DNA of 63,627 nucleotides, filler included, from Octopus bimaculoides (lineage: Eukaryota), in the NCBI RefSeq assembly GCF_001194135.2. It is 6 parts of 5 records of this genome, joined end to end, with 100 filler letters (N's around TTAATTAATTAA, not from the genome) between each part and the next. Parts side by side here need not be neighbours in the genome. Positions count along the whole stretch, not along the records: positions 29,764 to 41,138 come from NC_068982.1; 5 more parts are not named here. One strand, written 5' to 3'. This document shows positions 1 through 63,627 of the stretch, one piece after another (position 1 is the first letter of the stretch; each line of letters starts with the position of its first letter). The notes beneath the pieces were generated by a model. That model was not told where the DNA came from and made no database searches. It was given only the letters and a program-made list of their open reading frames with translations. A program made the position numbers and the translations under genes.

Positions 1-199
1 AGAAGTTAAAAATTTTTTTTGACTAAAACACAACTGGAACCCTAAGTAAGGCATGTGTAAAATTTGAATGAAATTGGTTGCGTAGTTCTCGAGTTTTAGG
101 GATTCACACAGACAGACAGACAGATACACATTCTCATTTTTATATATATAGATTACATATAAATGGGTTTGAGTTTGTGTGTGTGTGTGTGTGCGTGCA

Positions 200-244
<45 letters not shown>

Positions 245-1209
245 TTCTGTATATATCATCATCATTATCATCTAGCATCCACTTTTCCATGCTTGCATGG
301 GTCAGATGAAATTTATCTAGGCAGTTTTTCGTCAGCCAGGTGTCTTTCCTGTCACCAACTCTCACCTGTTTCCAAGCAAAATAATATTCCCCATGGCCTG
401 GCATGTTTTTCTCGGAAAACTGGGAACAAACAACATCAATTCGATGATGGTGATTCTTGTTTACAACCACCATATGATGTCACAACAAGAGTACACAATT
501 GCACACACATATACATACACACACACATGATGGGCTTCTTTCAGTTTCCATCTACCAAATCCACTCACAAGGCTTTGGTCAATTTGGAGCTATAGTAGAA
601 GGTATTTGCCCAAGGTACCATGCATTGGGACTGAACCTGAGACCATATGGTTAGGAAGCAACCTTCTTAACCACACAACATCCATATTACTTGTTGAATC
701 TAGAGGGAGAAGCAGAGGCTATGATCCTTGCAGGCCTTCTGAGGGTCTGATGTTGTTAACATTCTGTTTAAACTGTTGCCAGTGAACACTTGCAGAAAAG
801 GCATGCACATGCAAGAGATCCCAAAGGGTCTTTGATGTTCTGGGGAGAAAGGTCTGGCATGATGATTAGTGTGGGCCTATGGGTAGATGATTGTGGTTGT
901 AGGAGAGGAGACAATACGGTTTAGTAAATGTTAAATTGGGTTTCTTATTTTAAAGTCAGTTTAAGAATGATCACTGGACATATGCTGATGGGTCAGCTCA
1001 GTAATGACTGCTGAGTGAAATGTATTATAAGTTTCATATTAATTGGGACTTTCAAGTTTTGCCTAAGATCTTATTCACTCAATCTGGTTTAATGAGCCAT
1101 TAGTGGGTGAAACTTCAAGACCCAATGAACATAAAATCTATAATATATAGCATTGTGTGCTCATGCATGCGTGTGTGTCAGTATGTCACTTTATGACTTC
1201 AGCTGATGC

Positions 1210-1365
1210 TATGTGGCTGTGTGATAAGAAGATTGATTTCCACCCACATGACTCTAGGTTCAGTCTCTCTGCATGGCACCCTGGGTAAGTGTTTTCTGCT
1301 ATAGCCTTGGGCCGACCAAAACCTTGTGAGTGGATTTGATAGACAGAAACTGAAAGAAGCCCGTC

Positions 1366-1366
<1 letters not shown>
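1210..1366 (+). mobile_element. tRNA-headed SINE (family A) ending at (TA)n
   Basis: GTGGCTGTGTG..GGTTCAGTC..CCTTGTGAGTGGATTTG.TAGACAGAAACTGAAAGAAGCCCGTCG. Other copies at ~530-680 (-), 7685-7825 (-), 16982-17135 (-), 21445-21580 (+), 24698-24850 (-), 26805-26953 (-), 27075-27215 (-), 62925-63010 (-). Confidence 0.8.

Positions 1367-1437
<71 letters not shown>
1367..1437. repeat. (TA)n microsatellite, representative of dozens of (TA)n, (CA)n, (GA)n, (TATG)n and (GATA)n tracts
   Basis: Other long examples: (GA)n 2125-2178 and 36775-36858, (CA)n 30410-30508, (GATA)n 33155-33218. Confidence 0.95.
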
Positions 1438-1439
<2 letters not shown>

Positions 1440-2120
1440 TAATAATACTAAAACTCTAGAGATGTTTGTGTGTACCTGAAATATCTCAGAAATAGTATAT
1501 TTTATCTTAATTTTTTTGCATATTCATTTTCATACTTACCTTCGACAGTGCAGTACAAATTTTTTTGGTATTTGGACCTTTATTTATTAATGGAAACAAT
1601 AATTTTTGTTTATTTCTTGAGGAAAAAACCCCAAAAAATATGGCTTCCATGATGTCAACACACATACAGAATACATATGGCATGTCAATCAACACAAATA
1701 CGCGTGCGCTATCTGTGACATATACACACACATAGACTTCGCGCTCTCTGAGAAAAAAAAACATTGAATTTTTGATGTACACAATATTTTAAGCATTTAG
1801 AAATATTTTTAACTGAATGTGATTTCAAAAATGGAAGTTGTTTGTACAGTAAATATTTATATTTTAGCTTTCTTTAAATGTTGCTTTTTAATTATTTTCA
1901 AGTGAATGGTGATCTTTTGCTTGTCATCTGGAGTTCATTAATTTCTGTAAATAGTTTTTATTTATTTACTTTTATTTTAAAGTGAAAGATGTATGTATGT
2001 GTATATCAAATGGATGTGTGTGTGTATGAAAGAGAGAAAAAGAGAGTGAGTGAAGGGGTGTGTTGTCCATACATCAATACATATGCATACGACTTTTGTA
2101 TGTATGTGTGCGTATGTGTC

Positions 2121-2180
<60 letters not shown>

Positions 2181-2716
2181 TGAGTGAGTGAACATATGTT
2201 CTCATGTATGTGTAAATTACACTTTCTCTCTCTCACTCACACACATACGTCCATACATTTTTTACTTTCTCTTCTTTTTCACATTAAAACAAAATTAAAT
2301 TAATAAAAATTTTTTACGGAAATTAACGAACAAAACCAGCTGACCTGGATGACATTTCTGAGAGTCAAAATGACAGTTCTGAGAGTTAATGTGAAAGATC
2401 ACCCCAAATTTTTTAGAGTGCATTCAACGTATCTCATTGCTAAAGATTTGGCTGCTATTTCTAACATGCCCTGCTACCATGTAACAGCTATTTACGATAA
2501 AGGACCTGAAATACCTGTTGCATAGGGCATGCAAGAAATAGCTAAATCTTTCCTTTTCTGGGGAATTGTGCCTAAGGCCCTGTTCATAGGTGTGGGGATG
2601 AATTCTAGTATATGGACACAGTCAGAACACTGAATACTACATTAATAGCCATGAGTGATCATCTCATATGTGCTTGGTGCATAAAAGCACACGTAGATCA
2701 TATTAGCTGATATTTT

Positions 2717-3850
2717 ACCTCTACTTGGAATTCTTCACTGAACTCGTCGCCAATCCTCACCTTACTGACAGTGTTCCTGTACATGGCTTGCACAGCTCTC
2801 ACTAACCACTCATCTATCCTTAGTTTCCTCATTGACCACCTGATAAGGGAGCGGGGGACACTGTCAAAGGCTTTCTCCATGTGAACGAAAGCCAGGTACA
2901 GAGGTTTATCTTTGGCTAGGTATTTCTCCTGCAGCTGTCTTTTACCAGAAATATAGCATCAGTGGTGCTTTTCTCTGACACGTACCCAAACTGCATCTCA
3001 TCTAAACTGACTCGCTCCCTAATTAGTTGGGCTATGACCCTCTCCATGACTTTCGTTACCTGATCCAACAACTTGATACCTCTGTAATTATTTGTATCTA
3101 AAGTGTCACCTTTACCTTTGTAGCAGTTGACTATGGTGCTGCTACACCAATCATTGGGTATGATTCCTTCGTGTATCACCTGGTTAACAATACGGGTGAC
3201 TAGGCTATAGCCAACACTGCCAGATATTTTGAGCATCTCTGCAGGGATTCCGGATGGGCTGGGGGCTTTCCCTGTCTTCATACTCTTAATTGCTTTATCT
3301 ACCATGGTACTGTCAACTCGGATAGCTGGTCCCTCTGTTGGGTTGACATTCGGCAGACTCTCTTTCTCCCATTCATTCTCTTTATTGAGCAATCTATCAT
3401 AGTGGCATCTCCAGACCTCTCTCTTTGCAACCATATTTAGTGCAAGTGAACCATCATCCATGTGGACACATTTCTCTTCTACGACATCATGATTCTCTCT
3501 CACACACTGTCTTGCAATACGAAATACCTCAAGTCTTTGGTCCTCATGGCGCAGAACATTGGCAAATTTTTTCTTATCTGCTTCCCCTCTGGCTAAATAA
3601 ACCTGTTGCCTAGTTTCCATTCTGGCAGTCTGATACAATTCCCTTCTACCACTGTCCTTCCAGTCCTTCCAAGTCTGTTTCTTTTGTTTAATAGCCCTGT
3701 CAACAACATTGTTTCACCACAACGTTATCTTGGGTCGAGAGGGGACTTTGCACCATCCACAGATCTGGCCAGTGTCTCTCAGCAGGTTGTCCTGTAGAAA
3801 CCTCCAGTTGTCTTCTACATCGCATGAAGCTATATCCCCTTCTATTTCAG
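2717..3850 (-). mobile_element. RTE-clade LINE fragment (linker and RT N-terminal half), frameshifted
   Basis: GKAPSPSGIPAEMLK, WCSSTIVNCYKGKGD, NYRGIKLL, QFG, STTDAIF, LAFVHMEKAFDSVPRSLIRW. Confidence 0.9.
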
Positions 3851-4425
3851 CCAGTCGTCTGCACTTTGTCGCCATCCTGGTAATGTGCACTTGGAAAGAG
3901 GTATCATTACTCATGTTGATACCCAGGTCCCTCACTGATTTAGGCTCTGGGATTGTAATTCCCTGAAGACCAGTGTATCCTATAAGTGTTATATTCAGTT
4001 TTGGATGCTGGTAGTGCAAGGCTTGGAATTTTTCAGCATTAAACTGCATATTATTGTCCTCAGCCCATCTGTAAATTGAGTCCAACTCCTGCTGTAGATG
4101 TGCAGCATTGCTGGGGTTTTGTATTTTCTGCAAGACTTTTGTATCATCTGCATAGCTAGCAAGGGTGTCTACCCAGGCAGCTGAGGGCATATCTGAGAAG
4201 TCACCATGGAAAACAGTGGTCCCAAGACAGTGCCCTGCGGAACGCCGCTCACTTTGGTTTTTGCTAGGTTTTCTTTGAGGTGGCTCCATTGGCCACTACT
4301 GCCTGACTTTTGTATCTTTCTATCTCCAAGTTTTCCAGGTATGCCAAGATCATGCAGTTTGTGGCATATCATACTATGATTCATTTTATCAAAAGGTTTT
4401 GCAAAATCAACATATATTATTTGCT
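3851..4425 (-). mobile_element. CR1-group LINE reverse transcriptase fragment with internal deletions
   Basis: IYVDFAKPFDKMNH, SGVPQGTVLGPLF, YADDTKV, LQQELDSIYRWAEDNNMQFNAEKF, VRDLGINM. Confidence 0.85.
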
Positions 4426-5177
4426 CTTTGATCCTAAGTTTGCAAACCACCACCACCAACAACTGATAATGGATTTCTTAAAAGAAAGTTGAGTAAATGA
4501 AGTCAACAAAACCAAACCCATGGAAATAATGGTGCTGTGGCCTGAATGTGTTTGTAATGTTCACTATAAAGTTTTATATACTAGAAGAATTTGCCTGCCG
4601 TACTTGTTATTTTGTGTTAATGAAGTGAGTAGGTAATTAGTACCTATATTCATAAATGGATTGAGGTATAATCTATGAAAACAAAGGAAGGGGTTAGACC
4701 CTGACATTAACAGTTGTAGTATTTTACTAGAAATTTTCTCTTAGAGAATTTTCAGCCTCTTTTGTGCTGTACCAGTCATTATATTTCAGAGTGACCATGC
4801 TCCTAGATAGGTTGCTTTTGCCGCAGTCATAGAAGCCACATCTTTTTGAAGGTAGCTCTTTGTATTAGTAGAATAAGAGTAGATTAACAGTTTTGTGAAG
4901 CTACAAGGCAGTTGGTTTGTGAATGAGGCAGCATTTTAGCTATGAGGCAATACTGGAAATGGCAATGGTAGTGTTTGTGGAAGTGACAGAGATGAAGTAT
5001 CAGAAGCAGTAATGGTTTCGATGGTGGTAGAAGTTGTGGTAGTGATACTAATAGTAATTGATGCAGTGGTGTTGGGAGATGATAATTATGGTAGTAGTGG
5101 TGGTGGTAGATGATAATTGTGATAGTAGTGGTGGCAATGTTAATGTTGATGTTAATGTGTATATTTCTATTTACCAG

Positions 5178-5276
5178 TTGCACTAAAGATTGGAGCCAAG
5201 AAAAACTACCAGCAACATCTGTGATTATAACATTCCATAACGAAGCCCGATCAGCATTATTACGCACTGTGATAAG
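5178..5276 (+). CDS. GALNT2: Internal coding exon (99 nt, phase 2/2) of a polypeptide N-acetylgalactosaminyltransferase, GALNT2/pgant2-like
   Basis: Acceptor atttctatttaccag and donor gtaaga. Translates as [32 protein letters not shown], matching the remembered human GALNT2 segment [24 protein letters not shown], with the same exon length and phases. It is absent from the ORF track, whose 4884-5345 minus ORF is its antisense shadow. Confidence 0.93.
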
Positions 5277-8200
5277 GTAAGAGATTTTGGTACCAGTTAC
5301 GTAAATGGTGTTTAGGGCAATAATGTCCAGTAATTCTGAATCCAAAGTAAAAATGAGATTTATGAATTACTAAAACTTATAGGCCGGTGGGGGGTAATTC
5401 ATGATTTTTATCACTCATTTCAAAATGATTTCTATCAATCATAATGCAGAAATTTTTATGTATTTCCATTGTATGCATTTTTTCGGTTTGCTATAAGTTG
5501 AAATGGAATTTGCTGTTCTTAATTATCCCCCAAAGTACCATTAACCATAACTCAGTCAGGCTGCTGTATTTGAATTTGAATCCAAAAGAGAAATCGGTTA
5601 ATGTTATTTTAGAGATGTGAGATAGTAACTAGTGTTCTGGTATGTTCTTGTCAAAGTGAATTACATCACCTGCTTTTCATGTCCCTGTTTTTACATCCAC
5701 TGCTTTTGATCTCGGGGAAAGTCATGAACTTTTCCATTTTCTTGCCTTTACATGCTTATTTCAGAAATGGTTATAATGCACATCTAAACAGCTGGAATTC
5801 TCTATCTCTGCAGTTATTGTAAGAACATAAAAACATTTGCTTTGTAGATTTGACTTGAAAACTGTCTCTGTATAATCTTACACAGTGACAGGGGACTTTG
5901 AGTTGCATCTAATATGGATTGCAACAAATCTGATAAGACTAACGAAGATCTAATAAAAATATATTCCAAAGAATTTGTTTGAAAACCAGACCACCAAATG
6001 TGTTGAAAGAGATGTTATAGGGTGGTGCTGTTGTGTAAGGAATTAGTATGTGTAGAAGTCTGTTATATTGCAAAACTATCAGTATAGGAAAAATCAAAGG
6101 TAAAGCTGCAGTTGATGGTTTCTATAAAATGTAAGCTATCACATAATATATACATGGCAAACTTTCTTAATACTAGCTTTACACTTGTGCACTGGCAGAT
6201 AAGAACTTTATAATAAAATAAACAAATAGGTGCAAACATACAGTGAAGACAACCACTGCATATTTCATACAAATAATAACTGAATTGAAGCATCTCCCAT
6301 ATACATGGTAATAAGAAAATATTTGACCGTGCAGCCCCCAGTTCTATAAAGGTATATTAATATCATTGCTGCTACTGCTGATGCTTTTGCTACCACATTT
6401 TCTGTGCTAGTATGGATTGGATGCGGTAGTTTTTTTGTGGTCAGATAACAATTCTTGCTGAGACAGACACACACACACATACACACACACCTTATAAGAA
6501 AATTTGGTTTACAGAAATTGGTAGAAACCTGTTGTATGTGTGTATATGTATGCACGTGTACACATGCACATATATACTTGGTAAGACTCACCTATCACAA
6601 TAAAAATAAGGCTTTAAAAGCAATATGTTTATGCCCCAGCACTTAGTCTGTGCCAGTCAAGCATTTTGCCACCTCTCATCTTTCTAACACTCATCCCGCC
6701 ATCACTCTTCAAACAATGGCACTGTTCAGCTGCTGTAATTGTAAGACAACAGAAGCTGTAAATATTTCTTCCTGTTTGTGCAACAAGTTACCACCTTTCT
6801 ACCTCCCTGGAAACACTTCCTTTAGCATCCATCTCTCATTCTCCATATCATCTCTTTCCACTTTATTTTCCTCTGATTAATGTTTTCTATCTTCTTAGTA
6901 TCTCACTCTCTTCTCTGAGGTACATCTTAAGACTACCTTACCTAATCTTTAATATTCTTTTGTATCTCCTATCATTCGCAGCACCATCTCATATCTGCTG
7001 TTGATGCCCCCCCTCCCACCTTTGTTCCCAGTCAATTTTTCCACTGATTAAAGGAAATTAGAAGATGGATGTTAAATAATAATTTTGATGATTTTGTGTG
7101 TGTGTGTAATAGAGAGAGAGATATAGAGAGAGAGATAACTATGCTTATCTGTGGTAGCAAATGATGTCTTCGCTATTGTGGCTCATTCAAAACTATCAGG
7201 CAATAACTGGTGATATTTGTTGAGATTTCCTGTCAGCAAATCGTCTGTAAGTTGTGCACTTTTGAATTCCTCTGAAATGACAAAAAAAAAAAAATCCCTT
7301 AAAAAATAGGTAGAGATTGGTGACATGAAGATCATTTGGTCATAAAAATCCTGCCTCCATTTTCTCTTGTCTAAGCCATACTAGCATGGAAAAAAACCCC
7401 CAGTTATATAATGAAACTATTTAATGTAAACTTTTCCATGCTTGTATGAGTCATATGGAATTTATTAAGACAGATTCTGTACAGCTAGATGCTCTTCTTG
7501 TTGCCAACCCTTACTTGTTGCCAAACAAGGTTTTCCTATGGCCAGACATATTTTTCATGGAAAACTGGAAATGAACAGTCTTGCTTGTATGATGATGATG
7601 ATGGTCATTTACAGTCATCACCTGATGTCTAAACAAGGGTATATGCACATGCACTCACACATGCACATGAACACACCTATCTATGAATATGACTGGCTTC
7701 TATCAGTTTCTGTCAACCAGATTCACTTATAAGGTTTCGGTTGGTCTTGTCAAAGGTGGCGTACTGTGAGATTGAACCTAAGACCTCCTGGCTGAGGAAT
7801 AAGCTTCATAACGACACAGCCACATGTATGTATGTATGTATGTATGTATGTATGTATCTATCTATCTATAATATGCATGCGTGTGTGTGTGTGTGTGTGT
7901 ACACATACATGCACACACTCTTCATGGTCTTACCAAGGACATAATGACCTGAAAAGGACCATGTATACTCTTAAAGTTGTTGCTGGAACCAAAAATGAAA
8001 CATTCAAGCCAGACATGGTCCTCCCACTCATTCCGAGAGCACTGACTCCCAATAAGTAATGGCTCAGACACTGATAGATCTTCCACTCCAGCCATGCCAG
8101 CAGGAGAAACAGAAAAAAAAAATAATGATGATAATGATGGTGCTGATGTATGCACCTGTGATGATATATATATCAGTCTCACATGAAGTATTTTTGGTTC

Positions 8201-8358
8201 AGAGATATGTAAGTCATTAATATGTTATGAGAAAATTTAATCACTGCTAATTATTTTATTAGGATAACATGAAATTTATCATTAGTGTATCAGCTGTTTC
8301 ACAAGTGTGTGTCTGTACCTCTCTCTCATTCTATCCCATCTCTCTCTCTTTTTCCTCT

Positions 8359-8435
<77 letters not shown>

Positions 8436-8992
8436 GTATACATAGACATATGTAAACATCTGACCATGGGCTCATATGTGAGAGAGAGTGAACACTAATA
8501 ATGTGTTAGAACAACTCCATCAATGATATGTGGTATTTCATCAATGACTGTGTTCCAGTAATGATACAGGGTACTTTTACGAAGAATATATGGTTGTGTT
8601 CCAACAGTAGTATAGAGAGAAAAATGTAAATTATTAAACACACATACGTACGCACACACATACTGTGCTTGTGTTTTTGTGTGTATATATGTGTGTGTGG
8701 GTCTCTCTCTCCCAGGGGGAGAGAGAGAGAGAGAGAGAGAGAATGTGTGTGTGTGAATGTACATATATATAAAATGTATCGGTTAATGTTCTGTTAATAG
8801 GTAGGATCAAAAATAAAAGAAGTACTGCAGCCAGCAAGAGATAAATACCATTTAATATACATCAGATTTGAAATCAAGTCACTTTAAGATTCATGCTTAC
8901 GATAGTAATATCATTGGGTGAACTTGTATAACATGGCATGTACTGTTGGGCAATATTCCAAACTCCCCCCTCTCTCTCTCTCTTTCTCTCTT

Positions 8993-9026
<34 letters not shown>

Positions 9027-9174
9027 CCCCCCCCTCTCTCTCTCTCTCTATATATATATATATCATCATCATCATCATCGTTTAACGTCCGCTTTCCATG
9101 CTAGCATGGGTTGGACGATTTGACTGAGGACTGGCAAGCCAGAAGGCTGTGTGTATATCTATATATAATGATTG

Positions 9175-10500
9175 GCATCTGTTGGTCTCAGAAGACCATG
9201 GATCTGCTGATGGTGGTACAGCATCTGCTGTAGCTGTACAGGCCTACACAGGAGTGGCAGTCTTGCATGCAGTGACTACATCTGAAGATGCTTTCCACTG
9301 GTGCTCTTGAGTTTTCTTTCTTTGAGCATGCTTTTCTTCAATGACAAGTTTGAGTCTCTCTTCCCCTCACTCTATCCCCTTGCATAGCACTTGTTTCCAG
9401 CATGGTTGATCATTTTCTCCCATCTCACAACTTCCACATCTATTGACTTCATATCTCTCTTGCATACATCCTTGAAACAGAGATGAGGTTATCCTTGTGC
9501 ACGTGTTGGTAGCCAGTTCCCCATATAGGAGGTCTTTTAGGATCCTCCTGTTTGGCATACAGTATACATACCAAGCCAACACAGGTGGTACTGTTGGAGC
9601 AGGGTGAATATGGTGGGTGTCTTGGTATGGTTGAGGACTTCAGTGTTGGTGACTCAATCGGTCCACTTGATATCCAAGATGTGTCTTGGGCTACAAAGGT
9701 GGAAGATGTTGAGACGATGCTCCTGCCTGGAGTAGAGGCACCATGTTTTGCTGCTGTAAAGAAGTGTGCTGAGGACACTTGCTTTGTTGACAACATTCTT
9801 AGTGTTTGTGGTCAGTTTTCTGTTCTTCCAGACACTTTTTGTCAGCCTGGCAAATGTGGAGGGTGCCTGTCCAACTTGCCTGCTGATTTCATGGTCCAAG
9901 GAGAGATTATCAGTGATGATACAACCGAGCTAGGTGAACTCATGGACTAACTCCAACTTGTAGTTGGTGAAGGTGGCAGGGTGCTTGACACCTTGGCCCA
10001 GTACATTGGGTTTTCTTCAAGCTGAGTTCCTGGCAGACCCTTGAGAGTTTGTTCACAAGGTACTGCATTTGTTCCTCAGTGTCCTGTCAATGCTGTGTTG
10101 TCTGCAAACATAATTTCTCTGAGTAATTGACAAACCCTGGATTTTGCTTTCAGCTTTGACTGACTAAACAGTTTCCTGCCTGATCTAGTATGGAGGTAGA
10201 CATCATCAGTTCACATTCCAAATGCATGTTTCAATATGACTGCAAAAAGATGCCAAACAGGATGGGAACAAGCACACAGTCCTGCTTCACACTGCTGCAT
10301 ATGTTGAATGCCTCTGAAGAAGAGCTATCAAATTGAATGACACCTTTCATATCCACATGGAACAATTGGACTGTCCTGAGGAGTCTTGGAGGACAGCCAT
10401 TCTTGACCTACTAAGTAGGTCGAAAGCCTTTGTGAGGTCAATGAAGGTGATATAGAGTGGTTGCTTTTGTTTTTGGCACTTCTGTAGCTGTCAGAGAGAA
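9175..10500 (-). mobile_element. RTE-BovB-like LINE, 3' ~1.3 kb, degenerate
   Basis: FIDLTKAFD, MFAD, FARLTKSVWKNRKLTTNTK, VLSTLLYSSKTW, KDLLYGEL and a C-terminal Cys motif FRCSHCMQDCHSCVGLYSYSRC. Confidence 0.85.
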
Positions 10501-11689
10501 AAAATGTCAGTTGTAGAGTGTTCTAACCTGAAACCACATATATATCTATCTTGCGGGTATTTGGTAAGAGCATTGGTCAATATAAAGACCTTCACCCGGG
10601 AACAAAAAAAAAAATTAACCAGCCTGGGGGGTGTTAACAAGTGTGTGGAAAACGAATATGAAAAAAAAAATGCGCGCTGACGGCCCTGGGGGTGGGGAGG
10701 GGACTTTTGGAAAATCCACAAGATCTGATTTTTCTGTCATAACTTCAGATAAAATGGATGTATATTGATTTTTTTTTTACGGAATCCCACATTTTTGGTT
10801 ATGGAGGATCCGATTCTGAAAAAAAAAAATGTTCAAAANNNNNNNNNNNNNNNNNNNNNNNNNNNNNNNNNNNNNNNNNNNNNNNNNNNNNNNNNNNNNN
10901 NNNNNNNNNNNNNNNNNNNNNNNNNNNNNNNNNNNNNNNNNNNNNNNNNNNNNNNNNNNNNNNNNNNNNNNNNNNNNNNNNNNNNNNNNNNNNNNNNNNN
11001 NNNNNNNNNNNNNNNNNNNNNNNNNNNNNNNNNNNNNNNNNNNNNNNNNNNNNNNNNNNNNNNNNNNNNNNNNNNNNNNNNNNNNNNNNNNNNNNNNNNN
11101 NNNNNNNNNNNNNNNNNNNNNNNNNNNNNNNNNNNNNNNNNNNNNNNNNNNNNNNNNNNNNNNNNNNNNNNNNNNNNNNNNNNNNNNNNNNNNNNNNNNN
11201 NNNNNNNNNNNNNNNNNNNNNNNNNNNNNNNNNNNNNNNNNNNNNNNNNNNNNNNNNNNNNNNNNNNNNNNNNNNNNNNNNNNNNNNNNNNNNNNNNNNN
11301 NNNNNNNNNNNNNNNNNNNNNNNNNNNNNNNNNNNNNNNNNNNNNNNNNNNNNNNNNNNNNNNNNNNNNNNNNNNNNNNNNNNNNNNNNNNNNNNNNNNN
11401 NNNNNNNNNNNNNNNNNNNNNNNNNNNNNNNNNNNNNNNNNNNNNNNNNNNNNNNNNNNNNNNNNNNNNNNNNNNNNNNNNNNNNNNNNNNNNNNNNNNN
11501 NNNNNNNNNNNNNNNNNNNNNNNNNNNNNNNNNNNNNNNNNNNNNNNNNNNNNNNNNNNNNNNNNNNNNNNNNNNNNNNNNNNNNNNNNNNNNNNNNNNN
11601 NNNNNNNNNNNNNNNNNNNNNNNNNNNNNNNNNNNNNNNNNNNNNNNNNNNNNNNNNNNNNNNNNNNNNNNNNNNNNNNNNNNNNNGTT

Positions 11690-11965
11690 GTGAGTGTTTA
11701 TTGAGCGATAACACCTAAAGCTCCACGAGGCTCCGGCAGGGGATGGTGGCGAACCCTGCTGTACTCTTTCACTACAACTTTCTCTCACTCTTACTTCCTA
11801 TTTCTGTTGTGCCTGTAATTCAAAGGGTCAGCCGAGAACTACATTAAGGGCACACGTGTCTGTGGAGTGCTCAGCCACTTGCACGTTAATTTTACGAGCA
11901 GACTGTTCCGTTGATCGGATCAACTGGAACCCTCGACGTCGTAAGCGACGGAGTGCCAGCAACGA
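11690..11965 (+). mobile_element. SINE family D copy with a ~28-bp internal deletion; 5' part in gap
   Basis: Near-identical to the 15462 and 53975 copies; the segment between GTCAGCC and GAGAAC is missing. Confidence 0.85.
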
Positions 11966-12699
11966 AGACTAAGAAAACGTGTTGATGACATTAATGGCAG
12001 TTGTTGGGGGCCATGGTAGTAGTGGTGGTGGTAAAAGTACTAGCAGTATAGTTTTGGGCAAATAACTTTCACTAACAGCAGCGACAACAGTATTAAGAAC
12101 AATATTAAACTGGTGTCAAGAAAGAGGGCAGGGATGGTGGTGTTGTCATGGCTGCTTTATATTGGTTTTGCAGATGTTAAGTTGTAATATGGTATTTTAT
12201 ACTGACGGTAGTAAATACTGATTCTGTGTGTGTCTATGCATTGCTGTGTGTGAATGTGTGTGCGTATCTTTGTATGTTTGTATATGTATGTATATGTGTG
12301 TTTCTATGTGCATGTGTGTTTTTTTTTGTGTGTGCGTGTATGTATGTAAATTTATGTATGTCCTTGAGCGAGCTTTTCATTTCATAGTGCGCCGGTCTTC
12401 TCAGCTAAAAATAAGTACCAACCAGTTGACGGTGCAGTCCTCTCTCCTTCCAGCTGTCACATCTTTGATGCTCCCTTGGGGCAAGGATAATGGGACTGAG
12501 GTGTCTACATCTGCTTCTGACTACAGAGGTACCTAAAACAGCAAAAGCATGGTACATGTTATCAAGCCTGTGTGCAGATATATGTTTGCTTGTGTGGGTT
12601 GACATGTAAGAGTGTTTATGCCTGCTTATGTATGTATATGTTTGCATGTTATGTATGAGTGTGTGTGTATGCCTGTTTCTTTGTATGTGTAGGTTTGTA

Positions 12700-13335
12700 G
12701 GATCTTGTTCAAAACGGGGGTACCAGTATTTTCTTAACGAAACACTTTGAAACTTGGGACACTGGTAGAATGTGTCATATAAAACATCTTTTACTCTTAG
12801 TCTTCTTAACAAAAAAACCTACATCGCAAGTTATTTCATGTTAAAGTTGTCGTATTTCTGTAATTTCAACCAATCACTGACGTCTATTCAGCTGAATAGA
12901 GTTACTGCTGGCCGGTCATAAAAATGTTATTCCCTGTGATATATTTCATCCTGTTTAATCGTAATTTATACGCATATATTGTTTATATAATAAATTACGC
13001 TGTGCGGATCTATGTGTGTAACAATTTTAGAGTTCGGATTCTAGAGTTAGGGTTAGTTTTAAGGTTAGGGTTAGGGTTGAAATGTCAGAACTAACGGGGA
13101 TTAATACGATATACACCGTTACAGTGCTAACTGTTTTCAACTGAATAGACGTCAGTGATTAGTAGAAATTATCGAAATAAGACAATTTTTTACATGAAAT
13201 AAATTCGAATACAAAAATTTTTTTCTGTTCTATAACACAAAATAGATAAGTATACGAAGTTTGAAAGTCTTTTGGTACCAAAAACACTACATAAAACATA
13301 AATGAAAACTGGTGACCCCGTTTTGAAATAGATCC
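12700..13335. mobile_element. Foldback MITE with ~200-bp degenerate inverted arms and central TTAGGG-like repeats
   Basis: Termini GGATCTTGTTCAAAACGGGGGTACCAGT / ACTGGTGACCCCGTTTTGAAATAGATCC; inner IR AATCACTGACGTCTATTCAG / CTGAATAGACGTCAGTGATT; GTTAGGGTTAG..GGTTAGGGTTAGGGTT at 13046-13078. Confidence 0.85.
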
Positions 13336-14831
13336 GAAATAATTTTGTAATTTTTAAGCTATTTTAATTTATGTTTGGCACATCAATTAACATGGAATTT
13401 TGATAGATTTTAATTTCGATTACTTTAAAACCAGAAATTTGAATTAGAGAACTAGGAATACACTCAGATGAGTTAGTCTCAAAAGAGTAGCAGTGCAGGC
13501 AGCTCTGAAGACTCTGTGATGGAGGAATAATAATAATGATAATAATAATAATAATAATAATAATGATGATGATAATATTAAGTAAAAGTAAAAATATAAA
13601 CGAATTTAACTGTTAATATTGTCAGTGTAAAATAATGTTAATCATTACAAGTAATTTGAAAGAAAATAAGCAGGTCTTTATCAGGTCAGCGTCTCTGGTC
13701 TGTCGCTCTTTTCTAACTTAAATTGGGGGTTGTAATATACCTAATTATCAGTTTATATCCATATTAATTAGTGTGTGTGTGTGTGAGTGAGAAAGAGGGT
13801 CATCTATGTATGATATTCTCATAATGTCAATTAAATGCACACCATGTGTTGCTGTGTGATGTTCACTGAAAGACTGAGGTGGCTTGTGTGAAACTATGCT
13901 TGTGCACCCTACATACATACATTCACACACACACACACACACACACATTCACACACACACATATTACTTGTACATCCACATATTCACATACACACACTGA
14001 ATAATTCTTCCCTCTCCCATTACAAATCTATATTGAGCACTAATTACATCTCTGAATGAAAAACATAAATACATACATATGTATGTATTTTCCTTGTTTA
14101 TTCAAACTCTTCCTTTATGTCCTAATTTTGCTATCCTGTTTTTATTATTAACTTAATTATCAAGTTCAACATAATTGTGTGTTTGGTCTAAACTCATTGA
14201 AATGCTCTATATGTTCATTCATTCGTCCATATATTCATTTCTACATACATGCCTGTGTAGATATGGAGTTCATTTTGTTACTCATAGTCTCAAATTCTAT
14301 ATTACAGTGGCTTTGAGTAAGTGGCTTCAGGTTTGTATGGAAGCCTGCAGTGAGTACTGTTTGTGTGTGTATGAGTGTGTGTGTGTCTATGAAGGTTTAT
14401 ATTCCAATTCTTTGCATGAAAGCCTTGAGCAATACAATAACATTTGTTGGCATTCCTTGCTAACAAATCATCTTGTAGCTCTATACTTCCAAAGATAAGT
14501 GTTATAAAGAATCTGTCATTTGAAAAACTGATAAGAGTTAACAACTGGAAGGACATCTATCTTTAAAACTATGCTTCACTATGCACTTGTCCAAGCCATG
14601 CTATCATGGGAAGATGGCAAAACAAAAAGAATGAATATATATTGCTTATAAATCTAGGACACCAAATGCACGTACAACTTTATACTCGTTATTATTGGAA
14701 TAGTTGCAAAATAGTACTGGCTTGCTTGGATTAAAGTATGGTTGAGCTTAGATCTTATAGAGAGAATTTAGCTCCTCAATCCATGTTACAGATGACAATT
14801 GCCAGACCTTCAGGTCTGGCAATCATATGAT

Positions 14832-15153
14832 TTAACTCTTTCATTACTAACCCGGCTGAAACCAGCTCTGGCTGAAACCAGCTCTGGTTGAAACCAGCTC
14901 TGGTTGAAACCAGCTCTGGTTGAAACCAGCTCTGGCTGAAACCAGCTCTGGCTGAAAAACCAGCTCTGGCTCTGAGTACAAATGTCTTGTTTTCATAAGT
15001 TTTGAATTAAAATTTTCCATCAAACCATAGTCACAATTTGTGTTCCTAACACTAGCTGAATGATAACCAAGTTATTTTACTAAATTTTTTGTTATATTTA
15101 AAGTAATTGAAAGAAACGCAGAGTATCTCAAAATAAATACAGTAACTAAAGGG
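14832..15153. mobile_element. piggyBac-like MITE containing a 16-bp tandem expansion
   Basis: Starts TTAA-CTCTTT and ends AAAGGG; homologous along its length to 52133-52358. Confidence 0.55.
14858..14971. repeat. 7 x 16-bp tandem repeat GAAACCAGCTCTGGYT
   Basis: Units start at 14858, 14874, 14890, 14906, 14922, 14938 and 14954 (the last has 2 extra A). Confidence 0.95.
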
Positions 15154-15282
15154 AGGGGGAATAACAAACTATTTTGTCTGACATTCTATTGATTTTGCTA
15201 TCTGTATATGTATTTATATATACATATACAAATGTGTGTGTCTATATATATATATATGCATGTTTGTATATGTGCATATATC

Positions 15283-15435
15283 TGTGTATGTTTGCCTACA
15301 TATGTGTGTGTATGTTTGCCTACATATGTGTGTGTATGTTTGCCTACAAGTGTGTGTATGGTGCCTACATATGTGTGTGTATGGATGCCTACATATGTGT
15401 GTGTATGGATGCCTACATATATGTGTGTATGGATA
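15283..15435. repeat. ~24-bp minisatellite, ~6 copies, (TG)-derived
   Basis: GCCTACATATGTGTGTGTATGTTT, with the unit end changing to GAT in the distal copies. Confidence 0.85.
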
Positions 15436-15461
15436 TACATGTAGGTTTGTATATTTGTTGT

Positions 15462-15828
15462 TGGCACTCTGTCACTTATGACGTCGAGGGTTCCAGTTGA
15501 TCCAATCAATGGAACAGCCAGCTCGTGAAATTAACGTGTAAGTGGCTGAGCACTCCACAGACACGTGTACCCTTAACATAGTTCTCGGGGATATTCAGCA
15601 TGACACAGTGTGACAAGGCTGACCCTTTGAATTTCAGGCATAACAGAAACAGGAAGAAAGAGTGAGAGAAAGAGTACATCAGGGTTCGCCACCATCTCCT
15701 GCCAGAGCCTTGTGGAGCTTTAGGTGTTTTCGCTCAATAAACACTCAGAACGCCTGGTCTGGGAATCTAAACCGCAATCCTATGACCGCGAGTCCGCTGC
15801 CCTAACCACTGGGCCATTGCGCCTCCAC
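15462..15828 (-). mobile_element. tRNA-headed SINE (family D), near full length
   Basis: On the minus strand, A-box TGGCCCAGTGG and B-box-like GGTTTAGATTCC; body shared with 11690-11965 and 53975-54252. Confidence 0.85.
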
Positions 15829-16540
15829 AGGTTTGTGTATCATTGCCATCATTATAATATCCATTTTGTTTTCCATGCTTGTATAGGTTGGGTGGTCCTC
15901 TCCTGCATCTCTTTAAAGTTTAGTTTTCTGAAATTGGCCAGTATATGTTAATGTATACTCCTTTCACACTCTCACAGACCTACCTACCCATCCAGCCATA
16001 CTCAATTCTCTCTCTCTATCCATACACAAATACTTCATCTCCACTATCTTGTATCTCTTTCCTACTTGAGCCATTGTACACATGGCACAAAGTCACCTCT
16101 CTCAATATTACTCCTTCCCACTCTGTTAAGGGGTCTTGTCTTGTTAGTTACTTGGTGAGTCTACTCGTGCTAGTGCCATGGAAAAGCACCCAGTACACTC
16201 TGTAAAGTTGTTAACATTAGGAAGGGCATCCAGCTGTAGAAACCTTGCTAAAGCAGCCCTTAGGTTAGTTGGATCCTGTTAACCCAACCAACTCATGCCA
16301 GTATGGGTCATGATGTTAAATGATGATGATATGTTTATGAATATATGTATGTGTGTGTAGGTTCATATGTATATTTGTATGTATATGTATATGCATATAT
16401 ACTGCACCCTGATTTAAATATTTGCATGGGCATGGCTGACTTGTCTAATAGTTAGTGATGGTCTCCTACGGACATGATTGGACAGTTGTCTTGTATATAT
16501 ATATATATATTTCATTCATTCATTTATTTTTATTTTCCAT

Positions 16541-16730
16541 GGTGGCACGTAAAAGCACCCCCTTCACTCTCTAAGTGGTTGGCGTTAGGAAGGGCATCCA
16601 GCTGTAGAAACTCTGCCAAATCAGATTGGAGTCTGGTGTAGCCATCTGGTTCACCAGTCCTCAGTCAAATCGTCCAACCCATGTTAGCATGGAAAGCAGA
16701 CGTTAAATGATGATGATGATGATGATGATG
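16541..16730 (+). mobile_element. SINE/RTE-tail repeat (family C) ending in (GAT)n
   Basis: TTGGCGTTAGGAAGGGCATCC..GTCCAACCCATG.TAGCATGGAAAGC.GACGTTAAA.GATGATG. Copies at 17140-17293 (+), 9062-9150 (-), 29595-29663 (-) and many degenerate ones. Confidence 0.8.
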
Positions 16731-17725
16731 ATATATATTAGATGAAAAGGTTATTGAGGTATTGTTTCATAACGTATCTTTCCTGTCATCAGCACTTTAC
16801 AAGTCAAGGATATGGTATTTTATCACATGTCTGCAAAGGCACAAAACCAACATGAGGCAGGGAGTGACAGCAACATCACTATCTGTAATTGAAGGATTTT
16901 TGGCAAAGAGCAAATGTAAATAAACACACATTACATCTCTGCCTATTTTATCAGTTAATCTGTTTACTGATCGATTGATGATGGCTTCTTTTCAGTTTCC
17001 ATCTGCCAAATCCACTCACAAGGCTTTGATTCACTCTGGTTTATGGTAGAATGATGTTAGCACAAGCTGCTGTGCAGTGGTACAGAATCTGAGACCATGT
17101 TTTTGTATTGTGAAGCAAACCTAACCATACAGCTGTGCCTTGGCGTTAGGAAGGGCATCCGGCTGTAGAAATTCTGCCAGATCAGATTGGAGCCTGGTGC
17201 AGCCTTCTGGTTCACCAGTCCTCAGTCAAATCGTCCAACCCATGCTAGCATGGAAAGCGGACGTTAAACGATGATGATGATGATGATGATGATTTAAATT
17301 TATATATAACAAATTTAGTTTAACTGTGGAATGAAAAATAGCAAGTGATACCCAAGATCTTCACAATACATGCAAATATCTAATTGGAAAGATAAATGAA
17401 ATGAGATGGTTGATGCTGGAATGTGATTGCTCATAGATTTGCTTGAACAGAGCAAAGAACAACAACAGTATTAATAGCAAGCATATGGTGTTTTTGACTG
17501 CAACACCACAGACACTACTAGCACAACAATCACAAGCACTACCAACACCAACACTACTATACAGCTCTGCCACAATAATCCCTACCATTGTCCCCACTGT
17601 TATCACCACTCCATCACTAACCACCACCACCACCACCATTGTCTCTATCTACACCACCACCACCACCACCACCAACATTGTCTCTATCTACACCACCACC
17701 ACTACTATAACTAAACACTATATAA

Positions 17726-18244
17726 CAGTGGTTTCCAAACTTTTTAGAGACTTGACCCACTATTTATGACACCAGTTTATGGCAACCCACTTAACTCTAC
17801 TGGGTAAAAACATTAATGAAAGACACAAATTTATTTCAGATTACATTTTCATTGAGGTCTGTGAGAAGGCCTCATTTATATTAAATGTGAAACAAAACGT
17901 TTTATAACTGTTTCAAAGTCTCTATACCCTATGGGCACGTATTAATTCTAATACAAAACCTAGAAGCAGTAACTCTATAAATAGGTAAAAACAGACTTTT
18001 CCTTTTTACGATTACGTACGAATAAATATCTTGAGAAAATGACCACCTCTGATTTGTTAAGTTCGTGAAAAAAGCCTACTACTTGATAAAACAACCAGTC
18101 TGGTATTGAAAACATGAGTCTTGAACTATCTCGATAGACAGCAGTTAATCGAAGCTAATGCGTAATTTTATAAGTTTTTGCGACCCACTAGGATTCCGTT
18201 CACGACCCACTGATGGGTCGCAACTCATAGTTTGGGAACCACTG
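17726..18244. mobile_element. Non-autonomous hAT element (519 bp) with intact TIRs and 8-bp TSD
   Basis: TIRs CAGTGGTTTCCAAACT / AGTTTGGGAACCACTG; TSD CTATATAA at 17718-25 and 18245-52; subterminal GACCCAC motifs at both ends. Confidence 0.92.
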
Positions 18245-19169
18245 CTATATAACATTCAAACCAATGAAACTACCTGTTGTGTGATCACTTGATCTACTCA
18301 ATAATAGGAGCTAAATTCTCTCAAATCACATTCCTGCTGCCTTAAAAACGATGGACACATTTGATGATGTCTTAGACATACAAAAGGACAAGATTTGTCA
18401 TTGATATAAAATGCCTGTGACCTTGGGGTTGCCTAATTAGATTTGACTTAGAGCTAAACAACAACTACCACAAAAACAACATGGTACTGTTAACTACACC
18501 ACTACCACCATAATCACCTTCTCCACTAAACACCATTATCTCCATGAGCCAATAAAAAAAGCTTCTATGTAGTTAGTCACCTTGTTAGAAATAGCAACCA
18601 AATCTCCCCTAACTTACACTATACCATCTTAGAAAAGGACACATTAGATCACATGGTCCCGGATTTCATCGTGTCTTATAAAAAAATATAATCAGGATGG
18701 GCACCGAGTGTCTTTGGTTACATAGCTTGTCTGTTTGGACAGGGCTAACCAGAAGTTAAAAATGACAGCAATGACATGAACAATGATCTCTAACATTTAA
18801 CACCAATGCCTGGGTCTTGAGTCCTTTAGCAGGGATTATTCTGTTGCTAACATTGGGGCTAGATTTTTGGTTTGGGGATAACGGCCCTTTAACTCTTCAT
18901 CTTATCAGTCTCAGAAGCTCTGTAAATAATCATTAAGTGCTGCACTTCCATTTTTGACTGAGCATTGAAAAAAAGAACCTACTGAAACCACCACCACCAC
19001 CACCACCACCACCACCACAACTACTACTACTATTGCTGCTGCCACCATGATGCTACCATCACCACCACTACTACTAGTAGCAATGGTTATAACATCACTG
19101 ATTATCATGATGATTAATACAAATTTCAACATCCACTCCCAGAAACAAAAACAATGTTTATATATATAT

Positions 19170-19225
<56 letters not shown>

Positions 19226-19737
19226 AACAAAAACAATGTTTATATATATATATATCGACTTCCTCTTCCTCGCTTGTCATACTGACTCCATGACTAATAA
19301 ACAACACCAACACCCTTTTTTATTTCCACATCATCATAATCTGTAAACATCAAAGAAATCCCACCTTTATGTGATGAATTCCTGATATATTACATTACCC
19401 ACCACCACCACCACCACCACACACATATGTACATGTAGGTATGTATGCATATAAATGTACATACACATAAACATGCACATCGTTATCATCATTATCATTT
19501 AATGTAACCCAGCAAACTGGAGGGTTGCATCAATCTTCAATGTGTGCTTTGGTATGGTTTCTACAGTTGCCGCTTTCTCTAATGCCAACTACTTTACAGA
19601 GAGTATTGGGTGCCTTTTTGTAACACTGATACTGTGCGTTTTGCCCTGTGCAATACACCTTTGATAATCTTTGATAATCTGCCTGTTATCCCACTACACC
19701 TAATGTGTGTCTACACTGGGCATAACTTATGGAATTT

Positions 19738-19972
19738 CTTATTTCTTTATTGCCCTCAAGGGGCTACACACAAAGGGGACAAACAAGGACAGCCAAACGG
19801 ATTAAGTCGATTATATCGACCCAGTGCATAACTGGTACTTAATTTCTCGACCCCGAAAGGTTGAAAGACAAAGTCAACCTTGGCAGAAATTTGAACTCAG
19901 AATGGAGTGGCAGACGAAATACCGCTAAGCATTTCGCCCGGCGTGCTAACGTTTCTGCCAGCTCGCCGCCTT
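19738..19972 (-). mobile_element. SINE family 1 copy
   Basis: Reverse complement of the 33698 copy over ~230 bp. Confidence 0.85.
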
Positions 19973-19974
19973 AT

Positions 19975-20450
19975 GGAATTTCTACCAACCCTTTTTCTGT
20001 TGACAGAAATGGCCATTTCCCTGATGCTATAAGTGTCATGTTTTCTTTAAGGCCCTTCAGTTCTTGATTCTACTTCCATGTCTGGAATTTCAGCTTCAAT
20101 GTCTGTACAGATACTTTTGTAAGAGCTTAGTCATCAGTTCATAGGAATTCCTATGGGTAACTGGTCATAAATATCTTTGTTATAGCTTAGAAGATTATAA
20201 TGAATTGAGAAGTGAGCTTTGATATACTCCTGCCTATATACTAAATTCATCACTGAACTCATTGCTGATTTCCACTGTGCTGACTTCCTCTAAGACATTC
20301 ATCTACTGCTACTTTCATAGGGACAACCAAATTGCAGTAGGAGGCTGTCAAAAGCCTTCTCCAGATTAATGAATGCTAGCTCACTTTTAGCCATGCACTT
20401 CTCTTGCTGTTGTCTTACAGGGAATGTGGCATCAGTGGTGTCTTCAAAAT
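19975..20450 (-). mobile_element. Degenerate RTE LINE RT fragment
   Basis: TTDATFPVRQQQEK..LAFINLEKAFD, P*EFL*TDD*AL (YADD region), LKGLKEN, SGKWP. Confidence 0.75.
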
Positions 20451-22299
20451 TCCAAAGATCACCAAAATTCCATTAAAATCACTCTCTTTGTCCATATCTG
20501 ATCCTAAGGGATTTTGATGATCTCATCATTATGTCCCTTCTTTACCAGACATTGTACAAGTAACAGCAAACTCTTTTCTTCAGATTTGTGGGTATTGTGG
20601 TTGTCGGCAGCAAAAATTGAGCAATAAAAGAATAAATAGATAAGCCTGAAGCTAACCTGATTCTTAAGTTCATACATCAACTCAGTAGGAGTGTCAAATT
20701 CCCATCTTAGAATTGTGTATTTGTCTTTCCTTTTTTAACGATAACCTCATTAGTGTATATGAAACTCTATAATCAAGGTATGTATTTCAGTGGGTGTGGT
20801 GAAAATTCTTTTAAGTGGAAATATCTATCATTAGAAACTTCTTTAAATAAGCCCTTATTTTTATGTCCATTCAGCAAAAATTTAGCTCTGGAAATGCTTA
20901 GAATTACAAAAGTTCTTGTCAACACCAACTATAAAAAGGGTAGGTGAGGTGACAGAGTCCTGGGAATGTCAGATAAAATATTTCGTGTTATTTTTACTTC
21001 AAGTTCAAATCCTTCTGAGGAAATTCTCAGTTCAGTATGTCACCCTCAATAGGATTTCTGTTCAGTGTAAAGAGTATGAACAAATACTGCAAAGCACTTT
21101 TCCCAGTACCCTAATAATTCTGCCATTCCAGTGCCCTTCAATAATAGACAAAAAGGATCATAAAAGAATCTATTATTACCACAGCAAAACTGCCCCACCC
21201 CAATTAAAAGAACACACTTATTAACACTGATAAAACTCTAGATTTATTCAATAAAATAAAAGAGCTTCTATGAAGTCATTTGACCTGCTAGAAATAGCAG
21301 CTAGGATTTTCTCAACACATACCTTCTTAAAGCAGAAAAAAGAAGAGGGAAATATTGAATAATTTAGTCTGAGATATAGACTATGTCTGCAAGCAAAACA
21401 ACCCACACTTTTAAATTTAACAAACTCTCATCAAGTGAACAGGCTGGGCTATATGGTTAAAAAGTTTGTTTCTTTACTTCATGCTTTCAAGTTCAGTCCC
21501 ACTATTTGACACCTTGGACAAGTGTCTTCTATTATAGCCCTTGTGAGTGGATTTGGTAGATGAAAACTGAAAGAAGCTGATTGTGTGTTTGTATGTGTGT
21601 ATAGAGGTTTTGACCTTTGGTTGTGTGAAGGATATAAATGGGCATGCTCTGCTTACTTAGATGAGTCAAGTGTGAAGTACATTTACTGCCAGAGAGAGCT
21701 TACATAAAACAAGCTAATTTCCAACCAGTTGGCTAACTTGTTGCCAAATGGTAAAGCATCCTGTCTTGTAGAAGGTACCAAGTTGTAGAGGGGGAGACAT
21801 TGCTTAGTATGAATGTAGATTCACGCTGGGTCATCGTTATTAGACATCTGTCAAATGGTCAGAAAGAGTTAAGATTAACTACTTATTCAGCCAAGTATGT
21901 AGTCATCTTCAGTGGTGGCTTCCAAAGTAAGATAAAATTTAATGTGTTAATGAATGAGTATAAAAATGAAACTACTGATGGAGGTCATCTCGATAATTCA
22001 CTTATTTACTTTTATAACTTGAGGAGAAACGCATGAACACTATGTAGGTTGAGATAAAAGACAGATATTGGATTGTGATTGGTTACCATAAGGAGGAACT
22101 TTTATATTGTGATTGGTTGTGCAATTAGTGAGAAGAAATTGTACTCTGGCTACTCTGTGTACATGAAAGATATGGCCGAACCTACGGTTATACTATAGAC
22201 ATCAAAAAGATTACTATAATCATGGCTACATTACAGACATGAAAGATATACTTGTTTTATATTTATTAATATATTCATAGTAGTTAGAATGGTGGACTG

Positions 22300-22515
22300 A
22301 CAGAATCACTAGAACTCTCATAAAAAAAAAGCCAAAAAGAAAACACCTTGCTGTATTTCATGTTCTTTTCAAATTCCCTCTGAATTAACTATGCTTTTCA
22401 TCTTTATGGGGTGGGGCCAATAAAATAAACCTTGCCCGTGGAGTAGAGCAGATTTAATTGACTCTTCCTTTCCTCATAAACTGTGGCCATGTGCCACATT
22501 TAAAAATCATTATAT
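22300..22515 (+). mobile_element. Highly decayed, CpG-depleted family 1 SINE
   Basis: GACAGAATCACTAGAAC, TTCAAATTCC, TGCTTTTCATCTTT, GGCCATGTGCC..TTTAAAAATCATTAT. Confidence 0.45.
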
Positions 22516-24219
22516 CTAATGTTGTTAAGCCATACCTTATTATCAATGATCTTTAGATTTTTTTCCTTTTAATTAATATTTTTCTCACCTCTTAAATTAA
22601 TATTGGTTTTTCTTTCCTTTTAATTAGTATTATCATTTGTTTCCCTCTCATTTTTAATATTGGTCTTTTTTACTTCCTCAATTAATGCTTTTTGTTTTCT
22701 TTGTAATTAATATTAATTTTTAATTTATCATTTTTTATTAAATATCTTGCTTGGTAATAGTTCAAAGTTAGCAACAGGAAGAACATCCAACTCTAGAAAA
22801 TCTGCCTCAACAAATTGTGCTTGATCCACATGAGCAAGGGAAACTTAACACTTGTATTATTGCAGAGTGCACAGACAGGGCTCTCTCTGCTCACACTCCA
22901 ACAACTTTGGTATCATCTCTTATGATGCTCATAGCTATGTGATGACACCACTCATCACTCTTCCCTAACCTTCTACATTGAGGCACCATATACATGTAAC
23001 CTGTATGAACCAGTAAAAATCATCTGTATGGTTGTTTGGCTAGGTATAACAGTCGACTCTCTCTCAGCTCACACACTACCATCGTAGTAAAGAAAAGAAA
23101 AAAGGAAAGGTACATTAGATAGTGTAATTTTAGGCACACAAAAAGAGGGGATTCTCAAGACCAGATTGCATTTATCATAGTATTGTAGCCCTGAACTGCC
23201 AGACTGTATATATATATATATACATGTGTACATGTGTATATATGTATGCTCGTAAATAACACGTAAATGCACGTAAATAGCACCATTTGAGCGTCATTGT
23301 TACCAGCGTCGCCTAACTGGCACTTGTGCCGGTGGCACGTGAAAAGACATTCAAGCAAGGTCGTTGCCTGTACTAAGTAGGTATAAACACATGAACAAAT
23401 GAATAAAAACAAATTAAACGAACGTGTATAAACAGGGGATACAGATAATGCAGGCACTCCCCATACACACACACACACGCACTTACTAAACATAGACACA
23501 CATAGGGGGATACGCATGCACAAATAAAGACACATACAATAGGAATACAAAATACAAAATGGCTGATCGTTAGTAAGGAAAGAAGAAAGCAAAGGACCAC
23601 TGATGAGGTCATTGTATTCCTTATTGAATTCCTTCCAACCTATGCAAGCATGGAAAAGTGAATGTTAAAACGATGATGATGATGGTGATACTGTTGATGA
23701 TGATCATGTTGGTGATGATAATGTATAATGGTGTACTTTGATGAAGCTTTTTACACTGCTTAAAACTAGTTTAGTATTACTACTTCATTACTTTTTAAGT
23801 AGTTAATGACTTCAAATAGTGTTTTTTTCTTTTTTAATTTGAAAGAAATAAAGTTTCTATTAAAATAAAGTGTATTGTTAACCTGTAAACACTCAGTTTG
23901 AATTGTTATCTGTACAATTAACTACAATAAAACAATGTATTTAAGTTTCTCTTTTCCCACTTGTCTCTTTTTTACTCCCTCTTCCTGTTACACACATGCT
24001 TGCATATATANNNNNNNNNNNNNNNNNNNNNNNNNNNNNNNNNNNNNNNNNNNNNNNNNNNNNNNNNNNNNNNNNNNNNNNNNNNNNNNNNNNNNNNNNN
24101 NNNNNNNNNNNNNNNNNNNNNNNNNNNNNNNNNNNNNNNNNNNNNNNNNNNNNNNNNNNNNNNNNNNNNNNNNNNNNNNNNNNNNNNNNNNNNNNNNNNN
24201 NNNNNNNNNNNNNNNNNNN

Positions 24220-24254
<35 letters not shown>

Positions 24255-25799
24255 AATCTTGAAGCCCACATAAAGCTATGAATAACAGCATTATGCGTGC
24301 TTTTTGTTCCACTATTTCAAAAAAGAATTATTTCATGTTCTCTTAAAGGCCTTTAAGACTCTAATGACATCATGTGTGTGTGTGGGCACATGCACACATT
24401 CAGTGCATACATACCCAACCTTGTGTATATATATATTATCATTTTAACATCTGCTTTTTAATGCTTGCATAAGTCAGATGGAATTCATTGCAACGGATCT
24501 ATCTATGGCCAGATGATCTACCTGTTGCCAACCTTCTGTTTTCAAGTAAAGTGACATTTCTCCGTGACCAGACATGTTTCAACGGAAGTCTGGAAATGAA
24601 TAACACTGCTTGTGTGACTCTGGAATTCATTTACGGCTGTCACGCATTGTCAGGGCAAGGAGAACCACACCCACATACACATACACAATTAATACAACAG
24701 GCTTCTGTCAGTTTCCATCTACCATAACCACTCACTAGGCTTTGGTTAGTCCAGGGCTATAGTAGTACACACTTGTGGAAGGTACTGTGCAGTGGAGCTG
24801 AACATGAAACCTCATGGTTGGGAAGCAAACTTCTTAACCACAAAGCCACATCCACACTTCATAAACTAAAGTCGTCCGTATTTATACTGTTCCACACCAA
24901 CTGAGTTTGCCTAATATGTTTCAGAGGATGTCCTTTTCTTTGTCTGAAAACATCAGCTTTGTAAGATTATTACAGAAAACTTTAGTAACACAATGTGCAC
25001 ACGGGTGTGTGTGTGGGTGTGTTGCTGATGAATGGTGGGTGTCATATATTCCAAAGCAGAACAAATTTGTAATTTACACAAGATTAGCTGCTATTTGAGA
25101 TTGTTAGGATATGAACCCTGACAGCACGACCCTTGGAAAGTTGTTAATTTAGAACATATAACCTTTAAAGCCAATACAGGCTTGCCACTGAGAGGGGTAA
25201 TATTGCTGGTGGTAAGCTATTATTTACATTGTCTTGTAATTATCTATGGTAAAGTATTGCCAATGACTGGGTCGCTTACCGAATAATGTTATTCCAGACA
25301 ACCATTTTTTCCTATCCTCCTCATCTCCACTCACTCTGGCACTCTTCTAACACATAACAACTAACTGTCTTCTTTCTCTGCTTTACTGTTTCTTTACTTC
25401 TTACTCATTCACCTCCCTTCTTTCTCTCTCTGTTTCTATATTTTATTATTAATTGATGGAAGTTATAGAGTGACTCAAGGGCCACATGAAATTCCAGGCC
25501 TTGTGTCACTCTGTAACTTACAGCAAAAAAAATATATACACTCATGTTTTAAGTTCTATTTTTTGTTTGTATCACCAAACAAACCTATACACACATGCAT
25601 GTATATGTTTTTTCATCATCATTATTATCATGTTTTCCATGCTGGCGTTCATAAGCACATTTAAAAATGTAAGAGAACTGAAATTTAATGTGTAGTAACT
25701 CAATGTCTCTGAGTGAAAATATTGGTTTATTTAGAAATTAAGTGAGCATGCTCCACTGGATGCAAAATGTTTGTATGTGTGAACAACAAAGCACTGATG

Positions 25800-26020
25800 A
25801 GCCAAGAAAAAAAAAATGAATATAAAAACTGGCTACAGTGTGCAAGATAGGAGATTGGGTTGGTATAAGCATGTGATATGAATAGAGGAGTTCAGTTGTA
25901 TGAAGTGCTGAGCACTGAAAGTGGATGGAGACAAGAGAGGCCAAGAAAAAGAAACACATCTTATAAAGATGACAAAGGACTATGACTTGTGGTGAAATAC
26001 TGTTGGAAGTGACCTGCCCA
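25800..26020 (+). mobile_element. Highly decayed RTE C-terminal/3' remnant
   Basis: WYKHVI*IEE..KC*ALKVDGDKRGQEKK resembles the RTE WFGHV.R..GRPKKTW tail. Confidence 0.45.
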
Positions 26021-26744
26021 CCTCATACAAATATAGAAAAATGTATGTAAAATGATAATGGTTTTAGTGATTAAGATGTGTAATATTTGCATTAGGATGT
26101 ATAATATCTCTCTTCTATGTAGCAGGGATATGATAACCCTCTGTTGTTGGTAAACAAATGGATGGACAACATAAGTTAGGAAGGATTCTTTTGTGTAACT
26201 GAGGACAAGACAACCTCTGGTGTTAGTGCTATAATAAAATGCATTCAATATAGTCTGTAAAGCAGTTGTTGATAGAGAATGTGTAACAGCTTCTTCGGTG
26301 TTGGTACCATAAAAAAATGCTCAAAGTACACTCTGTAAAGTGGTCAGCAATAGAAAAGTTATCCAGCCCTAGAAAACATGCCAAAATGATTGAATGTTTG
26401 TGCAAGACATGGTGTCTGACTTGTCTAGGACAATAACAATCTGCCAGCATGAAAAAGTGAATGTAAAAATGATGATTATCAAAATATTCACATAAACAGA
26501 GCATAAAATGCATTTCATCATCATCATCATTATTAACATCATGAAATGTGTTTGTATGGGCCAGATGGAATTTGTTGAGGCAAATTTTCTATGGCTTGAT
26601 GCCCTTCTTGTTGCCAACCCACACTTGTTTCCAAGCAATGTAATATTTTTTCATAGCTAGACATGTTTTACACAGGAGAATAGAAATGAAGAGCCTCCCT
26701 TGCATGATGATAATGTTCATTTACAACTATCACATGTTAAAGGT

Positions 26745-26777
<33 letters not shown>

Positions 26778-27883
26778 GACACGGGGACACACACACACAT
26801 ACATGTATGCTTTCAGTTTATGTTTACCATATCTACTCACAAGGCTTTGGTTGGCCCAGAGCTATAGTAGAAAATAGTTGCCCAAAGTCCTATGCAGTGG
26901 GACTGAACCCAAAACCACATAGATGGGAAGCAAGCTTCTTAACCACACAGCTATGCATATATCTATCAAATGATAAACTAGCACTAATTATAAACTATGA
27001 AAATACAAAATTTAAAAAACTTTTTTATCAACAAACCACAGGCATACAAATCTGCTTGTTTCAGTGGCATCTTTTATGATGGGTTGCTGCATCACAAGGC
27101 TTGGTTGATCCAAGGCTATAGTAGTAGACACTTGCCTAAGGTACCACGCTGTGGGACTGAACCCGGAACTATGTGGTTGGTAAGCAAGCTACTTACCACA
27201 CAGCCACTCTTGCGCCTATGTATATATGTGTATGTGTGTGTATGTTATATATGTATGTTATGTATATATGTATGTGTTATATATGTATGTATATATATAT
27301 GTATTACTGTCTCCTTGCCTTGACTTCACATGATTATTGTAAATGAGTCACACTGTCATCCAAGTGATGTCCTTTCTTTCCAATCTTCTGTGAAAATATA
27401 TCTGGTCATGACGAAATATTACCCTGCGTGGAAACAGGTGAAGTTTGACAGCAGGAAGGGCAGCTGGCCATAGAAAATCTGTCTCAACAAATTACATTTG
27501 ACGCATGCCGGAGCATGGAAAAGAGGACGTTAAAATTTCATGCACATGAAATTTTTCACATTCCAATACCACAGGAAAGTCTACTTTTTCAGTTCAACAA
27601 TATTTACTAATTGTGAATGTCATTTGGATGTGTATTCACATAATGTGACGTTGCCTCTTAGAGGCATGCTTTATCAATAGAACAACACCTATCCAACAGG
27701 AATGGTGTCAACATAGATACTTCCAATTTGATGTCAAAGTGTGGTAATCCAGTAGTTAGGGTCATGTGTTGAGTTAGTTCCTGACATTTTTTCAGTTGTC
27801 TACCACCACACCAATGAAATCTAATCCTTGTTGTTTTGGCAACAATGTCTGTAGTGCTTTAGTGCCTTAGTACCTAAATGTAG

Positions 27884-27935
<52 letters not shown>

Positions 27936-28872
27936 GGGCATTAACTGTGTATTAATACCTCACGCTATCGAGGGACTAAATAAGNNNNNNNNNNNNNNNN
28001 NNNNNNNNNNNNNNNNNNNNNNNNNNNNNNNNNNNNNNNNNNNNNNNNNNNNNNNNNNNNNNNNNNNNNNNNNNNNNNNNNNNNNNNNNNNNNNNNNNNN
28101 NNNNNNNNNNNNNNNNNNNNNNNNNNNNNNNNNNNNNNNNNNNNNNNNNNNNNNNNNNNNNNNNNNNNNNNNNNNNNNNNNNNNNNNNNNNNNNNNNNNN
28201 NNNNNNNNNNNNNNNNNNNNNNNNNNNNNNNNNNNNNNNNNNNNNNNNNNNNNNNNNNNNNNNNNNNNNNNNNNNNNNNNNNNNNNNNNNNNNNNNNNNN
28301 NNNNNNNNNNNNNNNNNNNNNNNNNNNNNNNNNNNNNNNNNNNNNNNNNNNNNNNNNNNNNNNNNNNNNNNNNNNNNNNNNNNNNNNNNNNNNNNNNNNN
28401 NNNNNNNNNNNNNNNNNNNNNNNNNNNNNNNNNNNNNNNNNNNNNNNNNNNNNNNNNNNNNNNNNNNNNNNNNNNNNNNNNNNNNNNNNNNNNNNNNNNN
28501 NNNNNNNNNNNNNNNNNNNNNNNNNNNNNNNNNNNNNNNNNNNNNNNNNNNNNNNNNNNNNNNNNNNNNNNNNNNNNNNNNNNNNNNNNNNNNNNNNNNN
28601 NNNNNNNNNNNNNNNNNNNNNNNNNNNNNNNNNNNNNNNNNNNNNNNNNATTGTCCCTTATGCTATCACCACTAGATAAGAAACAATAAAATCTGAGACA
28701 GTTAGAACTTTTGTCTAGAATCAATTACTAGCCTGATAGACTCGGCTATGTCAAGATGGATTTATGTATTCTTCCTCACATTTGGATTTTTATGTATTCT
28801 CTCTCCCACTTGGATTTGAAATGTTGCCACATTTATAATATGTCTTTTCTACTGTAATTTTCTGCATTTTCG

Positions 28873-28960
28873 TGCAGCTGAAGATTGCTCTTCATATGTA
28901 TTTAATGTAATGCTTGCATTACTTAAATAAATTGGAGTAGCATGAAACGTGCGTACTGCA
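28873..28960 (+). ncRNA. Type I hammerhead ribozyme motif (GUA site) with long stem II
   Basis: Stem I TGCAG/CTGCA; core CTGAAGA (28878-84); stem II TGCT/AGCA, TATTTAA/TTAAATA and GTAATGC/GCATTAC; GAAA (28944-47); stem III ACG-TG-CGT; predicted cleavage after A28955. Confidence 0.75.
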
Positions 28961-29369
28961 ATCACCTTTGAAATTCGTGTTGCTTATTTTTTGATTATAT
29001 ATATATATATATATACACATACATGCATACATACAATACATCCATACCTAATTGTTGTCATGTATTTTTGTATCTTTTTTGTCACGGTCATTCTAAGCAT
29101 TCAGCTATTTTCTTGACCATCTGTAATGTGTCATTGACTGATGATTGTGGGTGTGTCTGCCTGTCTGTATGTATTGTATTGTGTGTATGTTTGCTAACTG
29201 CTTGTATTTGGTGGCATCTTTTATGTTTGTTTGTGTGCATCTGAGGTATGGTGTTCACATACAAATTAGATAGCTACATGGGTGGCAATGTATTTACCAA
29301 TATGTGACATGCTAGCTAATGCCTTTCACTGTCTGGGAGATCACTGTTGCTCTCATGTAATACAAAGGT

Positions 29370-29580
29370 CTCTTTTACTTGTTTCAATCATTTGACTGCG
29401 GCCATGCTGGAGCACCGCCTTTAGTCAAGCAAATCGACCCCAGGACTTATTCTTTGTAAGCCTAGTACTTATTCTATCGGTTTCTTTTGCTGAACCGCTA
29501 AGTTACGGGGATGTAAACACACCAGCATTGGTTGTCAAGCGATGTTGGGGGGACAAACACAGACACACAAACATGTACAC
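29370..29580 (-). mobile_element. SINE family B copy
   Basis: Reverse complement of 32695-32895. Confidence 0.8.
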
Positions 29581-29663
29581 ACACATACATATACATCATC
29601 ATCATCATCATCATCGTTTAACGTCCGCTTTCCATGCTAGCATGGGTTGGACGATTTGACTGA

Positions 29664-29763
29664 NNNNNNNNNNNNNNNNNNNNNNNNNNNNNNNNNNNNN
29701 NNNNNNNTTAATTAATTAANNNNNNNNNNNNNNNNNNNNNNNNNNNNNNNNNNNNNNNNNNNN
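29664..29763. other. Assembly filler 44N-TTAATTAATTAA-44N; the 12-mer is at 29708 here and also at 41183, 46492, 53919 and 61719
   Basis: Identical 12-mer with stops in all six frames, centred in a 100-nt gap five times. Confidence 0.95.
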
Positions 29764-29889
29764 TAGTTTCAGCTTAGAGCTGCGGCCATGCTGATGCACC
29801 GCCGTGTTGCTACACTGTTATTACAGGGAGCCTCTTACAATTTGTGGCACTTGGTGAAGAATGGGGTTTGATTTTTTATATATATATAT

Positions 29890-30285
29890 AGGTGAAGTAT
29901 ATTTGCCACTTAAATGTGACTGACCCCTAAGGGTGGATGTTACTGTTGCTTTTAGCCCCAGGAGAACATCTCCTCCAGCTGGCTATCGACACACATCTGC
30001 GTCCTGTCTGTATTTGCAAAGGGAAGTCATCCTTCCCATCTTGATCTGCGAAACGCATCGAAGGTCGGCGATTGTCGTACGCTGAGGACAGATAAATACC
30101 TAGAAACTCGAGTCCGTGCGTATCGCAGATCAAGATGGGAAGGATGACTTTCCTTTGCAAATACAGACAGGACGCAGATGTGTGTCAGTAGCCAGCTGGA
30201 GGAGATGTTCTCCTGGGGCTAAAAGTGACAGTAACATACACCCTTAGGCGGTCAGCCACATTTAAGTGGCAAAGATACTTCACCT
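29890..30285. mobile_element. Foldback (long inverted-repeat) element, arms ~168 bp, with a hammerhead motif in the spacer
   Basis: 29890-30057 is the reverse complement of 30117-30285, with about 9 substitutions and 1 indel by hand count. The left end abuts (TA)n. No ORF or clear TSD. Confidence 0.9.
30076..30120 (+). ncRNA. Type I hammerhead ribozyme motif (GUC site) in the loop of a foldback element
   Basis: Stem I CGTACG (30076-81)/CGTGCG (30115-20); core CTGAGGA (30082-88); stem II AGATA-AA-TACCT (4 of 5 pairs); GAAA (30103-06); palindromic stem III ACTCGAGT (30106-13); predicted cleavage after C30114. Confidence 0.75.
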
Positions 30286-30423
30286 TGTCGTACAGGTACT
30301 GTTAATACCTCGTTCGGAGATTTAACGTTGCTTATATATATATATAGATAGATATATATATATAGATATAGATCTATAAATACATATATATATACATACA
30401 TGCATATATACACACACACACAA

Positions 30424-30540
<117 letters not shown>

Positions 30541-32608
30541 TGTTGGTGCCTTCAAGTTTATCCCTCGATTTGCTAAGACTTATATCGATTAACCTGTATA
30601 TATTCACATTCTTAAACAGAAATCACGACAAAAACATCTCTGTATTATATACAAACATATAGATACTCCAACAATCTGGGAAACTTCTCCAACCATTTTT
30701 ACCACACCTAACTTTCATGTACACATCATATACAACAAACCATGTATCTCCCACTGATTATCAACACTAATCCCTTGTTTTATCTCTATAAACGTCTCCT
30801 AAGTATATCCCATAATTAGATTTTATCACTAAAAAAAGACCTTACAAATACTAAGCTCAAACATATTTTTTCACGCATGCGCATAATCGCATTACACTCA
30901 CCTACACAAACGTTGTCACCAACATAGATTTACTACTTTTACAATATTACTTTTACTTCGTCAGTTACCACTTATCTTTTGACCACACAGTATAAATGTC
31001 TCCATACGTTGAACTGATGATCTGTTATTTAATATAACTATATCTCATATTTCTAAGTTTTCTGTAGAGAAGATACTGCAAGAATTCTAATACAAACAAA
31101 AATTTATTAGATGTAATAGTTAGCTCGAAATAAATTGGAGCTTAATTCCTTTTCTTTCAAATCCTATATTTATATCAATATTTCATAGTGAGATACATAT
31201 TTACTTTTCACGTGTTTCTGAACTTTCTATTAACATTACGCAACGTCTGAAGACGAGTCCTTCTTGTTTAGTTATGTATCTTATAGTTTTCTAAGATGAT
31301 TTTCTATTTCCAGTGATATCAAAGAAAACTGAACAAATATCCATGAGCATCACTCTCCAGATTTAAACTGCATTAAGTGTATATATTTTACATTTTATTC
31401 GTTATAAAAATGTTCTCTTCCCATTCAAAAATCATAAATTAGGTTTGATGATAGTAAATTAGATTTCAGAATAGATTTGTGTAATGGGGAAACTACTTGA
31501 GTAAATTGAATGTAAGTTGGAATTGACTTATGAAACATATCTTCAAAAACTATTTTCAGAATGAAATACAATAATAATAATACCGTTTTAAATTTCAAAT
31601 TCCAATTTGAAATAAAAAGGTGTTTCGGACATATAAAAAAACATATTTATGTTATTATCTTTGTACTAAAACCGTTTTACTTATCCGTATTCAATTATGG
31701 CATGTAAGACATATAGAGTGTAAAAGGAATCCAGACAATAAGACCTACCTTACCCCCCCCATATATATATATATATATATGTATGGATCAAAACAGTTTG
31801 ATTCAAATTCGTTGATACTCTTGAATGTTTGTTAGTGAGATCGAAACATGTCTCGAACAATTATTATGAATAAACTAACTGGAAGTAACATAAATTTGAA
31901 ATTCAAAATGGCTGACGGCTAGTATCACGTTTTAAACTCAAGAGTACTAAAGAATTTGGATCAAACTGTCTTGATCTATACATGTAACTCTCAATAAACT
32001 GGTTGAGTGCCCTTCTTTCGTTTGTCCACTCACTCATGTATGTATATATATATATATATATATATNNNNNNNNNNNNNNNNNNNNNNNNNNNNNNNNNNN
32101 NNNNNNNNNNNNNNNNNNNNNNNNNNNNNNNNNNNNNNNNNNNNNNNNNNNNNNNNNNNNNNNNNNNNNNNNNNNNNNNNNNNNNNNNNNNNNNNNNNNN
32201 NNNNNNNNNNNNNNNNNNNNNNNNNNNNNNNNNNNNNNNNNNNNNNNNNNNNNNNNNNNNNNNNNNNNNNNNNNNNNNNNNNNNNNNNNNNNNNNNNNNN
32301 NNNNNNNNNNNNNNNNNNNNNNNNNNNNNNNNNNNNNNNNNNNNNNNNNNNNNNNNNNNNNNNNNNNNNNNNNNNNNNNNNNNNNNNNNNNNNNNNNNNN
32401 NNNNNNNNNNNNNNNNNNNNNNNNNNNNNNNNNNNNNNNNNNNNNNNNNNNNNNNNNNNNNNNNNNNNNNNNNNNNNNNNNNNNNNNNNNNNNNNNNNNN
32501 NNNNNNNNNNNNNNNNNNNNNNNNNNNNNNNNNNNNNNNNNNNNNNNNNNNNNNNNNNNNNNNNNNNNNNNNNNNNNNNNNNNNNNNNNNNNNNNNNNNN
32601 NNNNNNNN

Positions 32609-32651
<43 letters not shown>

Positions 32652-32694
32652 CACATATATATATATATATATATACATGTGTGTGTATGTATTT

Positions 32695-32895
32695 GTGTGT
32701 CTATGTGTATCCCCGCACCGTCGCTTGACAACTGTTGGTGTGTTTACGTCCCCGTAACCTATCGGTTTGGTAAAAGTGGTGATAGAATACGTACTAGGGT
32801 TACAAAGAATAAGTCTTGGGGTCGGTGTCTTCGATTGAAGGCAGTGGTCTAGTATGGCCACGGTCAAATGACTGAAACAATTAGACTAATAAAAG
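32695..32895 (+). mobile_element. SINE 3' body (family B)
   Basis: CGCTTGACAAC..GGTGTGTTTACGTCCCCGTAAC..GAATAAGTC.TGGGGTCG; reverse copy at 29370-29580, fragments at 50990-51080 (-) and 42367-42420 (+). Confidence 0.8.
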
Positions 32896-33005
32896 AATAT
32901 ATATGTACGTATATATACAAACATACATATATAGATATACATATATACATACATATATATAGATATACACATATACATATATATCTGTATATCTATCTAT
33001 CTATC

Positions 33006-33050
<45 letters not shown>

Positions 33051-33080
33051 NNNNNNNNNNGAGAGAGAGAGAGAGAGAGT

Positions 33081-33112
<32 letters not shown>

Positions 33113-33155
33113 CAGACAGAAAGAGATTGAGAGAGCAGAAATAGACAAACAAATT

Positions 33156-33219
<64 letters not shown>

Positions 33220-33697
33220 CATTCACAAGCGTGCATGTGCGCATATGATAGGCTAAAATGATCCTTAAGAGCCAGAAATATTTTAGCATCTGAGGAAGAA
33301 AAGCATCAATTTCACAGCTCGATCGTAATCTAATTACGTTCGACAATAAATACAATTCCATAAACACGTAATAAATATACGCAGTTAATAAATGTGAAAT
33401 AATTAAAATTGATTTAAAGGAATGATTATTACGAATCAAGAATACAACCAGCTCTTTTAGCCATGCACATAATCTCTATTCTTTAGTCTCTCTCTCCCTC
33501 TCCCACTTTTTCTAATGCTCTCTCTCTCCCGTTCTGTCTCCCCCTTTCTCTCTCTCCCTCTCTATGTATCTATATATAAAAATCATATATTAACAGAGGA
33601 AGTATATCATTAGTAAAATTTATTTTACCGTAAATATCTATATTCAACTACAATTGTTTCGCAGCTTACAACTATGCGCTAATAATTTTCTTTATCG

Positions 33698-33922
33698 AAG
33701 GCGGCGAGTTGGCAGAATCGTTAGCACGCCGGGCGAAATGCTTGGCGGTATTTCGTCTGCCACTGCGTTCTGAGTTCAAATTCTGCCGCGGTCGACTTTG
33801 CCTTTCGGGGTCGATAAATTAAGTACCAGTTACGTACTGGGGTCGATATAATCGACTTAATCCGTTTGTCTGTCCTTGTTTGTCCCCTCTGTGTGTAGCC
33901 CCTTGTGGGCAGTAAAGAAATA
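33698..33922 (+). mobile_element. tRNA-headed SINE (family 1), young copy
   Basis: GGCGGCGAGTTGGCAGAATCGTTAG head, GAGTTCAAATTC B-box, core GACTTTGCCTTTC..GGGGTCGATAAATTAAGTACCAG. Confidence 0.85.
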
Positions 33923-34763
33923 NNNNNNNNNNNNNNNNNNNNNNNNNNNNNNNNNNNNNNNNNNNNNNNNNNNNNNNNNNNNNNNNNNNNNNNNNNNNNN
34001 NNNNNNNNNNNNNNNNNNNNNNNNNNNNNNNNNNNNNNNNNNNNNNNNNNNNNNNNNNNNNNNNNNNNNNNNNNNNNNNNNNNNNNNNNNNNNNNNNNNN
34101 NNNNNNNNNNNNNNNNNNNNNNNNNNNNNNNNNNNNNNNNNNNNNNNNNNNNNNNNNNNNNNNNNNNNNNNNNNNNNNNNNNNNNNNNNNNNNNNNNNNN
34201 NNNNNNNNNNNNNNNNNNNNNNNNNNNNNNNNNNNNNNNNNNNNNNNNNNNNNNNNNNNNNNNNNNNNNNNNNNNNNNNNNNNNNNNNNNNNNNNNNNNN
34301 NNNNNNNNNNNNNNNNNNNNNNNNNNNNNNNNNNNNNNNNNNNNNNNNNNNNNNNNNNNNNNNNNNNNNNNNNNNNNNNNNNNNNNNNNNNNNNNNNNNN
34401 NNNNNNNNNNNNNNNNNNNNNNNNNNNNNNNNNNNNNNNNNNNNNNNNNNNNNNNNNNNNNNNNNNNNNNNNNNNNNNNNNNNNNNNNNNNNNNNNNNNN
34501 NNNNNNNNNNNNNNNNNNNNNNNNNNNNNNNNNNNNNNNNNNNNNNNNNNNNNNNNNNNNNNNNNNNNNNNNNNNNNNNNNNNNNNNNNNNNNNNNNNNN
34601 NNNNNNNNNNNNNNNNNNNNNNNNNNNNNNNNNNNNNNNNNNNNNNNNNNNNNNNNNNNNNNNNNNNNNNNNNNNNNNNNNNNNNNNNNNNNNNNNNNNN
34701 NNNNNNNNNNNNNNNNNNNNNNNNNNNNNNNNNNNNNNNNNNNNNNNNNNNNNNNNNNNNNNN

Positions 34764-34826
<63 letters not shown>

Positions 34827-35409
34827 ATGTATATATATATATAAAGATATATATAGTACAAGTATATCAAACGGTAAACATATTAAAACAATTCTTTCGT
34901 TAATTAACACAAGAATCAATGGTACATGTTGTGACATAATCTGGTTATTAAACTGTATGAAGAAACTCCGTCTTACTAATATTTATTTGCCCCTTAATAC
35001 ACTTCAGAAACGTCTCTATTGCTAACAATATTATGTAATATATCAAAAAGTGGCAGTCTGGTATATTTATCATAACAAATATCTTTGTTTAAAGTAACAA
35101 TTTATGAACAGTATACAAGAGTCGGCGCCTTGTCGTTTCTATTGTCTAGTCAGATTTATCACAGATGACATAATAATTAATCATCCACGAATTTCTGAGG
35201 AAATTGTACTTCTGCGTTCCTATTAACTTGCCAATAGCCACTCATTGCATCGAAATATCGGTGGTTCTAAACAACAAATAGGAAGTGTTGCTTATTTAGC
35301 TATAGTTTAACACACTGATTATAAAGAGCAATATATACATTCACTTTTTCTATTTATTAATGTAAATTTACTTTTAATCGAAGCTGAGATTAATCAAGAG
35401 ATGACTGAC

Positions 35410-35463
<54 letters not shown>

Positions 35464-35973
35464 NNNNNNNNNNNNNNNNNNNNNNNNNNNNNNNNNNNNN
35501 NNNNNNNNNNNNNNNNNNNNNNNNNNNNNNNNNNNNNNNNNNNNNNNNNNNNNNNNNNNNNNNNNNNNNNNNNNNNNNNNNNNNNNNNNNNNNNNNNNNN
35601 NNNNNNNNNNNNNNNNNNNNNNNNNNNNNNNNNNNNNNNNNNNNNNNNNNNNNNNNNNNNNNNNNNNNNNNNNNNNNNNNNNNNNNNNNNNNNNNNNNNN
35701 NNNNNNNNNNNNNNNNNNNNNNNNNNNNNNNNNNNNNNNNNNNNNNNNNNNNNNNNNNNNNNNNNNNNNNNNNNNNNNNNNNNNNNNNNNNNNNNNNNNN
35801 NNNNNNNNNNNNNNNNNNNNNNNNNNNNNNNNNNNNNNNNNNNNNNNNNNNNNNNNNNNNNNNNNNNNNNNNNNNNNNNNNNNNNNNNNNNNNNNNNNNN
35901 NNNNNNNNNNNNNNNNNNNNNNNNNNNNNNNNNNNNNNNNNNNNNNNNNNNNNNNNNNNNNNNNNNNNNNNNN

Positions 35974-36024
<51 letters not shown>

Positions 36025-36273
36025 ATTATTATTATCATTATTATTATCATTATTATTATTATTAATATTTATGTATATATATATATTATTTACTATTTAT
36101 TATTTAATTGAACACCACGCATCCATTTCCAAATAACTTTATCTTCACCTTTTTGATGCAACTCTCTTATCTATACTGCTTTCTTCCTCCGCCCTTCTCT
36201 AATCCCCTTTTCCTCGCCCTCCCTCATTCACCGTTTTCTATCTCTCTCTCTCTTTCCCTTCTTTCTCTTTTTT

Positions 36274-36305
<32 letters not shown>

Positions 36306-36659
36306 GTCCCCCTCTTTCTCTTTTTTCTTTCTTTCTCTCTCTTTCTCTGTCTCCCTCTTTCTCTTTTTTCCTCTCCCTTGCATTGCGCACACGTGGCCAT
36401 AATCCATATTTCTTTTCCTCACGTGACCATCTTTCTTTTCCTGCTCGGACGTTCAAACGAACGGACTTTTTTTTTTCTCTCCTATTTTTTCTCTTTTCAA
36501 AAAAATATTTCTCGAAGCATTCACTATTTTCCTCTCATTCAGGTCTAACCACACTCCATGTTCGTTTTCGTACGATTTCCTTGTATGTCTCCAGTGTCAT
36601 GTTTGTGTTTCCAACTTATATTAATGTGTCCGACCGGTTAAAATTTTATTTATTTATTT

Positions 36660-36724
36660 GTGCAGCTGAAGATGACATTGCATTTAAATTGATGTAATGA
36701 TTGCTTGAAACGGTCGTACTGCAT
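36660..36724 (+). ncRNA. Type I hammerhead ribozyme motif (GUA site), same family as 28873
   Basis: Stem I GTGCAG/CTGCAT; core CTGAAGA (36666-72); stem II CATTGCAT/ATGTAATG; GAAA (36707-10); stem III ACG-GT-CGT; predicted cleavage after A36718. The 3' flank resembles that of the 28873 copy. Confidence 0.72.
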
Positions 36725-36771
36725 CACTACTTGATATCCTGTTGCTTATATTGATTTTAAATACATATGAT

Positions 36772-36862
<91 letters not shown>

Positions 36863-37549
36863 AAGAGAAATATATCATATTCTTTTCCTGCAATGAGATG
36901 CAATAATCGGAAATGATAATGGGTCGTGTCCAGTTACTTTGGTATTTCATTAAACATTTGGCCGCATTATGTGCCTCTGTCAACTATTTTTAACCGATAT
37001 TTGAATTTATATGGTTTCTTCTTGCCGTCTTTTGTCGGTGTTTATAGAGATGCCGCTACTTTTTACTCCCACAACACTGTGGTTGATACATAATTTGTCT
37101 TAAACTCTCTCTTCCGTTTGAACATGTTACTGTCTACATTTCTGTATTATTCTCGCTCTTTGTACTGTATTAATTTCCTTTTTATTCTTAGCTAGATCTT
37201 AGTAACATCATTTGAGTTCGGAATCTACTTCTAGATTATTGCCAAGCTCCTGAATTCCCTTAGTATTTCCTCTCCTTAAATATTCCTCATATATTATTCA
37301 TATTTCCGTTTCTGTAGTTCGCTTTGACTTTTGTTGGTCTTCTTATGTTTGATCTTGTTGCTTTTTGCAAGTTTGTTTCCTCACTGCTTATATCTATTTT
37401 CTCTATTTTGTTTGTTACCCATGTTTTCATAGGAGATAATCTATTTTGATATCTGATAATTCTATTATTACGTTTTTTGCCTCGCTTGCAACAATATATC
37501 TTATGTTAACATGTCCGTTCAGATTCAACGTTATATTCAAATAAGTGTT

Positions 37550-37780
37550 AAAGCGGCAAGCAAGCACAAACGTTAGCATGCAACTCAAATGTTTACCGGC
37601 ATTTCATTTGTCTTCACGTTCTTAGTTCAAATTCCGCCGAGGTTGACTTTGTCTTTCATCCGTTTAGGGTCGAAAAGCAATTATCAGTTGAGCACTGAGA
37701 TGAAAGTATTCGACTTAGCGCATCCACCAAAATTTCAAGCTTTGTGCCAAAATTTGAAACCAATATTTAGATCAGAATTA
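37550..37780 (+). mobile_element. Degenerate family 1 SINE
   Basis: TTAGTTCAAATTCCGCCGAGGTTGACTTTGTCTTTCATCCG core. Confidence 0.7.
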
Positions 37781-38269
37781 AATTCTTAACAAATTTTGTT
37801 TAAATAAATTGTCTAGTTTCGCTTTTCTGAGTGTGGGTGAAGTTTTCGAATGAACATGTAGAATGAAACATATTGCTCTCGTATCAATTTATAACTATAA
37901 TCTTTTATCTCCAGAACATATGTAAAAACTGGCTCTTTATTCAAATTATTTTCATTATCATCTTGAACTGTTAGAATAGTTTTTGGCGATGCCGCACTCG
38001 GTATGTTCTGATTTGCAGTTCAGTTCCGCTTTTAGCTATGTTCTGAATGTTAAGGCTCTTTTTGCATCGATTGTGAATATTGTGTGAAGAGGACTAACGC
38101 TTGGTTAATATCGTTAAATGTACATTGAACCGGTCAGCCGTTTGTTAGTTTAAGTACACGCATTGTCTGAAAAGTGGCCAGTAGGAATATTGTTATTACA
38201 TCCATTATATGGGCTGAAGATCAATAAATTTCAGATAATCAATGTTTTACTTACAAGTTATGCTTAATA

Positions 38270-38767
38270 TTTCTTCTTCTTTCTTCTTCATCATATTCTT
38301 ATAACCCTCCTCCTCCTCCTCCTTCTTCTTCCTCTTCCCCTTCTTTCACTTCCTCTTCCCCTTCTTTCACTTCATCTTCTTTTTCTTTCTCTTCCTCTTC
38401 TTTTTCTTCTGCTGTTTCTCCTGTTCCTATTTTTGTTCTTCTGTATCTTCCTCTTCCGCTTCTTCTTCCTTTTTTCTTCGTCTTCCTCTTTTTCCTCTTC
38501 CTTTTCTTCCTCTACTTTTTCTTCTTCTTCTTCTTCTTCTTCTTCTACTTCTTCTTCTTCTTCTTATTATTATTATTATTATTAATATTATTATTATGAT
38601 TATTATTACTATTATTATTATCATCATCCTACTCCTTATTATCATCATCATTATTATTTTTATCATTATTATTATGATATTCGAGTAATTCGACTTACTC
38701 CTCCCCCGATATTGCTGGCCTTGTGCCGCAAGTTGAAATCATTATTGTTACTATCAAGTAGTAGTCA

Positions 38768-38816
<49 letters not shown>

Positions 38817-38821
38817 TGTTG

Positions 38822-38853
<32 letters not shown>

Positions 38854-38860
38854 GGTGGTA
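38270..38860. repeat. Compound trinucleotide microsatellite field (CTC/TTC/TTA then TAG/TTG/TGG)
   Basis: Direct reading. Confidence 0.9.
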
Positions 38861-39061
38861 TTTTTAATTGTATTCATTTTGTTACTAAGCCGACCAGCAT
38901 CCTCTCAGGTTTATGTGAAATTTCTGCCCTTTTAAGACAAATTTTAATGTCCTTTTTTTACAAAGGTTACATATTTTTTTTAAATGACTTCACCAATTCA
39001 GTGTCCGGCAGTCAATACATTTCCGATTTCCTACTACTTCCCTTTAACAGGGAATGCATTT

Positions 39062-39160
39062 AACAACAACAATGACAACAACAACAATGACAACAACAAC
39101 AATGACAACAACAACAATGACAACAACAACAATGACAACACCAACAATGACAACAACAGC
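39062..39160. repeat. 15-bp higher-order trinucleotide repeat (AACAACAACAATGAC) x ~6.5
   Basis: Direct reading; one AAC>ACC variant. Confidence 0.9.
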
Positions 39161-40380
39161 AATCAGCATTAAAGTAACAACAATGGGCACGGCAGTCAGA
39201 AACAAGAAAACACAAATTGTCGATTCAACACACCTTGAACTTCCAGGTCCACTACTGCTACCACTATTTGTAGCAACACAAATAAATAAAAACATGACAC
39301 GACAATTAACAAACTCCTCTAGCCGTGCTAGGGGTGGAAGTAATTAAATTAACATCTCAAGAATTAAGAAATGCAAAAAGAAAGAGAGAGAGAGAGAGAG
39401 AAGACATACCGCACGACAAAGCTTTGCGCAAAACTGATTTTAACAGCTATAATACCGGTCGATTTTAGTGGCTACGTAATGAGAAAACAACCGGTAGCTA
39501 ATAGTCTGTACTGCGAGCCACTGTTGGATATGATCGCAACTGTTTTTGGTGCTTTCTGCTGCACCTGGCAGAAAAACTAGAACATTCCTTGTTAGACGAG
39601 CCAGACGTTATTGTCACTGTTGAAAAACCATCGGGAGACAGTAAATATACATGATAACTTTCGGTAGTGTAGTCTCCTAAAGGTAGATCAAATGGTTTTC
39701 AAAATGGTGTCGGTCAAGACGCTATCACTTGTTGGACATGCGCAGACCTGTGCGAAAACCGGTGAATCCTGTCTTCTCAACATTCACATCGTGCAACACA
39801 GTAGAATACGTCGTAAATATATGACACTTAGAGAAGATGATGACAAGTTTATATCCAGAACACCAGTTGGAGAAAAATTAGGATTGTAGGTAGAATGTCC
39901 AATCTCACACAGTAATGGTCTCATACATAAACCGTTATCTTTATTGTATTGGTGTTGAGCTACCAACTGACGGCCGTGCCTTGTCCCAAGAAACACGTGA
40001 CAATATTGGTGCGCTTACTCTTTCAATTCTTGTAGAAAGAAGCGTTCTATTATTCAGGAACTGCTGTTTACTGCCCAGATCTCCATATTGGTCCACGGAT
40101 ACCGTAGCTAACAGTACACGTGCATACGGTGAGGCATGTACACCCACAGGAATTGCTGGATAAACAAGATTGTGAACGTATATGGTCACATTTCCTGCAA
40201 CACTTTTTTTCTACACCTTATCGATAAGACCAATCTGCAGCCCATGGTTGAGCGAAAACCGAGGTTTGTCGTTGGGCAAGTGGGATCTTGCTAAAACCAC
40301 ATTGCATTCTACCAGCTGAACAATGTTGTTAGCGAGATATCAATTCTTGTATTTGAGAACCTGGTATGAGTGACATTGCA

Positions 40381-40431
40381 TAGGAACGATTCTGCGATGC
40401 CTAGGAACGATTCTGCGATGCCTAGGAACGA
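40381..40431. repeat. 21-bp tandem repeat x 2.4
   Basis: TAGGAACGATTCTGCGATGCC repeated exactly twice plus a partial copy. Confidence 0.9.
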
Positions 40432-41098
40432 ATTCAGTCATCAATTTGCATTAATCGCATAAATGTCTCAAAGCCGAAACACATCAATGGTTTCACCTGT
40501 TTCGCACTCATTCGATTATTAATAAAAATACTCCGGACTGCGTCGTCTCAAACTAAAATATCTTGGACACATTATTATGTTTAACCATGGGAATACATCC
40601 GATCCTATTCTTGATTGGATATTTGCACTTATACTTTTGCTATTTCTCATTGTGCAGTTGTAATAATATATGTTTCTCCATACGTCTATCGTATATAAAC
40701 CGTAACATTTAATGTTCCAGGCTTGTTTAATCTTACAGTCTCGATGTGCGTCATATACTGAATGTTATGCGCTACTCAAATTTCACAAGTTTATATTTTT
40801 ATTCTGATTTTATTTAACAATAAATTTGCCATTCTCGATAAAAGTTTAACAAATGTAGAATGGTATATATTTATATCTGTATATACACCCATACATACAT
40901 ACATGCATACATACATACATGCATACATACATACATACATACATACATTACATACATACATTAGAAAAAGTAGGCAAACGTTTAGACTTTCGTTTGTACA
41001 TGTTCCATCTCGTTCGTTTCACACATATATTATGCACTTAATATCATACCTAAATTCACATAGACATCTAAATATATACAGAAATACGTACATACATT

Positions 41099-41138
<40 letters not shown>

Positions 41139-41238
41139 NNNNNNNNNNNNNNNNNNNNNNNNNNNNNNNNNNNNNNNNNNNNTTAATTAATTAANNNNNN
41201 NNNNNNNNNNNNNNNNNNNNNNNNNNNNNNNNNNNNNN

Positions 41239-41537
41239 ATGACAGCGAAACGGGCTGATTACTACCTAGCTCAGATACCAGGAAACCCCAAATGGCTGAA
41301 GTTCAAAAGATAGTGCTCATGGGAACTGCCCATACATATCCTCCGTAAAATACTGTCTATGTGATCTCAAATTTTAAAACATTCGCTAGAACAACACTGT
41401 ACAAATTCAAATATATGGTACCCTAGGCATAACACCTACATGAACTTCTAACTTGTTGTCTCTTGAGGTCTCTGGGTGAGACTTGGATCCAACTTGTACA
41501 AATGCAAAGCAAAAGTCAAACATATAATAATAATAAT
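41239..41537 (+). mobile_element. R4/Dong-like non-LTR retrotransposon 3' end
   Basis: MTAKRADYYLAQIPGNP then MAEVQKIVLMGTAH-ILRKILSM* (two small frameshifts), 3' UTR and (AAT)n tail. Confidence 0.75.
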
Positions 41538-41568
<31 letters not shown>

Positions 41569-41806
41569 CTTTTATTTGCCACAAATGTATAATGAGTATG
41601 TATGTGTATTGTGTATCTCTACTAGTGAAACGTATTTATGCATGTAATGAATGCTTCATCAGACGTTGGGTTGTGAAAATATACGTTGTGCGCGCTTGTC
41701 AATACAGAGCACAAACTGTTGGTACTTCCTTCATATTGCTCAGTTTGACGAATGAACCAATCAATCAAACTGATTAATTCAACATCTTTCTCTGAACTCA
41801 ACGTGT

Positions 41807-42298
41807 ATGCTCACTGGCCCAATTTGAGTGTTTTTTGACCCACAGAAGACGTTCTTCCATATTCGCTTCAGAAACCCACGGCTTCTTTCTGGTTTTACAG
41901 CCTTTCAGACCGTACTCTACAAGCCTTCTTCTAACAGTTCTGGTTGATATTTGAGAAGTACTTGCCTCGTTGAAATTCGCACAGAGCTCCGACGATGTTT
42001 TTCTGAGTGACTGACGGATGATGGATCTGTCATCACGAGAGGATGTAACCTTTTATCTACCTACTCTTTTTATTATCTTCATATCTTTTGTCTCTCTGAA
42101 TCGCTTGAGAGCCGTTTGCACCGCACATCGAGAGCATTTCATCTTCTGAGCAATTTGCCTTTGAGACATTCTATCTTCATAATGAGCTACGATTTGACCT
42201 CACTCACACTCACTCAACTCCCTTGTTTTAGGCATTTAACTGTATCTACAGACCCCCCCCAAAACATTGACGTGGTCTAATACTTTTGGCCAAGGCTG
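41807..42298 (-). mobile_element. Tc1-family transposon, left end plus transposase N-terminus (truncated pseudogene)
   Basis: TA|CAGCCTTGGCCAAAAGTATT terminus. ATG at 42235 gives MPKTRELSECE*GQIVAH..MSQRQIAQKMKCSRCAVQTALKRFRET..GR*KVTSSRDDRSIIRQS..ISTRTVRRRLVEYGLKGCKTRKKPW. Confidence 0.9.
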
Positions 42299-43198
42299 TA
42301 TGTCACACTGTTTTTATAATGTGTATACATGTGTATGTGTATACATGTGTATGTGTATATATACATGCGGTGCTCCAGTATGGCCACAGCCTTACGGTTG
42401 AAACATGTAGTAGAGTTGAAGAATATGGTTATATATNNNNNNNNNNNNNNNNNNNNNNNNNNNNNNNNNNNNNNNNNNNNNNGAGAGAGAACGAAAAAGT
42501 GTAACAGGAGAAAGAAGGGGAAAAAACGGAGAGAGAAAAATGTGTAGGGATTAACAGTTCAACATGATGAACTATATGTGTGTATATATATATATATATA
42601 TAGTGATAGTGGTTTCTCGATTCCGAGAAAGAAGATTCCGAAACTTCTTGCTGAACAATCTGGACAGATTAATTCATTATTGTGACGAAATGTTTGTACT
42701 GTATGAATACATAAACTCTCACATCATGAATTCTCCAACAAATCGTCATGCTTGTACAGCTGCAAGTTACGTTGCAGCTATACAATGACGAAGAGCTGTA
42801 CAGATGACGAAGAGATTGCAAAGCAACGTTAGAGAAAGTCGTCAGCTCAAAAACACACGATCTCACGATAGTGAGTGCATCATGCTGACCAGTAGACCAC
42901 ATAGCTTAATACATATTGTGGTATTTCAAGTACTATATAATACAGAAGTTTGCGGAACTTTTACATGTTCTTCATTAAGTGAGAGAAGAGCAAAATTTGT
43001 TCTACATGGGTGTCTCTATAACCGCTTATATGACAGAAAGGGTTGCATGATTTTGTGGACGGCAGTGTATATTTGGTTATAGATATACTATTTTTACCTA
43101 TAGATGGATGTTTAGGCTTGTATGTATGTATGTAAGTATGAATATGTATATGGAGGTATGTATGTGTATATAGATAAATGTATATGGATAAATATATA

Positions 43199-43240
<42 letters not shown>

Positions 43241-43559
43241 CATAGAAATCGTATCAATTTTTTTTGTCATAACTTGCCTGAAGATCCAGTTTACCTACAG
43301 GTAACAAGATGATTCTACCAACATTGCGCGCGCGCGCGTGTGCAGTATATGTAAACATAGGATTGTGCATGTGCTTATAGCAACGTATATTTATCAGATG
43401 CTGTTGCAGTGATGGTATTGATGACGCCGGTGGTACAGATGGCGGCTTCGTGTATCGTTTTTCCCTCAAAGTTAACCCAGGCTCTCGCACACTCACACAC
43501 ACATTCATACACATACACATACATACATATACACATACATACATATATACATACATGTA

Positions 43560-43616
<57 letters not shown>

Positions 43617-43994
43617 GGATGTAAATGTATGCAGGATTGTATACCCTCACCAGGATTGTATACCATTAGTAATTTCCAGCAGCGAACTAATCAGTTCAAC
43701 TAAGAAATTCCAAGTGATTATGGTATTTGCTTGGCTCCAACTATTTACAAATCCTTACATATAATTAGTGTTTGTCGATTTTGACTTTTATTTTCATTTT
43801 CTCGTTCGGTTTTGGGGTTTTTTTCTTTTAAATTTTATACAATTTTTAGTTTAGTCTGTATTTTCTGTTTTTGTTTTTACTGATATTATTTGATATGAAT
43901 TCATCTTTCTGGCTTATGATCATGCATTCAGTTGCACATATATATATATATATATGAATATATTCTGTATGTATGCATGTGTATATGCATATAT

Positions 43995-44042
<48 letters not shown>

Positions 44043-44503
44043 ATATACAAAATTTCTTTAAGCAAGTAAATACAAATTATTATATATTCGCCTTGATATA
44101 GTTTTCTTTCGTCCCGACTTTACTGCTTTATTCATACTCTAAACTTTTATTCATATATATTCCATCATCTTTGAACATATCTCTTACCCTTCCTCCTCCC
44201 CCTCCTCCTCATCTCCCCTCTTCCTCCCCCTCCATCCCCCTCTCCTCCTCCTCCTCCTTCTTCTTCTTCTCTCTCACTCTCTTTCCCTCTTTCTCTCTTT
44301 CTCTCTCCCTCTCTCTTTCTCTGTCTCTCTCACACACATATACATTTACCCTCCCACCACACTTCTTCTTGTTTTGCATCCCTAGTTTATATTTGCATCA
44401 TCGGTAGTGTATTTCTATGTATACATACGCACACACACACACACACAAACACATATACATATATATATGTATGTATACGTGTGTGTGTGTGTGTGCATTA
44501 TAT

Positions 44504-44535
<32 letters not shown>

Positions 44536-46031
44536 GTATATATATATATATATATATATATATTTACATATATATATATGTTCATATATATATATACATT
44601 TACATATATATGCATGTTCACATACATATATATATACATTCACACACACACACACATCTAACTTTATCCAACAACTTTCTACTCACCCATCCCACCTCCC
44701 TTCCAGGCATTTTCCTTGAACAAATATTTTTTTTTCTTTTACATATTTTTGTATACATATATTGGATCCTTTCTTTTCGTTTCCATTTTTCTTTCGGGTT
44801 TCAGTTTGATTTACCTTTCAAACTTACCCAAACCTAATATTTAATAATTTTTCCAAAATTTTTATAAAGATTGGACAGCAATTTGAGGCTGAAGTTCCAA
44901 CATATAAAAGATGAAATTTCGTATAGTGTTCTAGTGATGGCGGCGGAGGCGGCGATGGTGCTGTTGTTGGTAGTGGTGGGTGAATTATTGTATTAGACAA
45001 ACAAACCTAACAAGCAGCTATATCTATCCAACAAGCCACCAGGGCATCTTATAATCCGGTTGATGAGAAATCAAATAAACTAGCAAACAAAACAATGTTG
45101 AACATTGATATAAACCAATGAACTAGCATATATATATATATATATATANNNNNNNNNNNNNNNNNNNNNNNNNNNNNNNNNNNNNNNNNNNNNNNNNNNN
45201 NNNNNNNNNNNNNNNNNNNNNNNNNNNNNNNNNNNNNNNNNNNNNNNNNNNNNNNNNNNNNNNNNNNNNNNNNNNNNNNNNNNNNNNNNNNNNNNNNNNN
45301 NNNNNNNNNNNNNNNNNNNNNNNNNNNNNNNNNNNNNNNNNNNNNNNNNNNNNNNNNNNNNNNNNNNNNNNNNNNNNNNNNNNNNNNNNNNNNNNNNNNN
45401 NNNNNNNNNNNNNNNNNNNNNNNNNNNNNNNNNNNNNNNNNNNNNNNNNNNNNNNNNNNNNNNNNNNNNNNNNNNNNNNNNNNNNNNNNNNNNNNNNNNN
45501 NNNNNNNNNNNNNNNNNNNNNNNNNNNNNNNNNNNNNNNNNNNNNNNNNNNNNNNNNNNNNNNNNNNNNNNNNNNNNNNNNNNNNNNNNNNNNNNNNNNN
45601 NNNNNNNNNNNNNNNNNNNNNNNNNNNNNNNNNNNNNNNNNNNNNNNNNNNNNNNNNNNNNNNNNNNNNNNNNNNNNNNNNNNNNNNNNNNNNNNNNNNN
45701 NNNNNNNNNNNNNNNNNNNNNNNNNNNNNNNNNNNNNNNNNNNNNNNNNNNNNNNNNNNNNNNNNNNNNNNNNNNNNNNNNNNNNNNNNNNNNNNNNNNN
45801 NNNNNNNNNNNNNNNNNNNNNNNNNNNNNNNNNNNNNNNNNNNNNNNNNNNNNNNNNNNNNNNNNNNNNNNNNNNNNNNNNNNNNNNNNNNNNNNNNNNN
45901 NNNNNNNNNNNNNNNNNNNNNNNNNNNNNNNNNNNNNNNNNNNNNNNNNNNNNNNNNNNNNNNNNNNNNNNNNNNNNNNNNNNNNNNNNNNNNNNNNNNN
46001 NNNNNNNNNNNNNNNNNNNNNNNNNNNNNNN

Positions 46032-46077
<46 letters not shown>

Positions 46078-46547
46078 TTAGTTGTGTGCTTATGTAAATA
46101 TATACGTGTGTGTATGGGTGTGTGTACACACACACACTCATACATACATACATACATACATACATACATACATACATACATGTAAGTATACATATGCATG
46201 AATATATGTATGTGTATATGTCCACAGAGAGTGACCGAAAGATATACATGTGCACGTGTGATCGTATGTGTGTTTATGCGTGTGGCATGGATGTCTGTGT
46301 GTACTTCTCAATGCAATGAGAGTGATTAGCTGAGATACTTTGCTTAAGACTTCTTAAGTCTATCACTATTATACCCGGGTACAGTAGTGCTCGGATTTCT
46401 CCGGTGACAGGATGCGGGATTTAAACTCAAAATTAAAAGAGCTAAAANNNNNNNNNNNNNNNNNNNNNNNNNNNNNNNNNNNNNNNNNNNNTTAATTAAT
46501 TAANNNNNNNNNNNNNNNNNNNNNNNNNNNNNNNNNNNNNNNNNNNN

Positions 46548-46609
<62 letters not shown>

Positions 46610-46988
46610 GAGAGAGAGATGAAATATATATAATAGACTCTCCTATCATTAGACGACACATAAGGGTTCGACAATTTCTTACCGAACAACCACACAACTG
46701 ATTCGTTTGTAGTGATGAAATAACGTTTGTGCAGACATAACCTCCCTCCCTCCATCAAATCGGCATTGCATGTACAGGTGCACCTTTCCATTTTAAGTTG
46801 TGCTTGTTCATGCACCATTCCTGAATATGTTTTTAAATGTGTCACTGTTTTTGTCCCTTTAATTGAGATTATGAGATATAAGAAACGATATAATAGCTGT
46901 TAGCCGTATACCTGGTGTCAAAAGGTTATATGTTCTTTTAAATCCTTTGCAACAGAGTCTACTTTTGTCACAGACCAACGAATGGATG

Positions 46989-47422
46989 AATTGCATTAAT
47001 AAAGAAAAAAACGAAACCATTAAAGGTTATGCGCTTGTACTTGTTTATATATGTGGATGTGACTGTCTTTCTGGAAGTATGTATATGGCTAACGAATCAG
47101 ATAGCTAGACAGAAGGTTAAAGGGAAGATTGATTACAAATTAAAAAAAAAAGAATATTAATAAACATGATATACAGCTTTTCATATAAAGTGCATTAATA
47201 AAGAAAAAAACAGCTTTTCACATTAATTGCATTAATAAAGAAAAAAACGAAACCATTAAAGCACTTGTACTTGTTTATATATGTGGATGTGCCTGTCTTT
47301 CTGGAAGTATGTATATGGCTAACGAATCAGATAGCTAGACAGAAGGTTAATGGGAAGATTGATTACAAATTAAAAAAAAAAAAAGAATATTAATAAACAT
47401 GATATACAGCTTTTCATATAAA
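46989..47422. repeat. ~200-bp direct tandem duplication with a 35-bp composite spacer
   Basis: 46989-47189 matches 47225-47422 with few differences. Confidence 0.95.
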
Positions 47423-47978
47423 TACTTACCAACAAAGAGAAAAGACACTGCTAAGATATATTTCATCGTGTATGTTAGAAAACAATATCTGTTGCTTTAA
47501 GAATCGCAGGAAACTGAACCTATTTTTATATTAAAAGAAAAAAATTGGAACTAATAGGCTGCAACATGTGTTACCCATGAGCATATTTCACGTGCGTATG
47601 CTCTTGTATTATGTTATATATTCACAAGTTTATGCATATGTATATGTGTACTTGCGTATGTATGCATTCTTTGTTTGGAGCAGGACAATTGATCTTCGTT
47701 TAGATGACATATACATGAGAGTTTAATGATTTAGTTGACAAGATGATTTGTTTATGAGCTCTCAGTTAGTTATTCTCTTCAATGTATCTGTTTATCAATG
47801 CTTAATTCTTAAATGTTTTCTTTTTTATGTCAAATGTATGTATGCATGTATCTTTGTGTGCGTATCTGAGTATGTATGTACGTACGTATGCATGTATGTA
47901 TGTATGTATGTATGTATCAATCTATCAATCTATCTATTTATCTATTTATCTCTCTACAAATCTCTCTCTCTCTCATAT

Positions 47979-48024
<46 letters not shown>

Positions 48025-48106
48025 NNNNNNNNNNTGTGTGTGTACATGCGTGTTTGTGTGTACATGCGTGTGTGTGTGCATGTGTGTATGTGTATATATG
48101 TATGGG

Positions 48107-48138
<32 letters not shown>

Positions 48139-49118
48139 TGTATGTATGTATGTATGCATGCATATTACTGGATCAAACCATTGGCTACATTATCGGATGT
48201 TATATATATCGCTGGTTGAATTGCCTTTCCATTTCTTTTGAGATTCTGACATGTTCTCCTGTTTCAGAATACTGTTCAGATATATAACAACAATAAGAAG
48301 AATTTGTTATATGTATTGAAGTGTTAATATCTGCAGAAACCAGACATTAACATATCCCGTTATAGCACGAGCAAAATCCGTTTAAGGGACAGATGACAAA
48401 CGTTAATGGACGAAACGCTCAGCAACTGAGATACTTTGTTACATCTATCGTTCACGTGAAATTTATATGGATTCATGTTTTGAGGTCTCCCTTACTGTGC
48501 GTGTATTAGCAAACCAACATGTGTATGTGTGTGTTTACATGTATGTGTGTGTGCATGGACGTGCAGTTGTCTGTCCATATCCAATACACATAGACAATAA
48601 CTCCAATACATTTTTGGTCCGTTACGTAGAAAGTGGATAATTAGAACGCGATAGAATAAATGACAAATATAAAAACACAGAATATTGGCATTTTAGTAGG
48701 AAACCCATATGGAAAGTTCGGCCTATATGGCGTTACTGTTTGTATGGTTAGTCTTGCATGAACGTTCACTCATTTTGATGAGAGTAAAGCATGAAATTTA
48801 TAGACATATCAAGCTTTGATGTATAGAATAGCATTTTTAAATGGGATTCGTAAACATATGTTGTTTTGTACACACACTCTTATATCATATTATTATACGA
48901 TTCTTTTGTTTCAGACATTAAACAGTTGCCGTGCAGCGATATCTCATTGAAGGCTGTATTCAATAAAATAGGCCACTATTTTATTTTCCTAAATCTGCTA
49001 CACATACCATTGCAGTTTTGTTTGATTATACTGCACATCTTATTCATGAAAGGTAAAGGAATCAACATCAGTTATCAAACTATTAGAGACAAACTAATTG
49101 AAGGATACGTGTGTACTG

Positions 49119-49160
<42 letters not shown>

Positions 49161-49207
49161 ATACACGCACACACATAGATATATAAGTACACACACACCC
49201 TCACCAC

Positions 49208-49238
<31 letters not shown>

Positions 49239-49355
49239 NNNNNNNNNNNNNNNNNNNNNNNNNNNNNNNNNNNNNNNNNNNNNNNNNNNNNNNNNNNNNN
49301 NNNNNNNNNNNNNNNNNNNNNNNNNNNNNNNNNNNNNNNNNNNNNNTATATATAT

Positions 49356-49999
49356 GGCGAGGTATGTGGGACATACCGGGAGGCCTGCTTCAAGCACGGG
49401 TTGCTAGAATAAGGGACACAATGTCATGCATCACTGGCAGAGGCCGCTACATCAAAGTCCCCAAAAAGTCTCAGAGCATTGTTTGCACTGATACTGCAAG
49501 CATGCTTGTTACGTGATCCCAGTTCTGTGTGGTTCGAGTTCAGGGATGTGGAAAGGGAGAGGACATCTTCATACCGAGGCTTCCCCTCATTCCGTCGGGA
49601 ACGGTAATCCACTTTACTTTCAGACAGTTGCAATTTCCTGTTCGTGTAAGTTATGCGATCCCGCGGGACAAACACTCTCTGTGGTAGGACGTCACCTGAA
49701 GCGCTGTCGAAGATGGTATGTTTGCACAGATGTTGCATGTGTTTACTGAAACATTGACTGTTTGTACGTTTTAGAAATTTTAAATTTCAATATTCTGTCT
49801 TTTTTAGTTGTATTTTTATCAATTTCAAGTCGTTTCACATCCACATATATTTCAGATTTTCTGGGTGAAAAAACCTGTATTTTCTCTATTTTTCCGGTTG
49901 TGACATATTTTAAGAATATTTTGTATGTTTTTGTGGAGTTAGGTATGGGATTCTGTAAGTTATTCAAAAAAGCATCGGCAACGCTGGTAGTTAGACTAG
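49356..49999 (+). mobile_element. Internally deleted Helitron (Rep-Hel fragments and 3' terminus)
   Basis: TYREACFKHGLL..LAEAA..PKSLRALFALILQAC..DP..W, then GEDIFIPRLPLIP..FRQLQFPVRVSYA and GQTLSVVG (PIF1-like helicase motifs). 3' hairpin TCGGCAACGCTGG followed by CTAG at 49996-49999. Confidence 0.85.
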
Positions 50000-50517
50000 A
50001 AAATACGTGTTTTTAAAATGACGAAGTATTCGCACCCCGAGCATAATAATTATCATAGAGAGAATCTAACTGCTATAGCATATCAAATGCTATACTACAG
50101 ATTTAGAAGACAAATAAATTACTCAGTAAAGATTCAGTTGAATTGAAGAATGCGTAGCCTAAAGTCAACAAAATACAACAACACTTCCTAAAAGTCCCTT
50201 TATGTAGCAGGAATTTTCCCAACATTGTCCCCTTCTGTCAAAATTGCAATATATCACAAACAAAAGCTTTTTATCGTAACACTTTATTACTATATTTGTG
50301 ATTTCGTTTCAGGCATCAGGTTCTCTTGTTACTGTCCTATAAATAGAAGAAATTAATGAATATATTGACATAGGCATTGTCTCTATTGTGTTCCAAAGAT
50401 GTAAAGAATTTTATTGGAAATGTAATGCAAAATGCTTAAAAGTAATATCACTGTATTGTTATATTATTACCTATTACTTATATAAGACTTCGTGAATACA
50501 TAGTATTGTAATAACTA

Positions 50518-50968
50518 TATTACAATAACATTATAGCATTTTATTTGTAATATGAAAGTCAGAACTGTTATTTACGATAATTGAAAGAGTTTATTCGATG
50601 ATATGTTTTTACTGTTAATAGTAATATAGATATATGTTTATTGGAAAGCAGTGTGATAGATACAATGTTCCGTGAAACATTGCTATAACAAGTACATCAA
50701 ATTTTAATCTAGTTTTAATAAAGACCGGAGTAATATCCTTCATATTTTAGCGGCACTGTATATACAGATCACTAATTCGCACTGTAATGTTGATGATACA
50801 AGCATTCAATTAATCGAAATCCGTATTTAGTTTAACCGAATTGTATCTATCAAACTGCTTTCCAATATTAACAGTAAAAATATATCATCGAATAAACTCT
50901 TTCAATTATTGTGAATAACAGTTCTGACTTTCATATTACAAATAAAATGCTGTAATGTTATTGTAATA
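50518..50968. mobile_element. AT-rich foldback MITE, arms ~130 bp
   Basis: 50518-50666 is the reverse complement of 50840-50968, apart from a ~20-nt insertion in the left arm and a few substitutions. Both ends are TA. Confidence 0.85.
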
Positions 50969-51364
50969 ATGGACTTATTCTTTGTAAGCGCAGTATTTAA
51001 TCTATCGGTCTCTGTGCCGAACCGCTAAGATTTGTGGACGTCAACACACCAACATCGGTTCACAAGCAATGGTGGGGACACAGTTAGGCTGTGTGGTAAG
51101 AACCTTACTTCTCAACCACAGCCTTGAGAGTGGATCTGCAGGACGGAAACTCAAAAAACCCAGTGGTATATATATATATACCACTGGNNNNNNNNNNNNN
51201 NNNNNNNNNNNNNNNNNNNNNNNNNNNNNNNNNNNNNNNNNNNNNNNNNNNNNNNNNNNNNNNNNNNNNNNNNNNNNNNNNNNNNNNNNNNNNNNNNNNN
51301 NNNNNNNNNNNNNNNNNNNNNNNNNNNNNNNNNNNNNNNNNNNNNNNNATATTATAAATAAATA

Positions 51365-51397
<33 letters not shown>

Positions 51398-51415
51398 GTG
51401 TGTGTGTGTGTGTGT

Positions 51416-51451
<36 letters not shown>

Positions 51452-52132
51452 CAGAGTTTGCGTAGGCGTAAATTTTATCCTTACCTAATAAATTTAGATC
51501 CTATCACACAAAGATGAATATCATCAATATGAATATCATTTTTGTTAGGAGAGACAAAGTATTACTCTTCGGGACGTTGCTTCGAGGGTTAAGTTCGTCT
51601 GGAACGCACAGAAAGCTTCGTAATTTAAATGAACTTTTAAATGTTACGAAAAAATTAATTTTACTAACATATACATTATTTCTGATCAATGCTACTTCTG
51701 ATTTCGGTTTTGCATTCAGCTTACAAGATTCTTTATATGAATTCATGTGTTAAAACAAATTTTGTTTTGTCTAGGGAGAATCATTATGCCCATATTAATT
51801 TCATTCGCACACTGGTTCAGTTTCAGTCCGATATTATTAGACAATTGTCTAAATATCTATCAAACAAACTAATCGATCATTTGTTTAACTTGTTGGTTAA
51901 TCAGTCAGTTGCATGTTTTTTTTTGTTTTTTTTTTGCTTTTTATTTTGTTTCGGCGATCGATTAACTCTTAGTATACATAGTTTAGGACTTCACTAATAA
52001 TAAAGGAGTGGAATCGAAACAGTGCTCGTGCTTTTAACATTGACATTTCTGATATTCTATGAATAATTTCTCTTATTGATCTCACTCATATGAGCTGATA
52101 TATTATGTAGCGATACAATTACTAGTGTCCAA

Positions 52133-52358
52133 TAACTCTTTTGCTGCCAAACCGCCTGAAACCGCCTCTGGCTCTGTAGTACAAATTTCTTATTTTCAAA
52201 AGTTCTGAATCAAAATCTTGAAACAAATTTTAAATTACAATTTATGTTTCTAACACTGGCTCAATAATAACTCTGCTATTTTACTAAATTCTTTGTTATA
52301 CCTAAAATTAGTTGAAAGAAACACAAAAAGGAATAGAAATATGGTAACAAAAGGATAA
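52133..52358. mobile_element. Second, more diverged copy of the piggyBac-like MITE
   Basis: Shares GAAACC.CTCTGGCTCTG.AGTACAAAT, ACAATTT.TGTT.CTAACACT and TATTTTACTAAATT with 14832-15153; has only one copy of the 16-bp unit. Confidence 0.55.
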
Positions 52359-52466
52359 ATATAGCTAAATGGAAATGATTATTTCACCGGGATTAGTTTG
52401 TAATATCGGGCACAAACACAATATGAATACATTTATAAAAAAAGAATTGCTGCAATTTTTTTATGA

Positions 52467-52690
52467 AGGTTCGTCGCCTAGCAGTTAGGGTGTTGAACTC
52501 ACGATCGCTCGATTGACCGTTCGGGTGGTACGTTGTGTTATTGAGCAGAACACTTCGTTTCATGTTCTTCCTGTCCACTCAGCCGTAAACGGATAAGACT
52601 ATGAAGGAATATATTTCAGATCAGTGGAATGCCAGCCTGCTCGCCCAACGAGGAGTGGCATCGTTCGAGGGCTAAAACGTTGCATTGTGA
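52467..52690 (+). mobile_element. Degenerate tRNA-headed SINE related to family D
   Basis: GCCTAGCAGTTAGGGTGTT head and GTTGTGTTATTGAGCAGAACAC. Confidence 0.45.

Positions 52691-63627: not shown

What the first reader, a model, noticed from the sequence alone, without database searches (positions are those of the whole stretch)
29890..30285. Foldback element with a hammerhead ribozyme at the tip of a ~168-bp hairpin
Seen: two ~168-bp inverted arms (~94% identical by hand count) enclose a ~59-nt spacer. The spacer is largely a type I hammerhead: stem I CGTACG/CGTGCG, CUGAGGA, short stem II, GAAA, palindromic stem III ACUCGAGU, GUC site at 30112-30114. Known: minimal type I hammerheads with palindromic stem III occur in Penelope-like elements and metazoan non-LTR retrozymes, usually in direct or tandem repeats, and work as dimers. 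Inference: a ribozyme capping a long rod would, once transcribed and cleaved, give a ~165-bp dsRNA with 2',3'-cyclic phosphate and 5'-OH ends. That could be a foldback retrozyme or PLE-derived element, and a strong ADAR/Dicer substrate in a heavily editing lineage. The 3' strand of stem I (TGCG 30117-20) can instead pair with the left arm (ACGCA), suggesting an on/off conformational switch. I do not know of a described family with this architecture.
Basis: partly seen in the sequence, partly recalled or inferred. Interest (0 to 1): 0.9.

Follow-up and report, generated by a model that had tools for sequence, protein, structure and literature searches.

The report
Head-to-head retroelement relic with hammerhead
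A 441-bp insertion in a TA microsatellite holds two copies of one short retroelement joined head to head, one carrying a damaged hammerhead ribozyme; Penelope-like retrotransposons are known to leave this layout, so it is an ordinary relic, except that the inverted copy starts exactly at the ribozyme's predicted cut site.

Summary
The arms 29890-30057 and 30117-30285 are 94.7% complementary. The spacer carries a type I hammerhead motif (30076-30120) with a complete catalytic core, a 6-bp helix I and a palindromic helix III.

The ribozyme is defective. Helix II has two A.C mismatches, including position 10.1/11.1. Rfam scores the motif 18.7 bits against a threshold of 34. The active fold costs +13 kcal/mol in the full transcript.

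The element is larger than reported. It is a GC-rich 441-bp insertion (29891-30331) between two copies of TTATATATATATATA. Its layout is:
- an inverted copy;
- an 11-nt junction;
- a 213-nt forward unit carrying the hammerhead;
- a 47-nt tail that is a diverged repeat of the hammerhead region.

An inverted 5'-truncated copy, a tail at one end only, a (TA)n target and a hammerhead are published hallmarks of Penelope-like element (PLE) insertions, whose non-autonomous derivatives are the animal retrozymes. With one 1-nt indel, the inverted copy begins exactly at C30115, the first base after the predicted cut. This suggests a self-cleaved RNA was its template.

No other copy could be retrieved, so family membership, conservation and activity remain untested. 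I read it as a relic of a known kind, not a new foldback class. Interest 0.3.

The parts
29876..29890 (.). Upstream copy of TTATATATATATATA: the (TA)n target and a possible target-site duplication
   Evidence: An exact 15-nt match to 30332-30346. It is uninformative on its own because it is microsatellite sequence.
29891..30060 (-). Inverted copy (the left arm). It is the reverse complement of 30115-30284 and has no tail
   Evidence: Identity is 94.7%. With a 1-nt indel (T30058) the match runs on to 30059-60/30115-16.
30061..30071 (.). 11-nt junction (AAGGTCGGCGA) of unknown origin between the two copies
   Evidence: It matches neither arm nor the tail.
30072..30284 (+). Forward 213-nt unit. 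It starts with TTGTCGTAC and contains the hammerhead and the right arm
   Evidence: The unit start is defined by where the tail homology begins. GC is 48% against 34% for the piece.
30076..30120 (+). Type I hammerhead motif. Helix I is 30076-81/30115-20, CUGAGGA 30082-88, the helix II/loop 2 region 30089-30102 (CAGA-UAAAUA-CCUA), GAAA 30103-06, helix III 30106-13. The predicted cut is after C30114
   Evidence: Rfam RF00163 at 18.7 bits, E = 0.02, helix II not paired. Descriptor statistics are and energies.
30115..30284 (+). Right arm: the body of the forward copy, from the first base after the predicted cut to the end of the unit
30285..30331 (+). 47-nt tail, present at this end only. It is a diverged partial repeat of the hammerhead region 30072-30120 and lacks GCUG of the CUGA box and the GAAA box
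   Evidence: Global alignment matches 35 of 47 tail bases. Only 3 of 5000 shuffles and 1 of 1242 control windows score as high. The local test gave 18 of 2000. Rfam finds no hammerhead here.
30332..30346 (.). Downstream copy of TTATATATATATATA, which leads into a long TA/GATA/CA microsatellite

Best explanation
The locus is one old insertion (29891-30331) of a short, non-coding, hammerhead-bearing retroelement of the Penelope-like element (PLE) or non-LTR-retrozyme kind, sitting in a (TA)n microsatellite.

Proposed mechanism (inferred):
1. A PLE endonuclease and reverse transcriptase cut both strands of the target.
2. Each DNA end primed reverse transcription on an RNA copy of the element, so two cDNAs grew towards each other and were joined head to head through an 11-nt junction.
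3. The forward copy started at the distal reverse-transcription start site, so it carries the 47-nt tail. It ran through an uncut hammerhead and stopped about 43-54 nt upstream of the cut site.
4. The inverted copy started at the proximal site, so it has no tail. It ran to the 5' end of an RNA that the hammerhead had already cut, which is why it begins at C30115.

On this reading the 168-bp 'foldback' is a by-product of integration, not a designed hairpin.

The hammerhead in this copy is probably inactive, because helix II is broken and the hairpin sequesters helix I. If the locus is read through, it would simply give a long dsRNA hairpin.

Shown: the anatomy, the statistics, the energetics and the match to published PLE hallmarks.
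Inferred: double-ended priming, cleavage-defined 5' end, and membership of the PLE kind.
For: Anatomy of the insertion:
- Two copies of the same ~170 nt lie in inverted orientation at 94.7% identity.
- The element is a 48% GC island in a 34% GC piece. It lies between identical TTATATATATATATA 15-mers inside a TA tract.
- The right arm is followed by a 47-nt tail, present at that end only. The tail is homologous to the element's own hammerhead region, starts exactly at the arm's outer edge with a 9-nt identity (TTGTCGTAC), and has p of about 0.001. So the arms are not terminal.

Hammerhead:
- The core, helix I and the palindromic helix III are all present, and this combination is very rare by chance.
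- The helix II/loop 2 region has the same 4+6+4 layout as the Rfam consensus GUCC-CAAAUA-GGAC, and 5 of 6 loop bases are identical.
- The inverted copy's inner end falls at 30115 (with a 1-nt indel) or 30117 (ungapped). That is 0-2 nt from the predicted scissile bond 30114|30115. My estimate of the chance of this is about 2%.

Literature:
- PLE insertions show pseudo-LTRs, an inverted 5'-truncated copy forming an inverted repeat, a 30-40-bp tail often at one end only, (TA)n and other microsatellite targets that hide target-site duplications, and hammerheads near the 3' end (PMC8557442).
- A purified PLE protein cleaves and extends both target strands and starts reverse transcription at two sites whose spacing is the tail (PMC11167929).
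- Most PLE hammerheads occur as single, truncated copies, some of them 100-700 bp apart on opposite strands (PMC4209133).
- Animal retrozymes have 150-450-bp units with canonical type I hammerheads and are argued to derive from PLE pseudo-LTRs (PMC7229834; bioRxiv 10.64898/2026.07.22.740005).
Against: - There is no reverse transcriptase or GIY-YIG coding remnant in the 11 kb (Pfam on 20 ORF pieces).
- No second copy was found anywhere that I could search, so nothing shows this is a repeat family at all.
- The tail is 47 nt, not 30-40. It shares only about 64-74% identity with the hammerhead region while the arms are 95% alike, which a simple tandem or circular template does not explain.
- The hammerhead is of the canonical type (4-bp helix II layout, with a helix III), not the minimal type usual in metazoan PLE pseudo-LTRs.
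- Helix II is broken, which sits badly with the claim that the same ribozyme cut the template, unless the source copy was intact.
- The match that brings the boundary to 30115 rests on 2 nt after a gap.
- The target-site duplication is microsatellite sequence and proves little.
- PAc experiments found no need for hammerhead cleavage and no reads ending at the cut site.
Confidence: 0.55

Rival explanations
1. This is a dedicated foldback retrozyme family in which a working (dimeric) hammerhead caps a long rod. After transcription and self-cleavage it releases a ~165-bp dsRNA with 2',3'-cyclic phosphate and 5'-OH ends, and activity is gated by a helix I versus arm switch.
For: - The core, helix I and palindromic helix III are intact.
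- The cut site lies exactly at the base of the rod.
- The A-X-A'-X' layout, with a second hammerhead-like remnant after the right arm, could be read as a two-loop rod.
Against: - Helix II lacks the conserved 10.1-11.1 pair, and the score is far below the Rfam threshold.
- The active fold costs +13 kcal/mol in the full RNA, with pair probabilities of about 1e-5. It never exceeds 0.024 in nascent transcripts.
- There is only one hammerhead on the strand, so no cis dimer can form.
- Arm mismatches show no bias towards preserving pairing.
- The same layout is explained by known PLE integration products.
- There is no evidence of other copies or of transcription.
Confidence: 0.1
2. A miniature inverted-repeat or foldback DNA transposon with very long terminal inverted repeats. 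The loop happens to contain, or once captured, a hammerhead-like sequence.
For: - The arms are long and near-perfect with a short loop.
- The composition is foreign to the surroundings.
- The insertion lies in TA-rich DNA, a common target of Tc1/mariner-type MITEs.
Against: - The bases directly flanking the arms show no matching TA or other short target-site duplication (left ...TATATA|AGGTG, right CACCT|TGTCG).
- The right arm is followed by a tail homologous to internal sequence before the duplicated TA 15-mer, so the arms are not terminal.
- The hammerhead core plus helices I and III is very unlikely by chance, and its cut site coincides with the arm boundary.
- There is no other copy in the piece.
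Confidence: 0.15
3. A local inverted duplication, either from a replication template switch or from a short-read assembly artefact, in a gap-ridden scaffold. The hammerhead-like motif would be coincidental.
For: - The scaffold has four N gaps next to microsatellites.
- PLE-type inverted or tandem structures and palindromes are known to trouble short-read assemblies (PMC8557442).
- Two dinucleotide swaps between the arms, at 29947-48 and 29986-87, resemble template-switch mutations.
Against: - The arms differ at 9 substitutions and 2 indels, which is not what collapsing or mirroring one sequence gives.
- The GC island, the flanking duplicated 15-mer and the tail point to an insertion event.
- The joint chance of the motif and the boundary coincidence is very low.
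Confidence: 0.08

Closest known systems
Penelope-like element (PLE) insertions: pseudo-LTR with hammerhead, inverted 5'-truncated copy and one-sided tail
   Same: - An inverted-repeat structure made of two copies of the same element.
- A tail at one end only.
- Insertion into (TA)n, which obscures any target-site duplication.
- A type I hammerhead with a palindromic helix III.
- Mostly solitary, truncated copies.
   Different: - There is no RT/GIY-YIG ORF within 11 kb.
- The tail is 47 nt, not 30-40.
- The hammerhead has the canonical 4+6+4 helix II layout and a helix III, whereas the minimal PLE type has a long helix II.
- Sequence homology to any catalogued PLE could not be tested.
Metazoan non-LTR retrozymes: tandem 150-450-bp units with canonical type I hammerheads, expressed as circRNAs
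   Same: - The unit is 213 nt and non-coding.
- The hammerhead architecture is the canonical type I: a 6-bp helix I, a 4-bp-layout helix II with a CAAAUA-like loop, and a 2-bp helix III with a palindromic tetraloop.
- Solo monomers are known.
- These elements are proposed to be PLE derivatives.
   Different: - This is not a tandem array: there is one complete and one degenerate partial hammerhead.
- The unit alone is not unusually self-paired (z = -0.7 to -1.6).
- GC is 48%, not below 45%.
- An inverted partial unit is attached.
L1 twin priming (inversion with 5' truncation during target-primed reverse transcription)
   Same: The second target DNA end also primes reverse transcription, which gives head-to-head cDNA segments joined internally. 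This rests on my own knowledge of the L1 literature, not on a tool result.
   Different: Twin priming copies different parts of one RNA, so the two segments do not duplicate each other. Here both arms are the same 170 nt, which implies two templates or two passes.
MITEs and foldback DNA transposons
   Same: Long inverted arms, a short loop, small size and no coding capacity.
   Different: The arms are not terminal because a tail follows the right arm. No short target-site duplication lies at the arm ends. A ribozyme motif sits with its cut site at the arm boundary.

Membership tests
Hammerhead ribozyme, type I (Rfam RF00163) | Conserved core: C3 U4 G5 A6 N7 G8 A9, G12 A13 A14, A15.1-U16.1, H17 | tested here: met
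   CUGAGGA 30082-88, GAAA 30103-06, A30106-U30113 and C30114.
Hammerhead ribozyme, type I (Rfam RF00163) | Open helix I that closes the three-way junction | tested here: met
   Six pairs, 30076-81/30115-20, including one G.U.
Hammerhead ribozyme, type I (Rfam RF00163) | Helix II with the conserved G10.1-C11.1 pair | tested here: not met
   C30089.A30102 and A30092.C30099 are mismatches, and only A-U and G-C pairs lie between them. Rfam flags all four pairs. The pair is described as 'highly conserved' in PMC4209133.
Hammerhead ribozyme, type I (Rfam RF00163) | Short helix III with a palindromic loop (dimer-competent), as in metazoan type I motifs | tested here: met
   ACUCGAGU at 30106-13 gives 2 bp plus a UCGA loop, or 8 bp in a dimer.
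Hammerhead ribozyme, type I (Rfam RF00163) | Reaches the family's curated Rfam score | tested here: not met
   18.7 bits against a gathering score of 34. The hit is absent from the 11-kb search.
Hammerhead ribozyme, type I (Rfam RF00163) | The active fold is energetically accessible | tested here: not met
   The hammerhead fold is -1.5 against an MFE of -12.2 kcal/mol in a 53-mer. It costs +13 kcal/mol in the full element, and helix I pair probabilities are about 1e-5.
Hammerhead ribozyme, type I (Rfam RF00163) | Self-cleavage, and conservation with covariation across copies | not testable with these tools
   There is no bench assay. No other copy was found in any reachable collection.
Penelope-like element insertion | ORF with a telomerase-like reverse transcriptase and a GIY-YIG endonuclease | tested here: not met
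   None of 20 stop-free pieces of at least 45 aa from the 11-kb piece hit RT or GIY-YIG Pfam families. The copy would have to be truncated or non-autonomous.
Penelope-like element insertion | An adjacent inverted 5'-truncated copy that forms an inverted repeat | tested here: met
   rc(29891-30060) corresponds to 30115-30284, while the forward copy extends further 5'. The feature is defined in PMC8557442.
Penelope-like element insertion | A 30-40-bp tail, often at one end only | tested here: met
   A 47-nt extension at 30285-30331 lies at the right end only and is related to internal sequence. It is somewhat longer than the quoted range.
Penelope-like element insertion | Microsatellite target, notably (TA)n | tested here: met
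   The insertion is flanked on both sides by TTATATATATATATA within TA tracts.
Penelope-like element insertion | Sequence homology to a catalogued PLE pseudo-LTR, or to copies next to PLE ORFs in the same genome | not testable with these tools
   No Repbase, Dfam or host genome is on hand.
Non-LTR retrozyme | Tandem repeats with a complete type I hammerhead in at least two consecutive units | tested here: not met
   There is one complete motif. The second (the tail) lacks the CUGA and GAAA boxes and gives no Rfam hit.
Non-LTR retrozyme | Unit of 150-450 bp, non-coding | tested here: met
   The unit 30072-30284 is 213 nt.
Non-LTR retrozyme | A highly self-paired monomer RNA | tested here: not met
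   The unit folds no better than shuffles (z = -0.68 and -1.59). Only the composite with the inverted copy is a rod.
MITE / foldback DNA transposon | Inverted repeats at the very termini, flanked by a short fixed target-site duplication | tested here: inconclusive
   No matching short duplication abuts the arms. The tail places the right boundary 47 nt beyond the arm. The microsatellite context prevents a firm call.

The most novel reading that the evidence does not exclude
The inner end of the inverted copy was set by hammerhead self-cleavage in vivo. On this reading the reverse transcriptase ran off the 5'-OH end of a ribozyme-cut RNA. Head-to-head insertions of this family would then be genomic footprints of ribozyme activity. 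They would show that cleaved RNAs are real templates for PLE or retrozyme integration, a role that is still unclear for endonuclease-bearing PLEs.

A more remote variant: both helix II defects are A.C mismatches that A-to-I editing would convert to I-C pairs, giving an editing-dependent ribozyme. I give that variant about 0.03 on its own.
Probability: 0.3. Interest if true: 0.55.

Novelty: new member of a known kind. Interest (0 to 1): 0.3.

Why it matters
As it stands, this is one decayed insertion of a known kind of mobile element, so it mainly removes a false 'new architecture' claim.

Its one useful lead concerns what hammerheads do for Penelope-like elements and animal retrozymes. That role is still open: HHR function in EN+ PLEs is described as unclear (PMC8557442), and no cleaved ends were seen for PAc (PMC11167929).

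Here an inverted copy begins 0-2 nt from the predicted cut. If a pile-up of 5' ends at the cut site is seen across the family's copies in the source genome, that would be cheap, purely genomic evidence that ribozyme-cut RNAs are reverse-transcribed and integrated.

Tried and rejected
Searches for other copies (all negative):
- Within the piece: the repeat finder and sensitive blastn found nothing.
- An 85-aa stop-free translation of the element against the 5.8-billion-protein set gave no candidate.
- Exact look-up of 8 ORFs of the piece found none in the collection.
- Arm 21-24-mers were absent from metagenome contigs, viral contigs and prokaryotic genome contigs.
- A 20-mer gave 4 metagenome hits, but these match only those 20-21 nt and are chance.

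Identifying the organism or nearby genes:
- No tRNAs were found.
- Pfam on 20 ORF pieces gave only two sub-threshold hits.

Ideas tested and dropped:
- That the 213-nt unit is a self-paired retrozyme-like rod: it is not.
- That the arm differences preserve RNA pairing: there is no bias.
- That the tail is a second hammerhead: Rfam finds none and both boxes are lost.
- The Rfam miRNA and snoRNA hits in the piece are low-complexity microsatellite matches far below threshold.

Other:
- One repeat finder failed on a mistyped reference.
- The supplements of PMC8557442, which hold PLE consensus sequences, are not held as text.

Full report

Yes. The repeat finder reports the inverted repeat as two blocks: 29926-30057/30117-30248 (132 nt, 95%) and 29890-29925/30250-30285 (36 nt, 94%), separated by 59 nt. 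A gapped alignment of the arms gives 161/170 identical positions (94.7%), with 9 substitutions and 2 internal indels. As RNA the 396 nt fold into one hairpin of -323 kcal/mol. The z-score is -34 and no shuffle comes close.

**2. Is the hammerhead more than chance?**

- In the 11-kb E-value search, Rfam reported no hammerhead at all, only low-complexity miRNA look-alikes in the microsatellites.
- In a 101-nt search with laxer filters, Hammerhead_1 (RF00163) matched 30076-30120 on the + strand. The score was 18.7 bits against a gathering score of 34, with E = 0.02, and all four helix II pairs were marked non-standard.
- I wrote a descriptor that ignores helix II: a 6-bp helix I with G.U allowed, CUGANGA, 4-30 nt, GAAA, a helix III of at least 3 bp, H17, flush with helix I. 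It found 0 hits in 100 Mb of random sequence and exactly this site in the piece.
- My analytic estimate is about 5e-9 per nt per strand, or about 1e-4 for the 11-kb piece.

So the motif is very probably hammerhead-derived, but it does not qualify as a family member by Rfam's own threshold.

**3. Anatomy and competence of the motif**

- The core (C3-A9, G12-A14, A15.1-U16.1, C17), the 6-bp helix I and the helix III (ACUCGAGU) are intact. Helix III reads as 2 bp plus the palindromic loop UCGA. This is the 'canonical' metazoan type I layout described by Cervera and de la Pena (PMC4209133).
- The 14 nt between A9 and G12 (CAGA-UAAAUA-CCUA) have the same 4+6+4 layout as the Rfam consensus GUCC-CAAAUA-GGAC, and 5 of 6 loop bases are identical.
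- The stem of helix II is broken by C30089.A30102 (position 10.1/11.1) and A30092.C30099. The G10.1-C11.1 pair is called 'highly conserved' for these ribozymes.
- In a 53-nt RNA the hammerhead fold is -1.5 kcal/mol, while the MFE is -12.2 kcal/mol. The MFE fold pairs GGAC 30086-89 with GUCC 30112-15 and so buries G8, A9 and the cut site.
- In the full element the hammerhead costs +13 kcal/mol, and helix I pairs have probabilities of about 1e-5.
- In nascent transcripts ending at 30121-30125 helix I never exceeds 0.024. Once about 10 nt of the right arm exist, the arm pairing is above 0.95.

This copy is probably inactive.

**4. The element is bigger than the foldback**

- The 47 nt after the right arm (30285-30331) start with TTGTCGTAC, the same 9-mer that starts the hammerhead region at 30072.
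- These 47 nt align with 30072-30120 along their whole length: 35 of 47 tail bases match, with GCUG of the CUGA box deleted and the GAAA box lost.
- Only 3 of 5000 shuffles and 1 of 1242 real control windows score as high. The local test gave 18 of 2000. Rfam sees no hammerhead in the tail.
- Beyond the tail comes TTATATATATATATA (30332-46), identical to the 15 nt immediately left of the left arm (29876-90).
- The enclosed 441 bp have 48% GC in a piece that averages 34%.

The layout is therefore:
1. the target (TA)n;
2. an inverted copy, rc(29891-30060);
3. an 11-nt junction;
4. a forward unit of 213 nt (30072-30284) with the hammerhead at its 5' end;
5. a tail, which is a diverged start of a second unit;
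6. the target (TA)n again.

The arms are not the termini.

**5. A boundary coincidence**

With one 1-nt indel (T30058) the arm homology continues through 30059-60/30115-16 and then stops. The inverted copy thus corresponds to 30115-30284. It runs from the first nucleotide after the predicted scissile bond (C30114|C30115) to the last nucleotide before the next TTGTCGTAC. Without the indel the boundary is 30117. Either way it lies 0-2 nt from the cut site. By my estimate a randomly placed boundary would do this about 2% of the time. The extension to 30115 rests on only 2 nt after a gap.

**6. What this matches in the literature**

- Craig et al. (PMC8557442) describe PLE insertions as partial tandems with pseudo-LTRs. 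[quoted passage not shown]
- The same paper reports a strong bias for microsatellites, (TA)n in Naiads, that hides target-site duplications, and hammerheads near the 3' end. It also notes that such structures trouble short-read assemblies.
- A purified PLE protein cleaves and extends both target strands. It starts reverse transcription at two internal sites whose spacing is the tail (PMC11167929).
- Most PLE hammerheads are solitary, in truncated copies. Some lie 100-700 bp apart on opposite strands (PMC4209133).
- Animal non-LTR retrozymes have 150-450-bp non-coding units with canonical type I hammerheads (PMC7229834). A 2026 preprint argues that they derive from PLE pseudo-LTRs and also occur as solo monomers.
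- PLEs are abundant in coleoid cephalopods. I could not verify that the window is from a cephalopod.

**7. Most likely mechanism**

What is shown is the anatomy. The steps below are inference.
1. A PLE enzyme cut both strands in the TA tract.
2. Each DNA end primed reverse transcription on an RNA of a short hammerhead-bearing element.
3. One cDNA began at the distal start site, so it carries the tail. It passed an uncut hammerhead and stopped or was joined 43-54 nt upstream of the cut site.
4. The other cDNA began at the proximal start site, so it has no tail. It ran off the 5'-OH end of an RNA already cut by the hammerhead.
5. The two cDNAs were joined head to head with 11 nt of filler.

The hairpin is therefore a scar of integration. 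If transcribed by read-through it would form long dsRNA, as any inverted repeat does. The arm differences (4 G.U, 2 A.C, 3 transversion mismatches on the + RNA) show no selection for pairing.

**8. What does not fit**

- The tail is only 64-74% like the hammerhead region while the arms are 95% alike. A tandem or circular template of identical units would give a near-identical tail. I have no good explanation for this.
- The hammerhead is of the canonical type, not the minimal PLE type.
- No RT or GIY-YIG remnant lies within 11 kb.
- The broken helix II has to be blamed on the source copy having been intact, or on later decay.
- PAc work found cleavage dispensable in vitro and no reads ending at the cut site.

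**9. Rivals**

- A MITE or foldback DNA transposon is disfavoured because the arms are not terminal and no short duplication abuts them. It cannot be excluded without genome copies.
- A local duplication or assembly artefact is disfavoured by the 5% arm divergence, the GC island and the tail.

**10. Limits**

No second copy could be retrieved from the piece, from protein space, or from metagenome, viral or prokaryotic contigs. Copy number, consensus, covariation and the organism are therefore untested. These are the decisive next steps.

**11. Verdict**

This is a new member, unnamed here, of a known kind: a PLE/retrozyme-type head-to-head insertion relic with a degraded type I hammerhead. It is not a new architecture. 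The cut-site coincidence is the only feature worth following up. Interest 0.3.

Noticed in passing
window 39443-39607, minus strand: A 55-aa stop-free piece gives a weak, sub-threshold Pfam CUT-domain hit (PF02376, E = 0.023, 15.2 bits against a cut-off of 24.4). It may be chance, or a decayed exon of a CUT-homeobox gene. The 39.3-40.3 kb region is the only part of the piece with long open frames on both strands.
   Followed up: no
window 39047-39181: A minisatellite of a 15-nt unit (AACAACAACAATGAC), about 7-8 copies at 91-100% identity. It is open in frame on both strands, giving (TTTTM)n and (VVVVI)n peptides.
   Followed up: no
window 32066-32608, 33051-33060, 33923-34763, 35464-35973: Four N gaps, each bordered by TA, CA or GA microsatellites. 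The scaffold is a gap-ridden draft assembly. The long 'inverted repeats' that the repeat finder lists there are N-against-N artefacts.
   Followed up: partly
window 29947-29948 vs 30226-30227, and 29986-29987 vs 30187-30188: Two of the arm differences are adjacent dinucleotide swaps: TG against CA, and TC against CT. Intra-palindrome template switching produces this kind of change, unlike independent point mutations.
   Followed up: no
window 30092 and 30102: Both helix II defects of the hammerhead are A.C mismatches in which a G, or an inosine, would restore pairing. With both changed in silico the hammerhead fold improves from -1.5 to -7.9 kcal/mol but is still not the MFE of -16.5. This is compatible with two G-to-A mutations. 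The idea of rescue by A-to-I editing is pure speculation.
   Followed up: partly
window 30332-30540, 32609-33260, 34764-34850, 36750-36870, 38270-38830: Very dense compound microsatellites: TA, GATA, CA, GA, CTT/ATT and TAG repeats. They produce many spurious sub-threshold Rfam miRNA hits (mir-297, mir-3149, mir-1277).
   Followed up: no
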